Position numbers and translations under genes: made by a program
Shown: piece by piece, positions 1 to 64,000 of the stretch
Position numbering within the stretch: position 1 is the first letter of the stretch
How the letters are laid out: every line of letters starts with the position of its first letter
The notes under the pieces: model-generated
Seen by the model: only the letters and a program-made list of their open reading frames with translations
The model's database searches: none
What the model was told of the DNA's origin: nothing
Assembly: GCA_015487635.1 (NCBI GenBank)
Contig: WFPM01000014.1
Span: forward strand, 407 to 64,406
Direction of reading: 5' to 3'
Length of the DNA: 64,000 nucleotides
Source: Rhodothermus sp.
GTDB taxonomy: Bacteria; Bacteroidota; Rhodothermia; Rhodothermales; Rhodothermaceae

Positions 1-179
1 GTTTCTCTTTTCAGAATCTTTACAGATCCCCGATTTACACAAAAAAGGATTTTGATTATCATTTCCGATGTATTTAATGCTTAAAAGCAAATTTGACTAA
101 AAAATTTAAACAAAAGTATTGTCTATAGAAATTTCTTTTTCCATAGAAGAGATCAATCCTGAGCCAACCTGTCGTTGTC
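1..179 (+). promoter_or_regulatory. AT-rich upstream/leader region of the nitrate-assimilation operon. It contains a TTGACT hexamer at 93-98 and the imperfect inverted repeat TCTATAGAAA / TTTCCATAGA at 122-147.
   Basis: The composition is sharply AT-rich compared with the GC-rich coding sequence that follows. The hexamer and inverted repeat were read directly. No regulator can be assigned. Confidence 0.3.
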
Positions 180-1493
180 ATGCCGTCCATGCAGAAAGCC
201 ACACGTATCGATCTGTTCAACTTCCGAACGCCCCAGATGCGGGCGTTTCACATGGCCTGGTTCGCCTTTTTCGTCTGCTTTTTCGCCTGGTTCGGCATTG
301 CACCGCTGATGAAGGTGGTGCGCGAGGAGCTGGCGTTGACGCCTGCTCAGGTGGGCAACACGATCATTGCTTCGGTGGCCGTCACGGTGCTGGCCCGCAT
401 GCTCATCGGGCGTCTCTGCGACCGCTTCGGTCCGCGCCGTACGTATGCCGGATTGCTCGTGCTGGGAAGCCTGCCCGTCATGGCCATCGGCCTGGCCAAT
501 TCCTACGAGGCCTTTCTGCTCTTCCGACTGGCCATCGGCGTCATCGGGGCCAGTTTCGTGATCACGCAATACCACACTTCGCTCATGTTCGCGCCGAACA
601 TTGTGGGCACGGCCAACGCTACCACGGCCGGCTGGGGCAACCTCGGCGGCGGCGTCACCCAGATGGTCATGCCCCTGGTCTTTGTCGGCTTCGTGGGACT
701 GGGCTTTACCGAAGCAGTAAGCTGGCGGCTGGCCATGCTCGTGGCCGGCCTCGTATGCCTGGCCACCGGCATCGCCTACTACTTCCTGACGCAGGACACG
801 CCCGAAGGCAACTTCGAAAACCTGCCGGAACACCCCCGGCTGACCAGCCGCGGAAGCTTTCGGCTGGCCGCCCGCGACTACCGCGTCTGGGTACTCTTTG
901 TGCTCTACGCGGCCTGCTTCGGCATCGAGCTGACGATCAACAACGTGGCGGCGCTCTACTTTGCGGATTACTTCACGCTCGACCTGAAGACGGCCGGCAC
1001 GGTAGCCGCTCTTTTTGGACTGATGAACATCTTTGCCCGCACGCTGGGCGGCGCCGTCGGCGATCTGTTCGGTCGTCGCTGGGGGCTGGCCGGCCGCGTC
1101 CGGTGGCTGTTTCTGGCAATCCTAGGCGAAGGACTCGCCCTGATCCTGTTTTCTCAGATGAAGCTGCTCGGGCTGGCCATTGCCACGCTGATCCTGTTCA
1201 GCCTGTTCGTGCAGATGTCGGAGGGGGCCACCTACGCCGTCGTGCCCTTCCTCAACCGGAAGGCGCTGGGTTCGGTGACTGGCATCATCGGGGCCGGCGG
1301 TAATACCGGAGCCGTGCTGGCTGGCTTTCTTTTCAAAGGAGCTCTGCCCTGGAACCAGGCGCTCTTCCTGCTGGGCCTGATCATCGTCGGAGTGGCTTTC
1401 CTGGCCTTTGCCGTGCGCTTTTCGGAGGCCGACGAGCGGGCCGTGCAGGACGAAACGGCCCGCCTACTGGCCGCCCAACCGGTAACCGCCTGA
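180..1493 (+). CDS. narK: MFS nitrate/nitrite transporter (NNP family, NarK/NrtP-like)
   Basis: A 437-aa, highly hydrophobic, multi-TM ORF. Motifs FNFRTPQMRAFHMAWFAFFVCFFAWFG and GRLCDRFGPRR are typical of nitrate/nitrite porters. It is the first gene of a nirA/nasA cluster. Confidence 0.88.
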   Translation: MPSMQKATRIDLFNFRTPQMRAFHMAWFAFFVCFFAWFGIAPLMKVVREELALTPAQVGNTIIASVAVTVLARMLIGRLCDRFGPRRTYAGLLVLGSLPVMAIGLANSYEAFLLFRLAIGVIGASFVITQYHTSLMFAPNIVGTANATTAGWGNLGGGVTQMVMPLVFVGFVGLGFTEAVSWRLAMLVAGLVCLATGIAYYFLTQDTPEGNFENLPEHPRLTSRGSFRLAARDYRVWVLFVLYAACFGIELTINNVAALYFADYFTLDLKTAGTVAALFGLMNIFARTLGGAVGDLFGRRWGLAGRVRWLFLAILGEGLALILFSQMKLLGLAIATLILFSLFVQMSEGATYAVVPFLNRKALGSVTGIIGAGGNTGAVLAGFLFKGALPWNQALFLLGLIIVGVAFLAFAVRFSEADERAVQDETARLLAAQPVTA

Positions 1494-1497
1494 GCCA

Positions 1498-3309
1498 ATG
1501 GAGGACGCCATGCAGCACATGCCGGACCTTCCGTTCAGCGAGGAGCAGAAGCAGTACCTGCAGGGCTTCATGGCCGGGGTACTGCAGCGGGGCGGCCTGT
1601 CCTTCGTGGGCCAGACTGCCGACGGCCGCCTCACGCACGAGCCCGAACAGGCTGTACGCGACCTGGCCACGCCCGCGCCGACTGAGACGCTTTACGGTAC
1701 CCCGATCGACCGGCTCTGCAAGCAGGAACGGATCAAACTGGAGCTGCACCCGCTCGACATGTGGGATCGGGTGCTGGAAAACGCGGCGGCCGGCCGCTTT
1801 CCGGAAGGAGATGATGTGTTTCGCTACAAAGCGCTGGGGCTTTTCTACGTGGCGCCCGCGCAGAATGCCTTCATGCTGCGCTGCCGCATTGCCGGCGGCT
1901 TCCTCTCCAGCCGCCAGGCGCATGGACTGGCCGACCTGGCCGAACGCTACGGCGCGGGCTACTTGGACCTGACCACACGCGCCAACGTCCAGATCCGCGA
2001 GATCGGCGCCCGCGACGCGGCCAACGTGCTCATGGCATTGGCCGACCTGGGCCTGACCTCGCGCGGCGCCGGTGCCGACAACATCCGCAACATTACGGCC
2101 ACCCCCACCACCGGCTTCGACCTGCAGGAGCTCTGCGATGTGCGGCCGCTCGTTCGTTCCCTTTACTACTACATCCTGAACAGCCGCGACCTGTACAACC
2201 TGCCGCGCAAGTTCAACGTGGCTTTCGACAGCGGCGGCGTCATCACGGCAGCTGCCGACACGAACGACCTAGGATTCGTAGCCGTGCGCGTGGAGGAGGG
2301 GCACGACGTGCCGCCGGGCGTCTACTTCCGGATCGAACTGGGGGGCATCACCGGTCATGGCGCCTTTGCGCAGGACACCGGCTTCATGGTACCACCCGAG
2401 GCCTGCATCGCCACGGCGGCCGCCATCATCCGGGTCTATCTGGAAAACGGAGACCGCACCAACCGCAAAAAGGCCCGACTCAAGTATCTGCTGGAGCGCT
2501 GGGGCGTGGAACGCTTCATGGAGGCCGTGCAGGAGCGGCTAGCCTTCCCGCTCCTTCGCTTTCCACGCGAAGCCTGTGCGCCTCGTCCACCGCTACGCCC
2601 CGGCGCCCACATCGGTATCCATCCGCAACGCCCCGAGGGCCATTACTACGTGGGCGTCGATGTACCGGTGGGTCGCCTGCAGGCCGCGCAACTCCATGGC
2701 CTGGCCGATCTGGCCGAACGCTATGGCGTGGGCGAGTTGCGGCTAACGGTCTTCCAGAACCTGCTGATCCCCGGAGTGGCCGAGGCCGATCTGGAGCCGC
2801 TGTGTGCGGCCCTGCGCGAACTGGGTCTCTCGCACGAAAGCACGCCGCTGCGCCAGGGACTGGTGGCCTGCACAGGCAACGCCGGCTGCCCCTATGCCCG
2901 CACCAACACGAAGGCGCACGCGCTGGCGCTGGCCCGGTACCTGGAGGAAGCCGGCATTTCGGTGGACCGTCCGCTCAACATTCATCTGACGGGCTGTCCG
3001 CATTCATGCGCCCAGCACTACTGTGGCGACATCGGGCTGCTCGGCGTCAAGGTAAAGACCGATAGCGGCGAAACGGTGGAGGGCTACGACATCGTGCTGG
3101 GCGGCGGACTGGAGGCCGAGCAGGGCCTGGCTCGCGAAGTAGCCCGCGGCATCCCCTTCGAGGCCGTTCCGCCGCTGCTGGCGCACCTGCTGCGCATCTA
3201 CCTCCAGCAGCGCCAGGGGGACGAGTCGTTTGCCGCCTTCACCCGACGCCTCGACGCGGCCACGCTGGAAACGATCCTTGCCGAAAGCAAACCCGACGTA
3301 ACGCCATGA
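1498..3309 (+). CDS. nirA: Siroheme/4Fe-4S nitrite reductase (NirA/sulfite-reductase hemoprotein family)
   Basis: 603 aa. Cysteine cluster motifs VACTGNAGCPYA and LTGCPHSCAQHYCGDIG are characteristic of nitrite/sulfite reductase 4Fe-4S/siroheme domains. The gene sits between narK and nasA. The start could be any of the ATGs at 1498, 1510 or 1519. Confidence 0.85.
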   Translation: MEDAMQHMPDLPFSEEQKQYLQGFMAGVLQRGGLSFVGQTADGRLTHEPEQAVRDLATPAPTETLYGTPIDRLCKQERIKLELHPLDMWDRVLENAAAGRFPEGDDVFRYKALGLFYVAPAQNAFMLRCRIAGGFLSSRQAHGLADLAERYGAGYLDLTTRANVQIREIGARDAANVLMALADLGLTSRGAGADNIRNITATPTTGFDLQELCDVRPLVRSLYYYILNSRDLYNLPRKFNVAFDSGGVITAAADTNDLGFVAVRVEEGHDVPPGVYFRIELGGITGHGAFAQDTGFMVPPEACIATAAAIIRVYLENGDRTNRKKARLKYLLERWGVERFMEAVQERLAFPLLRFPREACAPRPPLRPGAHIGIHPQRPEGHYYVGVDVPVGRLQAAQLHGLADLAERYGVGELRLTVFQNLLIPGVAEADLEPLCAALRELGLSHESTPLRQGLVACTGNAGCPYARTNTKAHALALARYLEEAGISVDRPLNIHLTGCPHSCAQHYCGDIGLLGVKVKTDSGETVEGYDIVLGGGLEAEQGLAREVARGIPFEAVPPLLAHLLRIYLQQRQGDESFAAFTRRLDAATLETILAESKPDVTP

Positions 3310-3923
3310 CACCCATGGTTCCGTATATCCCGGAAAATGCCCCCTTCACGCCGGCCCAGCGGGCCTGGCTCAACGGATTCCTGGCGGGGCTGTTTTCGAC
3401 ACAACCGGTCCGCTCATCAGCCACGGTGCCCGAAACTTCGCCAGACCGTCCGGCCGTGACCATTCTGTTCGGCTCCCAGACAGGCACGGCCGAAGGGCTG
3501 GCCCGTGAGGCTGGCCGCCGCCTGAACGAGCAGGGCTTCTCGGCTACCGTCACGGGCATGGAAGCCTACGATCCGTCCCGGCTGGCCCAGGAACGCTTCC
3601 TGCTCATCATTACCAGCACCTACGGCGACGGCGACATGCCGGACAACGCCCAGACCTTCTGGGACTTTCTGTCGAGCGACCGGGCACCGGCGCTCGGCCA
3701 TGTTCAGTTCAGCGTGCTGGCCCTAGGCGACAGCAGCTATCCCCACTTCTGCGCGGCGGGCAAGGCCTTCGATGCCCGCCTGGAAGCCCTGGGCGCCCGG
3801 CGCCTGTACCCACGCGTCGATTGCGATGTGGACGTCGAAGCGCCCTTTGAACAGTGGTTTCGGGGCGTTTTACAGGCCCTCCAAACAGCAAGCGCAACCC
3901 AACCGCTTCGTCAGGCTGCCTGA
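3306..3923 (+). CDS. Stand-alone FMN flavodoxin-domain protein (CysJ N-terminal-like)
   Basis: 205 aa. Motifs TILFGSQTGTAEGLA and ITSTYGDGDMPDNA match the flavodoxin module of diflavin reductases. Its start overlaps the nirA stop by an ATGA. Confidence 0.8.
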   Translation: MTPMVPYIPENAPFTPAQRAWLNGFLAGLFSTQPVRSSATVPETSPDRPAVTILFGSQTGTAEGLAREAGRRLNEQGFSATVTGMEAYDPSRLAQERFLLIITSTYGDGDMPDNAQTFWDFLSSDRAPALGHVQFSVLALGDSSYPHFCAAGKAFDARLEALGARRLYPRVDCDVDVEAPFEQWFRGVLQALQTASATQPLRQAA

Positions 3924-3931
3924 AGTTTGCC

Positions 3932-5227
3932 ATGTACGTCCCGTATCTTCCTGAAACCGCACCATTCACGCCCGAACAGCGGGCCTGGCTGAACAATTTC
4001 TTCCGGGAGCTGGCCCTGAGCGCGCTCAGGGTCGGCAGCGACGACCAGGCCACGGACACGCTGCCCTTCTTGAGCGGCGACGGCCAGGCCACCCCGGCAC
4101 CGCCGGCACCGCCCCGTTACGACCGGAAGCATCCGTTCCCGGCGCACCTGCTCCAGCGCCGGCGTCTCACCGGCGAAGGCTCGAGCAAAGACATCCGTCA
4201 CGTGATTTTCTCGCTCGAAGGTTCGGGCCTTTCCTATGAGGTGGGCGACGCGCTGGGCGTCTATCCGGAAAACGATCCAGAACTTGTCGAAGCGCTGCTT
4301 GCAACGCTCGGATACAGCGGCGACGAGCCGGTCCCGGGTCCCGACGGCACGGAGCTGCCAATCCGGGAAGCCCTGCTGCGACATTACGAGCTGGGCACGC
4401 TATCGCGGCCCTTGCTCGAAGCGGCTGCGCCCGCACACGAATGGCTCCCGAAGCTGCTCGACGACCGTGAAGCCCTCCAGCGCTACCTGGCCGGGCGCGA
4501 CCTGCTCGACCTGCTGCGCGAGGCGCCGACTTTTCGGCCCGACCCGGCCCTGCTCGTCGGTCTGTTGCGGCCGCTGGCCCCCCGGCTCTATTCCATTTCG
4601 TCGAGCCCGCGCGTCCACCCTGAAGCCGTGCACCTGACCGTCGGCGTGGTGCGCTACAAGGCGCACGGCCGCCTGCGCAAGGGCGTCTGCTCCACGTTTC
4701 TGGCCGAACGCGCAGCTCTGGAGCACCCGGTACCCGTTTTCGTCCACACGAACCCCGGTTTTCGTCTGCCCGCCGATCCCGACACGCCGATCATCATGAT
4801 CGGCGCCGGCACCGGCATTGCGCCATTTCGCGCCTTTCTGGAAGACCGCGAGGCCACAGGCGCCCGCGGCCCGAACTGGCTCTTCTTCGGGGAGCGCAAC
4901 CGGGCCACCGATTTCCTCTACCAAGAGGAGCTGGAAGGCTGGCTGCAACGCGGCGTGCTGACGCGGCTCGACACAGCCTTTTCACGCGACCAAGCCCAGA
5001 AGTGCTACGTTCAGCATCGCATGCTGGAGCAGGCCCGCACGCTCTATGCCTGGCTGGAAAAAGGCGCCTGCGTGTACGTCTGCGGCGACGCCACGCACAT
5101 GGCCCGCGACGTCGAGGCCGCGCTGCTAACCATCATCCAGCAGGAGGGCGGTCGCTCCGAAGAAGATGCCCGCGCCTACCTGGCCAACCTGAAGAAAACC
5201 CGCCGCTACCAGCGCGACGTGTACTGA
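3932..5227 (+). CDS. FAD/NADPH-binding ferredoxin-reductase-type protein (CysJ C-terminal-like)
   Basis: FAD motif RLYSISSSP, NADPH motif MIGAGTGIAPFRAF and C-terminal RYQRDVY. The internal ATG at 3932 (MYVPYLPE) was chosen over the 3854 ORF start because 3854-3923 overlaps the upstream gene. Confidence 0.8.
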   Translation: MYVPYLPETAPFTPEQRAWLNNFFRELALSALRVGSDDQATDTLPFLSGDGQATPAPPAPPRYDRKHPFPAHLLQRRRLTGEGSSKDIRHVIFSLEGSGLSYEVGDALGVYPENDPELVEALLATLGYSGDEPVPGPDGTELPIREALLRHYELGTLSRPLLEAAAPAHEWLPKLLDDREALQRYLAGRDLLDLLREAPTFRPDPALLVGLLRPLAPRLYSISSSPRVHPEAVHLTVGVVRYKAHGRLRKGVCSTFLAERAALEHPVPVFVHTNPGFRLPADPDTPIIMIGAGTGIAPFRAFLEDREATGARGPNWLFFGERNRATDFLYQEELEGWLQRGVLTRLDTAFSRDQAQKCYVQHRMLEQARTLYAWLEKGACVYVCGDATHMARDVEAALLTIIQQEGGRSEEDARAYLANLKKTRRYQRDVY

Positions 5228-5232
5228 AGCCC

Positions 5233-8200
5233 ATGCCCGAACCGGCCACGATCAAAACCACCTGTTGCTACTGCGGCGTCGGATGTGGCATTGAAATCCG
5301 GCGCGACCGGTGGGGACAGCTGACGCTCACCGGTGATCCGGATCATCCGGCCAATCGCGGCCAGCTCTGCAGCAAGGGCCGCTACCTGCTGCAGGTGGCG
5401 CTCGATCGCGACGACCGGCTGCTTTACCCGATGTGGCGACCACGCCGTGACGCGCCGCTGACACGCACCGACTGGGACACGGCGCTCGACCATGTGGCCG
5501 CCACGTTTCGCCACCTGATCGACCGCCACGGCCCCGACGCCGTCGGGTTTTACGTGTCAGGTCAGCTCCTGACCGAGGAATACTACGTGGCGACGAAGCT
5601 GGTCAAGGGCTTTCTCGGCACGCACAACATCGACTCGAACTCCCGGCTGTGCATGAGTTCGGCTGTGGCCGGCTACAAGCTGGCGCTGGGCGACGATGCC
5701 CCGCCGATCTGTTACGACGACATCGAGCAGAGCCAGTGCATTCTGATCGCCGGGGCCAACCCTGCCTGGTGCCATCCGATCCTGTTTCGCCGCATCGAAG
5801 CGCACCGGACCGCCCATCCCGAGGTGCGCCTCATCGTCGTGGACCCCCGGCGCACGCAGACCGCCGCCATGGCCGACTTGCACCTGCAGATCCGGCCGGG
5901 CACCGACGTCGTGCTCTACAATGCACTGGCCGCCTATCTGATCGCCAACGGCTACATCGACCCCGACTTCATCGCCCATCACACGGAAGGCTTCGAAGCG
6001 CTCTGCGCCCATCTGCAGGGGGCCACGTTGGAACGCGCCGCCCGCCTCTGCGACGTGCCGCTGGCGGACCTGCAGCAGGCGGCCGAATGGATCGGCCAGA
6101 GTCCAGCCCTGCTGACGCTCTGGGCCATGGGCCTCAACCAGAGCACGGCCGGGGTGGCCAACAACCTGGCGCTGATCAACCTGTCGCTGCTTAAAGGCCA
6201 GATCGGCCGGCCGGGCATGGGGCCGTTTTCGCTGACGGGCCAGCCCAACGCTATGGGTGGTCGCGAAGTCGGCGCCCTAGCCAACCTGCTACCGGCCCAT
6301 CGGGACCTGAACAACCCGGCGCATCGGGCCGAAGTGGCCGCCTTCTGGGGCGTTCCGGCCCTGCCGGATCGACCGGGCCTGACGGCTACCGAGATGATCG
6401 ACGCGCTGGAAGACGGCCGCCTGAAAGCCATCTGGATCATCGGCACCAACCCGGCGCTCAGCCAGCCGGAGCTGACGCGGCTCGACCGTGCCTTCGCCCG
6501 CGCCGAACTCGTCGTCGTGCAGGACATCTCCAGTCGGGCCGCCACGCTCCGGTGGGCCGACGTGGTTCTCCCGGCCGCCGCCTGGCTCGAAAAGCAGGGG
6601 ACCATGACGAATTCGGAGCGCCGCATCACCTACCTTCCGCGCCTGCTGGACCCTCCCGGTGAAGCGCGTCCGGACGTCTGGATCCTCTGCGACTTCGCCC
6701 GCCGCATGGGCTGGGGCCACGCCTTCGCCTACCGGGACGAATCGGAGATCTTCGACGAATACGTCCGCCTCACGCGCGGTACGCCTGTGGACATTTCGGG
6801 CCTCAGTTATGCCCGACTGCAGCGCGAGCGCTCCGTTCAGTGGCCCTGTCCGGCCCCCGACCATCCGGGCACGCCGCGTCTTTTCACGGACCACCGGTTT
6901 CCCACGCCTTCCGGACGGGCGCGCCTGCATCCCGTCCCGGAGCCAGAACCGCCCGAGCCACCTTCCTCCGCGTTTCCGTTTATCTTGACCACCGGCCGCA
7001 TGCGTGACCAGTGGCACACGCGCACCAAGACCGGCAAGGTGGCCCGGCTCAACCGCCACACGCCCGAGCCTTTTCTCGAAATGCATCCGGACGACGCAGC
7101 CGCCTGCGGGCTTCAGGACGGATCCATCGCCGAAATCACAAGCCGCACCGGACGGCTTCAGGTGCGCGTGCGCCTGACACCCGACATCAAACGCGGCGTG
7201 GTCTTTCTGCCCATGCACTGGGGGCAAGAAACCGAAACGGCCGACGGCCGTGCCAACGTGCTCATCCCCTGCCGCGTCGATCCGATCTCGCGCCAGCCGG
7301 CACTCAAGTTTGCCCGGGTGCAGATCGGTCCGATCCGGCGCCGCCCGCAGCGCGTGGTGATCGTCGGCGCCGGAGCCGCCGCCCGCGCCTTTCTGGAAAC
7401 CTACCGCCAGCACAACGACACCGACGAACTGCACCTGTTCGGCCGCGAACCGCACGGCTTCTACAACCGCGTGCAGCTGCCGGAATACCTCACAGGCCGC
7501 CGCAATCTGGAGCAGCTGCGCACAATGGCCGAAGCCCGGCTGGAAGCCCTGCGCGTGCATTTCCACCGGGGTATCGAAGTGGTCGCAATCGATCGCGTCG
7601 CTCGGCTGGTGCACACCGGCGACGGCACGCAACTACGTTACGACCGGCTGGTGCTGGCCACCGGAAGCCGCGCGTTCGTGCCGCCCGGCGTCCCGGTGGA
7701 CTGGCCGAACGTGTTCACGCTGCGCACGCTGGCCGACGCCGACGCCATCCGTGCCTGGCTGGCCCGTAGCCAGCACGTGCTGATCCTGGGCGGTGGCCTG
7801 CTGGGACTGGAAGCGGCGGCCGCGTTGCACGAGGCCGGTTACGACTGCACGATCCTGGAGCTGGCCGACCGGCTCATGGCCCGTCAGCTCGACGAAACGG
7901 CCGCCACGCTGCTTCGCGAGGAGCTGGAAGCACGCGGTCTCCGGATTTACTGCGGCGACTTGGCCGAAACCTTCCTCGGCACCGACCGCTTCGAAGGCGT
8001 GCGCACCCGATCCGGGCGCGAGCTGGCGGCCGACCTGCTGCTCGTAGCCGTAGGCACGCGTCCGGAAACGTGGCTGGCCAAGCAGGCCGGACTCCACGTC
8101 CAGCGCGGCGTCTGCGTCAACGACCACCTGCAGACGAGCGACCCGGCCATTTATGCCATCGGCGAGGTGGCCGAACATCGAGGCCGGCTCTACGGCACCA

Positions 8201-8745
8201 CGCCGGCCGCCGAAGACCAGGCGCGTGTGGCGGCCGCCCATATCGCCGGCGACGTCTGGGCCCGCTATCCGGGCTCCGTGCTGTTCAACATCCTGAAGAT
8301 TCCGGACTTTGAGCTGTGCACGCTGGGCGAGTCGGTGCCCCCGCCGGAAGCAACCGATCGGGAATCGGTGGAGCTGCTGGACCGAACGCGCCGGATCTAT
8401 CAGAAGATCATGGTGCGCAACAACCGCGTGGTGGGGGCCATCCTGCTGGGCGACCGGAGCCACTTCGCTCCGTTGCAGGCGCTGATTGCCGAAGGGCTGG
8501 AGCTGGACATGCCCCCGCACCGACTGTTGCAGCACGTGGAAGCGGCCGAGCCGCCCGAGGGACCGATCGTGTGCAGCTGCTATAACGTGGGGCGGGGCAA
8601 TCTGGAGCGGGCGATGGCCGAGGGCTGCACCGAACTGAAGGCGCTGTGCCGGCGCACCCGGGCCGGTACCGGCTGTGGAAGCTGCCGTCCGGAGCTTCAG
8701 CGGCTACTCGAGGCGTGGCGGGACCGGACGGCGGTCCCAGCTTGA
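5233..8745 (+). CDS. nasA: Assimilatory nitrate reductase catalytic subunit fused to a NirB/NasB-like FAD/NAD(P)H reductase module and a BFD-like 2Fe-2S domain
   Basis: The start at MPEPATIKTTCCYCGVGCG carries the N-terminal 4Fe-4S motif of molybdopterin oxidoreductases. About 700 aa form the MopB-like core. Rossmann motifs VVIVGAGAAA and ILGGGLLGLEAAA follow. The C terminus has CSCYNV...GTGCGSC. Confidence 0.85.
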   Translation: MPEPATIKTTCCYCGVGCGIEIRRDRWGQLTLTGDPDHPANRGQLCSKGRYLLQVALDRDDRLLYPMWRPRRDAPLTRTDWDTALDHVAATFRHLIDRHGPDAVGFYVSGQLLTEEYYVATKLVKGFLGTHNIDSNSRLCMSSAVAGYKLALGDDAPPICYDDIEQSQCILIAGANPAWCHPILFRRIEAHRTAHPEVRLIVVDPRRTQTAAMADLHLQIRPGTDVVLYNALAAYLIANGYIDPDFIAHHTEGFEALCAHLQGATLERAARLCDVPLADLQQAAEWIGQSPALLTLWAMGLNQSTAGVANNLALINLSLLKGQIGRPGMGPFSLTGQPNAMGGREVGALANLLPAHRDLNNPAHRAEVAAFWGVPALPDRPGLTATEMIDALEDGRLKAIWIIGTNPALSQPELTRLDRAFARAELVVVQDISSRAATLRWADVVLPAAAWLEKQGTMTNSERRITYLPRLLDPPGEARPDVWILCDFARRMGWGHAFAYRDESEIFDEYVRLTRGTPVDISGLSYARLQRERSVQWPCPAPDHPGTPRLFTDHRFPTPSGRARLHPVPEPEPPEPPSSAFPFILTTGRMRDQWHTRTKTGKVARLNRHTPEPFLEMHPDDAAACGLQDGSIAEITSRTGRLQVRVRLTPDIKRGVVFLPMHWGQETETADGRANVLIPCRVDPISRQPALKFARVQIGPIRRRPQRVVIVGAGAAARAFLETYRQHNDTDELHLFGREPHGFYNRVQLPEYLTGRRNLEQLRTMAEARLEALRVHFHRGIEVVAIDRVARLVHTGDGTQLRYDRLVLATGSRAFVPPGVPVDWPNVFTLRTLADADAIRAWLARSQHVLILGGGLLGLEAAAALHEAGYDCTILELADRLMARQLDETAATLLREELEARGLRIYCGDLAETFLGTDRFEGVRTRSGRELAADLLLVAVGTRPETWLAKQAGLHVQRGVCVNDHLQTSDPAIYAIGEVAEHRGRLYGTTPAAEDQARVAAAHIAGDVWARYPGSVLFNILKIPDFELCTLGESVPPPEATDRESVELLDRTRRIYQKIMVRNNRVVGAILLGDRSHFAPLQALIAEGLELDMPPHRLLQHVEAAEPPEGPIVCSCYNVGRGNLERAMAEGCTELKALCRRTRAGTGCGSCRPELQRLLEAWRDRTAVPA

Positions 8746-9004
8746 ATCCCGACGTGCCCGGGCGCGGCGCATGCCTTTGCGCAGTCCCGTCGGACCATGG
8801 GCGCCCGGACGCCGGAATCCCCGGCCCCCACGGTTGGCCTGCCGGTTGGCGTAGCGAATGAGCCAGACGGCAATGACCAGCCCGATGGCCATCAGCAGCA
8901 GCGCCAGTCCGTAAATCCAGGGCATCGTGCGTGCAGGGTTCGTTTTCGGCCATGGAAAGTACAAAAAAAATTCATCAAAAGAAACCCGGCTGTTCCGAAC
9001 CCAA

Positions 9005-9039
9005 CAAAAAAGGCCCGATCCTTTCGGACCGGGCCTTTG
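9005..9039. terminator. Bidirectional rho-independent terminator between the convergent nasA and catalase genes
   Basis: A GGCCCGATCC / GGACCGGGCC hairpin at 9012-9036, flanked by an A-run upstream and a T-run downstream. On the minus strand this reads as a hairpin followed by T-rich sequence after the catalase stop. Confidence 0.5.
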
Positions 9040-9056
9040 CTGGCGACGGTGCTTCC

Positions 9057-10553
9057 TCAGCCGACGACCAAAGCGTCGAGGCCCAGTTCCGCTTCAATGG
9101 CGGCCGGATCGAAGCCCAGCGCCCGGGCAACCCGCCGGCCATAGTCCACATCGGCCCGGTAGAAGTGCCCGAGCTGGCGTTTCTGCACTTCCAGGCGCGC
9201 CTGGCCCAGGCTCGCGGCAATGGCCCGCGCCAGGCGATCCTTCTGGCCCTCGTCGAACAGGCGGTAGAGATTGCCCGCCTGCGTGTAGTCGTCGTGATCC
9301 TTCCGGCTGTCGTACCGATCAACGATCACTTCGCCCAGGTGCCAGGCCGGCTCCTTGTAAATCGGATCGTCCTGCGGCGAGCCGGGAATCGAGTTCGGGA
9401 AGTAGTTCGGGTGCCCCGAGCCCTCGATCTGCGCCATGAAACCGTCCCGCTGATAGTGGTGCACCGGGCAGCGCGGCCGGTTGACCTTCAACTGCTGGTA
9501 GTTGACCCCCAGCCGGTAACGGTGCGCATCGGCATAGCTCATCAGCCGGGCCTGGAGCATTTTGTCGGGGCTGGGCCCGATGCCCGGCACGAACGCGCTG
9601 GGCTTAAAGGCCGCCTGCTCCACCTCGGCGAAATAGTTCTCCGGGTTGCGATTCAGCTCCAGCACGCCGACCTCGATCAGCGGAAACTCGGCATGCGGCC
9701 AGACCTTCGTCAGATCGAACGGATTCCAGCGGAAGTTCTCGGCCTGCTCCGGCGTCATCACCTGGATGTAAAGCGTCCAGCGCGGATAGTCGCCACGCTC
9801 GATCGCCTCGTAGAGGTCCCGCTGGTGCGTTTCCCGATCTTCACCGATCAGGCGCGCGGCCTCTTCGTCGGTCAGGCACTTGATGCCCTGCTGCGTCTTG
9901 AAATGGAACTTGACCCAGAAAAGCTCGCCCCGATCGTTGTACATCGAATAGGTGTGGCTGCCGTAGCCATTCATGTGGCGGTACGAGGCCGGAATCCCGC
10001 GATCGGAAAAAAGAATCGTCACCTGGTGCAGCGACTCGGGGCAGAGCGACCAGAAGTCCCACTGCATGTCGGGATCCCGAAGGTTCGTCTTCGGGTGCCG
10101 CTTCTGCGAGTGGATGAACATCTGGAACTTGTAGGGATCGCGCACGAAGAAGACCGGCGTGTTGTTGCCGACCAGGTCGAAGTTGCCTTCTTCGGTGTAG
10201 AACTTCACGGCGAAGCCCCGCACGTCCCGTTCGGCATCGGCAGCGCCCCGCTCGCCCGCCACCGTCGAAAAGCGCACGAACACCTCGGTCTGCTTGCCTA
10301 CCTCCGACAGGAAGGCCGCTTTCGTGTAGCGGGTCACGTCGTTCGTGACGGTGAAGGTGCCGTAGGCGCCGCTTCCCTTGGCGTGCACGACGCGCTCCGG
10401 GATGCGCTCCCGGTTGAAGTGCTGGATCTGCTCCAGCAGCTGCACATCCTGGATGAGCAGCGGACCCCGCGGTCCTGCCGTCAACGCGTTCTGGTTGTCG
10501 CCGATCGGCCGGCCGTCGGCCGTGGTCAGGCGCGGTGCTTTCCGAGCTTCCAT
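9057..10553 (-). CDS. katA: Monofunctional heme catalase
   Basis: Contains [24 protein letters not shown] and other catalase core motifs. The start was set at the internal ATG 10553 ([11 protein letters not shown]) because the upstream 23 codons run into the AT-rich promoter region. Confidence 0.9.
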
Positions 10554-10612
10554 AAACACTGCGTAATTGTTGGTGAAACACAATGGCCTGCAGTATACGG
10601 GTCGGCATTTTA

Positions 10613-10660
10613 TTTTGTCCAATCAATAATTTCTATCAAATCATAGGAATAAGCTATAGA
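10613..10660. promoter_or_regulatory. Candidate OxyR operator / divergent promoter region between catalase and oxyR
   Basis: TGTCCAATCAATAATTTCTATC (10616-10637) is followed by CTAT/ATAG tetrads. A 20-of-22 identical block lies upstream of the Mn-catalase gene at 15147-15168, in the same orientation and at similar spacing. Confidence 0.5.
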
Positions 10661-10663
10661 GCC

Positions 10664-11611
10664 ATGACGCTGACGCAACTGGCCTATGCGGTGGCTGTCG
10701 ATACGTACCGGCACTTTAGCCGGGCGGCCGAACACTGCCACGTATCCCAGCCGACGCTGAGCATGCAACTGCAGAAGCTGGAAGAAGAGCTGGGCGTGCA
10801 GCTTTTCGACCGGAGCCGCAAGCCGATTCTGCCCACACCCATCGGGGAACGGATTCTGGCCCAGGCGCGCGTAATCCTGCGCGAGTGCGAGCGGCTTTAC
10901 GAGTTGCTGAACGAAGACCTGGAGGCCGTCCGGGGCGCGTTGAGGCTGGGCGTGATTCCTACGCTGTCGCCCTATTTGCTCCCGCTGGTGACGCGTCCGT
11001 TGCAGGAGCGCTATCCGGAGCTCATTGTTCAGGTGGAAGAGCTGACCACCGAGCAGATTCTGGAGGCGCTGGCCACCGACCGGCTCGATGCCGGGCTGAT
11101 CGCCACAGAAGAAGGCCGTCCGGGCCTGCGGCGACGCGCCCTGTTTCGGGAGCCCTTTGTGGCATACTTAGGCGCCGACCATCCCCTGCTAGCCGAAGCG
11201 CAGCTCGATCCGTCCCAGCTCCGGCTCGATGAACTCTGGCTGCTTCGGGAGGGGCACTGCTTCCGGGACCAGGTGCTCCAAGTATGCAGTCGCCGTGAGG
11301 AAGCGAGTCCGGCTCCCCAGCTACGCTTCGAGAGCGGCAATCTTGAAACGCTCCGGCTGCTGGTGGATCGGCTCGGCGGTGTGACGCTGCTGCCACTTCT
11401 GGCCACGCACTACCTGCCGCCCGAAGCGCGCGAGCGCGTGCGGCACTTCCGCGAGCCGGCGCCCCACCGCACGATCTATCTGATCTACGCCCGCGCCCAC
11501 CTGAAGCGCACGCTGCTGGACGCCTACGTGGCCGTCCTGCAGGAAAGCATCCGGCCGCTCCTACCGCAACCGACCGCCGCGATCGATACGTTCGCCTCGA
11601 TAAATTCGTAG
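10664..11611 (+). CDS. oxyR: LysR-family transcriptional regulator, OxyR-like
   Basis: LysR helix-turn-helix FSRAAEHCHVSQPTLSMQLQKLEEELG. REGHCFRDQVLQVC resembles the OxyR redox-cysteine segment. The gene is divergent from catalase. The start was set at MTLTQLAYAV. Confidence 0.82.
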   Translation: MTLTQLAYAVAVDTYRHFSRAAEHCHVSQPTLSMQLQKLEEELGVQLFDRSRKPILPTPIGERILAQARVILRECERLYELLNEDLEAVRGALRLGVIPTLSPYLLPLVTRPLQERYPELIVQVEELTTEQILEALATDRLDAGLIATEEGRPGLRRRALFREPFVAYLGADHPLLAEAQLDPSQLRLDELWLLREGHCFRDQVLQVCSRREEASPAPQLRFESGNLETLRLLVDRLGGVTLLPLLATHYLPPEARERVRHFREPAPHRTIYLIYARAHLKRTLLDAYVAVLQESIRPLLPQPTAAIDTFASINS

Positions 11612-11680
11612 GGGTACGTACTTGTCTGCGACGACGCACGGCCGATACAGAAAGCACCCGGAACCAACCGACTCTGCGCC

Positions 11681-12295
11681 GTGCGTCTCCTTTCCAGACT
11701 CCGTCGTCTCCTGCCCTGGCTGGGCGGGCTGCTCTGGCTCGGCCTGATCGGGGCTGGCTGGGTGCTCGTCACCGACTACAGCAGCCGACCGGCTCCGGTG
11801 GGCAACGTGCCGGAGGTCTGGCCTGCCGATGCCCCTTTCGGGCCCGACTCGACCCGCATGACGCTCGTCATGTTCGTGCATCCGCGTTGCTCCTGCAGCC
11901 GGGCCAGCCTCCGTGAGTTGGCCTATATCATGGCACGGGCCCGGCACAACCTCTCGGCCCACCTTTTCTTTTACCAGCCCACGAACAAACCGGACGCCTG
12001 GATCGAAACCGACCTCTGGCATTACGCTCAGTCGATTCCTTTCACCACCGTGCATCGCGACCCGGACGGCAGGCTGGCCGAACGCTTCGGTGCGCTGGCC
12101 TCCGGCCAGGTCGTGCTGTTTCGCCCCGACGGCCGCCGCGTGTTCTACGGGGGCATCACGGCCGGCCGCGGCCATGAAGGCCCCAACCCCGGCCGCAACC
12201 AAGTGCTCCACCTGGTGCGTGAAGGCACCGGCACCACCGAGCACACGGCCGTCTGGGGCTGTCTCATTCAGGAAACCCCAACCGAAACCCCTTAA
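11681..12295 (+). CDS. Membrane-anchored thioredoxin-fold-like protein (function unknown)
   Basis: GTG start, an N-terminal TM helix (LLPWLGGLLWLGLIGAGWVLV) and a VHPRCSCS cysteine motif. It lies directly upstream of the chemoreceptor gene (6-nt gap). Confidence 0.5.
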   Translation: MRLLSRLRRLLPWLGGLLWLGLIGAGWVLVTDYSSRPAPVGNVPEVWPADAPFGPDSTRMTLVMFVHPRCSCSRASLRELAYIMARARHNLSAHLFFYQPTNKPDAWIETDLWHYAQSIPFTTVHRDPDGRLAERFGALASGQVVLFRPDGRRVFYGGITAGRGHEGPNPGRNQVLHLVREGTGTTEHTAVWGCLIQETPTETP

Positions 12296-12301
12296 AAAAC
12301 C

Positions 12302-14119
12302 ATGGTGAGTACACTTTTTCAGTTGGGCAAACTGGACCGCGCCGAAGATCTCTCGGCTCGCCCGCGTGAGCTGTACCAACAATTTCAGCATCAAACGTAT
12401 GTGCAGACCGACCGGCTTTTCGGCTGGTTGATGGTCGCCCAGTATGTGGCGGGCATCGCCCTGGCGCTAATCGTTTCCCCTCGCACCTGGATCGGCGACA
12501 CCGGCAAGGTGCACCTGCACGTGTACGCGGCCGTCATTCTGGGGGCGCTGGTTACCCTCGTACCGGCTTTTCTGGCCTTCCGGCGACCGGGCCGCGCTTC
12601 CACACGCTATGCCATCGCCATCGGTCAGATGCTCGCCTCGGCCCTGCTCATCCATCTGACAGGCGGCCGGATCGAAACGCACTTTCACGTATTCGCCTCG
12701 CTGGGCATCCTCGCCGGCTACCGCGATTGGAAAGTTCTTCTCATTGCTACCCTGGTCATAGCTGTTGATCACCTGTTCCGGGGCATTTACTATCCCCAGT
12801 CGGTCTTTGGCATTCTGACCTCCGACCTGTGGCGCGTGGCCGAGCACGCCTGGTGGGTGGTGTTCATGGTAGCTTTCCTGCTGAAAAACTATGCGAACAC
12901 CATTGCTGAGGTAAAACGTATGGCCCAGCAGCAGGCCGAAATCGAAGCAATGAACGCTTCCAACCAGGCGCTGCTGGAACAATCGCAAAGGCAAGAAACC
13001 CTGCTGAATCAGCAGCAGAGCGAGCTGGAGCAGGCCATGGCCGCGCTGGAGACCGAACGCACCGCGCTGCGCAACGGCGTGGAAACCATGCTGGACGCCA
13101 TGAACCGCTTTGCCGATGGCGACTTGCGCGTGCGGTTGCCCGAAGATCGGGAAGGAGACCTGGGTCGGCTGTTCCAGGGCTTCAATCAGGCGCTGGATCG
13201 CGTGGAGCAGATGATTCGAGGAGCCCGCGAGATCGCCTCGGAAACCGCCGCCCTCTCGGCCCAGATCAGCAACGCCACCGAAGAGCTGGCTGCCGGCTCC
13301 CAGCAGCAGTCGGTGCAGACGCACGACGTGGCCGCTGCCATTGAGGAAATGACGCGCACCATCATTGAAAGCGCCCGCCACGCTTCCAAGACCGCCGAGG
13401 TGGCCGAGAATGCCGGACAACTGGCGCAGGAAGGCCGCAACATCGTCGATCAGACCGTACACAAGATCCGCGAGCTGGCCGACGTGGTGCGCAACTCCAG
13501 CGAAACGATCCAGAAGCTGGGCGCCTCCAGCGAAGAGATCGGCGAGATCGTCTCGGTCATCAATGAAATTGCCGACCAGACGAACCTGCTGGCGTTGAAC
13601 GCCGCCATCGAAGCGGCGCGCGCGGGCGAGCAGGGCCGCGGCTTTGCCGTGGTGGCCGACGAAGTGCGCAAACTGGCCGAACGCACCTCCCAGGCTACGC
13701 GCCAGATCGCCGACATGATCGCCACAATCCAGGCCGACACGCGCGCAGCCGTTGCCGCCATGGAGCGCGGCACGCACGAAGTCGAGGAAAGCATCCGGCT
13801 GGCCGACCAGGCCGGACAGGCGCTCGCCCGCATCGTCGAAGGCGTGCAGCAAGCCATCGACACGGTCACCCAGATTGCGGCGGCCACCGAAGAGCAATCG
13901 ACCACCAGCGAAGAAATTTCCCGCAATGTCGAAACCATTTCGTCGCTGGCGGCCGAAGCAGCCCGTAACGTAGCCACCATCGCACAGACGACCGAGGAAC
14001 TGGCCCACCTGACGCAGCGCCTGCAGGCGCTCATGGAGCAGTTCCGTACCGGCGAGACGACCGAATCGGCGCACACCAACGCTCACCCCTCTACCCCTGG
14101 CTTTACCTGGCTGGATTGA
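12302..14119 (+). CDS. Methyl-accepting chemotaxis protein with a multi-TM N-terminal sensor module
   Basis: The C-terminal signalling domain motif is [40 protein letters not shown]-like segment precedes it. The N-terminal ~200 aa are polytopic membrane sequence. Confidence 0.85.
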
Positions 14120-14120
14120 A

Positions 14121-14157
14121 AGAGAGGGGGCGCCCACATGGGCGCTCCCTCTCTTTC
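14121..14157. terminator. Bidirectional hairpin terminator between the MCP and Mn-catalase genes
   Basis: A 15-bp stem, AGAGAGGGGGCGCCC (14121-14135) / GGGCGCTCCCTCTCT (14140-14154), with one G-T pair and loop ACAT, followed by T residues. Confidence 0.6.
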
Positions 14158-14188
14158 GGCCACCCCCGTCCCTGTCACCAAACGGGCA

Positions 14189-15079
14189 TTACAGTTCCTT
14201 CAGCAGCCGCTGCGCGATCTCGTGCAACTCCTCCAGTGCAAAGCCCGGAATGGAGGCTTCCGGCGCTTCGTCCAGATCCAGCTGCGGTCCTCCCGGCGGG
14301 GTGCCATCCACCACTTCCAGCGGCTGCCCGTCCTGCGGATGGGCACCTTTCCAGATCCGGACAATGTCCCGGTAGTCTTCGAGGCTGAAGCGGTAGAGTT
14401 TGCGGTGCTGCCCGGACTCCTCGTACTTCCGGGCTTCCGGGAAGCTGCTGTTTTCGATCTTGGGAATGGGGAGCATCTTCGTGACGTTGACGCCGGTCAG
14501 GATCTCCAGCGCCTTGGCATAAGCCGTCGCGTGCACCCCACCCCGGACCAGCAGGTATCCGATCATCTCCCGAGCGACCGGATTGCTGGTCATCTCATAG
14601 ACCCGAATTTTGTGCAGGCGCGCCCCGCACTCTAGGAAGAAGTTGTGGAGCAGGTCCAGCACCAGATCGCCACTGTTGAACACGTAGTCTCCCTGCCAGG
14701 GTGTGTTCATGGAGTTGGCGACCAAGGCTCCCTGTCCCGTCACGATGAAGTGGTGCGTGTTGCGCGCTTTGAGTCCCAGAGCCAGCGGCGTCTGACTCGG
14801 GTTCTCCTTGCGCGAGGCACCGTTGAGCAGCGCGTTTACCGTGGCGGCCACCAGCTCTACGTGGCCGTACTCCTCCGCGCCGATGTTGGCGATCAGGTCA
14901 TAGAACGGTTTTAGCTCCTTCTTCCCGCGAAAGTTGAAGGACTGGAAGGTGTAGTTCATCAGGGTGGACATTTCCCCGAACCGTCCACCCAGCAGCTCCT
15001 GCACCACGGCGGCCGCATCGGGATCGGCCTCCTTGGGCATGGGGAGTTCGATCTGCAGCTTGTCGATCCGGAGAATCAT
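14189..15079 (-). CDS. Manganese (non-heme) catalase
   Basis: 296 aa. QELLGGRFGEMSTLMNYTFQSFNFRG and IGAEEYGHVELV are typical dimanganese catalase motifs. Confidence 0.9.
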   Translation of the reverse strand: MILRIDKLQIELPMPKEADPDAAAVVQELLGGRFGEMSTLMNYTFQSFNFRGKKELKPFYDLIANIGAEEYGHVELVAATVNALLNGASRKENPSQTPLALGLKARNTHHFIVTGQGALVANSMNTPWQGDYVFNSGDLVLDLLHNFFLECGARLHKIRVYEMTSNPVAREMIGYLLVRGGVHATAYAKALEILTGVNVTKMLPIPKIENSSFPEARKYEESGQHRKLYRFSLEDYRDIVRIWKGAHPQDGQPLEVVDGTPPGGPQLDLDEAPEASIPGFALEELHEIAQRLLKEL

Positions 15080-15146
15080 GGCACACCTCCTTGGGTTTGG
15101 GTCCCGGGTTTCGAACCGCTCGCAATATATCTTTATCCTATTGATA

Positions 15147-15180
15147 TGTCCAATCGATAATTTTTATCTATGAAATAGAT
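15147..15180. promoter_or_regulatory. Second copy of the candidate OxyR operator, upstream of Mn-catalase
   Basis: TGTCCAATCGATAATTTTTATC (15147-15168) followed by the perfect palindrome ATCTAT-GAA-ATAGAT (15166-15180). Confidence 0.5.
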
Positions 15181-15770
15181 GCTGTCGATACCGATGCCAT
15201 TTTGCGCGGCCGCTTGCTTTTGCGGCGTTTATGCCACCAGATCAAAAAGCCGGTGATGGGAAAGGTGCCGCCCAGCAGACTTGCCACAAACCAGATCAGA
15301 CGCACCGGCCACCCTCCAAAAAGCGCATAAAACCAGGAGCGTACCTGATCCCCGCGGTTGTGCGCCGCAAAGGGCTGGGTCTGTAGCACGGTACCACATC
15401 CGGGATCCACAAAGAGCGTGGTAAAAGCCCGGCTATGCGGCGCATCGGCCTCGGCCCGCACAGCGACCGCCTGTCCGGGCCGAGGCCGTGATACGCTGTA
15501 GAAGACGGCCGTGGAATCATAGTGCATGGCCGCCTGCAGCGCACGCTCAAGCGGATAGGCTTGCGAGGTGTCGGCCATCATCTCGGGTGGAGTAAGGCGC
15601 TCGGGACGGGTGCCGGGAAACCGGTAGATCGCGTCGTTGACTCATTCGAACGACCAAGCCAGCCCAGTCAACCCCATGATGAACAGCAGAGCACTAAACT
15701 GATTGATACAAACCGCCTCATAGGTGTCTCCGGAATGGTTTAAAGGGGTGTCGAAAAGATTCAATAGAGA
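15168..15770 (-). pseudogene. Remnant of a PepSY-associated TM-helix protein. It is N-terminally truncated and carries an in-frame TGA.
   Basis: A single reading frame runs from 15770 to 15168. It reads ...FSALLFIMGLTGLAWSFE(TGA)VNDAIYRF...LIWFVASLLGGTFPITGFLIWWHKRR. The stop at 15642-15644 sits where PepSY-TM proteins usually have W. There is no start codon at the 5' end. The total length is far below that of typical family members. Confidence 0.6.
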
Positions 15771-15902
15771 TTAAATAAGTTGTCGTCTCGTCTTCGTACA
15801 ACTTTCAAGTCGACCAACCTGCATCTTTTTCTGCTCGCCCGGTGGAAACTTACGAGCGGTCCCTGTACTTTGCGGACTAACGCCGACCACTCCTGACAAC
15901 CG

Positions 15903-17294
15903 ATGCGCATGCTGGCCCAGTTGCTGCAGCCCGAGGTGCAGGAACTCATCCGCACGCGCAATCTGCGTGCGCTGCGCGACGTGCTCGTCGAATGGGAGCC
16001 TCCCGAAATCGCCGGCCTGATCGACCAGCTCCCCTCGCCCGACGACGTGGCCGTCTTTCGTCTGCTTCCGCGCGAGCTGGCCACCGAAGTTTTCGAATAC
16101 CTGAGCACCGAAAAGCAGGAAGAGTTGATCGAAGCGCTGGCCCGCGAAAAAGAGTGGCTGGCTCAGCTCCTGAACGAACTCTCCGACGACGACCGTACGG
16201 CACTGCTCGAAGAGCTGCCCGGTCCCGTGGCCCAGCGTCTGCTGAACATGCTCGCTCCCGACGAGCGCGAGGTGGCCATCAAGCTGCTGGGCTATCCCGA
16301 AGACAGCGTCGGGCGGCTCATGACCACCGAATATGTGGCCGTCCGCCCGCACTGGACTGTCCAGCAGGCGCTCGACCACATTCGCCGCTTTGGCAAAGAC
16401 AGCGAAACGCTCAACGTCATCTACGTCGTCGACGACAACTGGCGGCTGCTCGACGACCTGCGCATCCGTGAACTGCTGCTGGCCGATCCGAACACAAAGA
16501 TCGAAGAGCTCATGGACGGCCGTTTCGTGGCGCTCAAGGCTACCGACGATCAGGAAACGGCCGTTCAGGTCTTTCGCGACTACGACCGCGTGGCATTGCC
16601 CGTAACCGATTCGGAGGGCGTGCTGCTGGGCATCGTCACGATCGACGACGTGCTCGACGTGGCCGAGGAGGAAGCCACCGAGGACATCCAGAAGATCGGT
16701 GGGATGGAGGCTCTCGAAGAGCCCTACATCTCGGCCTCGCTGGGCACGCTTGTCAAAAAACGCGCCCGCTGGCTTACCATACTCTTCCTAGGCGAGATGT
16801 TTACTACGACGGCCATGGGCCACTTCGAAGAAGAAATCGCCCGGGCCGTTGTGCTGGCGCTGTTCGTGCCGCTGATCATCTCCAGCGGTGGCAACAGCGG
16901 CTCTCAGGCCGCCACGCTGATCATCCGTGCCATGGCCGTGGGGGAGATCACGCTGCGCGACTGGTGGCAGGTCATCCGCCGCGAATTCCTCTCTGGACTG
17001 GCACTGGGGGGAATTCTGGGTGTTATCGGCGTCCTGCGGGTGGCGCTGGGTCAGCACCTGGGCGGATCGTACGGAGAGCACTGGCTGCCCATCGCGCTGA
17101 CCGTCGGGCTGGCGCTGGTAGGCGTGGTGCTCTGGGGCACGATCGTGGGCTCCATGCTACCGTTCCTGCTTCGGCGCCTGGGGCTGGACCCGGCCGTCTC
17201 CTCGGCCCCCTTCGTGGCGACGCTGGTGGACGTGACGGGCCTGCTGATCTACTTCGGCACGGCGCGGCTGCTGCTGACCGGCTCGTTGCTTTAG
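15903..17294 (+). CDS. mgtE: Magnesium transporter MgtE
   Basis: 463 aa with an MgtE N-domain, a CBS pair (VLLGIVTIDDVLDV) and a C-terminal membrane domain containing PLIISSGGNSGSQ. Confidence 0.9.
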   Translation: MRMLAQLLQPEVQELIRTRNLRALRDVLVEWEPPEIAGLIDQLPSPDDVAVFRLLPRELATEVFEYLSTEKQEELIEALAREKEWLAQLLNELSDDDRTALLEELPGPVAQRLLNMLAPDEREVAIKLLGYPEDSVGRLMTTEYVAVRPHWTVQQALDHIRRFGKDSETLNVIYVVDDNWRLLDDLRIRELLLADPNTKIEELMDGRFVALKATDDQETAVQVFRDYDRVALPVTDSEGVLLGIVTIDDVLDVAEEEATEDIQKIGGMEALEEPYISASLGTLVKKRARWLTILFLGEMFTTTAMGHFEEEIARAVVLALFVPLIISSGGNSGSQAATLIIRAMAVGEITLRDWWQVIRREFLSGLALGGILGVIGVLRVALGQHLGGSYGEHWLPIALTVGLALVGVVLWGTIVGSMLPFLLRRLGLDPAVSSAPFVATLVDVTGLLIYFGTARLLLTGSLL

Positions 17295-17443
17295 AAACGT
17301 GCGAAAAAGACCGGCACGCGTCGCTTGCCGTCGGCACCGGGACCCGGCCGAAAGGACGTGTTTTGCGGGACGGCCTCCTGTCGACATTTCGCGCTCGACT
17401 CCGACAGGAAGCCACAAGGTCACCGGCCGGAATGTTTTTTCAG

Positions 17444-18442
17444 TCAGGAGGGCTCCAGCGCATCCATCGTCCGGAGCAGTCGTTCCAGCGCCGGACTTTC
17501 GGGTTGCAGGGCCCGGGCGGCTTCGACGGCTTGGCGCGTCTGCGTGGCATAGCCTTTCTGCAACAGCCGTCGCGCCAGCTTGAGCAGGGCCAGGGCGTCG
17601 GCATGGCGGGCGATTTCCACTTCGGCCTGCGTCAGCAGCGGCTCCAGTCGGCGGAGCTGTTCGGCGCGGTCCAGATGTCGGCGACCGGCGACCGTATCGC
17701 CCCGGGCCAGCAGCGCCCGCCCCAGATGGTAGTGAGCGACAGCGTGCCAGGGACGCACCGTCAGCACACCTGCCAGCCAGGTGACCGCTTCGTCCGGATG
17801 CCCCATCCGCACCAGCAGCGTCCCCAGCGCCAGCCGGTAGTCGGGATCGTCGGGGGCCCGCTGGTGTGCCTTTCGGGCAGCGGCCAGTGCCTCCGACAGC
17901 CTTCCTTCCAGTTCGTGCACTTGGCGGAGCCCGTCCCAGGCCTCGGCCAGCGTGCTGTCGAGCCGCAGCGCCTCCCGGAAGCCGAGCGCCGCGCTGTCGA
18001 GCCGTCCCAACTCCCGATAGGCGTGGCCGAGTTGCAGCCAGGCGGCCGCCCGCAGGGTGCCTGTGGCCCGGTGTAGCGCCTGCCGGTACTGGTCGAGCGC
18101 TTCCCGGAGCTGACCCTGCTGCTGCAGCACCCGCGCCAGCAACAGACGGGCTTCTACGTGCTCCGGTTGGAGCCGCAACGCTTCGCGGAGCGCCACGGTT
18201 GCTGCGCGGAGCTGCCCCAGCTCGCGCAGCAGCACGGCTTTCCACACGTAGCCATCCGGCCACGAAGGCGCCCGAAGAATCACACTGTCGGCCAGCGCCA
18301 GGGCCGTCGCCCGCTCGCCGGCCCGATAGGCCCGCTGCAACTGCACCACCAGCGTCGCTGTGCTTGCGTCGGGCACAGGCACCGGTCGCTCCGTCCGACA
18401 GCCAGACGCAAGCACCAGCAGCGTTACGCCTGCGCCCCACAG
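17444..18442 (-). CDS. TPR-repeat lipoprotein (start uncertain)
   Basis: Repeated TPR-like helices (e.g. AWLQLGHAYRELGRLDSAALGFREALRLD) follow a lipobox-like LLVLASGC. There is no in-frame ATG near the lipobox. The long ORF upstream of about 18442 overlaps the lacI-family gene and is not credited. Confidence 0.55.
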   Translation of the reverse strand: MWGAGVTLLVLASGCRTERPVPVPDASTATLVVQLQRAYRAGERATALALADSVILRAPSWPDGYVWKAVLLRELGQLRAATVALREALRLQPEHVEARLLLARVLQQQGQLREALDQYRQALHRATGTLRAAAWLQLGHAYRELGRLDSAALGFREALRLDSTLAEAWDGLRQVHELEGRLSEALAAARKAHQRAPDDPDYRLALGTLLVRMGHPDEAVTWLAGVLTVRPWHAVAHYHLGRALLARGDTVAGRRHLDRAEQLRRLEPLLTQAEVEIARHADALALLKLARRLLQKGYATQTRQAVEAARALQPESPALERLLRTMDALEPS

Positions 18443-19443
18443 CTGCGCCGCACGACAAGCTCGGCCTGCAGATTGGCGTGGACGGCCAGGCGCTTGCGGC
18501 CTTCGATCTGGTCGATGAGAATGTTGGCGGCCCACCGGCCCTTCTCGTAAATCGGCTGATGAATGGTGGTCAGTGGCGGACAGGTGTACTGCGACACGGG
18601 CAGGTCGTCGAAGCCCACGACGGCCATCTGATCGGGCACGCGCGCGCCCGCTTCGTAGAGGGCCAACAACGCGCCGATCGCCATCGTGTCGCTGGCGCAG
18701 AAGACGGCCGAAAAGTCCGGCCCCCGTTCCAGCCAGCCCCGCATGATTTCGTAGCCTGAGCGCTGCGAGTAGTCGCCGATCTCGATGAGCGCTTCCTGGA
18801 CCTCGGCCCCGGCGTCTTGGAGCGCCTGCAGGTAGCCCGCACGGCGATCGCGCGTCTCCTGCAGCTCCGGATGGCCCAGGATGGCCGCCACGCGCCGGTG
18901 CCTCAGGCGGCACAGGTGCCGGACGGCCCGGTAGGCCCCGCCGAAGTTGTCCACGTCCACCGAGCTGACATCCGGGTAGGCCGGATCGTGCCCGACCAAC
19001 ACGGCCGGAATCTGTCGTTCGCGCAACGGCTCGATCACGCGCTCGGCCACTTCCGAGGTGAGCAGCACAAATCCATCGAAGCTGTGTTCGTGCAGCAGCC
19101 GATCCTCCAGCTCCTCTTCGGCATCGCTTGAGAGCATCGAAAGCGACACATAGTAGCCGCGCTGGATGCACTGCTCGAAAATCCCCAGGTGCAGCAGCGT
19201 CCAGAAGCCGTTCGCCAGCGCCTCATTGCCCCGGCGCGGCGTCAGAATGCAGATCTCGTAGGTGCGGCGCGTGGCCAGACTGCGGGCGACCGAACTGGGC
19301 CGGTAGTTGTACTTTTTGATCACCGCCAGCACGCGCCGCCGCGCCTCTTCGCTCACGTTCGGGTGGTTGTTGAGCACGCGCGAAACCACCGAACGCGACA
19401 CGCAGGCCAGGCTCGCCACCTGATCGATCGTCAGCTTCTCCAT
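18424..19443 (-). CDS. LacI-family transcriptional regulator
   Basis: N-terminal HTH TIDQVASLACVSRSVVSRVLNNHPNVS, followed by a periplasmic-binding-protein-like sugar-binding core. Confidence 0.85.
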   Translation of the reverse strand: MEKLTIDQVASLACVSRSVVSRVLNNHPNVSEEARRRVLAVIKKYNYRPSSVARSLATRRTYEICILTPRRGNEALANGFWTLLHLGIFEQCIQRGYYVSLSMLSSDAEEELEDRLLHEHSFDGFVLLTSEVAERVIEPLRERQIPAVLVGHDPAYPDVSSVDVDNFGGAYRAVRHLCRLRHRRVAAILGHPELQETRDRRAGYLQALQDAGAEVQEALIEIGDYSQRSGYEIMRGWLERGPDFSAVFCASDTMAIGALLALYEAGARVPDQMAVVGFDDLPVSQYTCPPLTTIHQPIYEKGRWAANILIDQIEGRKRLAVHANLQAELVVRRSCGAQA

Positions 19444-19470
19444 GCACCTCTCCTCCGGACACGGTCCGGG

Positions 19471-20079
19471 TCATTTCAGGCCTAGATGTTTAAGCACTTC
19501 ATCCGGGCATCCCTGCCATTCGGTTACGGCCGTATTGCCCATGTACTGCAGGTCTTCCACGCCCATCTTGCTCGACCAGAAGCCCGAAGCCACCAGATCC
19601 CGCAAGCTGTTGAAAAAGGCCACGCCCGACGCCATCTCGGGTGGCGCCACCTCGGGATAGGCAATCAGGTCGAGCATTTCCTGCTGCTGGCGCCGGCTGC
19701 ATTCGACGAACGGTGCTCCGTAGCGCCGCAGGCACTGGTAGTCGAGCCAGGCCAGCCCGCCCCGGATGGCCGTCTGCCGCCGCTCCCGCCCCGGAATGAG
19801 CGGATCGCTCATGATGAAGTCGATAAAAGCCGGCACGCCGGCCTCGCTGGCGCTACCCGAACGCTCGTCGGCCGGAATGATCCAGTCGGCCAGCACCGTT
19901 ATGGTTCGGTATTCGTGCTCGGTGAAAAACTGCGGCCGGTAGTCCGGGCCCGGCTGTGTTTGCCCCCGCCGCTGCTGCGCCTGCCGGACCTCTTCGGGGC
20001 GGCATCCGAAGCTGAAGGTCGGCGCCGCCGCCATCAACGCCAGCAGCTTGAGCGCATCGCGCCGATTCAGCTCGCTCAT
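19471..20079 (-). CDS. Small Tat-signal subunit of a GMC-type dehydrogenase (gluconate 2-dehydrogenase subunit 3-like)
   Basis: The start was set at MSELNRRDALKLLALMAAAPTFSFGC (twin-arginine signal). It overlaps the upstream GMC oxidoreductase gene by an ATGA. Confidence 0.72.
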   Translation of the reverse strand: MSELNRRDALKLLALMAAAPTFSFGCRPEEVRQAQQRRGQTQPGPDYRPQFFTEHEYRTITVLADWIIPADERSGSASEAGVPAFIDFIMSDPLIPGRERRQTAIRGGLAWLDYQCLRRYGAPFVECSRRQQQEMLDLIAYPEVAPPEMASGVAFFNSLRDLVASGFWSSKMGVEDLQYMGNTAVTEWQGCPDEVLKHLGLK

Positions 20080-21818
20080 AGGTTGCCCTGTTTGCGCTGT
20101 TCGACAATGTATTCCGCCGTGCGCCAGGCCAGCGCCAGGATCGTCCATGTCGGGTTTTTGTGCGGCATCGACACGAACGGTCCGGCATCCACCACGAACA
20201 GGTTCGGCACGTCGTGCGCCTGGCAGAATGGGTTCAGCACCGAGGTCTTCGGATCGCGCCCCATGCGCGTGGTGCCCGCCTCGTGGATGATCTCGCCCGG
20301 CTTCGTGATGCCGTAGCCCCGCTCTGGTCCCGGCATCTCGTCGAGCGGCTCGCCGCCCATCGCCCGGATGATCTCCCGGGCCGTCTCCTGCATGTGCCGC
20401 ACCTGCCGGATTTCCTCTTCGCTCCACTTCACGTGGAAGCGCAGCACCGGAATCCCGTAGCGGTCCACCACGTTCGGATCGACCGTGCAGTAGTTCTCGT
20501 AGCGGGCGATCATCTCACCGCGCCCCGAAAAGCCCACGATGGCCCCGTAGAGCTGGCGGTAGTCCTCCTTGAGCTGGCGGCCGTAGCCCCCGCCGCCTTT
20601 CGGGCGGGGCCGTCCATCGGGACCGGGCAGCCATCCGTTGAGCCGATGAATGCCCGCCCCGAAGCCATAGCCCGGCATGCGGCGCCCGCCCCACACCTCC
20701 AGATGATACCCGCGCGGAAAGTCCAGCTTCTGGTTGTAGGCCCACCATGGAATGTAGATATGCATGCCGCCCACGCCGTCCTCGTTGTGCGGCAGGTTCT
20801 TGACCAGGGCCGGAATGAAGCCCGCCACGCTCGTGCCCGTCGAGTCCATCAGGTAGCGGCCCACCAGCCCGCTCGTGTTGGCCAGGCCGTTCTCGTAGCG
20901 CGGGCCGCGCGAGTTGAGCAGCAGCCGTGCCGTCTCGCAGGCGCTGGCCCCCAGCACCACGATCCGCGCCCGCACCTGCCGTTCCTGCATCGTCTCCTTG
21001 TCGATGTAGGAGACGCCCCGCGCCCGCAGGTTCTCGTCCACCAGAATCTCCCGCGCCATGGCGTTCGGGATGATCGTCAGCCGGCCCGTCTCCAGCGCAG
21101 GCGGTATCAGCACATAGCTCGAGGCAAAGTTGGCCCGCACCGTGCAGCCCCGGTTGCACTGCGAGCAGTAGTGGCAGGCCGGGCGTCCGTTGAGCGGCCG
21201 GGTCAGGATCGACAGCCGCGAGGCCAGCACCGGAATGCCCAGCTTCTCACAGGCCTTCGCCACTAGCAACTCGTAGCAGCGCGGCTTCGGAGGAGGTAGA
21301 AAGATTCCGTCCGGTTCGTTGTAGAAGTTGTCCTTCGACCCGAAGACACCAATCAGACGATCGACTTTGTCGTAGTAGGGTGCCAGGTCTTCGTAGCTGA
21401 TCGGCCAGTCGTCGCCGTAGCCGTCGCGGCTTTTGCCCTTGAAGTCATCGGGCCCGAAGCGCAGCGAGATACGGCCCCAGTGGTTCGTGCGTCCGCCCAG
21501 CATCCGCGCCCGGAACCACATCCAGTCGGTCCCCTCATCTTTCAGATAGGGCTCCCCGGGGATCTCCCAGCCGCCGTAGCAGGCATCAAACTCTCCGAAG
21601 GGGCGCTCCACCGTCGAGGCGCCACGCCGGGGCGACTCGTAGTTCCAGGTGAACATGGCGCCGTCGCGGGCGACGTCCCACATCGGTCCCGCTTCGAGCA
21701 TCACCACGTTGGCTCCGGCCTGCGTAAGCACGTAGGCGGCCATGCCGCCGCCGGCCCCGGAACCGATAATACACACGTCGTACGCCGGGGCCTGTTCAAG
21801 CACCTGAGGCATCGGCAA
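20076..21818 (-). CDS. GMC-family FAD-dependent oxidoreductase (catalytic subunit)
   Basis: 580 aa. N-terminal FAD fingerprint YDVCIIGSGAGGGMAAYVL. The length and C-terminal region are typical of GMC oxidoreductases. Confidence 0.85.
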   Translation of the reverse strand: MPMPQVLEQAPAYDVCIIGSGAGGGMAAYVLTQAGANVVMLEAGPMWDVARDGAMFTWNYESPRRGASTVERPFGEFDACYGGWEIPGEPYLKDEGTDWMWFRARMLGGRTNHWGRISLRFGPDDFKGKSRDGYGDDWPISYEDLAPYYDKVDRLIGVFGSKDNFYNEPDGIFLPPPKPRCYELLVAKACEKLGIPVLASRLSILTRPLNGRPACHYCSQCNRGCTVRANFASSYVLIPPALETGRLTIIPNAMAREILVDENLRARGVSYIDKETMQERQVRARIVVLGASACETARLLLNSRGPRYENGLANTSGLVGRYLMDSTGTSVAGFIPALVKNLPHNEDGVGGMHIYIPWWAYNQKLDFPRGYHLEVWGGRRMPGYGFGAGIHRLNGWLPGPDGRPRPKGGGGYGRQLKEDYRQLYGAIVGFSGRGEMIARYENYCTVDPNVVDRYGIPVLRFHVKWSEEEIRQVRHMQETAREIIRAMGGEPLDEMPGPERGYGITKPGEIIHEAGTTRMGRDPKTSVLNPFCQAHDVPNLFVVDAGPFVSMPHKNPTWTILALAWRTAEYIVEQRKQGNL

Positions 21819-21977
21819 ACTCCGGCTGCTTCGACCGACGGTTAACGTACGATGAAGTATAGGCGAGAGCGGTTACAGACTCAAGCCCGGGCGCCGTCTC
21901 CCTGCATTTTGGAACCGGTCCCGAAATGCCAAACCCCTTGCGCACGGCGGCTTTAGCGCCGGATCATTGGAAGGGCA

Positions 21978-23927
21978 ATGAAGCGAAACGCCAGAACGAT
22001 GTCGGTGAACGCTACGATGAGCACGCCTGTCCTTGCCGTAAGTCCGACCGCCGAAGGGACGCAGCGCGAACGGGTACCGGTGCGGATCTTCGACAATCCG
22101 GCGCAGCTCGCCCGCGAGGTGGCCCGGCGCATTGCCGAGCTGATCCGGGAGCGTCAGGCCGAAGGCCGTACGGTGGTGCTGGGGCTACCCACGGGGTCCA
22201 CCCCCATCGGCGTCTACCAGGAGCTCGTCCGCCTGCACCGGGAGGAAGGGCTCGACTTCTCCAACGTGATCACCTTCAACCTCGACGAATACTACCCCAT
22301 GCAGCCGGACAGCCTCCAGAGCTACCACCGGTTCATGCGGGAAAACCTGTTTGATCACATCAACATTCCGCCCGAAAACATCCACATTCCGCGCGGCGAC
22401 ATTCCTCCAGAAGAAGTCGAGGCCCACTGTCAGGCTTACGAGGAAGCAATCCGGAAGGCCGGCGGGCTGGACCTGGTGCTGCTGGGGATCGGACGCAGCG
22501 GCCATATCGGCTTCAACGAGCCGGGTTCGGGTCCCGAGACCCGCACGCGGCTGGTGGTGCTCGACGAAATCACGCGCAAAGACGCCGCCAGTGACTTTTT
22601 CGGTGAAGAAAACGTGCCGCGCCACGCCATCACGATGGGCATCGGCACGATCCTCGAAGCCCGCGAGATCATCCTGATGGCTACCGGTGAGCACAAAGCC
22701 CCCATCGTCCGCCGGGCCGTCGAGGAACCGCCCGACCGCCAGGTGCCAGCCAGCTTCCTGCAGACGCACCCGAACGCCACCTTCTACCTGGACCGCGCGG
22801 CCGCCAGCGAGCTGACCCGCGAAAAGACCCCCTGGCTCGTGCGCGAGGTGGTCTGGGACAAGCCGATGGCCAGGCGGGCCATCATCTGGCTTTCGGAAAA
22901 GCTCGGCAAGGCGATCCTCAAGCTCGAGGCGGCCGACTTCTACCGGAATCACCTGCACAGCCTCGTGCACGCCTACCCCGATGTCGATGCGCTCTGCCTG
23001 GAGATCTTCGAAGATCTGCGCCAGCGCGTCGTCTATCCCCACCAACTCTTCAAGCGTCAGCGCGTGATCGTCTTCAGTCCGCACCCGGACGACGACGTGA
23101 TCTCAATGGGCGGCATGCTCGACAAGCTGGTGGCCAATCAGAACGAGGTGATCGTCGCCTACATGACGAACGGCTCGGTGGCCGTCTTCGACGCCGACGT
23201 GCGACGCTACCTGCGCTTTGTCGAGCTGAGCCACGACATTCTGGGCCTGGAAGGTGCGGCGCTCGAACGCTTCCGGGCGCGCCAGCAGGAAATCCTGGAC
23301 TTCTTCGCCCGCAAAAAGCCGGGCGAAGTGGATCTGGAGGTGATCCAGAAGCTCAAGGCGCACATTCGCTACGCCGAGGCGGTGGCCGCCATCGAAGTGA
23401 TGGGCCTGACGGCCGAGCACGCCCGCTTTCTGGACATGCCTTTCTACAGGACGGGCACCGTCCGCAAAGACCCCATCGGGGAAGCCGACATTCGCATCGT
23501 GCACGACCTGCTCGAAGAAATCCGGCCGCATCATATCTTTGTGGCGGGCGACCTGTCGGACCCGCACGGTACGCACCGCATGTGCTACACAGCCATCCAG
23601 CAGGCACTCCAGCGCTACCACCGGGCGCACCCGCGCGAGGAGTGGCCGCTGGTGTGGCTCTACCGGGGTGCCTGGCAGGAATGGGAAGTGCATCAGGCCG
23701 ACGTCTTTCTGCCCATGTCGAAGGCGGACCTCGACCGAAAGATTGAGGCCATCTTCAAGCACGAGAGCCAGAAGGACCGGGCCATGTTTCCAGGCGCCTA
23801 CGACGACCGGGAGTTCTGGCAGCGTGCCCGCGACCGCAACCGGGGCACGGCCGAAACGCTCAACCGCCTCGGCCTGCCCGAATTCTATGCTGCCGAAGCC
23901 TTCGTTACCTGCTATGAGATGCCCTGA
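21978..23927 (+). CDS. nagB: Glucosamine-6-phosphate deaminase domain fused to a LmbE/PIG-L-type deacetylase domain
   Basis: GIGRSGHIGFNEPGS (NagB/6-phosphogluconolactonase fold) lies in the N-terminal half. VIVFSPHPDDDVISMGG (PIG-L family metal-binding motif) lies in the C-terminal half. The start is uncertain (21978 or 21999). Confidence 0.8.
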   Translation: MKRNARTMSVNATMSTPVLAVSPTAEGTQRERVPVRIFDNPAQLAREVARRIAELIRERQAEGRTVVLGLPTGSTPIGVYQELVRLHREEGLDFSNVITFNLDEYYPMQPDSLQSYHRFMRENLFDHINIPPENIHIPRGDIPPEEVEAHCQAYEEAIRKAGGLDLVLLGIGRSGHIGFNEPGSGPETRTRLVVLDEITRKDAASDFFGEENVPRHAITMGIGTILEAREIILMATGEHKAPIVRRAVEEPPDRQVPASFLQTHPNATFYLDRAAASELTREKTPWLVREVVWDKPMARRAIIWLSEKLGKAILKLEAADFYRNHLHSLVHAYPDVDALCLEIFEDLRQRVVYPHQLFKRQRVIVFSPHPDDDVISMGGMLDKLVANQNEVIVAYMTNGSVAVFDADVRRYLRFVELSHDILGLEGAALERFRARQQEILDFFARKKPGEVDLEVIQKLKAHIRYAEAVAAIEVMGLTAEHARFLDMPFYRTGTVRKDPIGEADIRIVHDLLEEIRPHHIFVAGDLSDPHGTHRMCYTAIQQALQRYHRAHPREEWPLVWLYRGAWQEWEVHQADVFLPMSKADLDRKIEAIFKHESQKDRAMFPGAYDDREFWQRARDRNRGTAETLNRLGLPEFYAAEAFVTCYEMP

Positions 23928-25053
23928 GCTCTGGAGCCGGGCCGGCTGTCTGGCCGTCTGTTTCGGCTTCCTCCGGCTGCTTCTGGACGCTTCGACGGTG
24001 GCCGGGCAGCCGGTCATGGCTCCGGATTCGCTGCTGCCCTTTGCCCCCCGCACCTACGTCTGCTACCGAAGCGATCGGCTGCTTCATATCGACGGCCGTC
24101 TCGACGAACCCGCCTGGCAGGCCGCTCCGTGGAGCGCGCCGTTTGTGGACATCGAAGGACCGCGCCGGCCACCCCCACCCTACCGCACCCGCGTCAAACT
24201 GCTCTGGGATGACACCTACCTCTACATCGGCGCCGAACTGGAAGAACCCCACCTGTGGGCCACACTGACCCGGCGCGATACAGTCATCTTCTATGACAAC
24301 GACTTCGAGGTCTTCATCGACCCCGACGGCGACACACACGCCTACTACGAACTGGAGATCAACGCGCTGGGAACCGTCTGGGACCTGCTGCTGCTCAAAC
24401 CCTACCGCGACGGCGGGCCGGCCCTCGACGCCTGGGACATCCGGGAGCTGAAGGCGGCCGTGGCGCTCGACGGCACACTGAACGATCCCTCCGACACGGA
24501 CCGCGGCTGGACTGTCGAACTGGCGCTGCCCTGGACGGTGCTCGAAGAAGCGGCGCCCGAAGGGCGCCCGCCCCGTCCCGGCGAGCAGTGGCGGATGAAC
24601 TTCTCCCGCGTGCAGTGGCCCCTGGAAGTGGTCGCCGGCCGCTACCGCAAGCGCCGCGATCCGACGACTGGCCGCCCGCTTCCTGAATCGAACTGGGTCT
24701 GGTCGCCCCAGGGCGTCGTCAATATGCACCTGCCCGAACGCTGGGGCTACGTGCAGTTTTCGGCACGGGTGGCCGGCACCGGGACCGAGCCTTTCCGTCC
24801 CGACCCGGACGAGCCGGTGCGCTGGCTACTCCGCCAGCTCTACTACCGCCAGCGTCTGTTCCGGGAGCGACACGGCCGCTACGCCCGCACCCTCGACGAA
24901 CTGGAGGTCCCCGCCGACTGGCGCACGCGCTATCGCCTCACGCTCCAGACCACCGAAAGCCTCTACGAAATCACGGCCACGTTGCCCGACGGCGCACGCC
25001 TGCACATTCGCAAAGACGGACGGATCTGGAAAACCCGACCCGATGCCCCATGA
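23914..25053 (+). CDS. Secreted carbohydrate-binding family 9-like protein
   Basis: The start was set at MRCPELW and is followed by a signal-like segment. IDGRLDEPAWQAAPWS...FEVFIDPDGDTHAYYELEINALGT resembles CBM9/DOMON-like modules. Confidence 0.6.
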   Translation: MRCPELWSRAGCLAVCFGFLRLLLDASTVAGQPVMAPDSLLPFAPRTYVCYRSDRLLHIDGRLDEPAWQAAPWSAPFVDIEGPRRPPPPYRTRVKLLWDDTYLYIGAELEEPHLWATLTRRDTVIFYDNDFEVFIDPDGDTHAYYELEINALGTVWDLLLLKPYRDGGPALDAWDIRELKAAVALDGTLNDPSDTDRGWTVELALPWTVLEEAAPEGRPPRPGEQWRMNFSRVQWPLEVVAGRYRKRRDPTTGRPLPESNWVWSPQGVVNMHLPERWGYVQFSARVAGTGTEPFRPDPDEPVRWLLRQLYYRQRLFRERHGRYARTLDELEVPADWRTRYRLTLQTTESLYEITATLPDGARLHIRKDGRIWKTRPDAP

Positions 25054-26126
25054 CCCGCAGGGAGTTGCTGCAACGCCTCGGGGCCGGCCTTGCCGCGCTG
25101 GCCCTCGGCTGTCGCTCAGAGTCTGCCACGCCTCGTCGCCTCAAGCACTGGGCCTGGATGGGTGCCAATGTGGGCAATGCAGACGATGCCCGCCGCACCT
25201 TCGCCCGTCTGAAAGCCAGTGGGATCGATGCGCTCCTGCTGCACGAAAACCGCGAAGAAGGGCCGGCCTTCTACGAGCGCCTGATTCCGCTCGCGCAGGC
25301 CGAAGGGCTCGAGCTGCACGCCTGGATCCCTACCATGATGCGGGCCGAACTGCTCGAAGCCCATCCCGACTGGTACGCCGTCAACCGGGAGGGCGTCTCG
25401 ACGGCCGAAAAGCCTCCCTATGTGGACTACTACCGCTTCCTGTCGCCCTGCGTGCCCGGCGTGCGGGCCTACCTGGCCGACTACTACGACCGCATGGCGC
25501 AGCTCGAAGGGCTGGCCGGCCTGCATCTCGACTACATCCGCTTCCCCGATGTAATCCTGCCCATCACACTCCAGCCGAAGTACGGGCTCGTGCAGGACCG
25601 GGAGTATCCGCCCTTCGATTACGGCTACCACCCTGAATGCCGGGCGCAGTTCAGGGCGCAGACCGGCCTTGATCCACTCGAACTGGAAGACCCGTCGGCC
25701 AACGAAGCCTGGCGACGGTTCCGCTACGATCAGATCACGGCCGTAGTGCAGCAGATTGCCGAACGCGTGCATGCGCGGGGCAAGCTGCTGACGGCCGCCG
25801 TCTTCCCCACGCCAGCGATCGCCCGCACGCTGGTGCGCCAGGACTGGCCCCGCTGGCCGCTCGACGCCGTCATGCCCATGATCTACCACAACTTCTATGA
25901 CAAACCGGTGGCCTGGATCGAAACGGCCACCCGCGAGGGCATCGAAGCGCTGGGTGGCCGCATCCCGCTCTACAGCGGGCTGTTCGTGCCGGCACTCACG
26001 CCCAAGGAACTGGCGCAGGCCATCGACTACGCGCTGGCGGGAGGCGGCTCGGGCATTTCGCTCTTCAACGTAGAATCGCTGACCGAAGGACACTGGCAGG
26101 TGCTGCAGGCCCGGCTGACACGGTGA
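25050..26126 (+). CDS. Putative glycosyl-hydrolase-like lipoprotein (GHL10/UPF0748-like)
   Basis: Signal/lipobox GAGLAALALGC and the motif LHLDYIRFPD, recalled from YddW/GHL10-type proteins. The family assignment is from memory only. Confidence 0.55.
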   Translation: MTRRELLQRLGAGLAALALGCRSESATPRRLKHWAWMGANVGNADDARRTFARLKASGIDALLLHENREEGPAFYERLIPLAQAEGLELHAWIPTMMRAELLEAHPDWYAVNREGVSTAEKPPYVDYYRFLSPCVPGVRAYLADYYDRMAQLEGLAGLHLDYIRFPDVILPITLQPKYGLVQDREYPPFDYGYHPECRAQFRAQTGLDPLELEDPSANEAWRRFRYDQITAVVQQIAERVHARGKLLTAAVFPTPAIARTLVRQDWPRWPLDAVMPMIYHNFYDKPVAWIETATREGIEALGGRIPLYSGLFVPALTPKELAQAIDYALAGGGSGISLFNVESLTEGHWQVLQARLTR

Positions 26127-26131
26127 GCCCT

Positions 26132-27076
26132 TCATTCCGAGCCGACGTCGGCCGCCAGCAGCCGTCGGGCCAGCCGCAACGCGCCTTCGACCGGCCGCCG
26201 TTGCTGCACCTTGATGGCCCAGTTTGGCCAGCGCCGGGCGAGCTGCTCACGTAACCGGGCCACGTAGAACGGTTCGTTCATCAACCCACCGGCCAGGGCC
26301 ATCCGGGGCGCCACGTCGTCTCCGAGTCGCTGCAAAAGCCATCCGACCTGTTCGACCAGCCGAGCTACCTGATCGTCCACGATGTGCTGTGCCACCGGGT
26401 CCCCCTCGCGCGCGGCCTCCAGCACGACCGGCGCGAACTGCTGCAGCGGCCAGCGCTCCTGGTAGACGCGGTGAATGATGGCGTCGCGTTCGCTGAGCTG
26501 AAAGCGCTCGGCCAGCAGTGCCTGCAGGCGCGTGGGTGGCCCGCCGTCGATGGCGTGTGTCACGGCCTGCAGCCCAGCCCGCGCAAGGGCAAAGCCGCTC
26601 CCTTCGTCGCCCAGCAGATAGCCCCAACCACCGGCCACTTCGATCCGTCCCTGCAGCGTGCGGGCCAGAATGACCGAGCCCGTGCCTGCCACCACAACCA
26701 CCCCGCTGGCCCCTTCGAAGGCCGCTTCCAGCGCGATCTCGGCATCGTGCACCACCTGCACCTGCACGGTGCGTCCGCCATCGCCCAACACCTGCTGAAG
26801 CCGTCGCGCCAGTAGCTCCTGGTCTTTCAGGCGGCCGCATCCGGCAATGCCCGCACATACCGAAAGCACCGACACCCCGGAAAAATGGCGCAGCGCCTGC
26901 TCGATAAGCTCCTGCAAAACGGCTACCGTCTGCTCAAAGCCGACCCGCTGCAGGTTGGCGCCCGGCCCGACCAGCCGGAAAGGCGCGTCTTGTGCGTTCG
27001 TTTGGGTGGCCAGCAGCTCGGTCGACGAGCCGCCTACATCCAGACCGATCAGCAAGGACTGCACGGAATGGTCCAT
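26132..27076 (-). CDS. BadF/BadG/BcrA/BcrD-type ATPase, probable N-acetylglucosamine kinase
   Basis: N-terminal phosphate-1 motif LIGLDVGGSST and a second ASKHA motif VVVAGTGSV. It lies within a GlcNAc utilisation cluster. Confidence 0.7.
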   Translation of the reverse strand: MDHSVQSLLIGLDVGGSSTELLATQTNAQDAPFRLVGPGANLQRVGFEQTVAVLQELIEQALRHFSGVSVLSVCAGIAGCGRLKDQELLARRLQQVLGDGGRTVQVQVVHDAEIALEAAFEGASGVVVVAGTGSVILARTLQGRIEVAGGWGYLLGDEGSGFALARAGLQAVTHAIDGGPPTRLQALLAERFQLSERDAIIHRVYQERWPLQQFAPVVLEAAREGDPVAQHIVDDQVARLVEQVGWLLQRLGDDVAPRMALAGGLMNEPFYVARLREQLARRWPNWAIKVQQRRPVEGALRLARRLLAADVGSE

Positions 27077-27380
27077 GTTTCAAACGCTTCGCATCGGCCG
27101 ACGCCTTTTACCTCCAAGCCTTCCCCACACTTCCGAGTCGACGCCCGGCAGTTCGTGAATTCATCAAAAAGGAAGATCGGAAAGCACGCTCGCGCAAGTA
27201 ACACGCGGGCTTCCCTTCGACGCAACGTGGGAACGGTCCCAAAATGCAGGGTCGCCTCGATGGGAGCGATTCCAAAATGAAAAGCTGCCTTGCCGTACGA
27301 TAAACCCCGCTCTATCATGAAGACCACATCAAGGCGAAAGCAGAAATAAGTCCGCTTTTATCAACAATCGGTCAGAAGCC

Positions 27381-30300
27381 ATGAAGAACCGCTACCAGGG
27401 ACTCCGCCGACGTCTGTGGTTGCTGAGCGTGCTGTTGCTGAGCGCCTCGGCAGCCTACGCCCAGTTTCAGGTGCGTGGCGTCGTGCGCTCGGCCGACGAC
27501 AACAGCCCCCTGCCGGGCGTCAACATCGTGGAGGTGGGCACCATGAACGGCACCACCACCGACGCCGACGGCAACTTTGTGCTCACCGTCAGCAGCCCCC
27601 AGGCCACGCTTCGGTTTTCATTTGTAGGCTACGAAACACTGGACGTGCCGCTGAACGGCCGTAACTACCTGGAGGTGTTGCTGCAGCCGACCGTAGCCCA
27701 GTTGGGCGAAGTCGTGGTCACGGCGCTGGGCATCGAGCGAGAAGCGCGGGCCGTGGGCTACGCCGTCAGCCAGGTGAACGCACAGGATCTGGTGGTCGGC
27801 ACCGAAACCAACTTCGGTAACCTGCTACAGGGTAAAGTGGCCGGCCTGCAGATCAGCCCGACGGCCGGGGGGCCGGGCTCCTCGACGCGGATCGTAATCC
27901 GTGGCGTCTCGTCGCTCACCGGCGACAATCAGCCGCTGATCGTGGTCGACGGCGTGCCGATCGACAACTCGACGATCGGCTCGGCCGGCATGTGGGGCGG
28001 TTTCGACGGCGGCGACGGAATCTCCAGCCTGAACCCCGAAGACATCGAAAGCATCTCGGTGTTGAAAGGCGCCGCGGCCGCCGCCCTCTACGGCACCCGC
28101 GCCCGTAACGGCGTAATCATGATCACCACACGTTCAGGCAAAGGCCGACGCGGCCTGAACGTCGAGTTCAGCACCACGCTCACGGCCGAAGAGGCGCTGG
28201 TCGGCTTTGCCGACTATCAGAACGTGTACGGCCAGGGCCAGCGCGGCCAGAAGCCGGCCACGCAGGAAGAGGCGCTGCAGACAGGGTTGTCGAGCTGGGG
28301 TGCCAAGCTGGACGGTACGCCCGTCATCCAGTTTGACGGAGTGGCCCGGCCCTACAGGGCCGTCAATCGCCGGCTGGAAGATTTCTACCGGACCGGCCTC
28401 TCCGCCCGGAACACGCTGACGCTAACCGGTGGGAGCGAAAATGCCGCCATCTACTTTTCTGTCACCCAGTTTAACGCGCAGAGCATCGTGCCCGGCTCGG
28501 GCCTGCAGCGCACCTCGCTGACGCTACGCGGCACGGCCACCTTCGGCCGCCTGACGGCCGACGTGAAGGCCAACTACATCAACGAACTGGCCGACGACCG
28601 CACCAACCTCTCCGACCGGCCGGGCAACCCCAATTTCTCCATCGCCTTCCTGCCGCCCAACGTCGATCCCAACACGCTCAAACCAGGCTACACGGAAGAT
28701 GGACGTGAGCTGCAACTTGTAAGCGACGTCTACACAACCAATCCCTGGTGGGTCGTTAACCGCTTTCAGGCCGATGACGATAAAGATCGCCTGATTGGCA
28801 CCATCGATTTGCAATTCCGCCTCAACGACTGGCTGACCGCAGAAGCCCGGACCGGATTAGACTGGTATACGCTGCGTCGACGGACGGTTACTCCCTGGGG
28901 CACAGCCTATCGGCCGGACGGTGACATGTCGGACAACGAGTGGCGTGTGCTGGAAAGCAACACCGACCTGCTCCTCAAAGCGCAATATCCCCTTACACCG
29001 TCTCTAAGCGTAAATGCATACGCAGGGGGCACCATACGCTGGCGCCAGGTAGAACAAGTAGGCGTCTACGGCGCCCGCTTCAAACTACCCGGCCTGGTTA
29101 CCATTGCCAATACGAAAGACCTGGCGCCGCGCTACGACTTTGCCGAAAAACAGATCAATTCGCTCTACGCGGCGGCCGAGTTCTCCTACAACGACTACCT
29201 GTTCCTGAACCTGACCGCCCGTAACGACTGGTCCTCGACGCTGCCGCCGGACAACAACAGCTACTTCTACCCGTCGGTCAGCGCCAGCTTCATCTTCAGT
29301 GACGTGCTGCCGGTACCCTCGTGGCTGAGCTTCGGTAAGCTCCGGGCCGCCTGGGCGCAGGTGGGGAGCGACACGGATCCCTACATGCTCAACCTGACTT
29401 ATCGGATTGCCGACGCAACCCATCAGGGCCAGCCGCTGGGCTTCATCGCACAGAACTCGATTCCGCTTTCCAACCTGAAGCCCACCACCACCACCGAAAC
29501 GGAACTGGGCGTTAATCTGGAATTCTTCGATCGGCGGCTGGGACTGGATCTGACCTGGTACCGGCGCAAAACCACGGACCAGATCCTCTCGACCACGATT
29601 TCAGAAGCCTCGGGCTTCGGAGAACGCGTCATCAATGCCGGTGCGCTCCAGAATCAGGGCATCGAGCTGTTACTCACCGGATCGCCCATCCGGACGCCTG
29701 ATCTGTTCTGGAATCTCAGCTTTAACTTCGCCAAAAACATCAGCAAGGTGCTCGCCCTGGCGGGGGACCAGACCGTGCTGGTGCTCGACCAGAGCCGGCT
29801 GCAGACGGCCTGGATCACCGCCGAGGTGGGCAAGCCCTACGGCACGATCTGGGGCTATCGCTACCTCCGCGACGACCAGGGACGCATCGTACATGACGAC
29901 AGCGGGCTGCCCATGCGCGATCCGGAACGCGTCGTGCTGGGCCGCGGCACACCCGACTGGACGGCCGCCCTCTCCTCCGAAGTGGGCTACAAGAACCTGT
30001 CGGTCAGCGTGCTGCTCGATGCCAAGTGGGGCGGCCAGCTCTTCTCGGGAACCAACGCCTACGCCTACATCTTCGGCCTGCACAAGAACACGCTCAAGGG
30101 GCGGGCCGAATGCGACGCGGCCGGCTACCCGGTCACCGGCTGCATGATCGGCGAGGGCGTCAACCAGAACGGCCAGCCCAACAATGTGCAGGTGCTGCCC
30201 GAGGCCTACTACGGCCGCATCGGCAGCCAGATCGCCGAAGAGTTCGTCTACGATGCCAACTTCATCAAACTGCGCGAGTTGCGCATCGCTTACCGGATTC

Positions 30301-30497
30301 CCGATCGCTGGCTGCTGCGCACGCCGTTGCGGTCGCTGACCGTCGCGCTCGTGGGCCGCAATCTGGCCTACCTCTACAATACGGTTCCCAACGTGGACCC
30401 CGAGTCCAGCTACAACAACGGCAACGCCCAGGGGCTGGAGTTGGCCGGCGTGCCGCAGACGCGCAGCCTGGGTCTCAGCATCAACGCCCGTTTCTAA
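27381..30497 (+). CDS. SusC/RagA-family TonB-dependent outer-membrane transporter
   Basis: 1038 aa. A signal peptide is followed by a carboxypeptidase-regulatory-like N-domain (VRGVVRSADDNSPLPGVNIV), then plug and barrel. The C-terminal residue is F. Confidence 0.9.
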   Translation: MKNRYQGLRRRLWLLSVLLLSASAAYAQFQVRGVVRSADDNSPLPGVNIVEVGTMNGTTTDADGNFVLTVSSPQATLRFSFVGYETLDVPLNGRNYLEVLLQPTVAQLGEVVVTALGIEREARAVGYAVSQVNAQDLVVGTETNFGNLLQGKVAGLQISPTAGGPGSSTRIVIRGVSSLTGDNQPLIVVDGVPIDNSTIGSAGMWGGFDGGDGISSLNPEDIESISVLKGAAAAALYGTRARNGVIMITTRSGKGRRGLNVEFSTTLTAEEALVGFADYQNVYGQGQRGQKPATQEEALQTGLSSWGAKLDGTPVIQFDGVARPYRAVNRRLEDFYRTGLSARNTLTLTGGSENAAIYFSVTQFNAQSIVPGSGLQRTSLTLRGTATFGRLTADVKANYINELADDRTNLSDRPGNPNFSIAFLPPNVDPNTLKPGYTEDGRELQLVSDVYTTNPWWVVNRFQADDDKDRLIGTIDLQFRLNDWLTAEARTGLDWYTLRRRTVTPWGTAYRPDGDMSDNEWRVLESNTDLLLKAQYPLTPSLSVNAYAGGTIRWRQVEQVGVYGARFKLPGLVTIANTKDLAPRYDFAEKQINSLYAAAEFSYNDYLFLNLTARNDWSSTLPPDNNSYFYPSVSASFIFSDVLPVPSWLSFGKLRAAWAQVGSDTDPYMLNLTYRIADATHQGQPLGFIAQNSIPLSNLKPTTTTETELGVNLEFFDRRLGLDLTWYRRKTTDQILSTTISEASGFGERVINAGALQNQGIELLLTGSPIRTPDLFWNLSFNFAKNISKVLALAGDQTVLVLDQSRLQTAWITAEVGKPYGTIWGYRYLRDDQGRIVHDDSGLPMRDPERVVLGRGTPDWTAALSSEVGYKNLSVSVLLDAKWGGQLFSGTNAYAYIFGLHKNTLKGRAECDAAGYPVTGCMIGEGVNQNGQPNNVQVLPEAYYGRIGSQIAEEFVYDANFIKLRELRIAYRIPDRWLLRTPLRSLTVALVGRNLAYLYNTVPNVDPESSYNNGNAQGLELAGVPQTRSLGLSINARF

Positions 30498-30521
30498 GTC
30501 CACCAACCGGTAGAGCCAACC

Positions 30522-32147
30522 ATGTATCGCAATAAAGCCATGAACCGCACGCGCCTGTTAAGATGGCCGGAACGCCTGCTCTACTTGCTCGTCGCCGTGC
30601 TCTTTGCCTCGTGCGACGCGCTGAGCGACTTCGGCGACATGAACATCGATCCGACGCAGGCCTCCACCATCGATCCCGGCATGCAGTTTACTACGATCGA
30701 GCTTTCCGCAGCCGGAACGCGCTATGAGACCTGGCGGGTCAACCTGATTTATGCCTCCGGCATCGTCCAGCACCTGACGCAGACCTGGTGGGCCGGAGAT
30801 AAGTACACCTTCAACGAGGACTGGGCTACCTCCTTCTGGCGCAAGACCTATGGAGGCGCGCTGGGGGTAACCTGGCGGGCTGACGTAAAGAACATCGAAG
30901 ACCTGCTGGCCCGCCTGCGGAAAATGAAAGAGGAAGGCGAGCCGGTCGACAACAAGCTGGCCGCCACACGCATCATGCGGGTCTACGTCTACCATCGCGT
31001 CACCGACACCTACGGCGACACGCCCTACTTCGAGGCCGGCAAAGGCTTCCTGGAGGGCAACTACACGCCTCGCTACGATTCGCAGCAGGAGATCTACATG
31101 GACATGCTGAAGGAGCTGGAAGAGGCCGTGGCCCAGTTCGATCCCAACCAGCCCACCTACGGAAGCGCCGATCTGCTCTACGGGGGCGACATCGCGAAGT
31201 GGAAGAAGTTCGCCCACTCGCTCATGCTGCGATTGGCCATGCGGCTGGTGAAGGTCGACCCGGCCACCGCTCAGCAATGGGCCATCAAAGCCATCAACGG
31301 CGGCGTGATGGAAAGCAACGACGACATCGCTTACATCCAGCACCAGACCGGCCCCTGGGGCGGCCCGGCAGGGCTCAACACCAACGCCAACAGTGAGGTC
31401 CTGGCCGTCGACGACGCCAAGCTGGCCCAGACGTTCGTCGACTGGATGAAAAGCCACAACGACCCGCGCCTGCCCATCATCGGGGCCGTCATCAAGGACG
31501 GTCAGGTCATCACCGATCCGGCCGTGCAAAAGGGCATGCCCAGTGGCTACGACGCCAACACGATCCAGAACCATCCGAGCTGGACGGGCAACCTGGCCGA
31601 CTACTCGCGGGTCAACCCGCTGCTGACCGGCCTGGACGATCCCGTCTTCTTCGTCACCTATGCCCAGACGGCCTTGCTGCGGGCCGAGGCGGCCGTGCGC
31701 GGCTGGACAAGCGAAGACCCGGCCACGCTCTACGCCGAGGGCGTCCGGGCCGCCATGAAACAACTGTCGCTCTACGATGCGGGCGGTGCGGCCGACATCG
31801 ACGACGAAGCCATCGACGCCTACCTGGCCGCCAATCCGCTCAGCAGCGACCCCGACGAAGCCCTGCGGCAAATCAACGAGCAGTACTGGGCCGCCACGTT
31901 CCTCGACGGCATCGAAGCCTGGGCCAACTGGCGCCGCAGCGGCTATCCCATGCTGGAACCGGCCCCGGTCGATGATCCCAATCCCTACCCAGGCAACGTG
32001 ACCAACGGCCAGATTCCCCGGCGGCTGACCTATCCCGTCGTCGAAGGTGTGCTGAACGCCGAAAACTACCAGGAGGCCCTCAGCCGCCAGGGGCTGCGCG
32101 GCGATCCCAGCGACATGGCCGTGCCCGTCTGGTGGGACGTGCAGTAA
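30522..32147 (+). CDS. SusD/RagB-family nutrient-binding lipoprotein
   Basis: It lies immediately downstream of susC-like. It has the lipobox LFASC, and its size and TPR-like helical content are typical of SusD homologs. Confidence 0.8.
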   Translation: MYRNKAMNRTRLLRWPERLLYLLVAVLFASCDALSDFGDMNIDPTQASTIDPGMQFTTIELSAAGTRYETWRVNLIYASGIVQHLTQTWWAGDKYTFNEDWATSFWRKTYGGALGVTWRADVKNIEDLLARLRKMKEEGEPVDNKLAATRIMRVYVYHRVTDTYGDTPYFEAGKGFLEGNYTPRYDSQQEIYMDMLKELEEAVAQFDPNQPTYGSADLLYGGDIAKWKKFAHSLMLRLAMRLVKVDPATAQQWAIKAINGGVMESNDDIAYIQHQTGPWGGPAGLNTNANSEVLAVDDAKLAQTFVDWMKSHNDPRLPIIGAVIKDGQVITDPAVQKGMPSGYDANTIQNHPSWTGNLADYSRVNPLLTGLDDPVFFVTYAQTALLRAEAAVRGWTSEDPATLYAEGVRAAMKQLSLYDAGGAADIDDEAIDAYLAANPLSSDPDEALRQINEQYWAATFLDGIEAWANWRRSGYPMLEPAPVDDPNPYPGNVTNGQIPRRLTYPVVEGVLNAENYQEALSRQGLRGDPSDMAVPVWWDVQ

Positions 32148-32171
32148 ACCTCCCCCGGCCGGTTCCAAAAA

Positions 32172-32206
32172 AGGCCCGCACGCCCTCCGGCGGCGGGCCT
32201 TTTTTG
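32172..32206 (+). terminator. Rho-independent terminator after the susD-like gene
   Basis: AGGCCCGC (32172-32179) / GCGGGCCT (32193-32200) stem followed by TTTTTT. Confidence 0.65.
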
Positions 32207-32285
32207 CTCCTTGGACCACATTGCTGGTTTCTTCGCCGGAATGTCTTTTCTTTCCAGAAGGAAACCTTAAACCGCTGAGCGCACC

Positions 32286-34862
32286 ATGCGAACCGTTCGG
32301 ATTCTGCTCCTGACCGGCCTGCTGCCCGCCCTGGTGCTAGCCCAGCACCCCGAGCGCCTGACCGTGTACTGGGGCGTGCTGGCCAACCAGGACAACGGCC
32401 GGGCACGCTGGGAACTGACCCTGGTCAATCAGGACACCGTGGCGCTGCCCGCTTCGGGCTGGACGCTCTACTTCAACTTCATGCGCCCGATTCTGCCGGA
32501 AAGCGCCCCGCCCTCGGTGCGGCTCACGCACATCAACGGTGACTTCTACCGCCTCGACCCTACCGAGACGTTCGCCCCGCTGCCGCCGGGCGCACGCCGC
32601 ACCCTGGCGTTCGAGTCGCCGAGACCGCTTATCAAAGCCATCGATGCGCCTTCGGGGCTCTACCTCGTCTTCCATGAAGCGCCGGACCGTCCGATCCCGA
32701 TCCGCGACGTACGTGTACTGTCCTTCGCGTCGGAATTTCAAACGCGGCGGCATCCAGCCGATCGCCTGCCCGTACCCACGCCAGCCCTGCGCTACTACCG
32801 GAACGCATCACTCCGGCTGCTGCCGGCCGACAGTCTGATTCCGGTGGTTCCAACGCCCCGCCTTTTGTTGCGGCGGGAAGGGCACTGGACGCTCGACCGC
32901 ACGGCCACCATCGCCTGCGAACCGGCGCTGGCCCGCGAGGCGGCCTTCCTGGCCGATGCCCTGACATCGGTACTGGGTACGCGGCCCCGTCTGCTGGAAA
33001 GCGCCGATCGAAAAGCCGCGATTCGTCTGCGCCTTGGGACAGTACACCTGCCCGACGGGACGGCCGGTGCGGAAGCCTACCACCTGGTCGTGGATCCAAA
33101 GGCGGGCATCACGCTCACCGGCACCGACGCGGCCGGAGTCTTCTACGGCATCCAGACGCTTCTCCAGCTCATCGACCCGGCTTTCTACCGCCGGCCTTCG
33201 GCGGCCATCCCGATCCCGGCCCTCGAAGTGCGCGACGCGCCCCGCTTCGGCTACCGGGGGCTGCACCTCGATGTGGCCCGCAACTTCCAGCCTAAGGAAG
33301 TGGTGCTCCGGCTGCTCGACCTGATGGCGCGCTACAAGTTCAACCGCTTTCATTTTCACCTGACCGATGACGAAGGCTGGCGCCTGGAGATCGACGGCCT
33401 GCCCGAGCTGACCGAGGTGGGCGGCTGCCGCGGCCACACCGAAACGGAGCAGGACTGCCTGGTACCGTCGCACGGCTCGGGCCCGATCCCCGGCCGGCCG
33501 CCCGGAAGCGGCTACTACACGCGCAAAGACTTTATCGAAATCCTGCGCTACGCCACGACCCGCCACATTGAGGTGATCCCTGAGATCGACGTGCCCGGCC
33601 ACGCCCGCGCGGCCATCAAAGCCATGGAAGCCCGCTATGCCCGCCTGAAGGCGGCCGGCCGCCCCGAAGCCGAAGCGGCCGCCTACCGACTCATCGATCC
33701 GGCCGACACGTCCTCTTACCGCTCCGTGCAGGGCTGGAACGACAACGTGATCAACGTCTGCCTGCCCTCGACCTACCGCTTTCTGGAAAAGGTGGTGGAT
33801 GCGCTCCGGCGGCTCTATGAGGAGGCGGATGCGCCGCTGCGCGTGGTGCACACGGGCGGCGACGAGGTACCGCACGGCGCCTGGGCCGGTTCGCCCGCCT
33901 GCCGGGCGGTCATGCAGGCCGAAGGCATCGACGACCCGGCCGCACTGCAGCAGTACTTTCTGGACCGGTTCGATCAACTCCTGCGACGGCGCGGGCTTCG
34001 CACGGCGGGCTGGGAAGAGATCGGGCTGATCGCCACCGAGGAAAACGGCCGGCGCGTGCACCGTCCCAACCCGCGCTTCCGCGATCGGGGCTTCCTAGTC
34101 TACGCCTGGAACAACATCTGGGGCAGCGGTGCCGAGGATCACGCCTACCGGCTCGCCAATGCGGGCTACGACGTGGTGCTCTCGCTGGCCTCGAACCTGT
34201 ACTTCGACCTGGCCTATACGAAGCATCCCGACGAGGCCGGGCTCTACTGGGCGGGTTTCGTGGACAACGACGCGCCCTACCGCCTGGAACCGTTCGATCT
34301 GGTTCTGGGCCCGATCCAGGACTGGCTGGGTCGTCCGCTCCCGCCCGACACCTTTGCCCACCACGAGCGCCTGACGGCCGAAGGCCAGCGCCGTATTGTG
34401 GGCCTGCAGGGCCAACTCTGGGGCGAAACGCTCCGCTCGCCGGATCGCGTCTTCTACATGGCCGTGCCCCGGATGCTGGCGCTGGCCGAACGTGCCTGGG
34501 CCGCACGGCCAGCCTGGAGCCGGATGGCCGATCCGGAAGCACGGCAACGCGCCCTGCAGACGGCCTGGAACGCGTTTGCCAACCGACTAGGCCAGCGTGA
34601 ATTGCCCCGGATCGACGCGCTCTACGGCGAGACCGTGCCCTACCGGCTGCCACCGCCCGGCGCCGTCGTCGAAGACGGCTACCTGAAGGCCAACGTGGCC
34701 CTGCCGGGCCTGACGATCCGCTACACGCTGGACGGAAGCGAACCCACGGCCGACGCCTCCCGGTACACCGGGCCGGTAGCTCTGCAGGGACACGGTGAAG
34801 TGCGCCTGCGCACGTTCGACACGAACGGGCGCGGCAGCCGCACCGTGCGCGTGGTTTACTGA
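32286..34862 (+). CDS. GH20 beta-N-acetylhexosaminidase
   Basis: 858 aa with a signal peptide. The catalytic region FNRFHFHLTDDEGWRLEI and HTGGDEV are typical of glycoside hydrolase family 20. Confidence 0.9.
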   Translation: MRTVRILLLTGLLPALVLAQHPERLTVYWGVLANQDNGRARWELTLVNQDTVALPASGWTLYFNFMRPILPESAPPSVRLTHINGDFYRLDPTETFAPLPPGARRTLAFESPRPLIKAIDAPSGLYLVFHEAPDRPIPIRDVRVLSFASEFQTRRHPADRLPVPTPALRYYRNASLRLLPADSLIPVVPTPRLLLRREGHWTLDRTATIACEPALAREAAFLADALTSVLGTRPRLLESADRKAAIRLRLGTVHLPDGTAGAEAYHLVVDPKAGITLTGTDAAGVFYGIQTLLQLIDPAFYRRPSAAIPIPALEVRDAPRFGYRGLHLDVARNFQPKEVVLRLLDLMARYKFNRFHFHLTDDEGWRLEIDGLPELTEVGGCRGHTETEQDCLVPSHGSGPIPGRPPGSGYYTRKDFIEILRYATTRHIEVIPEIDVPGHARAAIKAMEARYARLKAAGRPEAEAAAYRLIDPADTSSYRSVQGWNDNVINVCLPSTYRFLEKVVDALRRLYEEADAPLRVVHTGGDEVPHGAWAGSPACRAVMQAEGIDDPAALQQYFLDRFDQLLRRRGLRTAGWEEIGLIATEENGRRVHRPNPRFRDRGFLVYAWNNIWGSGAEDHAYRLANAGYDVVLSLASNLYFDLAYTKHPDEAGLYWAGFVDNDAPYRLEPFDLVLGPIQDWLGRPLPPDTFAHHERLTAEGQRRIVGLQGQLWGETLRSPDRVFYMAVPRMLALAERAWAARPAWSRMADPEARQRALQTAWNAFANRLGQRELPRIDALYGETVPYRLPPPGAVVEDGYLKANVALPGLTIRYTLDGSEPTADASRYTGPVALQGHGEVRLRTFDTNGRGSRTVRVVY

Positions 34863-35566
34863 GCGCCCAGCACCCGGCCGAGCAACCGCTCCAGCACCTC
34901 GTGCAGCGGGCGGTAGGCCTCGGCCGGGTGCGCCATGAGCGCCTCCGCCGGCTGCACATAGGCCGAGCGTGTACGGGCGGCCTCCAGCTCTGTTCGGCCG
35001 GCCTGCACAAGTGCCTCCACGCTCGCAGGCGTCATCTCCAGATGAAACTGCAACCCCAGCGCCCGGTCTTCCCAGACGAAGGCCTGATGGGCACAGGCTG
35101 CACTTTCCATGAGGTGCACGGCCCCGGGCGGCAGCTCGAACGTATCGCCGTGCCAGTGGAAGACGGTCAGTTCGTCAGGTACGTCGACCAGCAATGGATG
35201 CGTGCGGCCCTGCGGCGTGCGTCGCACCGGAAACCAGCCGATCTCAGGCTGGGGTCCCGGGTAAACACGCCCGCCCAACACCTCGGCCAGGAGCTGCGCC
35301 CCCAGACACACCCCCACCACCGGTCGACCTGCTTCGAGCACGGCCCGCAGGAACGCCTTCTCATCCCGGAGCCACGGGTAACGATCCTCGTCGTAGACGC
35401 CCATCGGGCCGCCCATCACCACCACGCCCTCAACGGCTTCCGGCTCGGGCAACGTCTCATCTGCATAGAAGCGCGTAAACGACAACCGATGCCCGCGCCG
35501 CTGCGCCCACGTGGCAATGTGCGCGGGTCCTTCGAAGGGGACATGCTGCAACACGTGCAGGTGCAT
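34856..35566 (-). CDS. Class I glutamine amidotransferase-like protein
   Basis: 236 aa. GVCLGAQLL (nucleophile elbow) and a HWHGD segment are typical of GATase1 / GMP-synthase-like domains. Confidence 0.72.
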   Translation of the reverse strand: MHLHVLQHVPFEGPAHIATWAQRRGHRLSFTRFYADETLPEPEAVEGVVVMGGPMGVYDEDRYPWLRDEKAFLRAVLEAGRPVVGVCLGAQLLAEVLGGRVYPGPQPEIGWFPVRRTPQGRTHPLLVDVPDELTVFHWHGDTFELPPGAVHLMESAACAHQAFVWEDRALGLQFHLEMTPASVEALVQAGRTELEAARTRSAYVQPAEALMAHPAEAYRPLHEVLERLLGRVLGAQ

Positions 35567-35641
35567 CTTTCAGCCCTCCTGCATCAATGGCGGAAATTAC
35601 ACGGTTTCCGGAACATCATGGTGCATGCGTGCGGCATCCCC

Positions 35642-35687
35642 TGACCCCCTCAGGCCCTTCGGGCCAGCTCCCCCTGCAAGGGGGAGC
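35642..35687. repeat. Hairpin repeat element, copy A (inverted relative to copy B at 56192-56236)
   Basis: GCTCCCCCT-GCA-AGGGGGAGC hairpin (35667-35687) plus flanking TGACCCCCTCAGGCCCTTCGGGCCA. Its reverse complement aligns with 56192-56236 over about 45 nt with few mismatches. Confidence 0.7.
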
Positions 35688-36102
35688 GTGTTCTGGAGGC
35701 TACAGATGGCGGGGGATGCAGGCGCCTGCGCGTGTTGCAGCGTCGAGGCTTTCCTCCATGTGCTTTCCCCCTCCCTGCCAGGGAGGGGGCCAGGGGGAGG
35801 GTGGCTCCTGCTGGTTGCTGGCGCCGACGTTCGGGAAGCTGGCGTTGGTGGTTGGCGCCACTTATTCTGGGCTGCAAGCCCGGTCGCACAAAGCTGACCC
35901 GCGCCAGCCCTCCCGAAGCAAAATCAGAATCGGCCAGCATAATGGCTCGCGAATCGGCGTATGGCTTGCTGGTAATCTGACAGCACAGGAAATCACCATG
36001 CGCCACGGCTGCAAGTACCAACGCCGGACGGAGCTTGGCACGAGATAGATCAGAAAAAGGAAACCGCACAAGCACTACGGCTCGCGCTGCAGGTGCTTCC
36101 AT
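35650..36102 (-). CDS. PemK/MazF-family toxin-like protein whose 3' part reads through the hairpin repeats (possibly disrupted)
   Basis: The N-terminal ~75-95 aa (VVLVRFPFSDLSRAKLRPALVLA...FLCCQITSKPY...GGLARVSFVRPG) match PemK-type toxins. The remaining ~50 aa are low-complexity translation of the repeats at 35642-35804. An alternative GTG start at 36075 overlaps the antitoxin stop. Confidence 0.5.
   Translation of the reverse strand: MEAPAARAVVLVRFPFSDLSRAKLRPALVLAAVAHGDFLCCQITSKPYADSRAIMLADSDFASGGLARVSFVRPGLQPRISGANHQRQLPERRRQQPAGATLPLAPSLAGRGKAHGGKPRRCNTRRRLHPPPSVASRTRSPLQGELARRA
35767..35804. repeat. Second G/C hairpin repeat (CCCCCTCCCT-GCC-AGGGAGGGGG) with a GGGGGAGGG tail
   Basis: A perfect 10-bp stem at 35767-35789, read directly. 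Confidence 0.6.
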
Positions 36103-36323
36103 GCTTCGTCTTCCTCTGGCCGATTCCAGTCCTCCAGAGCAGCCTCGCTCAAAAGCGCGCTGGACACCTCAGAAGGCTCCTCTTCCAGGAAGGTGATAAG
36201 CACGCGCATAGGTTTTTCCACAGAGACGGGCTCCAGGAATTGCACCCGTCCTTCTTTATCCAGTACCGCCTGTACCGTCTTCAACATAGCTTTTTCCAGT
36301 ATTTTTTCCAGAGACGAGCTCAC
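36075..36323 (-). CDS. Putative antitoxin of the PemK/MazF-like toxin
   Basis: 82 aa. It has a small swapped-hairpin-like N-terminus (KTVQAVLDKEGRVQFLEPVSVEKPMRVLITF) and an acidic tail ending LEDWNRPEEDEAWKHL, as recalled from antitoxins paired with PemK-type toxins. It lies directly upstream of the toxin and overlaps it. Confidence 0.55.
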   Translation of the reverse strand: MSSSLEKILEKAMLKTVQAVLDKEGRVQFLEPVSVEKPMRVLITFLEEEPSEVSSALLSEAALEDWNRPEEDEAWKHLQREP

Positions 36324-37213
36324 CGACCGTTCGTTCCCCGGGATTCCGGTGTCAGCCAGACGAAGTCGCCCAGGCCCATGTGCTGCGCCGGATCGAAGCG
36401 AAGCGGATCGGCCGACGGACGGAGCACCACCACCAGCATACGCGTGCCGGGCCGATAGCGGAGCAGCATTTCGGGTGTACCCAGGCGCCCCGCTACATGA
36501 AAGGCGCCGGTCACATGCACGATGAGCGCATCGGGCTGGCGCATCAGGTGCTCGGCCAGCGTGTAGGCCATCGTGGCATCCCAGAGCGCCTGCGCCTGCA
36601 GCAGCCGCTCCGGATCGACGTGCATGGGTCCCTGTCCGGCTCCGCGCATCAGCTTCAGGAAACGGCGTCGGTACAGGTCCGAAGGCTCGGGATAGGGCAA
36701 CGGTGGCAGGTAGGCTCGGGCCTGCGGTGAGAGCGCCGCCAGCGCTTCTCGTCCCAGACGGCTGACCCGGTTCACGTAGCGCCGGGGTGCGTTGGCCGCC
36801 AGGATCGTCCAGCCGTGCGCCCGGGCAAACTCCACCAGCGGGCGGTAGTCTCGCGCGTAATTCTGCCAGGGTCGGGCGGCCTCCAGGAATTGTGCTTCGG
36901 TGATCAGCCCTGCTCGGTACTCGTCGAGTACGAGCTGCACGTCGCGTTCGAACATCTCCAGCGAGAGCACCAGCGGCCGCTCGTCGCCGTAGCGCTCCTG
37001 CAGCGCCTCCAGCACACGGAGCTGTCGCCGGTGCGCCACCGTGTCGTCGTGCTGCTCGCCCAGAAACACCACCTCAACGGCCCCGGCCACTTCCAGCAGT
37101 TGCGCCCACGAAGCCGGCCGCCCGTCGGCCGTGAACAGGCCGGGCTCGGGCGTCTGCGCCCGCGCTGCCAGCGCCACGAGCAGGCTTCCGATCAGGAGGA
37201 TGCGGCGATTCAT
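36320..37213 (-). CDS. ChaN-family (heme-binding/Tiki-like) lipoprotein
   Basis: 297 aa with a signal peptide. The FLGEQHDDTVAHR motif is recalled from ChaN/PF04187-type proteins. Confidence 0.65.
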   Translation of the reverse strand: MNRRILLIGSLLVALAARAQTPEPGLFTADGRPASWAQLLEVAGAVEVVFLGEQHDDTVAHRRQLRVLEALQERYGDERPLVLSLEMFERDVQLVLDEYRAGLITEAQFLEAARPWQNYARDYRPLVEFARAHGWTILAANAPRRYVNRVSRLGREALAALSPQARAYLPPLPYPEPSDLYRRRFLKLMRGAGQGPMHVDPERLLQAQALWDATMAYTLAEHLMRQPDALIVHVTGAFHVAGRLGTPEMLLRYRPGTRMLVVVLRPSADPLRFDPAQHMGLGDFVWLTPESRGTNGR

Positions 37214-38727
37214 GACTTCTTCCGGCGACTGCGGCGGCGTTTCTTCCTGGGCGGGGTGCTCTGCTCGGAGGCAGGCGCCTCGGCTTCCGGCTCGGGACGA
37301 ATGCCCGTGCGGTGCCCTTCCTGCACGTACAGCGCGTCCACCAGCATGGCCAGCAGCTCGGGCTCCTCCTGCGCCAGTTGCTCCACCAGCGGTACGAAGC
37401 GCGCAATCCGCTCCCGATCCAGACTGGTCGTTTCGCGGTAGCGGTCTTCGAGGAGCGCGACGGCGCGTTCGGCCACCCGGGCGGCCACGGCTTCGGATGT
37501 GGGCAGCGTGCCCTTTTCCAGCGGAATGTCGTACTGACGCGCAATCGTCCGAAGCCGCGCCTCTTCGAGCGGCGTCACCAGCACGATCGTAGTGCCTTCC
37601 TTCCCCACACGCCCGGTGCGTCCGGAGCGGTGCACATAGTACTCGGGGTCCTGGGGCACATCGTACATGAACACGTGGGTCAGGTCCGAAATGTCGATGC
37701 CCCGCGCGGCCACATCGGTGGCCACCAGAAGCCGGAGCTGGCCCTTCCGGAGCCGGTCCATGACCCGTTCCCGCTGCTTCTGCGGCAGATCGCCGGTGAT
37801 CGCATCGGCATGGTAGCCGTAGTTTTTGAGAAATTGCCCCAGGTACTCGACGTCGCGTTTCGTGTTGGCGAAGATGATGGCCGACTCCGGGTTTTCCAGT
37901 TCGATGAGCTGCACAAGCGCCCGGTCTTTCTCCATAGGCGGCACGATAAAGTAGCGGTGCTCGATGGTCTCGGCGGCGATCCGATCTGTGCTCAGCGACA
38001 CGAAGGCCGGATCTTTCAGAAACTCACGGGCGAGCGCCTGCACGCGCGCCGGGATCGTGGCGCTGAACATGGCCGTGTTGCGCTCGCGGGGCAGGTAGCG
38101 CTTGAGCTGGCGCATGGCCGGATAAAAGCCCATGGAGAGCATCTCGTCGGCCTCGTCGAAGATAAGCACCTGAAGCGCGCCCAGCCGGAGCGCTCCGCGC
38201 TCGATCAGGTCCAGAATGCGTCCGGGCGTGCCAATCACCACCTGGGCGCCCTGTTCCAGCGCCCTGAGCTGGGGACCGTAGCGCACACCACCGTAGACCG
38301 GCACGGCCCGAAGCGACTGCGCCCCGGCCACCCCGGTTTTCATCTGCTCGAACGCCTCGAAGATCTGCCGGGCCAGCTCGCGCGTGGGCGTCAGCACGAG
38401 CGCCTGCACCTGTCCACGCGCAGGATCCAGCCGTTCGAACAGCGGCAGCAAAAAGGCACCGGTTTTGCCCGAACCGGTCTGCGACTGGACGATCACGTCG
38501 CGCCCTTCCAGCAGATAGGGTAATGTGCGGCGCTGCACCGGCATCAGCTCGGTCCAGCCGATCGCCCGGGCGGCCTGCTGCATGCGTTCAGGCAGCTCCG
38601 CCAGGGATACCTCCGGCAACGGCTCGCCGGTGGCCTGAACGGCCGCCGCCTCCTGCTTTTTCTGTTGCGCCCGTCGGGTCAGATCGATGACGGTGGTGTA
38701 GGGCGAGCGAACCGGTTCTTCGGCCAT
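37210..38727 (-). CDS. DEAD-box ATP-dependent RNA helicase
   Basis: Helicase motifs QSQTGSGKT, DEAD (IFDEADEML), SAT and HRSGRTGR, plus a basic C-terminal tail. The start was set at MAEEPVRS (38727). Confidence 0.87.
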   Translation of the reverse strand: MAEEPVRSPYTTVIDLTRRAQQKKQEAAAVQATGEPLPEVSLAELPERMQQAARAIGWTELMPVQRRTLPYLLEGRDVIVQSQTGSGKTGAFLLPLFERLDPARGQVQALVLTPTRELARQIFEAFEQMKTGVAGAQSLRAVPVYGGVRYGPQLRALEQGAQVVIGTPGRILDLIERGALRLGALQVLIFDEADEMLSMGFYPAMRQLKRYLPRERNTAMFSATIPARVQALAREFLKDPAFVSLSTDRIAAETIEHRYFIVPPMEKDRALVQLIELENPESAIIFANTKRDVEYLGQFLKNYGYHADAITGDLPQKQRERVMDRLRKGQLRLLVATDVAARGIDISDLTHVFMYDVPQDPEYYVHRSGRTGRVGKEGTTIVLVTPLEEARLRTIARQYDIPLEKGTLPTSEAVAARVAERAVALLEDRYRETTSLDRERIARFVPLVEQLAQEEPELLAMLVDALYVQEGHRTGIRPEPEAEAPASEQSTPPRKKRRRSRRKKS

Positions 38728-38824
38728 TGTTTTCCCGGGGTTTTGAACAAAAACAGATGCGGCGGCCTCTGGCCGCCGTATTTTTTTCCCAACGCCAAAG
38801 CCTGCCGGTTCGATCCAAGGCGCC

Positions 38825-39574
38825 TTACATGGCCATGCCGCCGTCGACGTGCAGCACATGTCCGGTAATGTAGCTGGCGGCAGGCGACGCCAGAAACAGC
38901 ACAGCTTGCGCCACATCCTCGGGCGTGCCCGGCCGACCCAGCGGAATGCTGTGCAGCATGGCCTGGCGCGCCTGTTCGGGCAGCGCAGCCGTCATGTCGG
39001 TTTCGATGTAGCCGGGTGCCACCACGTTCACCGTGATGCCCCGGCTGCCCAGCTCCCGGGCCAGGCTCTTCGAGAAGCCGATGATGCCAGCCTTCGAGGC
39101 CGCATAGTTCGTCTGCCCGGCATTGCCCACCACACCTACCACCGACGAGATGTTGATGATGCGGCCGCTGCGCTGGCGCATCATGGGCCGGTAGACCTGC
39201 TTGCAGAAGTTGAACACGCCTTTCAGATTGGCCGCCAGCACGGCATCCCAGTCCGCCTCGCTCATGCGGAGCAGCAGGTTGTCCCGCGTGATCCCGGCAT
39301 TGTTCACAAGCACGTCGATCTTCCCCCAGGCCTCCAACACGGCTTCCACGACGCGTCCGGCCGCTTCGAAGTCGGCCGCATCGGCCTGAAAGGCCAGCAC
39401 CTCGGAGCCCTGCTCGGTGAGTTGCGCTTTGAGCGCCTCGGCCTCCTGCACGGAGCTGCGGTAGGTGAAGGCGACGCGGGCGCTGGCCTGTGCGAAAGCC
39501 TCCACGATGGCGCGGCCGATGCCGCGCGTGCCGCCGGTAACCAGTACAGATTGCCCGGAGAAATCAAACGTCAT
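38825..39574 (-). CDS. fabG: 3-oxoacyl-[ACP] reductase
   Basis: SDR motifs TGGTRGIGRAI, NNAG and YAASKAG. It lies in the fab operon. Confidence 0.9.
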   Translation of the reverse strand: MTFDFSGQSVLVTGGTRGIGRAIVEAFAQASARVAFTYRSSVQEAEALKAQLTEQGSEVLAFQADAADFEAAGRVVEAVLEAWGKIDVLVNNAGITRDNLLLRMSEADWDAVLAANLKGVFNFCKQVYRPMMRQRSGRIINISSVVGVVGNAGQTNYAASKAGIIGFSKSLARELGSRGITVNVVAPGYIETDMTAALPEQARQAMLHSIPLGRPGTPEDVAQAVLFLASPAASYITGHVLHVDGGMAM

Positions 39575-39577
39575 GGC

Positions 39578-40542
39578 TCAGGAGGTTTGCTGCAGGAGGG
39601 ATTCCAGTTCGTCGGCCGTTCCGGCCGTAGCCACTGCCACGTCACGGCCCAGCGTGCGCCGCACCAGGCCGGTCAGTACGTTGCCCGGCCCCACCTCCAG
39701 AAACGACGTGAAGCCGTCGGCCTGCATGCGGTGCAGGATCTGCGTGAAACGCACCGGGGCGAGCATCTGCTCGACGAGCCGGGTCCGGATCTCTTCGGGA
39801 TCGGTGGTCGGGGCCGCCGTCACGTTCAGATAGACGGGGCAGCGGGGCGTCTTGAGCGGTACCTCGGCGATGGCCTCGGCCAGCTTCCGGCTGGCCTCCT
39901 CCATGAGCGGCGAATGAAACGCACCGCTGACAGGCAGCATCACCACGCGCCGAGCCCCGCGCGCTTTCGCCTTTTCGGCGGCCCGCTCCACGGCCGCCAC
40001 CTCGCCCGAGATGACCACCTGGCCCGGGGCGTTGTAGTTGGCCGGCTGCACAAAGCCGCCGCCTTCATCCACCACCTCGCGGCAGAGCGCCTCGACGGCC
40101 TCGTCGTCCAGTCCCAGAATGGCCGCCATCGTGCCGGGCCGCGTGCGGCCGGCTTCGGCCATGAGCTGACCGCGAAGTCGCACCAACCGAAGCCCGTCCT
40201 CGAAAGAAAGCGCGCCAGCGGCCGCCAGCGCACTGTACTCGCCCAGGCTATGGCCGGCCACCGCGTCGGGGCGCCGCCCGGCCGCTTCGAGTACGGCCAC
40301 CACGGCCAGACTGTGCACATAAAGCGCCGGCTGCGTGATGTCGGTCTGCGCCAGCGCCACCGCAGCTGCCTCGGCCTCATCGGTGTGCGTGCCGAACATG
40401 TAGGCGGTCAGCGGAAAACCCAGCAACCGATCGGCCGCTTCCAGGCGCGCACGGGCCTCCGGGAAACGAGCCATCAGGTCCCGGGCCATACCCACCCGCT
40501 GCGACCCCTGTCCGGGAAACAACCAGACCTGCGCCATTGCAT

Positions 40543-40546
<4 letters not shown>
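39578..40546 (-). CDS. fabD: Malonyl-CoA:ACP transacylase
   Basis: Motifs FPGQGSQ and [10 protein letters not shown]. Confidence 0.9.
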
Positions 40547-41583
<1,037 letters not shown>

Positions 41584-41609
41584 TGCTCCCGTTTGCAGTT
41601 ACGTGCAGT

Positions 41610-42617
41610 TCAGGCTGGATGAAAGGCTGCGGCAATGGAGCGAACCACGCCCTGTTCGACCAGCTCGGCCGCGGCCTGGATCATACGGGCAATGGCGCGG
41701 GCCGAAGAGCTGCCGTGTCCGATCACGACGGCGCCGTTGACGCCCAGCAGCGGTGCGCCCCCGTATTCTTCATAGTCGAAGCGGCGCAACACCCCGCGGA
41801 GCAATCCCAGCACCTGCCGTTGCTGTGCGGTGTCGAGCCCCTGCGCCTGCATTTCCTGGCGAAGCATCTCGACGAAGGCCGTCACCATGCTCTCGCCCAG
41901 TTTGAGCATCACGTTGCCCACGAAGCCGTCGCACACGACCACGTCGGCCGCATGGTGCATCAGATCCCGGCCCTCGACGTTGCCGCGGAAGTTCAGGTCC
42001 GGCGCGGCCTGCAACAGCTCGTAGGCCGCCTTCGTGAGCGCATTACCCTTGCCGGGCTCTTCCCCGACGTTCAGCAGGCCCACGACCGGCCGCTCGACAC
42101 GCCAGACGCGCTCGACGAAGATCGATCCCATTCGAGCGAACTGAAGCAGGTGCTCGGGCTTGCAATCGACGTTTGTGCCAATGTCGAGCACCAGGCAACG
42201 ACCCTTCGTCGTGGGGAAAAAGCCCACCACCGATGGGCGCGAGACCTCGGGCAACCGCCCCAAAATGAACAGCGCGGCAGCCATGATGGCCCCGGTGTTT
42301 CCGGCACTGGCGAACGCGTCGGCCTCGCCCCGGGCGACGGCCTGCAAGCCCAGATGGATCGAGGAGCACAGCTTGGTCTTGACAGCCACGGCGGGCGACT
42401 CGGCCATGCCGATCACATCCGGCGCATCGACGAGCCGAAGGCCTTCACGCCCCAGCGCCTGGCGAGCCGCAAGCTCGGCCTCCACCACCGAGCGGGGGCC
42501 GTAGAGCTGGATCTCCAGGCGCCCGGGGGCCGCCTCAAGCGCCTGCAATACACCTTCGACGACGACCGCGGGCGCGGCGTCGCCTCCCATGGCATCGACG
42601 GCAACACGCAGGGCCAT
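41610..42617 (-). CDS. plsX: Phosphate acyltransferase PlsX
   Basis: Starts RVAVDAMGGD and contains a GFVGNV motif. It shows conserved synteny with rpmF and fabH. Confidence 0.9.
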   Translation of the reverse strand: MALRVAVDAMGGDAAPAVVVEGVLQALEAAPGRLEIQLYGPRSVVEAELAARQALGREGLRLVDAPDVIGMAESPAVAVKTKLCSSIHLGLQAVARGEADAFASAGNTGAIMAAALFILGRLPEVSRPSVVGFFPTTKGRCLVLDIGTNVDCKPEHLLQFARMGSIFVERVWRVERPVVGLLNVGEEPGKGNALTKAAYELLQAAPDLNFRGNVEGRDLMHHAADVVVCDGFVGNVMLKLGESMVTAFVEMLRQEMQAQGLDTAQQRQVLGLLRGVLRRFDYEEYGGAPLLGVNGAVVIGHGSSSARAIARMIQAAAELVEQGVVRSIAAAFHPA

Positions 42618-42717
42618 GTGTGCAATCTACGGGCTTGGTCAGGACAGTGCTGAAAGTCTACGCTTCGACCAAGTAAAAAACAAGGGCCGCCCGCAAACAT
42701 TCGGACGGCCTTCGGCA

Positions 42718-42915
42718 TCAGGCAAACTCTTCCACATCGACCACCTTGCGCCCGCGGTAGTAACCGCACGAGGGACAGGCATGGTGTCGTAGCTTCATGT
42801 TGCCACAGTTGGGGCATTCCATCAAGGGTAACGGCTTCTCCACCAGCCGCCGGTAGTAAACGGCCCGACGCTTCCGCGTGCGCGACTTCGAGTGTCTCCG
42901 TTTCGGGTTGGCCAT
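42718..42915 (-). CDS. rpmF: 50S ribosomal protein L32
   Basis: [17 protein letters not shown] and the zinc ribbon CPNCG...CPSCG. Confidence 0.9.
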
Positions 42916-42940
42916 GGCTGTATGCGAATGGTTTATGGTG

Positions 42941-43435
42941 TCAGAGATTTCGAAGTTTTTTCAGGGCTTCCCAACGCGGATCGATCGGGGGCTCCTCGGG
43001 CTCCGGCTCCTCCGGCGCGCCAAATTGCGTCGGAATCGGGATCGACTCGGCGCCCGGTTTCACCTTGCGCATGGGGATCGCCAGCAGCAGCGTATCCCGC
43101 ACCACATCCGTCAGGTCCACAAACCGATCCGCCGCACGCAGCTCACGAACCTCCTCCACGTCATCCCGACTTACGGCCACCCCCGGAGGCGCATAAAACA
43201 GCGAATAGGTCCCCTCCACGGGCTGCTTGAACAGCTCCAGCGTGCGGTCGCATTCCAGCGTCGCCGTAGCGCCGGCCCAGAGCTGCACCAGCAGCCGCCC
43301 TTCCTCGTAGGTAAGTTCCAGTTCCACGCGAATGTCTTCAAACATCCCGGGATCCAGTTCCAGCGCCTCCGCCGAGGGGGTCAGCTCCATCCGCTGAAAT
43401 CCTTCGCGCAGGGCGGCCAGCTCAATCCGCACCAT
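42941..43435 (-). CDS. yceD: YceD/DUF177-family protein
   Basis: 164 aa and acidic, in the conserved position upstream of rpmF. Confidence 0.75.
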
Positions 43436-43506
43436 GATCCATTCCGCTCCGGTTCATCCCGATAAACAGCCGCAAATCAACGAGACGAGCCTGTGGGAGT
43501 TCCGCT

Positions 43507-43692
43507 TCAGCGCAGCAGCCAGGCCCACAGCGCATAGAGTCCCGAGCCCAGCAACAACAGGATCATCAGCCAGGCAACCGCCCGGTGCATCGGCGAACCG
43601 ACCGGAAACTCATAGCCGCAGTAGGGGCAGACCTCAGCTTTTTCCTCAACCGGCAGGGCGCACGACGGACACTCCCGCATCGGTACGTTCAT
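43507..43692 (-). CDS. Small zinc-ribbon membrane protein
   Basis: 61 aa. CPSC...CPYC followed by one TM helix (VAWLMILLLLGSGLYALWAWLL). Confidence 0.45.
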   Translation of the reverse strand: MNVPMRECPSCALPVEEKAEVCPYCGYEFPVGSPMHRAVAWLMILLLLGSGLYALWAWLLR

Positions 43693-43884
43693 TCGGTTTC
43701 AGCCAATCTTCTTCTCCAGGGGTCAACCCGAAAGGTGACTGTCAGGTTCAAGCGCCCTCGCCTGCTAAACACCAGGGTTCAGCATCGTGAAAATGTCTGA
43801 GACGTCTTGAAGTTCAGCCCGACATGCCGTAGCATTTGAGCGGAGTTTACACCGGGGTAATATGCATCCCCGCCCGCCATCCAG

Positions 43885-44150
43885 TATTGTGGATAACCTG
43901 TGGAAAAATTGCGGATCTGACCTGATTATCGGCCACACTCTGCACCGCCGTCCTCTCCCTGTGGACGGCGTGTGCATTTTAATCAGAAAATAACATAATA
44001 ACTTCCAAAAACAAAAGACTTATGCAAAAATCCTATTGTGGATAACCTGTGGAAAACCCGGGGATTCTGAGAACGAACCCCGCCGTCCAACCGACGTGAA
44101 ATGCACAGGATGTGCATAACGTGTGCATAATTCCGGGGGTGTCGTCCACA
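43885..44150. other. Chromosomal replication origin (oriC) with DnaA boxes and an AT-rich unwinding region
   Basis: TGTGGATAA (complement TTATCCACA) occurs at 43888-43896 and 44036-44044, each followed by TGTGGAAAA. TGTGCATAA (TTATGCACA) occurs at 44111-44119 and 44122-44130. Further variants lie at 43960-43968 and 44142-44150. An AT-rich tract spans 43975-44032. The region is directly upstream of dnaA-dnaN. Confidence 0.78.
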
Positions 44151-44192
44151 GACGCCCGCTCACCCGGCCACCGAACCGCCGCACAACCCGTT

Positions 44193-45704
44193 ATGGAGCG
44201 AACACCGGAGGCGATCTGGCATGCCTGTCTGGAAATCATCCGGGATAACGTCAGCCGGCAGAGCTTCAAGACCTGGTTTGAGCCGATCAAGCCGGTCAGC
44301 CTAACCGAAGAAGACGACCAGATCAAGCTGACGGTCGAGCTGCCGAGCCGCTTCTATTACGAGTGGCTGGAAGAGCATTACTACAGCCTGCTGCGGAAAA
44401 CCATCACCAAGGTGCTGGGCCCCAGAGGGCGTCTGTTCTACAAGATCGTAATCGAGAAAGAGGACCCGCAGAGCGGCTTCGAGGGCATTTCGGTCAACAT
44501 GCCGGCCCATCCTCCGGAGACGACGGCACCTCCCCCGCCGCCACGAACACGCCCGGTTTCACCGACCGCACCGCCCAGTACACCGGAATCACCGGTAGAT
44601 ATCGCCGAGCAGGAGCCGCCCGTTCCCGCCAACCCGTTTGCGATACCCGGCATCATCCGCAAGATTCAGGTCGACAGCCAGTTAGATCCTAAGTACACCT
44701 TCGAACGCTTCATCGAAGGGGACTGCAACCGGCTGGCCCGCAGCGCCGCGCTGGCCATTGCGCAGCAGCCGGGCGCGACCAGCTTCAATCCCTTTCTGGT
44801 TTACGGCGGCGTGGGGCTGGGCAAAACGCACCTGATCCAGGCGATCGGCAACTATGCCCGCCAGCACAGCACGGCCGAAACGATCCGCTACGTCTCCAGC
44901 GAACAATTCACGAACGAGTTTGTGCAGGCCATCCAGCACAACCGGATCAACGAGTTTTCGCTGTTCTACCGACACATCGACCTGCTGATCGTCGACGATA
45001 TTCAGTTTTTCGGCGGTAAGGAGAAGACGCAGGAAGAGTTCTTTCACATTTTCAATGCGCTGCACCAGACGGGCAAGCAGATTGTTCTTTCGGCCGACCG
45101 GCCGCCCAAAGACATTCCCGGCATCGAAGAGCGGTTGCTGTCGCGCTTTCAGTGGGGACTGATGGCCGACGTGCAGCCGCCGGATCTGGAAACGCGCATT
45201 GCCATTCTGCGCCGCAAGGCCGAAGACGAGGGCATCGAACTGGGCGACGACGTGATCGAGTTCATCGCGCATCACGTCAAGAGCAATTTCCGGGAGCTGG
45301 AAGGAGCGCTGCTCCGGCTGGTGGCACACGCGGCCTATCAGCGCCGGGACATCGACCTGACACTGGCCCGCGAAGCCCTGCGCGACCTGATCAAGGAAAG
45401 CCGTGTTACGCTGACTATCGACCAGATTCAGCAGCTCGTCTGCGAGTACTTCGACGTTGCGCCCGACCTGATCCGCTCCAAGACGCGCAAGCGCGAAATC
45501 GTCCAGGCCCGCCAAGTAGCCATGTACTTCTGCAAGCAGTTCACGCAGCACTCGCTGAAGTCGATCGGACTCCACTTCGGCGGCCGCGATCACTCGACGG
45601 TGATTCACGCCTGCCAGAGCGTGGAAAACCTCATGGAAACCGATCCGAAGTTCCGGGAAATAATCGAAGAGCTGCGGCACAAAATCTCGCTTTACAGCCG
45701 CTGA
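44193..45704 (+). CDS. dnaA: Chromosomal replication initiator DnaA
   Basis: N-terminal WHACLEIIRDNVSRQSFKTWF, AAA+ Walker A GGVGLGKTHL and C-terminal DNA-binding domain (HSTVIHAC). The start was set at MERTPEAIW because 44112-44192 contains DnaA boxes. Confidence 0.9.
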   Translation: MERTPEAIWHACLEIIRDNVSRQSFKTWFEPIKPVSLTEEDDQIKLTVELPSRFYYEWLEEHYYSLLRKTITKVLGPRGRLFYKIVIEKEDPQSGFEGISVNMPAHPPETTAPPPPPRTRPVSPTAPPSTPESPVDIAEQEPPVPANPFAIPGIIRKIQVDSQLDPKYTFERFIEGDCNRLARSAALAIAQQPGATSFNPFLVYGGVGLGKTHLIQAIGNYARQHSTAETIRYVSSEQFTNEFVQAIQHNRINEFSLFYRHIDLLIVDDIQFFGGKEKTQEEFFHIFNALHQTGKQIVLSADRPPKDIPGIEERLLSRFQWGLMADVQPPDLETRIAILRRKAEDEGIELGDDVIEFIAHHVKSNFRELEGALLRLVAHAAYQRRDIDLTLAREALRDLIKESRVTLTIDQIQQLVCEYFDVAPDLIRSKTRKREIVQARQVAMYFCKQFTQHSLKSIGLHFGGRDHSTVIHACQSVENLMETDPKFREIIEELRHKISLYSR

Positions 45705-45762
45705 CATCCCGCGATTTTTCCCTATATTCCAGCATTCCCTGGCCAGCTTTTATAAGAAAGCC

Positions 45763-46902
45763 ATGCGTTTTACCGTATCCAGCAACGACCTGCTGAAGGC
45801 CCTGACGGCGGTGGCCGGTGTGGTCCCCTCGAAGGCCACCATGCCCATTCTGGAGTGCATCCTGTTCGAGGCGGAAGACGGTGCGCTCCGGCTGAGTGCG
45901 ACGGATCTGGAGATCTCGATTGTGGAGCGACTCCCGATTCAGCTGGAGCTTCAGAACGGCACGGAAGGGGCGCGCCGGGTGGCCGTCCCGGCCCGTCGGC
46001 TACTGGAGACGCTCCGGGCACTTCCGGACCTGCCGGTGCAGTTCAGCGCCGACGAGTCGTTCAACGTGACGCTGACCACCGATCAGGGGCATTACAAGAT
46101 GGTGGGCTTCGACGGCGCCGACTATCCGGCGCTACCCGAACTTGACGAAGCCCACAGCCTGAGCGTCGATGCCGCACTGCTGCGCCGGGCCATCCAGAAG
46201 ACGGCTTTTGCCGTCAGCAAAGACACGCTGCGCCCGGCCATGATGGGCATCTTCTTCCAGGTGCAGCCCGAAGAAGGGCGCGTGGTGGCCACCGACGGCC
46301 ATCGGCTGGTACGCCTCCGACTGCGCGAGCTGGTCAGCGAAACGCCTCTGGAATTTATCGTCCCGGAAAAGGCCACCTCGCTGGTGGCCAAGCTGGCCGC
46401 CCAGCTCGACGGCACCTGCACAATCCGCGTGGACGAACGCCACGTGGCCTTCGAGATGGGGCCGGTGCGCATCATCAGCCGCCTGATCGACGAGGTCTAT
46501 CCCAACTACGAAGCGGTGATTCCCGTCGAAAACGACCGGCGACTGGTGGTGGACCGGGACGCATTTCTGTCGGCCGTCAAGCGCGTGGGCCTGTATGCCT
46601 CCAGTACGACCAACCAGGTACGGCTAACGCTCGCACCGGACCATGTGGAAATTGCGGCCGAGGACATCGAGCGGGCCAGCGAAGCCTACGAGCGTGTGCC
46701 CTGCGCCTACGACGGCGAGCCCATGGTTATCGGATTCAATGCAGGCTACCTGACCGAAGTGCTGGGGAACGTGGACTCCGACGAGGTCGTGCTAGAATTC
46801 AGCTCGCCCAACCGGGCCGGCGTAGTCATGCCGCACGAGCAGGCCGAAGGCGAGGACCTGCTCATGCTTATCATGCCGGTCATGCTGAACACCTACGCCT
46901 GA
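45763..46902 (+). CDS. dnaN: DNA polymerase III beta sliding clamp
   Basis: 379 aa starting MRFTVSSNDLLKAL. C-terminal LMPVML-type ending. Lies downstream of dnaA. Confidence 0.9.
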   Translation: MRFTVSSNDLLKALTAVAGVVPSKATMPILECILFEAEDGALRLSATDLEISIVERLPIQLELQNGTEGARRVAVPARRLLETLRALPDLPVQFSADESFNVTLTTDQGHYKMVGFDGADYPALPELDEAHSLSVDAALLRRAIQKTAFAVSKDTLRPAMMGIFFQVQPEEGRVVATDGHRLVRLRLRELVSETPLEFIVPEKATSLVAKLAAQLDGTCTIRVDERHVAFEMGPVRIISRLIDEVYPNYEAVIPVENDRRLVVDRDAFLSAVKRVGLYASSTTNQVRLTLAPDHVEIAAEDIERASEAYERVPCAYDGEPMVIGFNAGYLTEVLGNVDSDEVVLEFSSPNRAGVVMPHEQAEGEDLLMLIMPVMLNTYA

Positions 46903-46903
46903 T

Positions 46904-47929
46904 TCAGCACAGCTCCGGCGTCTCCAGGCATCGAAACTGCGCCAGGAGCTGCCGGGCTGCTTCGGTGTAGGGTCCTTCCTGCGCGGCCAAGTCCTGGAGG
47001 ACCTGGCGTGCGCCGTCCACGTCGTGACGCAACAGCCGGACCTTCCCCAGCAGCCACTGCGCCTCCTGGCGCAGCGCCTCCTGGCGCAGCGGGGACGACT
47101 TGGGCGCAGTCGTCACCACGGCAACCAGAAGCGACTCGGCTCGGGCCAGACGCTCAGCGTCGTAGTGTGGGAAAAGTCCCAGATATGACCGATAGGCCGC
47201 CCGGATCTCTTGAAGCGCCTCCTGATAGGTGCGTTCGGCCTCGGAAGTGCCCGGCGCCGCTTCGCCCCGGTATTGCTCGACTTCAAGCTGCGCTGGCGCG
47301 ATAAAGCCCAGCCGCTCCAGTTCGGATTGCGCGGCCCGGCTCCACCAGAACAGTCCCCCGTAAATCACCGACAGGACCACCACCATAAAGGCGCCCCGCT
47401 CCACCCAGCGCCAGGCGGACCTGCGGGCTGGCCTCCGGGCCGGTCGGTCCGGCGCACCTGCTATTTCGGGACGCCGCGCAGGCACCTCGTAGAAAGCGGA
47501 CTCTTCGGCAACCGCCGGAACCGGTTCGGTCTCACGCTCCAGGCTGCGTCCTGTAAGGCGCTCGAAGTGCGCCGGGGCATCGAACTTCCGGACCAACGCG
47601 TCCAGTTGCCGGGCCATTTCCTCGCAGCGGCGACGCAGCGTCGGATCGGCTTCCAGTTGCGCCTCCAGACGGGCAAAAAGCGTAGCCAGCGACGGCGGAA
47701 GCGGACGATCAGACAGGCGCCGGGTAACCAGATAAAAGGCTAGCATTTCTTCGGACATGGGATCCTCCGGCGTAAGGTGCAACGATTGCAGTAGCGGCGT
47801 GAGCGACTGAATGGCCTCCAGCAACTCCCGCCATGCGGGATCACGAAGGGCTTCCTGTTCCACTTCCCGTTGTGCTTCCCGGCTAAGCCAGGGATAATGC
47901 AGAATCTTATTACCCAACGTCTCTTTCAT
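46904..47929 (-). CDS. Hypothetical membrane protein, possible anti-sigma factor partner
   Basis: 341 aa with one central TM helix (AFMVVVLSVIYGGLFWW). It lies downstream of a sigma-70-family gene on the same strand. No recognisable catalytic motifs. Confidence 0.45.
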   Translation of the reverse strand: MKETLGNKILHYPWLSREAQREVEQEALRDPAWRELLEAIQSLTPLLQSLHLTPEDPMSEEMLAFYLVTRRLSDRPLPPSLATLFARLEAQLEADPTLRRRCEEMARQLDALVRKFDAPAHFERLTGRSLERETEPVPAVAEESAFYEVPARRPEIAGAPDRPARRPARRSAWRWVERGAFMVVVLSVIYGGLFWWSRAAQSELERLGFIAPAQLEVEQYRGEAAPGTSEAERTYQEALQEIRAAYRSYLGLFPHYDAERLARAESLLVAVVTTAPKSSPLRQEALRQEAQWLLGKVRLLRHDVDGARQVLQDLAAQEGPYTEAARQLLAQFRCLETPELC

Positions 47930-48044
47930 TATAAACTTTGCCTGTCGTATTCTGAACCGGTCTGTTAAATAAGAACCCGAAAAGTTCTTTTTGTTACCTC
48001 TATCGTCAAAATACCAGACTTTACGTATCGCGCATCAATTCTGT

Positions 48045-48677
48045 CTAAAGAAATTCCTGCAATGCCGAGTCCTGGCGCAGGCGACGAAAGGCCCGGCTCA
48101 GGTAGACACGGATCGTGCCGGGAGGCTTTTCCAGTCGACGGCTGATCTCATGATAGGTGAGTCCTTCCAGCAGAGCCAGGCGGGCTGCCTCACGGAGAAA
48201 GTCCGGAAGGCGCTCGACGGCGGCCGCAAGGACCGGAAGCAGCCGGGTAAGATCCTCCCGCGCCAGCTGAGCTTCGGCCTCCGGCCCTTCGAAAGGAGGA
48301 TCGTCCGGCTCAGGGATGGGCCGCCGCCGCAGGTTACGCAGATAGTTCAGAAAGGCATTACGACAGGCCGTGCCCACCCAGCTCACAAAACGGTCCCGCT
48401 CGCGCACCGAGTCGAGCTGGCAGCGCAGCCGGAGAAACGTGTCGCCGATAAGCTGCTCCAGTTCCACCTCCGACAGGTGCGGCTCCCGAAGCATCCGGAC
48501 CATGAAGTACCGCCCCACAAAGCAGTAAAGCCAGAGCTCCAGCAGTTCAAGATCTGTCGGATGCCGGGAGGTGCACCAGCGTTCGTAGAGGGCCACCACC
48601 GCCTCCTGATCGTCCGGGTGGAACGGCAAGCGCGCCGCCAGGGCCTCCAGCCCGCCCAGTTCGTCGTGAACGGCCAT
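48045..48677 (-). CDS. Sigma-70-family (ECF-like) RNA polymerase sigma factor
   Basis: Region 4 HTH LTYHEISRRLEKPPGTIRVYLSRAFRRLR and a region 2-like segment. Confidence 0.72.
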   Translation of the reverse strand: MAVHDELGGLEALAARLPFHPDDQEAVVALYERWCTSRHPTDLELLELWLYCFVGRYFMVRMLREPHLSEVELEQLIGDTFLRLRCQLDSVRERDRFVSWVGTACRNAFLNYLRNLRRRPIPEPDDPPFEGPEAEAQLAREDLTRLLPVLAAAVERLPDFLREAARLALLEGLTYHEISRRLEKPPGTIRVYLSRAFRRLRQDSALQEFL

Positions 48678-48809
48678 TGCTCGTCAGACTCCGCGTTACC
48701 CGAAAGCTAAGCACCGTTGCGTCAAGAATAAAGGAAGAATCACGCCCCCGGAAAACCATTTGCCCGAAACGGCGTGAGAAGGCCTGCTTTTGCCCGAAGC
48801 GTGTGCATC

Positions 48810-48840
48810 TTGACACACGTACACGGAAACCCTAAATTTG
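48810..48840 (+). promoter_or_regulatory. Promoter of rplM-rpsI (TTGACA-N17-TAAATT; the -10 region also reads TAAATTTG)
   Basis: The hexamers were read directly at 48810-48815 and 48833-48838. TAAATTTG matches the TAnnTTTG -7 element described for Bacteroidetes promoters. Confidence 0.5.
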
Positions 48841-48862
48841 GCGGCTACGTTTCCTGAGAACG

Positions 48863-48887
48863 ACGTCCGGCCAGACCGGACGTTTTT
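48863..48887 (+). terminator. Terminator-like hairpin in the rplM leader (possible attenuator)
   Basis: ACGTCCGG-CCAGA-CCGGACGT followed by TTTTT, about 20 nt upstream of the rplM ATG and downstream of the predicted promoter. Confidence 0.4.
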
Positions 48888-48908
48888 ATTGGCTTTCGAC
48901 GAAGCGCC

Positions 48909-49352
48909 ATGGATGTCAACAGCTACAAGACCTATAGCGCCAAGCCCGGAGAGGTTACGCGCAACTGGTACGTGATCGACGCCGAGGGTCAGGTGCTGGG
49001 CCGGCTGGCCTCGCGGATTGCCACGATCCTGCGGGGCAAGCACAAGCCCACCTACACGCCCCATGTGGACATGGGCGACTTTGTGATCGTAATTAACGCG
49101 GACAAGGTGCGCCTGACCGGCAAGAAAGAGCTGCAGAAGCAGTACTTCAAACACTCTGGCTATCCGGGCGGTGTGCGGCTGCGCACACCCGCTTACATGC
49201 GTAAGCACCGTCCGGAGTTTTTGATTGAGCACGCGGTCAAGGGCATGCTGCCCAAGGGACCGCTTGGACGGCGCATGCTGCGCAAGCTGAAGGTGTACGC
49301 GGGACCCTCGCATCCGCACGGGGCCCAGAAACCCATTGAACTCACGTTGTAA
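48909..49352 (+). CDS. rplM: 50S ribosomal protein L13
   Basis: 147 aa; [33 protein letters not shown]. Confidence 0.92.
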
Positions 49353-49372
49353 CGAAGGCCTGCAGGCACGTT

Positions 49373-49774
49373 ATGGCTACAGCAACCCTGACCCAGTGGA
49401 TTGCGGTTGGCCGCCGGAAGACGGCCACGGCGCGCGTTTACCTGCGGCCGGGAAACGGTCAGATTACGGTGAACCGCCGCCCCTTTGAAGAATACTTCCC
49501 GCTGGAATGGCGGCGCAAAGTGATTCTGGCACCCTTCGAGGTGACGGGTACGATGGGCCAGTTCGACGTACTCGTCAACGTCAAAGGCGGTGGTCTGACC
49601 GGCCAGGCCGAGGCCATCCGCCACGGCATTGCCCGGGCGCTGGTCGCCTACAACCCGGAATTCCGAAAGCCGCTGCGCGATGCCGGCTTCCTGACGCGCG
49701 ACCCGCGCATGGTCGAGCGCAAGAAGTACGGCCAGCCCAAGGCGCGCAAACGGTTCCAGTTCTCGAAGCGGTAA
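49373..49774 (+). CDS. rpsI: 30S ribosomal protein S9
   Basis: 133 aa; [19 protein letters not shown] and a C-terminal [11 protein letters not shown]. Confidence 0.92.
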
Positions 49775-49875
49775 TTTTTCAATCACCCATACCTCCCGAT
49801 GTCCGGTCGGGTGGTCGCCTGCAGGCGGCTGAGCCGGACAGATGACGGAGGTAGCGGCCTAACCCGAAACCAGCC

Positions 49876-50772
49876 ATGAGCGAACACGAAACGCAACCCG
49901 TTCCCGAAACGGAAGCTTCGGCTTCCGAAGAGGCGACAGCCGAAGTGGCCGAAGCCACGACCGAAACGTCGGCCACTGAAGCCCAGCCCACCCATCGCGT
50001 CTCCATCGAGGAGTTGCTCAAAGCGGGCGCCCACTTCGGGCACCTGACCAGCCGGTGGAATCCCAAAATGCGCCCCTTCATCTTCATGGAGCGCAACGGG
50101 ATCCACATCATCGATCTGGTGCAGACGCAGCAGCTCCTCGATCGCGCGGCCGAAGCGGCCGCCCGCTTTGCCCGTCAGGGCAAGAAGATCCTGTTCGTCG
50201 GCACCAAGAAGCAGGCCCGCGACATCGTTCGCAAATACGCGGAAGCCTGCGGCCAGCCCTACGTCGTCGAACGCTGGCTGGGCGGCACGCTGACCAACTT
50301 CCAGACGATCCGCCAGAGCATCCGCCGCATGGAAGAGCTGGCCCGGATGGAAGAAGAAGGCATCCTGGACCAGCTCAAGAAAAAAGAACGGCTGATGAAG
50401 CGCCGCGAACGCGAAAAGCTGGAGCGGACGCTCGGCGGCATCGCCCAGATGGCCAAACTCCCGGGCGCGCTGTTCATCGTCGACGTGGTGCGTGAGCACA
50501 TCGCCGTCAGCGAAGCGCGCAAGCTCGGCATTCCCATCATCGCCATCGTCGATACGAACGCCGACCCGGAGCTGATCGACTACCCGATCCCGGCCAACGA
50601 CGACGCCGTACGCTCCATCGAATTGATCACCTCGGTGATCGCCAACGCGATCATCGAAGGCGCCAAGCAGCGCGAGCAGGAAGAAGCCTCGCGCAAAGCG
50701 GCGCGGGAAAAGCGCGCAGCCGAAGCCGAAGCCGCCAAAGAAGCACGCCGACGTCGCAAGAAAGGCTCCTGA
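49876..50772 (+). CDS. rpsB: 30S ribosomal protein S2 (with acidic N-terminal and basic C-terminal extensions)
   Basis: The core begins [15 protein letters not shown] at about residue 42. The conserved S2 body follows. Confidence 0.88.
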
Positions 50773-50805
50773 TTTCTCCCAGAACATAAACGACCGACAT
50801 AAACA

Positions 50806-51636
<831 letters not shown>

Positions 51637-51652
51637 CCCGCAAGACGCCACA

Positions 51653-51681
51653 AGCCCGAACCGCTGGGTTCGGGCTTTTTT
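51653..51681 (+). terminator. Rho-independent terminator after tsf
   Basis: AGCCCGAACC-GCT-GGTTCGGGCT stem-loop followed by TTTTTT. Confidence 0.7.
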
Positions 51682-51766
51682 GTAGCCGATCGGCTCCTGG
51701 CCCCGACTGGGGCGTTGAATCCCTGCCCGAAAGGGCCTACTTTTCGGAAGCAAGACCCTCCGAGTC

Positions 51767-52552
51767 ATGGCTGGCGAATCGGACACGTCGAACAACCGAC
51801 CGCGCCCCCGCTACCGCCGCATCCTGCTCAAACTGAGCGGCGAGGCCCTCATGGGCCAGAAGCCCTACGGCATCGACTGGCACGTACTGGAAACCTACGC
51901 CCGGGAAATCCGCCAGGTGGTCGAGCTGGGCGTGGCCGTGGGCATCGTCATCGGCGGCGGCAACATCTTTCGGGGCGTGCAGAACGCCTCGCGCGGCATG
52001 AAGCGGGCCCATGCCGACTACATGGGCATGCTGGCCACCATGATCAATGCGATGGCCCTGCAGGACGCGCTCGAACAGGCCGGGCTCGACACGCGCCTGC
52101 AGTCGAGCATCAAAATGGAACAGATTGCCGAGCCGTTCATCCGCCGCCGGGCCATTCGCCATCTGGAAAAAGGACGGGTGGTGATCTTCGGCGCCGGGAC
52201 GGGCAACCCGTACTTCACCACCGACACGGCCGCCGCGCTGCGCGCGCTGGAAATCGAGGCCGAGGTGCTGCTCAAGGGCACGCGCGTCGACGGCGTCTAT
52301 TCGGCCGATCCGGAGCGCGATCCCAACGCCCGGCTGTTTACCACCATCCACGGACGCGAAGTGATTCAGCGGGATCTGCGCGTGATGGACATGACCGCCT
52401 TCACGCTATGCCGGGAAGCCGGCCTGCCCATCATTGTGTTCAACATGAACAAACCCGGCAACCTGTTGCGCGTGGTCTGCGGCGAGCCGGTCGGGACGCT
52501 GGTCTACTGGACCGAAACGCCTCCGTCGTTTGCCGAAACCGCTCAGGCCTGA
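51767..52552 (+). CDS. pyrH: UMP kinase
   Basis: [10 protein letters not shown] and [21 protein letters not shown] motifs. Confidence 0.92.
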
Positions 52553-52576
52553 TCACGAACCCAACCCAACGGGACT

Positions 52577-53155
52577 ATGGTGGCCATACCGAACGAACAC
52601 CTGCAATTGATTCTGGACGACGCGCGCGAGCATATGGAAAAGTCGCTTGCGCACCTGCGCACCGAGCTGGCCACGCTCCGGGCCGGACGCGCCACGCCGG
52701 CCATGCTCGAAGACGTGCGCGTCGAATACTACGGCACGATGACGCCGCTCATGCAGTTGGCCAGCATCACGGCACCCCAGCCGGACCTGCTCATCGTACA
52801 ACCCTGGGACCGCTCGGCACTGGGTGCCATCGAACGGGCCATCATCAACGCCAACCTGGGACTCAATCCTTCCAACGACGGCAACCTCATCCGCATTCCG
52901 ATTCCGCCGCTTTCCGAAGAGCGACGCAAGGAACTGGTCCGCGCCGCCCGCATCCGGGCCGAAGAAGCCCGCGTGGCCATCCGCAACATCCGGCGGCACG
53001 CCAAAGACCACATCAAAAAAGCCAAGGAGGAAGAGCACCTGCCGGAAGATCTCTGCCACGCGGCCGAGGAAGAGCTGCAGAAGCTGACCGATACCTATAT
53101 CGAAAAGGTCAACCAGCTCCTGGAGCGCAAAGAGGCCGAAATCATGGAAGTCTGA
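52577..53155 (+). CDS. frr: Ribosome recycling factor
   Basis: 192 aa; LRAGRATPAMLE and IRNIRR motifs. Lies downstream of pyrH. Confidence 0.92.
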   Translation: MVAIPNEHLQLILDDAREHMEKSLAHLRTELATLRAGRATPAMLEDVRVEYYGTMTPLMQLASITAPQPDLLIVQPWDRSALGAIERAIINANLGLNPSNDGNLIRIPIPPLSEERRKELVRAARIRAEEARVAIRNIRRHAKDHIKKAKEEEHLPEDLCHAAEEELQKLTDTYIEKVNQLLERKEAEIMEV

Positions 53156-53206
53156 CGGGAGGCCCGGAACTCCCGGCCGACCGATGCCATAAAGTAAGGC
53201 GCTTGC

Positions 53207-53298
<92 letters not shown>

Positions 53299-53340
53299 GC
53301 CGGGTTGCCGTCAATCGAAGGGCAACCCGGCTTTTCGTTT
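53299..53340 (+). terminator. Terminator hairpin after tRNA-Ser
   Basis: GCCGGGTTGCC (53299-53309) / GGCAACCCGGC (53321-53331) followed by TTTT. Confidence 0.6.
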
Positions 53341-53363
53341 GGACCAACCCGACGTTGCGGCCC

Positions 53364-54242
53364 ATGATCGCCAGCATGACCGGCTTCGGGCGCGGCCAGG
53401 CCGAACGCGACGGTTTCACGGCCACCGTCGAGCTGCGCTCGGTCAACAACCGCTATCTGGACGTTTCGGTGCGGCTGCCCCGCATCGCGTCGCTCTACGA
53501 ACCGGACGTCCTGGCGGCCATCCGTCAGGCTTTCAGCCGCGGCCGCATCACCGCCCAGATTGACCTGAAGCTGCCGCCGGAAGCAGGGCTCCTGCCGCGC
53601 CTTAACCTCGACGTGGCCCGCCAGTACCTGACCCAGCTCGAAGCGCTGCGCGCGGAAACCGGCCTGTCCGACCCGATCCGGCTCGAGCACCTGCTGGCGC
53701 TGCCCGAGCTTTTCGAGCGTCCGGAAGTGCCCGAAGAAGACGAGCGCATCCGCCAGGTACTGATGGAGGCGCTCGCCCAGGCCATCAGGACGCTGCAGGC
53801 CACCCGCCGTCAGGAAGGGGCCCTGCTGCAGGCCGACCTAGAAGCCCGCCTGGAGGCCATCGCCCGCCGCGTCGAAGCCATCGAAGCCCGCGCGCCCGAA
53901 CGCCTCGTCGAAGCCCGGGAAAAACTGCGCGCCCGCGTGCAGGAACTGCTGCGGGACGAACAGATCGACCCCGACCGACTCGAGCTTGAAATTGTGCTAC
54001 TGGCCGATCGGCTCGACATCACCGAGGAGTGCGTCCGGCTGCGTGCCCACCTGCAGCACTTCCGCGAGGCGCTGCAGGCCGAGGAACCCAGCGGCCGCCG
54101 CTTGAACTTCCTGACCCAGGAGCTGCACCGCGAAGCCAACACGATCAACGCCAAGGCCAACGACGCCACGATCGCCCTGCTGGCCGTCGAAATCAAAGAA
54201 GAAGTCGAAAAAATCCGCGAGCAGATTCAGAACATCGAGTAG
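53364..54242 (+). CDS. yicC: YicC-family stress-induced protein
   Basis: The start was set at MIASMTGFGRGQ. VELRSVNNRYLD and the C-terminal EIKEEVEKIREQIQNIE are typical of YicC. Confidence 0.85.
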   Translation: MIASMTGFGRGQAERDGFTATVELRSVNNRYLDVSVRLPRIASLYEPDVLAAIRQAFSRGRITAQIDLKLPPEAGLLPRLNLDVARQYLTQLEALRAETGLSDPIRLEHLLALPELFERPEVPEEDERIRQVLMEALAQAIRTLQATRRQEGALLQADLEARLEAIARRVEAIEARAPERLVEAREKLRARVQELLRDEQIDPDRLELEIVLLADRLDITEECVRLRAHLQHFREALQAEEPSGRRLNFLTQELHREANTINAKANDATIALLAVEIKEEVEKIREQIQNIE

Positions 54243-54245
54243 CCC

Positions 54246-54815
54246 ATGCCGGAGCCCCGGATCGTCATTCTGACCGCACCCAGCGGGGCCGGAAAAACCA
54301 CGCTGGCCCGTCGCCTTCAGGAGGCGCTGCCCCGGCTCCGGTTTTCCGTATCGGCCACCACGCGCCCGCCTCGCCCCGGCGAGCGCCATGGCGTGGATTA
54401 CTATTTTCTAACTGAAGACGAATTCCGGCGACTGATCGAACAGGGCGAGCTGATCGAGTACGAAGAGGTCTATCCAGGCCGTTTCTACGGCACGCTGCGC
54501 CGGGAAATCGAACAGGCCAGCCGCGAACATCCCGTGCTGCTCGACATCGACGTTAAAGGCGCCCTGCGGGTCAAAGAATTGTTCGGCGACGACGCTTTTG
54601 CCCTCTTCGTCCGGCCGCCCTCACTGGAAGCGCTGGCCGAACGCCTGCGCAACCGGGGCACCGAAGACGAAACCACGCTGCGCCAGCGTCTGGAGCGCGC
54701 CCGAATGGAACTGGCCATGGCCGATCGTTTCGACGCCGTGGTGGTCAACGACGATCTGGAGCGGGCCGCGGCCGAAACCCTTCGTCTGGTGCGCTCGTTT
54801 CTGGAGCGGCCTTAA
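54246..54815 (+). CDS. gmk: Guanylate kinase
   Basis: P-loop APSGAGKTT and the SATTRPPRPGE motif. Confidence 0.92.
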   Translation: MPEPRIVILTAPSGAGKTTLARRLQEALPRLRFSVSATTRPPRPGERHGVDYYFLTEDEFRRLIEQGELIEYEEVYPGRFYGTLRREIEQASREHPVLLDIDVKGALRVKELFGDDAFALFVRPPSLEALAERLRNRGTEDETTLRQRLERARMELAMADRFDAVVVNDDLERAAAETLRLVRSFLERP

Positions 54816-54827
54816 CCTCCGATCCCC

Positions 54828-56054
54828 ATGGCCGCACAACCGCTCGCCGCGCTCGAAGGCCGCCATCTGTTGCTGGGCGTCACCGGGAGCATTGCCGCCT
54901 ACAAGGCGGCCGAGCTGGTCCGGCTGTTCAAAAAAGCCGGCGCCGAGGTGCAGGTCATCATGACGCCCGACGCCACGCGCTTCATCACGCCGCTGACACT
55001 CGGCACGCTTTCCGAGCGCGAGGTGCTCGTCGATCTCTTTCCGGAGAACGAACCCGGCTCCTGGACGAAGCACGTCCATCTCGGACGCTGGGCCGATCTG
55101 GCCGTCGTGGCGCCCGCCACAGCTCAGACGCTGGCCCGTCTGGCGCATGGCTTTTGCGACACAATGCTGGCCGCTACGCTTCTTTCGGCCCGCTGCCCGG
55201 TGCTGCTCTGCCCGGCCATGGACCACGACATGTACCACCATCCGGCCACGCAGCGAAATCTGGAGCTGTTGCGCCGGTACGGCTACGAGATCCTGCCACC
55301 GGAGTTCGGCGAGCTGGCCAGCGGGCTCGTGGGCGACGGCCGCCTACCCGATCCGGAGCGCATCGCGGCGCAGGTGGCCGCCCTGCTCGCACGACGGCAT
55401 TCCCTGGCCGGCAAGCACGTGCTGGTGACGGCCGGCCCCACCCGGGAGATGATCGATCCGGTGCGCTGCCTGACGAACCCTTCCACCGGCACCATGGGCT
55501 TTGCGCTGGCCCGCGCGGCCTCCCGACGCGGCGCTCGCGTGACGCTCATCACCGGTCCCACGCTGCTGCCCACCCCGCCCGGCGTCACCCGCATCGACGT
55601 CACCTCGGCCCGTGAGATGTACGAGGCCGTGCTCCGGCATGCCGACACGGCCGACTTTGTCTTCATGGCGGCCGCCGTGGCCGACTACGCGCCCGTCGAA
55701 ACCGCACCCTCCAAGCTCAAAAAAGAAGCGGACGAACTGGTGCTCCGCCTGCGCCGCACCCCCGACATTCTGGCCGAACTGGGCCGTCGCCGCCGATCGG
55801 ATCAGGTGCTCGTGGGTTTTGCCATGGAAACCGACAATGCGCTTGAAAACGCCCGCGATAAGCTACGCCGCAAGAACCTCGACTGGATCGCACTCAACCG
55901 CCTGAACGAACCGGGCGCCGGCTTCGGCACCGGCACCAACCGTCTGACGCTGCTGCACCGGAGCGGCCACCTCGAAGAACTGCCCCTCCTTCCCAAAGAC
56001 GAAGCGGCCGAAGCACTGCTCGACCGCGTGCTGGCGTCTCTTGAGAACGCCTGA
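54828..56054 (+). CDS. coaBC: Bifunctional phosphopantothenoylcysteine decarboxylase / phosphopantothenate-cysteine ligase
   Basis: 408 aa. N-terminal flavoprotein LLGVTGSIAAYKA. The C-terminal CoaB region has VTAGPTRE and the AAVADY motif. Confidence 0.9.
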   Translation: MAAQPLAALEGRHLLLGVTGSIAAYKAAELVRLFKKAGAEVQVIMTPDATRFITPLTLGTLSEREVLVDLFPENEPGSWTKHVHLGRWADLAVVAPATAQTLARLAHGFCDTMLAATLLSARCPVLLCPAMDHDMYHHPATQRNLELLRRYGYEILPPEFGELASGLVGDGRLPDPERIAAQVAALLARRHSLAGKHVLVTAGPTREMIDPVRCLTNPSTGTMGFALARAASRRGARVTLITGPTLLPTPPGVTRIDVTSAREMYEAVLRHADTADFVFMAAAVADYAPVETAPSKLKKEADELVLRLRRTPDILAELGRRRRSDQVLVGFAMETDNALENARDKLRRKNLDWIALNRLNEPGAGFGTGTNRLTLLHRSGHLEELPLLPKDEAAEALLDRVLASLENA

Positions 56055-56191
56055 TATGAGATTTTAGTGCAGTTGCAGGAGCGTCCTGAAGGCGGAAAGC
56101 CACGACCTCTGCTCCGCCGGCTGGTGGGAGTGGACGGCGCTGAAATTGGCAAACGTGTTTGAATGCAGCGGCTCCCGCGCCATTGTGTTCG

Positions 56192-56236
56192 GCTCCCCCT
56201 TGAGGGGGAGCTGTCGCGAAGCGGCTGAAGGGGTGA
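56192..56236. repeat. Hairpin repeat element, copy B
   Basis: GCTCCCCCT-TG-AGGGGGAGC followed by TGTCGCGAAGCGGCTGAAGGGGTGA. It matches the reverse complement of 35642-35687. Confidence 0.7.
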
Positions 56237-56328
56237 TCATTGTTCAATCGCCGATGAGATTTTCGCTTGTCTCTCGCGCCAAAAGCCTGTAGCTTTGGGG
56301 AAGTGTCGTCAACGTCCCGGGAGGGCCC

Positions 56329-57120
56329 ATGCAGGAGCTGCTACACGCCGTCCGTGACGCCCTGCTGCAGGAGTACGTCCTGCTGGGCCCGCTGGGCTTC
56401 TGGAAAAACCCGGTCACCATGTCCACCCCAGAACACGCCCCGAGCAACCAGGACCTGTTCGGCCAGCCACAACCACCGCCGGAATCGGCCTCGGCGGATC
56501 CCTATGCCCGCATCGAGGCGCAGATTCCGCCCGACTCGCCGCTGCGAGCCATGCGCACGCTGGACGAAGTGGCCCGCTACGTGGCCGAAACGGTCCTGAT
56601 CCCGATCGACGCCCGACGCACGAACCCGGTCTTCGGCGTCGGTAACCCCGAGGCGGATCTCATGGTGATCGGCGAGGCGCCCGGGGCCGAAGAAGATCGC
56701 CAGGGCGAGCCGTTCGTGGGTCCGGCCGGCCAGTTGCTCAACAAAATGCTCAAAGCCATCGGCTTCGAGCGCGAAGAAGTCTACATCACGAACGTGCTGA
56801 AAAGCCGCCCGCCCCACAACCGGGATCCCCAGCCGGATGAAATCGAAGCGCACCTGCCCATTCTGTACAAACAGATCGCGCTCGTGAAGCCCCGGATCAT
56901 CCTGTGCGTGGGGCGCATTGCCGGCAACGCGTTGCTGGGCCGGAACGATTCGCTGCGTGCCCTTCGGGGCAAGGTGCACGACTTTCATGGGCTGCCGGTG
57001 GTCGTTACCTTCCACCCGGCCGCCCTGCTGCGCAATCCCCAGTGGAAGCGGCTGGCCTGGGAAGATCTCCAGCTACTGCGCGCCCACTACGACCGCCTGA
57101 TGGGCACGGCAACGCGCTGA
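56329..57120 (+). CDS. udg: Family 4 uracil-DNA glycosylase (start uncertain)
   Basis: [27 protein letters not shown] and the HPAALLRNP motif. The N-terminal ~80 aa is an unconserved extension, so the true start may lie downstream. Confidence 0.8.
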
Positions 57121-57136
57121 AACCTGCAGGAAAACC

Positions 57137-58690
57137 ATGGCCGAGTTTGAGGAACGTCCCCGGTTGAGCATTGGCGAAGAGGAAGCGCCACCCTACCCGC
57201 TGGAAAAACTGACCGGCGGGCGCCGGCGCTCGCGTGCCCAGATTCATGCGCTACACCAGCAGGCCGGGCGCGTGCCACCTCAGGCCGTCGAGCTGGAACA
57301 GGCCGTGCTCGGCGCCATGCTCATCGAGCCGGAGGCGATCCCCCGGGCGCTGGAGATTCTGACGCCCGAGTCGTTCTATGACGGCCGCCACCAGCGCATC
57401 TTTCGAGCCATTATCCGGCTGTTCGAACAGAACCGCGGCGTCGACCTGCTGACGGTCACCGAAGAGCTGCGTCGCACGGGCGAGCTGGAGCAGGCCGGCG
57501 ACACCGTCTACCTGAGCGAGCTGACTACGCGGGTGGCCTCGGCGGCCAACGTCGAATACCACGCCCGAATCATCGCCGAGAAGGCGCTGCTGCGCCGTAT
57601 GATCGAGGTGATGACGCTGCTCATCGGTCGCGCCTACGATCCGGCCGCCGACGCCTTCGAGCTGCTCGACGAGGTGGAGGCCGAGATCTTCCGGCTGTCA
57701 GACGTGCACCTGCGCAAGGCCGCCCGCTCCATGAATGAAATCGTCAAAGAGACGCTGGAGCGGCTGGAAGCCATCCACGGCCGGCCGGGCGGCATCACGG
57801 GCGTGCCCAGCGGCTTTCACCAGCTCGATGCGCTCACGGGCGGCTGGCAACGAGGCGACCTGGTGATCATCGCTGCCCGTCCGTCCATGGGCAAGACGGC
57901 TTTTGCGCTGAGCTGTGCCCGCAACGCGGCCCTGCATCCGCACTACGGTACGGGCGTGGCCATCTTCTCGCTGGAGATGGGCGCCGAGCAACTGGCCCAG
58001 CGCCTGCTGACGGCCGAAGCCCGCGTCGATGCCCAGGCGGCCCGCACCGGACGACTGCGCGACGAGGACTGGCGCAAGCTGGCCCGTGCGGCCGGCCGCC
58101 TTTCGGATGCCCCGATCTTTATCGACGACACCCCTTCGCTCAGCGTGCTCGAACTCCGCGCCAAATGCCGCCGCCTGAAGGCCGAGCACGACATCGGGCT
58201 GGTGATCGTCGACTACTTGCAGCTCATGCAGGCCTCCCACATGCCCCGCAACGCCAACCGCGAGCAGGAAATCGCCCAGATCTCCCGCTCGCTCAAAGCA
58301 CTGGCCAAGGAGCTGAACGTGCCCGTTGTGGCCCTCTCCCAGCTCAGCCGCGCCGTCGAAACCCGCGGCGGCGACAAACGCCCCCAGCTCTCCGATCTAC
58401 GCGAAAGCGGCAGCATCGAGCAAGACGCCGACGTCGTGCTGTTTATCTATCGACCCGAGCGCTACGGGATTACGGTGGATGAAAACGGTAACTCCACCGA
58501 GGGTATCGCCGAGATCATTATCGGCAAGCAGCGCAACGGCCCGACCGGCACCGTGCGCCTGGCCTTCATCAACCAGTACGCCCGTTTCGAGAACCTGACG
58601 ATGTACCAACCGGAGCCGGAGGCTCCCCTCCCTGAGACGCCGGATGAGACCATCCTGCCTTCCGGGCCTCCCGACGAAGCGCCTTTCTGA
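57137..58690 (+). CDS. dnaB: Replicative DNA helicase DnaB
   Basis: PPQAVELEQAVLGAML in the N-domain. Walker A ARPSMGKTAFAL. IVDYLQLM and SQLSRAVE motifs. No intein-sized insertion. Confidence 0.92.
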   Translation: MAEFEERPRLSIGEEEAPPYPLEKLTGGRRRSRAQIHALHQQAGRVPPQAVELEQAVLGAMLIEPEAIPRALEILTPESFYDGRHQRIFRAIIRLFEQNRGVDLLTVTEELRRTGELEQAGDTVYLSELTTRVASAANVEYHARIIAEKALLRRMIEVMTLLIGRAYDPAADAFELLDEVEAEIFRLSDVHLRKAARSMNEIVKETLERLEAIHGRPGGITGVPSGFHQLDALTGGWQRGDLVIIAARPSMGKTAFALSCARNAALHPHYGTGVAIFSLEMGAEQLAQRLLTAEARVDAQAARTGRLRDEDWRKLARAAGRLSDAPIFIDDTPSLSVLELRAKCRRLKAEHDIGLVIVDYLQLMQASHMPRNANREQEIAQISRSLKALAKELNVPVVALSQLSRAVETRGGDKRPQLSDLRESGSIEQDADVVLFIYRPERYGITVDENGNSTEGIAEIIIGKQRNGPTGTVRLAFINQYARFENLTMYQPEPEAPLPETPDETILPSGPPDEAPF

Positions 58691-58731
58691 ATGGAAAAAA
58701 GCCCCGGCGCCTTGCGCACCAGGGCTCTCGG

Positions 58732-58802
58732 AGGTGACGGGCGGATTCGAACCGCCGTACGGGGCTTTGCAGGCCCCTGCCTAACCACTCGGCCACGTCA
58801 CC
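58732..58802 (-). tRNA. tRNA-Cys (anticodon GCA)
   Basis: The reverse complement folds as acceptor GGTGACG/CGTCACC, anticodon stem GGGGC/GCCCC with loop CTGCAAA, T-arm GGCGG-TTCGAAT-CCGCC and discriminator T. The CCA is not fully encoded. Confidence 0.88.
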
Positions 58803-58997
58803 CTCTCCGCGTGGTCTTACGACCAAAGGAAGCCGCCGGATCCATCGGGCGCACGGCTAACGAGCTTTTCGTCGGCGGGTTCCATACATAGACAACGAGC
58901 TTGATAACCAGCATTGAATCTCTGTCAGGAAATCCTTTGCGCCTGCACTGGACTTTAACGCCTTATATTTCAAGAGGCAATCAACACCCTGTTTCCC

Positions 58998-60311
58998 ATG
59001 TGGCCCCTGCTGCTGTGGCTGATGCTGCTGCCGATGCCGGCTCAGACGCCCACGCCGGTGGTTTACCGACTGGCGCTGGAGGACGAGCCGATCACGCCGG
59101 CGACCGTTCGGTTCATCCGGCGCGGGTTACGCGAGGCCACGGAAAACGGGGCGGTCTGCCTCGTCATCGAAATGGACACGCCGGGCGGGCTCGTCGAGGC
59201 CACGCGTGACATTGTGCAACTTTTCCTGCGGAGTCCGATCCCGGTCGTCGTCTACGTGACGCCGCCGGGCGCGCGGGCGGCCTCGGCCGGGGTGTTCATC
59301 ACGCTGGCCGCACACGTGGCGGCCATGGCCCCGGGCACGCACATTGGCGCAGCCCACCCTGTGCAGCTCGGAGGGGGCCCGACGGCACCGCCCGACACGG
59401 CCCGCGTCGATCCCATGTCGGAGAAGATCCTGAACGATGCAGTGGCCTGGGCGCGGGCGCTGGCCCAGTACCGGGGACGCAACGCCGACTGGGCGGCACG
59501 GGCCGTGTCGGAAAGCCAGACGCTGACGGCGCAGGAGGCCGTGGCACAGCACGTCGTCGATCTGCTGGCGCCCTCGCTGGACTCGCTGCTGGTGCTGCTG
59601 GACGGCCGGAAGGTGGCGCCCGACGGCCAGACCGTGACGCTGCAGACGGCCGGGGCCACCGTGCGCACGATCGAGCGCTGGTGGGGCGAGCGCATCCTGG
59701 CAGCGCTCTCCAACCCGAACATCGCCTTCCTGCTGCTGATGCTGGGCTTCTACGGGCTGCTGTTCGAGCTCTACACGCCTGGCTGGGGCATTCCCGGCAC
59801 GCTGGGCGCTATCTTTTTGATGCTGGGCTTCTACGGCCTTTCCATCCTGCCGGTCAACTACGTCGGGCTGGCCCTGCTGGCGCTGGGCCTGGGCATGCTC
59901 GTGGCCGAAGCCTTTGTGCCCAGTTTCGGCCTGCTGACCGTAGGGGGCGTCGTGTGCCTGATTTTGGGCGGGTTGATGCTTGTGGAAAGTCCGATGGGCT
60001 TTCCGAAGGTTTCGGCTGCCCTGGTGGTGCCGGTCGCACTGGCCACGGCACTGATCGCGTTGTTTCTGCTGGGCAACATGCTGCGCATACAACGCCGGCC
60101 AGCCCGCATGGGCGATGCAACGCTGATCGGCCAGCAGGCCGTGGCGCGCGAAGACTTCACGTCGGAAGGCGACCACTTTCAAGGGTATGTTTTTATCCAT
60201 GGCGAGTGGTGGCGGGCCTGCAGTGCGGTGCCGGTGCGGGCCGGCCAGCCCGTCCGCATCGAGCGCCGGGAAGGCCTCTGTCTCTGGGTTTCACCGATTG
60301 CGTCCACCTGA
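58998..60311 (+). CDS. nfeD: NfeD-family membrane-bound ClpP-class serine protease
   Basis: 437 aa. A signal is followed by a ClpP-like domain (ASAGVFITLAAHVAAMAPGTHIGAAHPV), multiple TM helices and a C-terminal OB-like NfeD domain. It lies upstream of a stomatin gene. Confidence 0.85.
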   Translation: MWPLLLWLMLLPMPAQTPTPVVYRLALEDEPITPATVRFIRRGLREATENGAVCLVIEMDTPGGLVEATRDIVQLFLRSPIPVVVYVTPPGARAASAGVFITLAAHVAAMAPGTHIGAAHPVQLGGGPTAPPDTARVDPMSEKILNDAVAWARALAQYRGRNADWAARAVSESQTLTAQEAVAQHVVDLLAPSLDSLLVLLDGRKVAPDGQTVTLQTAGATVRTIERWWGERILAALSNPNIAFLLLMLGFYGLLFELYTPGWGIPGTLGAIFLMLGFYGLSILPVNYVGLALLALGLGMLVAEAFVPSFGLLTVGGVVCLILGGLMLVESPMGFPKVSAALVVPVALATALIALFLLGNMLRIQRRPARMGDATLIGQQAVAREDFTSEGDHFQGYVFIHGEWWRACSAVPVRAGQPVRIERREGLCLWVSPIAST

Positions 60312-60335
60312 AAACCAACCAGCGGAGGTGCGGCC

Positions 60336-61100
60336 ATGCTTTCGTCGACAGGCATCGTCATCGGGCTGATTGTGCTGTATTTCATCAGCTGCATTCGCAT
60401 TCTGTACGAGTATCAGCGCGGGGTCATCTTCCGCATGGGCCGGGTCCTCCCCGAGCCGAAGGGCCCGGGCATCGTGCTGGTGTTCTGGCCGATCGATCGT
60501 ATGGTGCGCGTCAGTCTGCGCACGTTCGTACACGACGTGCCCGAGCAGGACGTGATCACGCGCGACAACGTGTCGGTACGCGTGAACGCCGTCGTCTACT
60601 TTCGCGTGATCGACCCCATGAGGGCCGTGCTGGAGGTGGAAGATTACCGCTATGCCACCACCCAACTCTCGCAGACTTCACTGCGCAGCATCGTGGGCCA
60701 AGTAGAACTGGACGAGCTGCTGGCCGAGCGCGAAAAGATCAATCGCCGGTTGCAGGAAGTTATCGACCAGCAGTCGGATCCCTGGGGCATCAAGGTGTCG
60801 CTGGTGGAAGTCAAGCACGTGGACCTGCCTGAGCACATGAAGCGGGCCATGGCCAAGCAGGCCGAAAGCGAGCGGGAACGTCGGGCCAAGGTGATTCACG
60901 CGCAGGGCGAATTGCAGGCGGCCGAGCAACTGGCCCAGGCAGCCGCCATGCTTGAGGCGCACCCCATGGCCATGCAGATGCGCTTTCTGCAGACGCTGGT
61001 AGAAGTGGGCTCGGAGAACAACACGACGATCGTCTTCCCGATCCCGCTGGAGCTGATTCGCCCGCTACTGGAGCCGGAACAACGACGTAAACAGAGCTGA
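60336..61100 (+). CDS. SPFH/band-7 (stomatin-like) protein
   Basis: 254 aa. An N-terminal TM helix is followed by [11 protein letters not shown]...[17 protein letters not shown] and a coiled-coil with [15 protein letters not shown]. Confidence 0.88.
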
Positions 61101-61267
61101 ACACAAAAAAGTCCGGACCGATGCCGGGCCGGCGCCGCTCGTGTGAGGCTTTGCGAACCTTCAAGGACGAACTGGAGATAGAAGTGATAAGGGGCAAGGG
61201 GCACCCTCAAGAAATTAAAGTCGTTGCCTCGTGAGATTATTCTTTTGAAGATAAACCTCCTCTGAGC

Positions 61268-61333
61268 TTGACTTTTAATGTATTTCTGTGTATTATATTG
61301 TATAATATTGGACACACGAAGGAGGCAATATAG
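61268..61333 (+). promoter_or_regulatory. Near-consensus sigma70 promoter and strong Shine-Dalgarno for the nuclease-fusion gene
   Basis: TTGACT (61268-61273), a 17-nt spacer, then TATTAT (61291-61296). A second TATAAT lies at 61301-61306. GAAGGAGG at 61319-61326 ends 7 nt before the ATG at 61334. Confidence 0.6.
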
Positions 61334-62845
61334 ATGAGTGGTCGTAAATGGAAATTAAACCAAGAAGAGGAAGAGAAGATAAAAGAATATTTGTTGCACC
61401 AAGGAGGAGAAGAAAAGGAAGCAAAAAATATCTCCGAAAAATGGAGAATAAAGTTTTCCGATAGCACATTTACTTTTTATACAAGCGGTACCCTTTACAG
61501 TACTCCATCAAATTCTCAAGATCCGGCTGTGGAAGAGGTATGGGATTATATTGACTCTCTGGTTGGTTCTGTCTTTGTTCAGCCTACAAGAGAATTTTTA
61601 ATAGGATTAGATGAGACTGGAAAAGGTGAACTTGTTGGACACACTCATCTTGTGGGTGTAATTATTCCCAGCCATCTTTTTTCACAGTTAGAGAAGATAG
61701 TTTCTACGGCAGATACAAAGAAAGCACACTCTTTTGAGTATTGGGATAATATTTTCAAAAAAATTTCGCAATTCATCGGCGACGGTTTAGAGTACATAGA
61801 AGAAAAAATACCCCCTTGGCATGTGGACAGGTACAACCTTAATAAAATCATGGATGTTGTTTATCAGCGTATCTTGGCTTCATTTTTCAGAAGAGCTGGT
61901 GTTGGAAAGTGCAGAATAGTGATTGATGATTACGGCATAGGACCTACCCTTAAGCGCTTCCTTAACTTTTTAGAAAGACAGAGAGCTGAAGTTGTTATCG
62001 CCCAAAAATCAGATGATACATATTTAGAAGCAAGAGTCGCTTCTATAATTGCGAAGAGAAACAGAGAAGCGGTAATAAAAGCTATAAATGAAAACGAGGA
62101 TTACAAAATAGATGGAATTTCGATAGGTTCTGGAAATGCAGGGAATAAACAAACCTTAGAATGGCTTGAAAAATGGCATAGTTCAGGGAAAGAATGGCCA
62201 TGGTTTATAAAACGGTCTTTCTCAACAATTAGAAAAATTGAGAGACTCAGGGGGAAAGCGAAAAAAATTATTCCTCCAATTAGAGATAATCTTCTGTCAG
62301 AAGACTTTAAAAGAGAGTTAGATTTAGGAAAGTTGAATATAAGAGCTCTATCAGTAGTTTGTCCTTCATGTGGGACAACCTCTAAAGCAGTTCTTTTCAC
62401 ATCTGGAGAAAGGGGATTTACAGCGAGATGCCCGAGTTGCAGAAAACCTATTGAAGATTTGAATTTCACTTTGAGGTACTATTGTGGCTTTATTGTGCCA
62501 GACAGCAATGTGATTAATAGAGGCTTGCTGGGAAGGGATTTAGAAAAAAGTAAATTCTTTGAAGATTTTACCATTCTAATCCCTGCTGTTGTTAGATATG
62601 AATGTGACACCAAAGGTGGTAAAAAGGAGTTTGAAAGACTGGGAAGGTTTGCATCCATTAGCAGAATTAAACTTAAAGAAGTTGAAGAGTTTAATCCTTC
62701 TAAATTTCAAGAAATGACTTCGCAAGAGCGAGATGAGTTAATTATGAAGACATGTATTGAAGAAAATGCCGTCCTTCTTTCGGCTGACAATCAGGTTAAA
62801 GGGGTTGCTGTGGCAAAAAATATTTTTACTATTTTTGTACCATAG
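61334..62845 (+). CDS. Multidomain nuclease: RNase HIII-type N-terminal domain + type 2 RNase H (RNase HII-like) core + CxxC...CxxC zinc ribbon + PIN domain. I do not recognise this architecture.
   Basis: 503 aa.
- aa 37-60: WRIKFSDSTFTFYTSGTLYSTP resembles the RNase HIII N-domain (...TxYxSGKvlfQG).
- aa 90-300: IGLDETGKG, ADTKK, IVIDDYG, KSDDTYLEARVASIIAKRNRE and IGSGNAGNKQTLEWLEKW align motif-for-motif with archaeal-type RNase HII (DEAGRG, DSKK, DAxD, KADxxxxxVSAASIxAKxxRD, GSGYPSDxxTxxFL).
- aa 343-369: CPSC-x21-CPSC.
- aa 385-503: IVPDSNVI, RYECD, ERDELI and LLSADNQVKGVA fit the four acidic positions of a PIN domain. Confidence 0.8.
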   Translation: MSGRKWKLNQEEEEKIKEYLLHQGGEEKEAKNISEKWRIKFSDSTFTFYTSGTLYSTPSNSQDPAVEEVWDYIDSLVGSVFVQPTREFLIGLDETGKGELVGHTHLVGVIIPSHLFSQLEKIVSTADTKKAHSFEYWDNIFKKISQFIGDGLEYIEEKIPPWHVDRYNLNKIMDVVYQRILASFFRRAGVGKCRIVIDDYGIGPTLKRFLNFLERQRAEVVIAQKSDDTYLEARVASIIAKRNREAVIKAINENEDYKIDGISIGSGNAGNKQTLEWLEKWHSSGKEWPWFIKRSFSTIRKIERLRGKAKKIIPPIRDNLLSEDFKRELDLGKLNIRALSVVCPSCGTTSKAVLFTSGERGFTARCPSCRKPIEDLNFTLRYYCGFIVPDSNVINRGLLGRDLEKSKFFEDFTILIPAVVRYECDTKGGKKEFERLGRFASISRIKLKEVEEFNPSKFQEMTSQERDELIMKTCIEENAVLLSADNQVKGVAVAKNIFTIFVP

Positions 62846-62874
62846 CTAACATAAGATGGTGAGAAAAAAAGAAA

Positions 62875-63912
62875 ATGGAGGAATTTAGAAAATGTGGACT
62901 TTACATAAGGGTTTCCACTGAAAGGCAAGCTGTAGAAGGGGAATCCCTTGACGAGGAGGAAGAAAGGCTAAGGAGGTTTTGCAGGGTTAGAAACTGGAGG
63001 GTAATAAAAGTCTATAGAGAGGAAGGAAAATCCGCTAAGGATACAAACAGACCAGCATTTAAGGAGCTTTTAAGGGGTGTAGAAAATGGCTTAATAGACA
63101 CTCTCGTTGTTAAAAAGCTTGATAGACTCTCCCGCTCAATCGTTGACTTTGAGAAGATTTACAACTTCCTGCAAAACCATCATGTTGATCTTGTTTCTCT
63201 GCACGAAAACTTTGATACCACGACTGCTATCGGCAGAGCTGTAGTCAGGATAGTTATGGTGTTCGCTCAGCTTGAAAGGGAGCAGACGGCGGAGAGAACC
63301 CTTGATGTGATGGAGCACAGGGCAAGGGAAGGTTTGTGGAACGGTGGCTACCCTCCGTTAGGCTACGATTTAAAAGATGGAAAACTGATTGTTAACCCAG
63401 AAGAGGCCAGAGTCGTTAAACTTATTTTTGAGAAATACCTCGAGTTTGCCTCATATACCAGAGTTGCCAAGTGGTTGAATGAACACGGTTACAAAACAAA
63501 AGAGTTTATCAGCCGTAGAGGTAAAAAGCAGGGTGGAAGCGATTTTACTGATACCTATATAGCAAGAGTCTTAAAACATCCGGTTTACATAGGCAAAATC
63601 AAGTACAAGGGGAAGTTATACGAGGGACAGCATACCCCGATAATTGACGAAGAAACCTTCAACTTGGTTCAGGAAATCATCAAATGTAATTACAAAAGAA
63701 CCAGTAGCGTCAAAAGGCAAATTAAACACAACTTCTTGCTTGAGGGACTTTTAAAGTGTGGTGTTTGTGGTGCTTTTATGACGCCGACATGGGCCAAATC
63801 GAAGGGGAGAAGGTATTTCTATTACGAGTGCACTACCAATCAGCACAAAGGAAGGGGAACCTGTGAAGGCGGAAGCGTCAGAGCTGACCTTATAGAAAAT
63901 TTAGTTTGGTGA
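62875..63912 (+). CDS. Large serine recombinase, apparently C-terminally truncated
   Basis: Resolvase catalytic domain (YIRVSTERQ, DTLVVKKLDRLSRS). Recombinase domain (GGYPPLGYDL...EEARVVKLIFEKY). Zinc-ribbon motif (CGVCG...YYEC...C). The ORF stops at 345 aa, right after the zinc ribbon, so it has no coiled-coil/C-terminal region. Confidence 0.82.
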   Translation: MEEFRKCGLYIRVSTERQAVEGESLDEEEERLRRFCRVRNWRVIKVYREEGKSAKDTNRPAFKELLRGVENGLIDTLVVKKLDRLSRSIVDFEKIYNFLQNHHVDLVSLHENFDTTTAIGRAVVRIVMVFAQLEREQTAERTLDVMEHRAREGLWNGGYPPLGYDLKDGKLIVNPEEARVVKLIFEKYLEFASYTRVAKWLNEHGYKTKEFISRRGKKQGGSDFTDTYIARVLKHPVYIGKIKYKGKLYEGQHTPIIDEETFNLVQEIIKCNYKRTSSVKRQIKHNFLLEGLLKCGVCGAFMTPTWAKSKGRRYFYYECTTNQHKGRGTCEGGSVRADLIENLVW

Positions 63913-63916
63913 TTGC

Positions 63917-64000
63917 TCAATTCATTCCACCTTTTAGCACTTCCAGCAGTTTCTCAAACAAATCCTCCTTCCGATGATTGTACCGAAACTCCAGCTCCTT
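63917..64000 (-). mobile_element. 3' end of an IS1595-family (ISXO2-like) transposase gene, partial at the window edge
   Basis: The minus-strand translation reads KELEFRYNHRKEDLFEKLLEVLKGGMN-stop. The E-x-RYN-x-R...L...LL tail is recalled from IS1595-type DDE transposases. Only 27 codons are visible. Confidence 0.4.

Follow-up and report, generated by a model that had tools for sequence, protein, structure and literature searches.

The window, i.e. the whole stretch of 64,000 nucleotides of Rhodothermus sp. DNA that was analysed, carries a stomatin gene close to its right end, followed by a nuclease gene, a gene for a large serine recombinase (LSR) and the end of an insertion sequence (IS). 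The features of this part of the window are listed below, with att sites named according to the proposed recombination.

60336 to 61100, plus strand: stomatin/SPFH gene (Band_7, 1.1e-33), the last host gene left of the insertion
61101 to 61134, no strand assigned: putative host B arm of attL, spacer between the stomatin gene and the former tRNA-Arg gene (aligns with positions 10763-10806 of the Rhodothermus sp. MAG L011)
61135 to 61136, no strand assigned: CC, putative core (crossover) dinucleotide of attL (four-way comparison of attL, attB, attP-like and attR sequences)
61136 to 61234, plus strand: 3' tail split off from the LSR gene, putative P' arm of attP (translation: 32 codons, RSCEALRTFKDELEIEVIRGKGHPQEIKVVAS, and a stop codon)
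61235 to 61267, plus strand: short spacer after the tail (blastn conservation with relative L010 up to 61261)
61268 to 61296, plus strand: predicted sigma-70-like promoter of the cargo gene (TTGACT, 17 nt, TATTAT; 10/12, the best promoter match in the region)
61334 to 62845, plus strand: cargo gene for a predicted 503-aa nuclease (RNase_HII, 6.9e-16; weak PIN match)
62875 to 63912, plus strand: LSR gene, N-terminal 344 codons, cut in the zinc-ribbon domain by the IS, with a stop codon made at the IS junction
63908 to 64000, minus strand: IS end (transposase C-terminus ...KELEFRYNHRKEDLFEKLLEVLKGGMN read from 64000 to 63920, stop codon at 63919-63917)

The initial annotation had described an abrupt fall in GC content near 61150 and a flip of the arginine codons, and both are real. 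The GC content is 0.646 for positions 1-61136 and 0.392 for 61137-63912, the minimum among 117 host windows of the same length as the segment being 0.589. In 1-kb windows, it ranges from 0.57 to 0.70 over positions 1-61000, and the last three windows reach 0.415, 0.369 and 0.425; in 200-nt windows, it drops from 0.575 (61000-61199) to 0.35 (61200-61399) and then stays between 0.34 and 0.50 up to the window end. Two earlier hand counts of G+C (19/60 at 61334-61393 and 35/60 at 60961-61020) proved exact when recounted. The tetranucleotide L1 distance between segment and host is 0.909 and lies about 30 SD away from the host windows (0.187 ± 0.023, maximum 0.286). AGA and AGG account for 1 of 123 arginine codons in host genes and for 56 of 63 in the segment genes, GC3 is 0.833 and 0.362, respectively, and lysine is encoded in the segment genes by AAA 53 times and by AAG 22 times. 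The placement of the boundary at about 61150-61200 did not hold: the true boundary at 61135-61136 is masked because the foreign DNA starts with ~70 nt that are moderately rich in GC.

An empty site was found in L011. Its stomatin protein shares 95% identity with that of the window, and the MAG is collinear with window positions 50489-61136 at 81-83% nucleotide identity, the homology stopping at 61136. Exactly where the foreign segment of the window begins, L011 has a minus-strand pair of tRNA genes, tRNA-Arg(tct) and tRNA-Pro(tgg). Other Rhodothermales were found to lack the pair, and any other tRNA, near their stomatin genes, and L011 is the sole empty-site comparator, at ~82% identity. Its positions 10763-10806, to which the host B arm aligns, lie directly 3' of tRNA-Arg; the arm contains a hairpin (GTCCGG-ACCGATG-CCGGGC, 61111-61129), and only ~4 nt of the tRNA are retained left of the core. 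Integration inside a tRNA gene is thus indicated by the tRNA-Arg(tct) at the breakpoint and by relatives located in tRNA-Asn. The earlier remark that the left junction lacks an att-like repeat and a tRNA describes the sequence correctly. No direct repeats of at least 12 nt were found between the junction and the remainder of the segment, and Rfam searches of the segment and of the whole window returned nothing except two tRNAs, tRNA-Ser and the tRNA-Cys (58730-58802) that had been annotated 2.3 kb from the junction. As a guide the remark is misleading: there is no long direct repeat at the left junction because a serine recombinase leaves none, and the displaced tRNA-Arg would be expected at the right end of the element, outside the window.

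The joint was located by comparing attL (window) and attB (L011) with attP-like sequences (reverse complement of L010, L094 and L098) and attR sequences (L010, L092, L093, L096 and L097) of relatives. The window equals the host through the base before CC and equals attP from the base after CC, so that the exchange appears to be confined to this 2-bp core. The same joint is present with 100% identity in a contig of the NCBI MAG GCA_027071935.1 and in a Logan contig of SRR10312503; the three assemblies may have one common sample as their source.

The serine recombinase reported earlier was confirmed by Pfam matches to Resolvase (1.2e-39), Recombinase (7.8e-21) and Zn_ribbon_recom (5.6e-16), and it is the sole recombinase in the segment, where no integrase of the tyrosine family was found. 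Its catalytic domain (PF00239, residues 9-154), with R12, V13 and S14 invariant in an alignment of 26 sequences, is followed by the Recombinase domain (PF07508) and the zinc ribbon (PF13408), in which region the window copy is cut. Full-length relatives comprise 526-548 aa, and the homology to L010 stops at 63907. The best NCBIfam matches, CcrB (6.4e-57) and XisF (4e-48), are both far below the cut-offs. In unsplit copies, the reading frame runs across the core as ...FKWL/RSCEAL...VVAS followed by a stop codon (core marked by the slash), which places attP inside the LSR ORF. The tail of the window is 92% identical to positions 133-263 of L010, where it is in frame with the LSR after ...EENFKWL. 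Unsplit LSR 3' ends with this tail occur in L010, L091, L094, L095 and L098, the same tail was also found in P0260, P0261 and P0266 and homologous tails in P0196, P0256 and P0259, and the tail motif is kept in relatives with LSRs of 45-66% identity. The integrated LSRs of L010, L092, L093 and L097 read into tRNA-Asn. Residues W516 and L517 are nearly invariant, and W-L plus a tRNA-like peptide (...DSN...) forms the end of 42 of the 120 closest LSR homologues; a further 16 of the 120 have a C-terminal W-x-x motif but no tRNA-like pattern and stop 1-20 aa past the motif, nine of them within 3 aa, and long tails are present in eight. Dyad symmetry of the proposed attP and attB was not significant, the attP scores being equalled by 9.5% of shuffles. 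No close LSR (best ~31% identical) and no cargo homologue were found in the plasmid search, and the IMG/VR viral contigs yielded only distant LSRs (31-37% identical), none of them with a tRNA at the 3' end.

The cargo cassette lies between the tail and the LSR gene. Its left edge is set at 61268, where homology to L009, L010 and L092 begins exactly. The spacer before it resembles L098 by eye, the matching L098 position preceding a -35 box. In the cargo protein, an N-terminal domain like that of RNase HIII and a type 2 RNase H catalytic domain are combined with a zinc ribbon of four cysteines and with a PIN domain. Its AF2 model (pLDDT 91.5) gave as best Foldseek matches RNase H3 (4py5, E 1.8e-13), archaeal RNase HII and the PIN domains 3i8o and 5f4h, and residues D93, E94, D198, C343, C346, C366, C369, D390, E423, D467 and D485 are invariant. 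With RNase HIII and archaeal RNase HII, the cargo protein shares the N-terminal substrate-binding domain, the type 2 RNase H fold and its D-E-D catalytic residues; its zinc ribbon and a PIN domain that is catalytically complete are additions. PADLOC models returned no defence-family match for the protein except a weak one to mad3 (E = 0.004, 14.7 bits). The family sits in defence-like neighbourhoods of Bacteria and Archaea, and this neighbourhood suggests a role in defence. The conserved dual nuclease may have an uncharacterised function in defence or as a toxin. Other cargo was found in relatives, namely GmrSD (L092), a type III R-M system (L098) and a methylase (L097).

The IS fragment annotated at the window end was verified: translation of the minus strand at 63920-64000 gives the transposase C-terminus. 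The contigs of the other two assemblies likewise end within the IS, at 63934 and 63989. The 27-aa transposase stub (93 nt of the IS lie in the window) had no match in Pfam or NCBIfam HMM scans, and tblastn gave one weak match (E = 7) under an annotated IS1595-family transposase. The IS interrupts the LSR ORF and so arrived after the element; with its gene split, the LSR is inactivated, so that the element is probably immobile and now fixed.

The LSR gene is 94.9% identical at the nucleotide level, over 62887-63907, to Thermodesulfatator autotrophicus LSFI01000032.1 and the cargo gene 88.6%. In T. autotrophicus the LSR ORF runs into tRNA-Asn, and the tetranucleotide distance of the segment is 0.287 to its chromosome and 0.909 to the host. 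Judged by these sequence comparisons, the donor is a low-GC thermophile related to Thermodesulfatator (Thermodesulfobacteriota) and the segment a genuine cross-phylum acquisition. The Thermodesulfatator loci look nested and contain an inverted partial LSR copy, which the model proposed here does not explain. Recent horizontal acquisition of an integrated element, the preferred of the two explanations offered at first, is supported and can be specified by mechanism, integration site and donor lineage. Taken together, the low-GC tail is very likely the left ~2.8 kb of a ~3.3-kb Thermodesulfatator-related element that was inserted by its LSR into the 3' end of tRNA-Arg.

According to the proposed mechanism, the element minus the IS would be ~3.3 kb in size and consist of the tail, the promoter, the nuclease cargo and the LSR gene. 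In its free and presumably circular form, the LSR gene would span attP, with the CC crossover just past the conserved W-L codons and 32 more codons after it; TGG in the W-L codons is the reverse complement of the tRNA CCA end. The LSR would act on ...TGGCT-CC-GCTCG... and on the tRNA 3' end. Recombination with attB in the tRNA acceptor stem would strand the 32 codons at the left end (61136-61234) and fuse the remainder of the LSR gene to the tRNA at the right end. The expected right junction would read ...GAAAACTTCAAATGGCTCC/CCGGGCAGGGCTCGAACCTGCAACC..., followed by tRNA-Pro and a LolE-like gene as in L011, and an excised, CC-joined circle would read ...TGGCTCCGCTCG... In the usual host, the element would bring ...A72-G73-CCA and restore tRNA-Asn exactly because the tRNA-Asn of T. 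autotrophicus has U1-A72, G73 and an encoded CCA. The tRNA-Arg of Rhodothermus may have served as a look-alike site: its B' half-site and the one of tRNA-Asn agree in 27 of 30 positions and in 24 of the first 25. The tRNA-Arg of L011 has G1-C72, and a G1.A72 mismatch is predicted for the Rhodothermus tRNA-Arg after insertion. Because the contigs of all three assemblies end in the IS, the right junction (LSR 3' end plus tRNA-Arg) of this genome was not recovered. A search with the C-terminal 184 aa of the LSR gave fragments from other hosts only, and looking up the exact sequence of the 345-aa LSR, in the cluster of which a 164-kb contig is listed, did not yield the junction either. Likewise, no contig was found to hold attL (tail) and attR (tRNA) of a single element in direct orientation, and a JGI metagenome scan for complete elements with both ends yielded 11 loci, none of them complete.

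Several other explanations were considered. It is unlikely that the segment is the edge of a much larger island, such as a prophage, an ICE or a tandem array, with its far end many kilobases away. A right boundary outside the window, the extra cargo of the three relatives named above and the nested appearance of the Thermodesulfatator loci would fit such an island; however, this extra cargo lies between tail and LSR and not past the LSR, the LSR 3' end adjoins the tRNA directly in every integrated relative compared, and with the LSR starting at 62875 only ~0.5 kb plus the IS should remain. The presence of the IS at 63908-64000 would agree with an IS-mediated (composite transposon) or illegitimate insertion that carried the serine recombinase as a passenger, but we regard this as very improbable: the left boundary has neither an end nor a copy of an IS, the window contains the IS terminus a single time, the left joint is the exact LSR core, and the interruption of the LSR ORF marks the IS as the later arrival. 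Misjoining of a Rhodothermus contig to DNA of a co-occurring low-GC thermophile, the other explanation offered at first, is conceivable for a metagenomic source with contigs ending in a repeat (the IS). Such an assembly chimera was rejected as extremely improbable, since the two parents have no more than the CC core in common at the joint, far under any assembler k-mer length, and the joint, which is located both at the crossover site of the recombinase and at the tRNA 3' end of the syntenic L011, recurs unchanged in the NCBI MAG and the Logan assembly. A vertically inherited host region of atypical composition, in whose favour there is nothing more than the occurrence of the segment in three contigs, is refuted by its absence from syntenic L011, its 89-95% nucleotide identity to Thermodesulfatator and its composition (GC3 of 0.36 versus 0.83; tetranucleotide distance of ~30 SD), and its probability is negligible.

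Insertion of a Thermodesulfatator-related element by its own LSR thus provides a base-pair-level account of transfer between phyla, from Thermodesulfobacteriota to Rhodothermota, in a hot-vent community. Whether the element represents an undescribed large LSR clade is, in our judgement, an evenly balanced question. Such a clade would target tRNA 3' ends, carry attP in its own ORF, swap its last ~32 residues for a tRNA-encoded peptide and shuttle small defence cargoes (RNase HIII-like/PIN nuclease, GmrSD, type III R-M) among hydrothermal-vent thermophiles, here across phyla. The att site within the recombinase gene suggests a built-in change of the enzyme upon integration, and the tail swap might act as a switch stabilising the integrated state. 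Also, a thermostable LSR with a tRNA 3'-end attB could become a broad-host integration tool, given the conservation of tRNA 3' ends across phyla.

The use of tRNA genes for integration is a niche generally credited to tyrosine integrases, and the element described here shows it for a serine recombinase. In searchable papers, no serine integrase was found to be reported as targeting tRNA genes or as having its recombination site inside its own gene. With LSR integrases of the phiC31, Bxb1, A118, CcrB and XisF type, the recombinase shares the order of Resolvase, Recombinase and zinc-ribbon domains, the crossover at a 2-bp core and the lack of long direct repeats at the ends; in contrast to these, it targets tRNA 3' ends (cf. 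Hudson et al.) and has attP within the recombinase ORF. tRNA-gene islands (Islander/TIGER) and tycheposons likewise are small cargo elements at a tRNA 3' end, and they supply a replacement 3' end, as the element described here is predicted to do; tycheposon-like elements with an LSR are a minority (27/937; bioRxiv 10.1101/2020.12.28.424599). The element differs from them by the lack of a displaced tDNA fragment repeat, with only 4 nt of the tRNA at the left end, by the lack of replication genes, by its very small size of ~3.3 kb and by its thermophilic vent bacterial hosts. In archaeal 'suicidal' integrases of the SSV type and in IntP of myxophage Mx8, which also target tRNA genes, attP is part of the integrase ORF, and the gene is altered or split upon integration (PMC8371274; PMC4383910, citing Tojo 1996); self-disrupting integrases are regarded in the review as exclusively archaeal. 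Unlike these tyrosine recombinases, the enzyme described here is a bacterial serine recombinase with serine recombinase domains only, and the proposed swap of its last 32 codons for ~11 tRNA-encoded residues is nearer to the change from Mx8 IntP to IntX than to the SSV1 split. If this holds true, the clade would be the bacterial serine-recombinase counterpart of Mx8 IntP/IntX or of the archaeal 'suicidal' integrases.

The G+C content of the window lies between 0.57 and 0.70 over positions 1-61000 and is 0.415, 0.369 and 0.425 in the 1-kb windows that follow, while 200-nt windows place the fall from 0.575 (61000-61199) to 0.35 (61200-61399). The compositional break is large and genuine; both profiles bear out the GC drop reported in the initial annotation, whose two hand counts of G+C were exact on recount. 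The flip in codon usage described there was also found, since AGA/AGG accounts for 56 of 63 Arg codons in two segment genes (GC3 0.362) versus 1 of 123 in four host genes (GC3 0.833). The tetranucleotide distance of the segment to the host is 0.909, compared with 0.187 ± 0.023 and a maximum of 0.286 for 117 host windows of segment length. The following features were located at and within the segment:

up to 61098-61100 (stomatin stop codon): host genes dnaB, tRNA-Cys, nfeD and stomatin
61136-61234: detached tail (last 32 codons) of the large serine recombinase (LSR) gene, oriented like the gene itself
61268-61296: strong sigma-70-like promoter
61334-62845: cargo ORF of 503 aa (RNase HII domain; weak PIN match)
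62875-63912: LSR ORF, stopping after 345 codons, with Resolvase, Recombinase and zinc-ribbon domains
from about 63908, minus strand: transposase C-terminus

The serine recombinase and IS fragment noted initially are both present. Homology of the LSR to a relative stops at 63907; therefore, the gene is cut by the IS. The IS, one end of which occupies 63908-64000, belongs tentatively to the IS1595 family and is probably multicopy in the genome or community, because all three contigs available break within it. For the same reason the right junction was not recovered for this genome. Both ends of one element were on no single contig among those examined.

Among GTDB species genomes, the stomatin protein has its best match (95% identity) in the Rhodothermus sp. 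MAG L011. This genome, host-like in composition throughout, is collinear with the window over 50489-61136 at 81-83% nucleotide identity, with tRNA-Ser and tRNA-Cys genes at matching positions, and the homology ends at 61136. Exactly at the breakpoint, where the window turns foreign, the minus strand of L011 encodes tRNA-Arg(tct) and tRNA-Pro(tgg), both of which are absent from the window on a tRNA/Rfam scan. No tRNAs were found near stomatin in the other Rhodothermales checked, so that L011 is the sole empty-site comparator. A hairpin at 61111-61129 adjoins the old tRNA site; it is perfect in L011, whereas the window copy shows a G.T / C.A imperfection. Read on the minus strand, this hairpin would have terminated the tRNA-Pro/tRNA-Arg unit, and transcription of that unit should now continue into the element in antisense to the LSR.

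Window positions 61131-61261 match positions 133-263 of the low-GC MAG contig L010 in reverse complement, with 92% identity. There, the tail-bearing ORF repeats the last 111 LSR codons and continues ...EENFKWL-RSCEALRTFTDELKIEVIRSKGHPQEIKVVAS*, and the tRNA-adjacent LSR end reads ...EENFKWL-PGQDLNLQPSG*, in which PGQDLNLQPSG comes from translating the acceptor stem and T arm of tRNA-Asn in reverse complement. Alignment gave the following sites:

attP-like site: ...cttcaaatggct CC gctcgtgtgaggctttgcgaacc
attR: ...cttcaaatggct CC ccgggcaggactcgaacctgcaacc
attB (L011): ...accgggcccgcg CC ccgggcagggctcgaacctgcaacc
attL (window): ...gccgggccggcg CC gctcgtgtgaggctttgcgaacc

The CC is at 61135-61136, with host sequence through the preceding base and element sequence from the following one. 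Judged from these alignments, this is the pattern expected of a serine recombinase whose crossover spans 2 bp. Neither an att-like repeat nor a tRNA had been seen initially at the left junction; indeed none is visible, but the tRNA-Arg(tct) of L011 marks the site and the 2-bp core explains the missing repeat. The circle would have been opened inside the LSR gene, thereby leaving the tail detached in LSR orientation. In L097, an element-bearing relative, the reverse-complemented tail (2502-2600) runs precisely to the core GG, where it meets an internal part of the LSR gene at a shared AGCGG; this has the appearance of recombination with a pseudo-site in that gene.

The alternative that the joint is an assembly chimera is rejected: the parental sequences share just 2 bp there, the joint falls on two independent biological landmarks, the recombinase core and the tRNA 3' end, and two further contigs, one from an NCBI MAG and one from Logan, repeat it with 100% identity, both ending in the IS and not established as independent samples. 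The element is a miniature integrative one, driven by the LSR, that went into tRNA-Arg and has since been disabled by an IS.

The 90%-identity cluster of the LSR includes WP_408033337.1 of Thermodesulfatator autotrophicus, a lineage of a different phylum from Rhodothermus. At the isolate locus L092 of this species, nucleotide identity to the window is 88.6% for the cargo gene and 94.9% for the LSR gene; a GmrSD restriction gene lies between the two, and the LSR ORF terminates within tRNA-Asn(gtt). L010 (GC 0.367) shares the cargo-LSR module (88.5% identity) and its LSR meets tRNA-Asn in the same way, and the tetranucleotide profile of the segment is near that of the T. autotrophicus chromosome (distance 0.287). 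The horizontal acquisition proposed initially is supported by these Thermodesulfatator-like genes and by the exact LSR joint at the L011 tRNA site.

Of 30 positions in the B' half-site, 27 agree between T. autotrophicus tRNA-Asn and Rhodothermus tRNA-Arg, including 24 of the first 25. The tRNA-Asn has U1-A72, G73 and an encoded CCA, and is restored exactly by the element's ...GGAGCCA; the L011 tRNA-Arg has G1-C72 and G73 without encoded CCA, and the product in this genome is predicted to carry a G1.A72 mismatch. The tRNA-Arg at the insertion site reads AGA, the commonest Arg codon in the element's genes.

W516 and L517 are nearly invariant in 26 aligned LSRs. Among the 120 best LSR homologues, 42 have W-L and then a tRNA-like peptide as their end (such as PGQDSNLQPSG or PSADSNHGQGG), 16 stop 1-20 aa past a C-terminal W-x-x motif without this pattern (nine within 3 aa; the shortest may reflect contig edges), and eight have long tails, sharing a ...G-K-G/...GK... 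motif with the window tail. Unsplit tails occur in the homologues P0260, P0261, P0266, P0196, P0256 and P0259. At least four distinct tRNA-derived endings are found among close relatives (83-90% identity in the C-terminal part); for homologues known by protein alone, we infer the tRNA origin from the peptide, because DSN corresponds to the GGTTCGAATCC T loop. At Thermodesulfatator-type loci (L010 133-591; L092 1-46; L094 3090-3518; L098 3176-3604), part of the LSR 3' end is present a second time in inverted orientation (334 nt, with 92-96% identity to the 3' end of the LSR itself). This copy runs into the intact tail and gives an attP-like site facing attR; LSR-mediated inversion is one possible origin. 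A frameshift after ...LEREQTAE is common to many LSR copies (L010 2631-2643; P0242-P0246), with 151-aa products on at least 15 contigs, but is absent from the window and T. autotrophicus copies, which stay in frame there; it may be programmed or may mark a lineage of pseudogenes.

In the relatives, a promoter, a 64-66-aa HTH_17 (Xis/AlpA-like) gene and then variable cargo come after the tail:

L098 3914-8612: type III R-M system (mod + res), between tail and LSR
L097 289-2148: N6-methylase, between tail and LSR
L092 1718-3394: GmrSD, between tail and LSR
L094, L095: proteins without assigned function

The window element lacks HTH_17, its only cargo being the 503-aa protein, and from the sequences cargo appears to be swapped directly after a shared -35 box, TTGACT. 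Hundreds of homologues of the 503-aa protein, with 50-95% identity, occur in thermophilic Bacteria and Archaea, most of them on short contigs; conservation is high among the homologues P0001-P0120 (54-95% identity). The protein joins an RNase HIII-like N-terminal domain to an RNase HII domain, a 4-Cys zinc ribbon and a PIN domain. Its AF2 model (pLDDT 91.5) resembles RNase H3 in complex with an RNA/DNA hybrid (4py5, E 1.8e-13), as well as archaeal RNase HII and PIN domains. Neither nuclease domain varies at any catalytic residue (RNase H D93/E94/D198 and four PIN acidic residues), and the four zinc-ribbon Cys are likewise invariant. Elsewhere, the gene lies in defence-like surroundings, beside DUF499/DUF1156 and helicase-nuclease genes; the protein matches none of the PADLOC families, and a role in defence or as a toxin is plausible.

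By domain content, the enzyme is a large serine recombinase; the nearest named families, CcrB and XisF, score far below their cut-offs. The Mx8 and SSV integrases, which extend across attP, are cited as tyrosine enzymes (PMC8371274; PMC4383910), and a minority of tycheposon-like elements carry an LSR (bioRxiv 10.1101/2020.12.28.424599). In a literature search of incomplete coverage, no description was found of a serine recombinase combining attP in its own ORF with a tRNA target. To our knowledge, such a recombinase is new, and the clade that the element reveals is the main interest of the finding.

Follow-up and report, generated by a model that had tools for sequence, protein, structure and literature searches.

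A mobile four-module nuclease with RNase H and PIN heads as a candidate defence enzyme against RNA:DNA hybrids

Results

The nuclease gene lies on a serine-recombinase element inserted at a tRNA gene

The window (the whole 64,000-nucleotide stretch of a Rhodothermus contig that was analysed) contains an open reading frame at 61334–62845 on the forward strand, with an ATG start, that encodes a 503-aa protein, referred to here as the nuclease; all further features are on the same strand unless stated otherwise. Shortly before it, at 61100–61250, the GC content falls from ~0.65 to ~0.37. A promoter scan places a sigma-70-like promoter, TTGACT-17-TATTAT, at 61268–61296 (10 of 12 matches), and a GGAGG ribosome-binding site follows downstream at about 61321–61325. 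An earlier annotation of this DNA, the sequence-only reading, had described a foreign low-GC islet behind a near-consensus promoter, and both descriptions hold.

The host side of the insertion site, at 61101–61136, consists of a terminator-like hairpin after a Band_7 gene together with the displaced last bases of a tRNA, GGCGCC. When compared by blastn with two element-free, Rhodothermus-like contigs (L115 and L128), positions 58988–61136 of the window align at 91% identity and the alignment stops at 61136. In both contigs the next bases past this junction belong to a tRNA-Arg(TCT) gene on the opposite strand, and the predicted empty site, GCCGGCGCC joined to CCGGGCAGGA, is present there at the orthologous position beside the tRNA. 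A metagenome search with the host flank alone gave no match, while one with the predicted empty site did. The element is thus inserted between 61136 and 61137 (attL), in the 3' end of a tRNA gene, and the same element is found at tRNA-Asn in two other loci, L007 and L015 (attR). The attachment sites are attP, AAATGGCTCC joined to GCTCGTGTGAGG, and attB, the tRNA T-arm CCGGGCAGGACTCGAACCTGCAACC.

The left end of the element (61137–61261, the attL side) encodes the C-terminal tail of the recombinase, split off from the rest of that gene: (R)SCEALRTFKDELEIEVIRGKGHPQEIKVVAS, terminated by a stop codon at 61232–61234. This segment is 92% identical to positions 133–263 of L007, where the recombinase frame runs on uninterrupted (...FEENFKWLRSCEAL...), and the attachment site lies inside the recombinase gene. 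DNA homology to L006, L007 and L015 starts at the -35 box of the promoter. Downstream of the nuclease gene, at 62875–63912, lies the large serine recombinase itself, in which Pfam recognises Resolvase, Recombinase and a zinc ribbon (Zn_ribbon_recom). It is 94% identical in amino acids to the recombinase of L015 but breaks off after about codon 344, compared with 528–535 aa in intact relatives; DNA homology stops at 63907. The interruption is caused by an insertion that starts within the window (63908–64000, minus strand), where a minus-strand ORF ends at 63915–63917 (...KELEFRYNHRKEDLFEKLLEVLKGGMN, also quoted as ...EFRYNHRKEDLFEKLLEVLKGGMN, and then the stop). Two independent assemblies also break at this insertion, L065 ending at window position 63989 and L066 at 63934. 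The recombinase named as a neighbour by the sequence-only reading is therefore present, and the neighbouring IS that it also named is plausible but not proven, because only 27 codons of the insertion are visible in the window; the assignment of the insertion to an IS family is our assumption.

With a gene for a Resolvase, Recombinase and Zn_ribbon_recom protein, a site-specific insertion and an empty site, the locus has the properties of an integrative element of the large-serine-recombinase type. Discounting the later insertion, the element comprises the recombinase and the nuclease gene in ~3.4 kb, and the nuclease gene is the sole cargo seen on it in the window. The window shows no restriction-modification gene; the island is broken by the insertion and continues past the window end. 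The right end of the element, expected to hold the remainder of the recombinase and tRNA-Arg(TCT), would lie beyond window position 64000 in the 164-kb source contig. A nuclease from Thermodesulfatator, which belongs to a different phylum, is 89% identical in amino acids to the window copy, and the Thermodesulfatator copy of the element also bears a GmrSD restriction enzyme.

The nuclease combines four modules in one chain

Profile and structure searches divide the single 503-aa chain into four modules, in which an N-domain is followed by a type 2 RNase H core, then by a Cys4 zinc ribbon and finally by a PIN domain. Modelled with AlphaFold2, the whole protein reaches a mean pLDDT of 92.2 and a pTM of 0.85. 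The fusion had been proposed by the sequence-only reading; the reading frame is exactly as it gave it, and Pfam and NCBIfam profiles, AlphaFold2 and Foldseek between them recover the RNase H and PIN folds. The full architecture also recurs among homologs, and we took residue conservation and numbering from an alignment of 62 family sequences. The residues that the same reading had assigned to intact active sites, with its numbering, stand up in this alignment (D93, E94, D198, D390, E423, D467, D485 and N268 are invariant).

The N-domain (aa 1–85, 61334–61588) is of the TBP-like, RNA:DNA-hybrid-binding type found in RNase HIII. The YxSG signature on which this assignment was originally based is present as YTSG at aa 49–52, the NCBIfam rnhC profile aligns to aa 12–255, and sequence alignment with the RNase H3 structures 4py5 and 3vn5 begins at aa 7. 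In the AlphaFold2 model the domain has a beta-alpha-beta4-alpha topology, and the best Foldseek match of the model is 4py5_A (E 1.4e-13, 305 columns). The catalytic core that follows (aa 86–305, 61589–62248) is identified by Pfam RNase_HII (PF01351; aa 90–298, E 6.9e-16, 59.2 bits against a cut-off of 25.8), by TIGR00729, by family conservation and by its best PDB sequence matches, which are the archaeal RNase HII structures 1uax and 1io2 (E 1e-10). A linker (aa 306–340, 62249–62353) then leads to the second half of the protein; it is modelled with pLDDT above 90, and K311, P314, P315, F325 and G332 are invariant in the family alignment. A PCNA-binding PIP box in this linker was considered and dropped on inspection, since the candidate motif, I-R-x-x-L-L-S-x-x-F, has no paired aromatic residues.

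The zinc ribbon (aa 341–372, 62354–62449) has the form CPSC-x19-CPSC; the pair of CPSC motifs had been recognised correctly in the sequence-only reading, which miscounted the spacing as 21 residues. Its four cysteines (C343, C346, C366 and C369) are invariant in the 62 sequences, several zinc-ribbon families of Pfam match weakly, below their cut-offs, and the model shows a beta-hairpin at aa 352–365. The PIN domain (aa 385–503, 62486–62842) has four acidic residues, D390, E423, D467 and D485, each invariant in the same alignment. Pfam PIN matches aa 387–492 with E 0.004 and 18.2 bits, under its gathering score of 23.6, and the PIN region of NCBIfam PRK13764 matches with E 7e-6. Foldseek returns the PIN structures 3i8o (E 4.4e-5, TM-score 0.71 normalised to the target), 3ix7, 5f4h and Fcf1 (5oql_P), which makes this a PIN head of the PilT-N/Fcf1 type rather than the FEN type. 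Both modules, falling under Pfam cut-offs by sequence, are thus established through modelled structure and conservation. The PIN domains of PilT-N-type ATPases and of Fcf1/Utp24 share the fold and the four acidic residues with the nuclease, whereas the ATPase or KH partner is absent from the nuclease and a dedicated Cys4 ribbon precedes its PIN domain.

Among 1.84 billion representative sequences, the module made of zinc ribbon plus PIN occurs in 61 clusters with essentially a single architecture. Where clusters outside 480–520 aa were scanned and gave a Pfam match, they proved to be truncated copies of the full architecture; two clusters of ~280 aa (P0188 and P0190) gave no Pfam match. The idea of a swappable zinc ribbon and PIN effector mounted on other sensors was dropped, as the mid-length clusters with Pfam matches are truncated forms of the same architecture (P0188 and P0190 having no match). 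Nor is there a partner of the VapBC type, in that no conserved small antitoxin ORF lies beside the nuclease gene in the window or in the homolog loci. There is no evident antitoxin or regulator, and control of a toxic PIN head would be unexplained.

The RNase H core carries marks of RNase HIII on a framework resembling archaeal RNase HII

The active-site residues of the core are D93, E94, D198 and D227. The first three are invariant in the 62 homologs and position 227 is acidic throughout (Asp in 34, including the window copy, and Glu in 28); T128 and K129 of the DSK-like motif are also invariant. The core motif reads G96-K97-G98-E99 with E99 invariant, and the GSGN motif places Asn268 at the position of the junction tyrosine in 62 of 62 sequences. 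On alignment with 4py5, DETGKGE of the nuclease stands opposite NEAGKGE, and E99 coincides with Glu84 of Thermovibrio RNase H3.

TIGR00729, the RNase HII equivalog, gives 80 bits against a cut-off of 123.3, which is short of a strict RNase HII score, and bacterial RNase HII models (PRK00015 models) give at most 31 bits. A strict RNase HII would have GRG and the junction tyrosine, in place of which the nuclease has GKG-Glu99 and Asn268. TIGR00716, the RNase HIII equivalog, gives 40.8 bits, short of its cut-off of 161.2, and the DEDE signature of RNase HIII is lacking in the window copy, whose fourth carboxylate is Asp (D or E across the family). Three features of RNase HIII are nonetheless found: the TBP-like N-domain, a GXG followed by Glu (in RNase HIII a Glu, Asp or Ser that contacts RNA 2'-OH groups), and the absence of a junction tyrosine.

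Like RNase HIII (rnhC; Thermovibrio ammonificans 4py5, Aquifex 3vn5, Geobacillus 2d0a), the nuclease has a TBP-like N-domain before a type 2 RNase H fold, a G-K-G-E motif, whose Glu contacts the RNA 2'-OH, and no tyrosine to recognise the junction. It differs in that the rest of the catalytic domain, C-terminal helices included, is nearer to archaeal RNase HII, in having Asp as the fourth carboxylate (D or E in the family) where RNase HIII has Glu, and in the added zinc ribbon and PIN, which occur in no described RNase HIII. Archaeal/eukaryotic-type RNase HII gives the highest sequence matches and shares with the nuclease the DEDD carboxylates, the DSK-like motif, the conserved helix before GSG and C-terminal helices of the WPxF type. 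Compared with RNase HII, however, the nuclease has an invariant Asn for the junction tyrosine, Glu rather than Pro after GKG, and the additional N-domain, zinc ribbon and PIN, and the window copy is not a chromosomal housekeeping gene.

In RNase H2 the deoxyribose at the RNA-DNA junction is stacked against a conserved tyrosine, whose place is taken in RNase H3 by Glu84, a residue in contact with RNA 2'-OH groups; changing the tyrosine, reportedly to glutamine, together with P45D turns RNase H2 into an enzyme that cleaves hybrids only (PMC4132731). Because the core has both RNase H3-type marks, GKG-E99 and Asn268, the nuclease is predicted to cut RNA within RNA:DNA hybrids and not at single embedded ribonucleotides. 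The change of specificity that the sequence-only reading had suggested from the replacement of Tyr by Asn gains support from this comparison and is extended by the correspondence of E99 with Glu84, with residue alignment as its basis.

The family is rare, patchily distributed and under purifying selection

A genome scan with two strict peptide patterns found 50 loci among 185,579 species genomes, in about 20 bacterial and archaeal phyla, and this rarity figure is a lower bound because the patterns are strict. The family is rare and patchy, and near-identical copies occur in separate phyla. With dN/dS at 0.08–0.12 in each module, all modules of the nuclease are under purifying selection. The homologs number at least 430. 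Many of them come from thermophiles, for example Rhodothermus, Thermodesulfatator, Kosmotoga and Archaeoglobus.

We also found a short sister form of ~310–320 aa that has no zinc ribbon or PIN and likewise carries GSGN. In WOR-3 and Acidobacteriota this form sits in syntenic, housekeeping-looking neighbourhoods (SecA, transaldolase), and in a rough tree some short forms nest among long forms. Since the short form is syntenic and nested in this way, the RNase H half may have a housekeeping ancestry. Some deep-branching long forms (Acidobacteriota, Nitrososphaeria) cluster by taxon in the tree.

A search of IMG/VR, INPHARED phages, PLSDB plasmids, PHROGs and BFVD structures returned no relatives; a phage or plasmid origin is unsupported because these collections hold none. 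PADLOC-DB v2.0.0 contains no model for the nuclease, its single match (mad3, E 0.004, 14.7 bits, over 97 residues) being at noise level, and a literature search found no paper that describes the architecture, on which a PIN-superfamily survey and a TBP-domain survey are both silent. The sequence-only reading could not place the gene in any named defence system, and with PADLOC, PHROGs and the literature search all blank on it we agree.

Homologs are repeatedly wired into restriction-modification operons

Of 33 distinct loci, at least 17 have defence genes beside the nuclease gene, and in about half of the homolog loci there is no recognisable defence gene within two genes. It is embedded in restriction-modification operons in L008, L010, L019–L022, L024, L027 and L038. 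In eight loci it overlaps the upstream MTase/S genes by 4 nt or directly abuts them, and it is translationally coupled to such genes in L008, L021, L022, L024 and L038. The systems concerned are diverse: the gene stands between hsdS and hsdR in L027 (order hsdM-hsdS-X-hsdR), adjoins type III mod/res in L040, and lies within or beside DUF1156-DUF499-SNF2 operons in L003, L010, L019 and L020. Elsewhere it adjoins cas3-cas4-cas1 (L022), shares its element with GmrSD (L015), adjoins pairs of Peptidase_M78 and DUF4411 genes (L025 and L032) or is cargo of a Tn7-like transposon (L008). Members coupled to restriction-modification genes are scattered across the family tree. The recombinase is present in 3 of the 33 distinct loci; L006 carries an 82% identical nuclease gene and no recombinase, and in the window copy, L007 and L006 no restriction-modification genes are adjacent. 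Membership of the MADS system was rejected, since MADS components are homologous to restriction-modification components and the mad2 and mad5 matches of the neighbours mirror nothing beyond type I-like MTase/S subunits.

Discussion

We favour the reading that the protein is a mobile, restriction-modification-associated, two-headed defence nuclease targeting RNA:DNA hybrids, and put its probability at roughly 0.55. Carriage by a mobile element and the position of relatives in restriction-modification operons make this gene a good candidate for a new defence gene against phages or plasmids. An effector against mobile elements was among the hypotheses of the sequence-only reading; the neighbourhoods (restriction-modification operons, CRISPR, GmrSD and Tn7-like cargo) lend it strong circumstantial support, and it is from them that we infer the function. 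Coupling between PIN genes and type I restriction-modification genes has precedent (PMC5499597), as has the fusion of TBP-like N-domains to HEPN RNases in defence contexts (PMC3710099). The RNase LS/RnlA 'two-headed' RNases and TBP-domain fusions (Anantharaman et al. 2013) resemble the nuclease in joining a hybrid-binding module (RNase H or a TBP-like N-domain) to a second RNase head, with a predicted defence role on RNA in DNA-RNA duplexes. Their second head is HEPN, however, where that of the nuclease is PIN, and they are toxins with a partner antitoxin that have no type 2 RNase H core.

In the mechanism that we propose, the N-domain and RNase H core would bind RNA:DNA hybrid stretches and, in the manner of RNase HIII, cleave their RNA strand. 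Candidate targets are R-loops, replication primers and the intermediates formed when incoming DNA is transcribed or replicated. Adjoining single-stranded RNA or a flap would be cut by the zinc ribbon and PIN head tethered to the core. With two cutting heads acting on the hybrid and on the RNA next to it, the primer or R-loop RNA of the invader would thus be destroyed outright and not just nicked, which could block replication or expression of the phage or plasmid. The nuclease might act solo, as it would in the window, or as a second layer beside a restriction-modification system, either as a co-effector or as a PrrC-like guardian released when restriction is blocked.

The association with restriction-modification genes can be read in two other ways. 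Like PrrC (EcoprrI) and other restriction-modification guardians (RloC, PARIS), the nuclease is in many homologs encoded within a restriction-modification operon, once in the hsdS-hsdR position, and is also found detached, as in the window; PrrC itself sits inside a type IC operon as a restriction-modification guardian. On a strict version of this scheme, the nuclease would be held inactive in the restriction-modification complex until a phage anti-restriction protein disabled that complex, whereupon RNA cleavage by the PIN domain would kill the cell or arrest its growth. The gene order in L027 is the same as that of prrA-prrB-prrC-prrD, the overlap or abutment with upstream MTase/S genes in eight loci fits as well, and PIN domains are classic toxin RNases, here with no antitoxin gene. 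We nevertheless consider it unlikely, since the copies in the window, L007 and L006, which have no restriction-modification genes next to them, have stayed intact under purifying selection, and since a simple latent toxin would have no need of its own substrate-sensing modules (the N-domain and RNase H). The nuclease also has neither sequence nor fold kinship with PrrC, an ABC-ATPase fused to an anticodon nuclease, and its predicted substrate is an RNA:DNA hybrid or adjacent RNA rather than a tRNA anticodon. Alternatively, the nuclease could help restriction-modification systems by clearing R-loops and hybrids that block access of the methyltransferase or translocation by type I/III and SNF2 motors, and so avert self-restriction at unmethylated, hybrid-covered sites. 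Its gene is indeed linked to genes for methyltransferases and specificity subunits from several restriction-modification types that are unrelated to one another, with no single nuclease partner, and in a B. subtilis rnhC mutant hybrids keep a DNA methyltransferase out of the nucleoid (PMC9973331). This would however explain neither the invariance of the PIN active site nor the solo carriage of the gene on a mini-element, nor its pairing with GmrSD, a type IV enzyme independent of methylation. Hosts normally possess housekeeping RNases H already, and we judge such a helper to be quite improbable.

Two further alternatives place the nuclease outside defence. It could be an RNase HIII-like housekeeping variant that brings its own flap or primer nuclease to the processing of Okazaki fragments or R-loops, its location on an island being incidental. 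The pairing of an RNase H with a PIN-like 5' nuclease is what primer removal calls for, the Foldseek matches include the PCNA-FEN1-RNase H2 complex 8yjz, the short sister form of WOR-3 and Acidobacteriota occupies conserved non-defence neighbourhoods, and some deep long forms cluster by taxon. Yet in the window the gene is carried by a foreign element missing from sister Rhodothermus genomes, the PIN is not of the FEN type, embedding in restriction-modification operons recurs among the homologs, and the extreme patchiness, with near-identical copies in different phyla, makes such a role very unlikely. The rarity and patchiness also dispose of the possibility, entertained by the sequence-only reading as one that would overturn its view, that this is a common housekeeping form of RNase H in low-GC thermophiles. 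The least probable alternative, with hardly any weight in our view, is a role in the life cycle of the element, be it primer processing for the excised circle, action as a recombination directionality factor or stabilisation as an addiction toxin. Directionality factors of serine integrases have been recruited from unrelated enzymes, and in the window, L007 and L015 a recombinase element has the nuclease as its first gene, with homology beginning at the promoter. However, the other loci are in restriction-modification operons or elsewhere, L006 keeps its gene with no recombinase, and in the window the nuclease gene has stayed intact next to a destroyed recombinase. The element-maintenance or primer-processing hypothesis of the sequence-only reading is accordingly not favoured, because most homologs adjoin no recombinase.

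Returning to the mobile defence nuclease, the fullest statement of this reading is one that we put forward tentatively, at less than even odds. It would define a new class of single-gene immune nuclease that senses RNA:DNA hybrids (primers and R-loops) on invading DNA and destroys them by coupled RNase H3-like and PIN cleavage, alone or as a second layer to type I, IIG, III and DUF1156-DUF499 systems, and that has been spread across bacterial and archaeal phyla by a minimal tRNA-targeting serine-recombinase element.

With its TBP-like N-domain and GKG-E joined to a core that otherwise resembles archaeal RNase HII, the family would represent a second route to RNase H3-like specificity, which bears on the origin of RNase HIII. 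Because many homologs come from thermophiles, the nuclease could be useful as a thermostable hybrid-specific enzyme, and the ~3.4-kb element, a recombinase with one cargo gene, offers a compact model of how defence genes spread. Known restriction-modification systems are unable to act on hybrids. If the defence reading is true, it would explain why an RNase gene has been wired repeatedly into mechanistically different restriction-modification operons, and would add RNA:DNA hybrids to the few nucleic-acid signatures that are targeted directly by prokaryotic immunity.

Architecture and predicted specificity of the nuclease

The gene at 61334-62845 (+) is a genuine open reading frame whose 503-aa product contains the four modules proposed in the sequence-only reading, each with support of its own. 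Pfam RNase_HII covers aa 90-298 (E 6.9e-16), the archaeal-type RNase HII model of NCBIfam scores 80 bits, and the closest PDB sequences are the RNase HII enzymes of Pyrococcus and Thermococcus. The NCBIfam rnhC model (40.8 bits) aligns from aa 12, and the RNase H3 proteins of Thermovibrio and Aquifex from residue 7. At the C-terminus, several zinc-ribbon families match aa 332-385, all weakly, Pfam PIN at aa 387-492 is a sub-threshold match, and the PIN end of PRK13764 (NCBIfam) is matched at 7e-6. An AlphaFold2 model built from 62 homologs is confident over the whole length (pLDDT 92.2, pTM 0.85). The top Foldseek match in the PDB is RNase H3 including its N-domain (4py5_A, E 1.4e-13, 305 columns), while the core matches archaeal RNase HII (TM-score ~0.78 normalised to the target) and the C-terminus matches PilT-N and Fcf1-type PIN domains (3i8o, 3ix7, 5f4h, 5oql_P). 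Profile and structure searches thus recover the RNase H2 and PIN folds, and the PIN domain and zinc ribbon are established through structure and conservation, although neither reaches Pfam thresholds.

Both active sites are intact, as had been read from the sequence. In the family alignment D93, E94, D198, G96-K97-G98-E99, T128-K129 and N268 are invariant in the RNase H core, as are the four cysteines, D390, E423, D467 and D485 in the C-terminal half, and residue 227 is D or E in every sequence. The gap between the two CPSC motifs is 19 residues, not the 21 first counted.

Residues 1-145 by themselves align with Ta-RNase H3, the Thermovibrio enzyme, with DETGKGE opposite NEAGKGE. In that enzyme Glu84 contacts two RNA 2'-OH groups and occupies the site of the junction-recognising tyrosine of RNase H2, and RNase H2 becomes a hybrid-only enzyme when the tyrosine is replaced and a P-to-D change is made after the GRG motif (PMC4132731). 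Both specificity positions are H3-like (E99 and N268) in all family members. Taken with the TBP-like N-domain, this leads us to predict that the enzyme cuts stretches of RNA within hybrids as RNase HIII does and acts poorly on single ribonucleotides. By analogy, the same residues support the earlier suggestion that asparagine in place of tyrosine could alter specificity. The TBP-like N-domain and GKGE are shared with RNase HIII, whereas the rest of the core, and the core overall, is closer in sequence to archaeal RNase HII. The protein falls below the NCBIfam equivalog cut-offs of both the RNase HII and RNase HIII models, which places it on a separate branch outside both named enzyme families.

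A site-specific mobile element carries the gene

The nuclease gene is mobile. GC content falls from ~0.65 to ~0.37 over 61100-61250, and DNA homology to three other loci (L006, L007 and L015) begins at the -35 box at 61268, continuing in L007 through the recombinase gene (62875-63912 (+) in the window). In L007 (3426-3828) and L015 (4691-5093) the recombinase reading frame ends ...FEENFKWL/PGQD..., entering the antisense 3' end of tRNA-Asn(GTT) (L007 3753-3828), while a second, uninterrupted recombinase 3' end in L007 reads ...FEENFKWL/RSCEALRTF...VVAS and stop. The latter tail is found in the window at ~61137-61234 (within the junction region 61137-61261), with host DNA directly before it and the promoter directly after. 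The split tail and the tRNA-derived end thus place the attachment site inside the recombinase gene, such that upon integration its last ~32 codons come to lie at the element's left end. These codons (RSCEAL...VVAS) are replaced by 11 from the antisense tRNA 3' end (PGQDSNLQPxG), so the recombinase C-terminus differs between integrated and excised forms.

The empty site predicted from attL and attR, GCCGGCGCC/CCGGGCAGGA, is a 19-mer carried by L115 (964,602 bp) and L128, both large Rhodothermus-like contigs. The two are 91% identical to window 58988-61136, with matching that ends exactly at 61136, where in both the Band_7 terminator gives way to tRNA-Arg(TCT) on the other strand (L115 10028-10103; L128 5497-5572). 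The target is therefore tRNA-Arg(TCT) in Rhodothermus versus tRNA-Asn(GTT) in low-GC hosts. A T-arm and acceptor segment of 25 nt, CCGGGCAGGACTCGAACCTGCAACC, is identical in the two, and it is presumably this segment that the recombinase reads. Given the empty site and the shared tRNA segment, the islet already suspected to be foreign from its low GC is a site-specific insertion absent from sister genomes. Further into the host DNA, DnaB (57137-58690 (+)) has 517 aa, against 734-736 aa in its R. marinus cluster-mates (>=90% identity); the longer alleles probably hold an intein missing from this strain. Proteins clustering with this DnaB are assigned to R. marinus and R. profundi, which fits a Rhodothermus host.

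The neighbouring recombinase noted earlier is present, broken at ~63907 by another insertion that leaves the nuclease gene intact; breaks in two other assemblies fall at this point too. Of the IS proposed beside it, the window shows 27 codons (63908-64000 (-)), whose reading frame ends in EFRYNHRKEDLFEKLLEVLKGGMN and a stop, an end that we take to resemble the C-terminus of IS1595-family transposases. The Thermodesulfatator autotrophicus copy of the element (L015), whose nuclease is 89% amino-acid identical to that of the window, has a second cargo between nuclease gene and recombinase, a GmrSD-type (DUF262/DUF1524) type IV restriction endonuclease gene (1682-3391). Its nuclease gene is frameshifted into two reading frames (55-579 and 612-1634). 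In two independent assemblies the stretch ahead of the nuclease promoter repeats part of the recombinase 3' region in inverted orientation (L007 133-599; L015 1-54, where the contig terminates within the repeat). The repeated part runs from ~codon 407 to the recombinase end and includes the excised-form tail, so that long inverted repeats are present in the element. They could reflect an inversion switch, a nested second copy or a rearrangement.

Distribution of the long form and its short sister

At E <= 0.001 the nuclease matches more than 430 proteins in the database, and among the 120 matches listed all except two truncated ones have the full ~500-aa length. Sources include Kosmotoga, Thermodesulfatator, Archaeoglobi, Thermococci, Thermoproteota, Thermoplasmatales and many uncultured lineages. 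When one genome per species was scanned, 185,579 species yielded 50 loci, across ~20 phyla of both domains, a lower bound because two strict peptide patterns were used. A search of 1.84 billion representatives found the zinc ribbon and PIN module in just 61 clusters, those listed being full-length or shorter. Of the shorter clusters, five gave Pfam matches and are truncated versions of this architecture; in three further short ones a Pfam scan did not find RNase_HII, two of these three, P0188 and P0190 (~280 aa), having no real match. Two full-length members at only 25-27% identity retain RNase_HII. Between close copies dN/dS is 0.08-0.12 in each module, showing that purifying selection acts on the nuclease. 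Searches of viral contigs, phage genomes, plasmids, PHROGs and viral structure models found no relatives. Among viral structures the RNase H half is matched best, though weakly (E 1e-3), by a phage DUF3800 protein (BFVD A0A8S5M5R1), possibly a distant fold relationship; a DUF3800 gene also lies two genes upstream of the homolog at L014 (8360-9163).

A sister form of ~310-320 aa (L046-L061, e.g. L048 10001-10963 and L053 9803-10945) keeps the N-domain, GKGE and GSGN and lacks the zinc ribbon and PIN. Likewise rare, it occurs in WOR-3, Acidobacteriota, Patescibacteria and Nitrososphaeria, and its neighbours look housekeeping (SecA, FMN reductase, transaldolase-PGI), being conserved and non-defence in WOR-3 and Acidobacteriota. 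One member, P0226, is annotated 'Ribonuclease HIII'. The short form is possibly a housekeeping enzyme that has gone unrecognised, RNase H3-like but with a core resembling archaeal HII.

Association with restriction-modification genes

The nuclease is associated with restriction-modification and other defence genes, which lie within two genes at >=17 of 33 distinct long-form loci; the full architecture recurs beside defence genes, a point that the sequence-only reading had asked to be checked. It overlaps an upstream N6-MTase or S gene by 4 nt in L008/L009, L021 (Planctomycetia), L022 (WOR-3) and L024 (Nitrospirae), abuts a fused hsdM-S with hsdR upstream in L038 (Goldiibacteriota), lies between hsdS and hsdR in L027 (Odinarchaeota) and precedes a type III mod-res in L040 (Nitrosopumilus). 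In L022 cas3-cas4-cas1 come after it, in L008 the entire block adjoins Tn7-like tnsB-tniB-tniQ genes, and a Peptidase_M78 and DUF4411 pair is adjacent in L025 (Fermentithermobacillaceae) and L032 (Methanomassiliicoccales).

In Archaeoglobi the gene abuts a DUF1156 methylase gene (L010-13/L017) or overlaps it (L019, L020), with DUF499 and SNF2 genes following in L010-12 and L019. DUF1156-DUF499-SNF2 is a previously proposed restriction-modification class (PMC3710099). Complete systems of DUF1156 methylase, DUF499 ATPase and SNF2 helicase, the helicase fused to NOV_C or PLD, occupy L010 6938-19563 (Archaeoglobi) and L003 7584-17377 (Thermoproteota), alongside small DUF3368/UPF0175 genes and, in L010, EVE and HicAB. 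The Archaeoglobi version has the nuclease gene inserted between methylase and ATPase, and in L003 it stands at the flank. Restriction-modification-coupled members are dispersed over a rough neighbour-joining tree, which argues for repeated, independent association.

A candidate defence nuclease

We searched PADLOC, Pfam, NCBIfam and the full-text literature for this architecture and found no account of it; in keeping with the earlier expectation that it belongs to no named defence system, PADLOC holds no model for it. Precedents exist for PIN genes adjoining type I restriction-modification genes (PMC5499597), and for two-headed RNases and TBP-domain fusions aimed at hybrids (PMC3710099). We propose that the N-domain and core would recognise RNA:DNA hybrids and cut their RNA, that the tethered zinc ribbon and PIN would cut attached single-stranded RNA or a flap, and that the targets would be primers or R-loops of invading DNA.

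For copies embedded in restriction-modification loci, an attractive analogy is PrrC, with the nuclease held latent under the restriction-modification complex, but this leaves solo copies unexplained. Another idea, that the nuclease might clear hybrids that hinder the methyltransferase, draws on the finding that hybrids keep a methyltransferase off DNA (PMC9973331), yet it gives no role to the PIN head. Element maintenance and a housekeeping role are both weak readings of the long form because of the family, neighbourhood and island evidence; given the short sister form, its ancestry may be housekeeping. The long form is thus a well-supported candidate for a defence nuclease, a function that we infer, and it comes with a testable prediction of its substrate.
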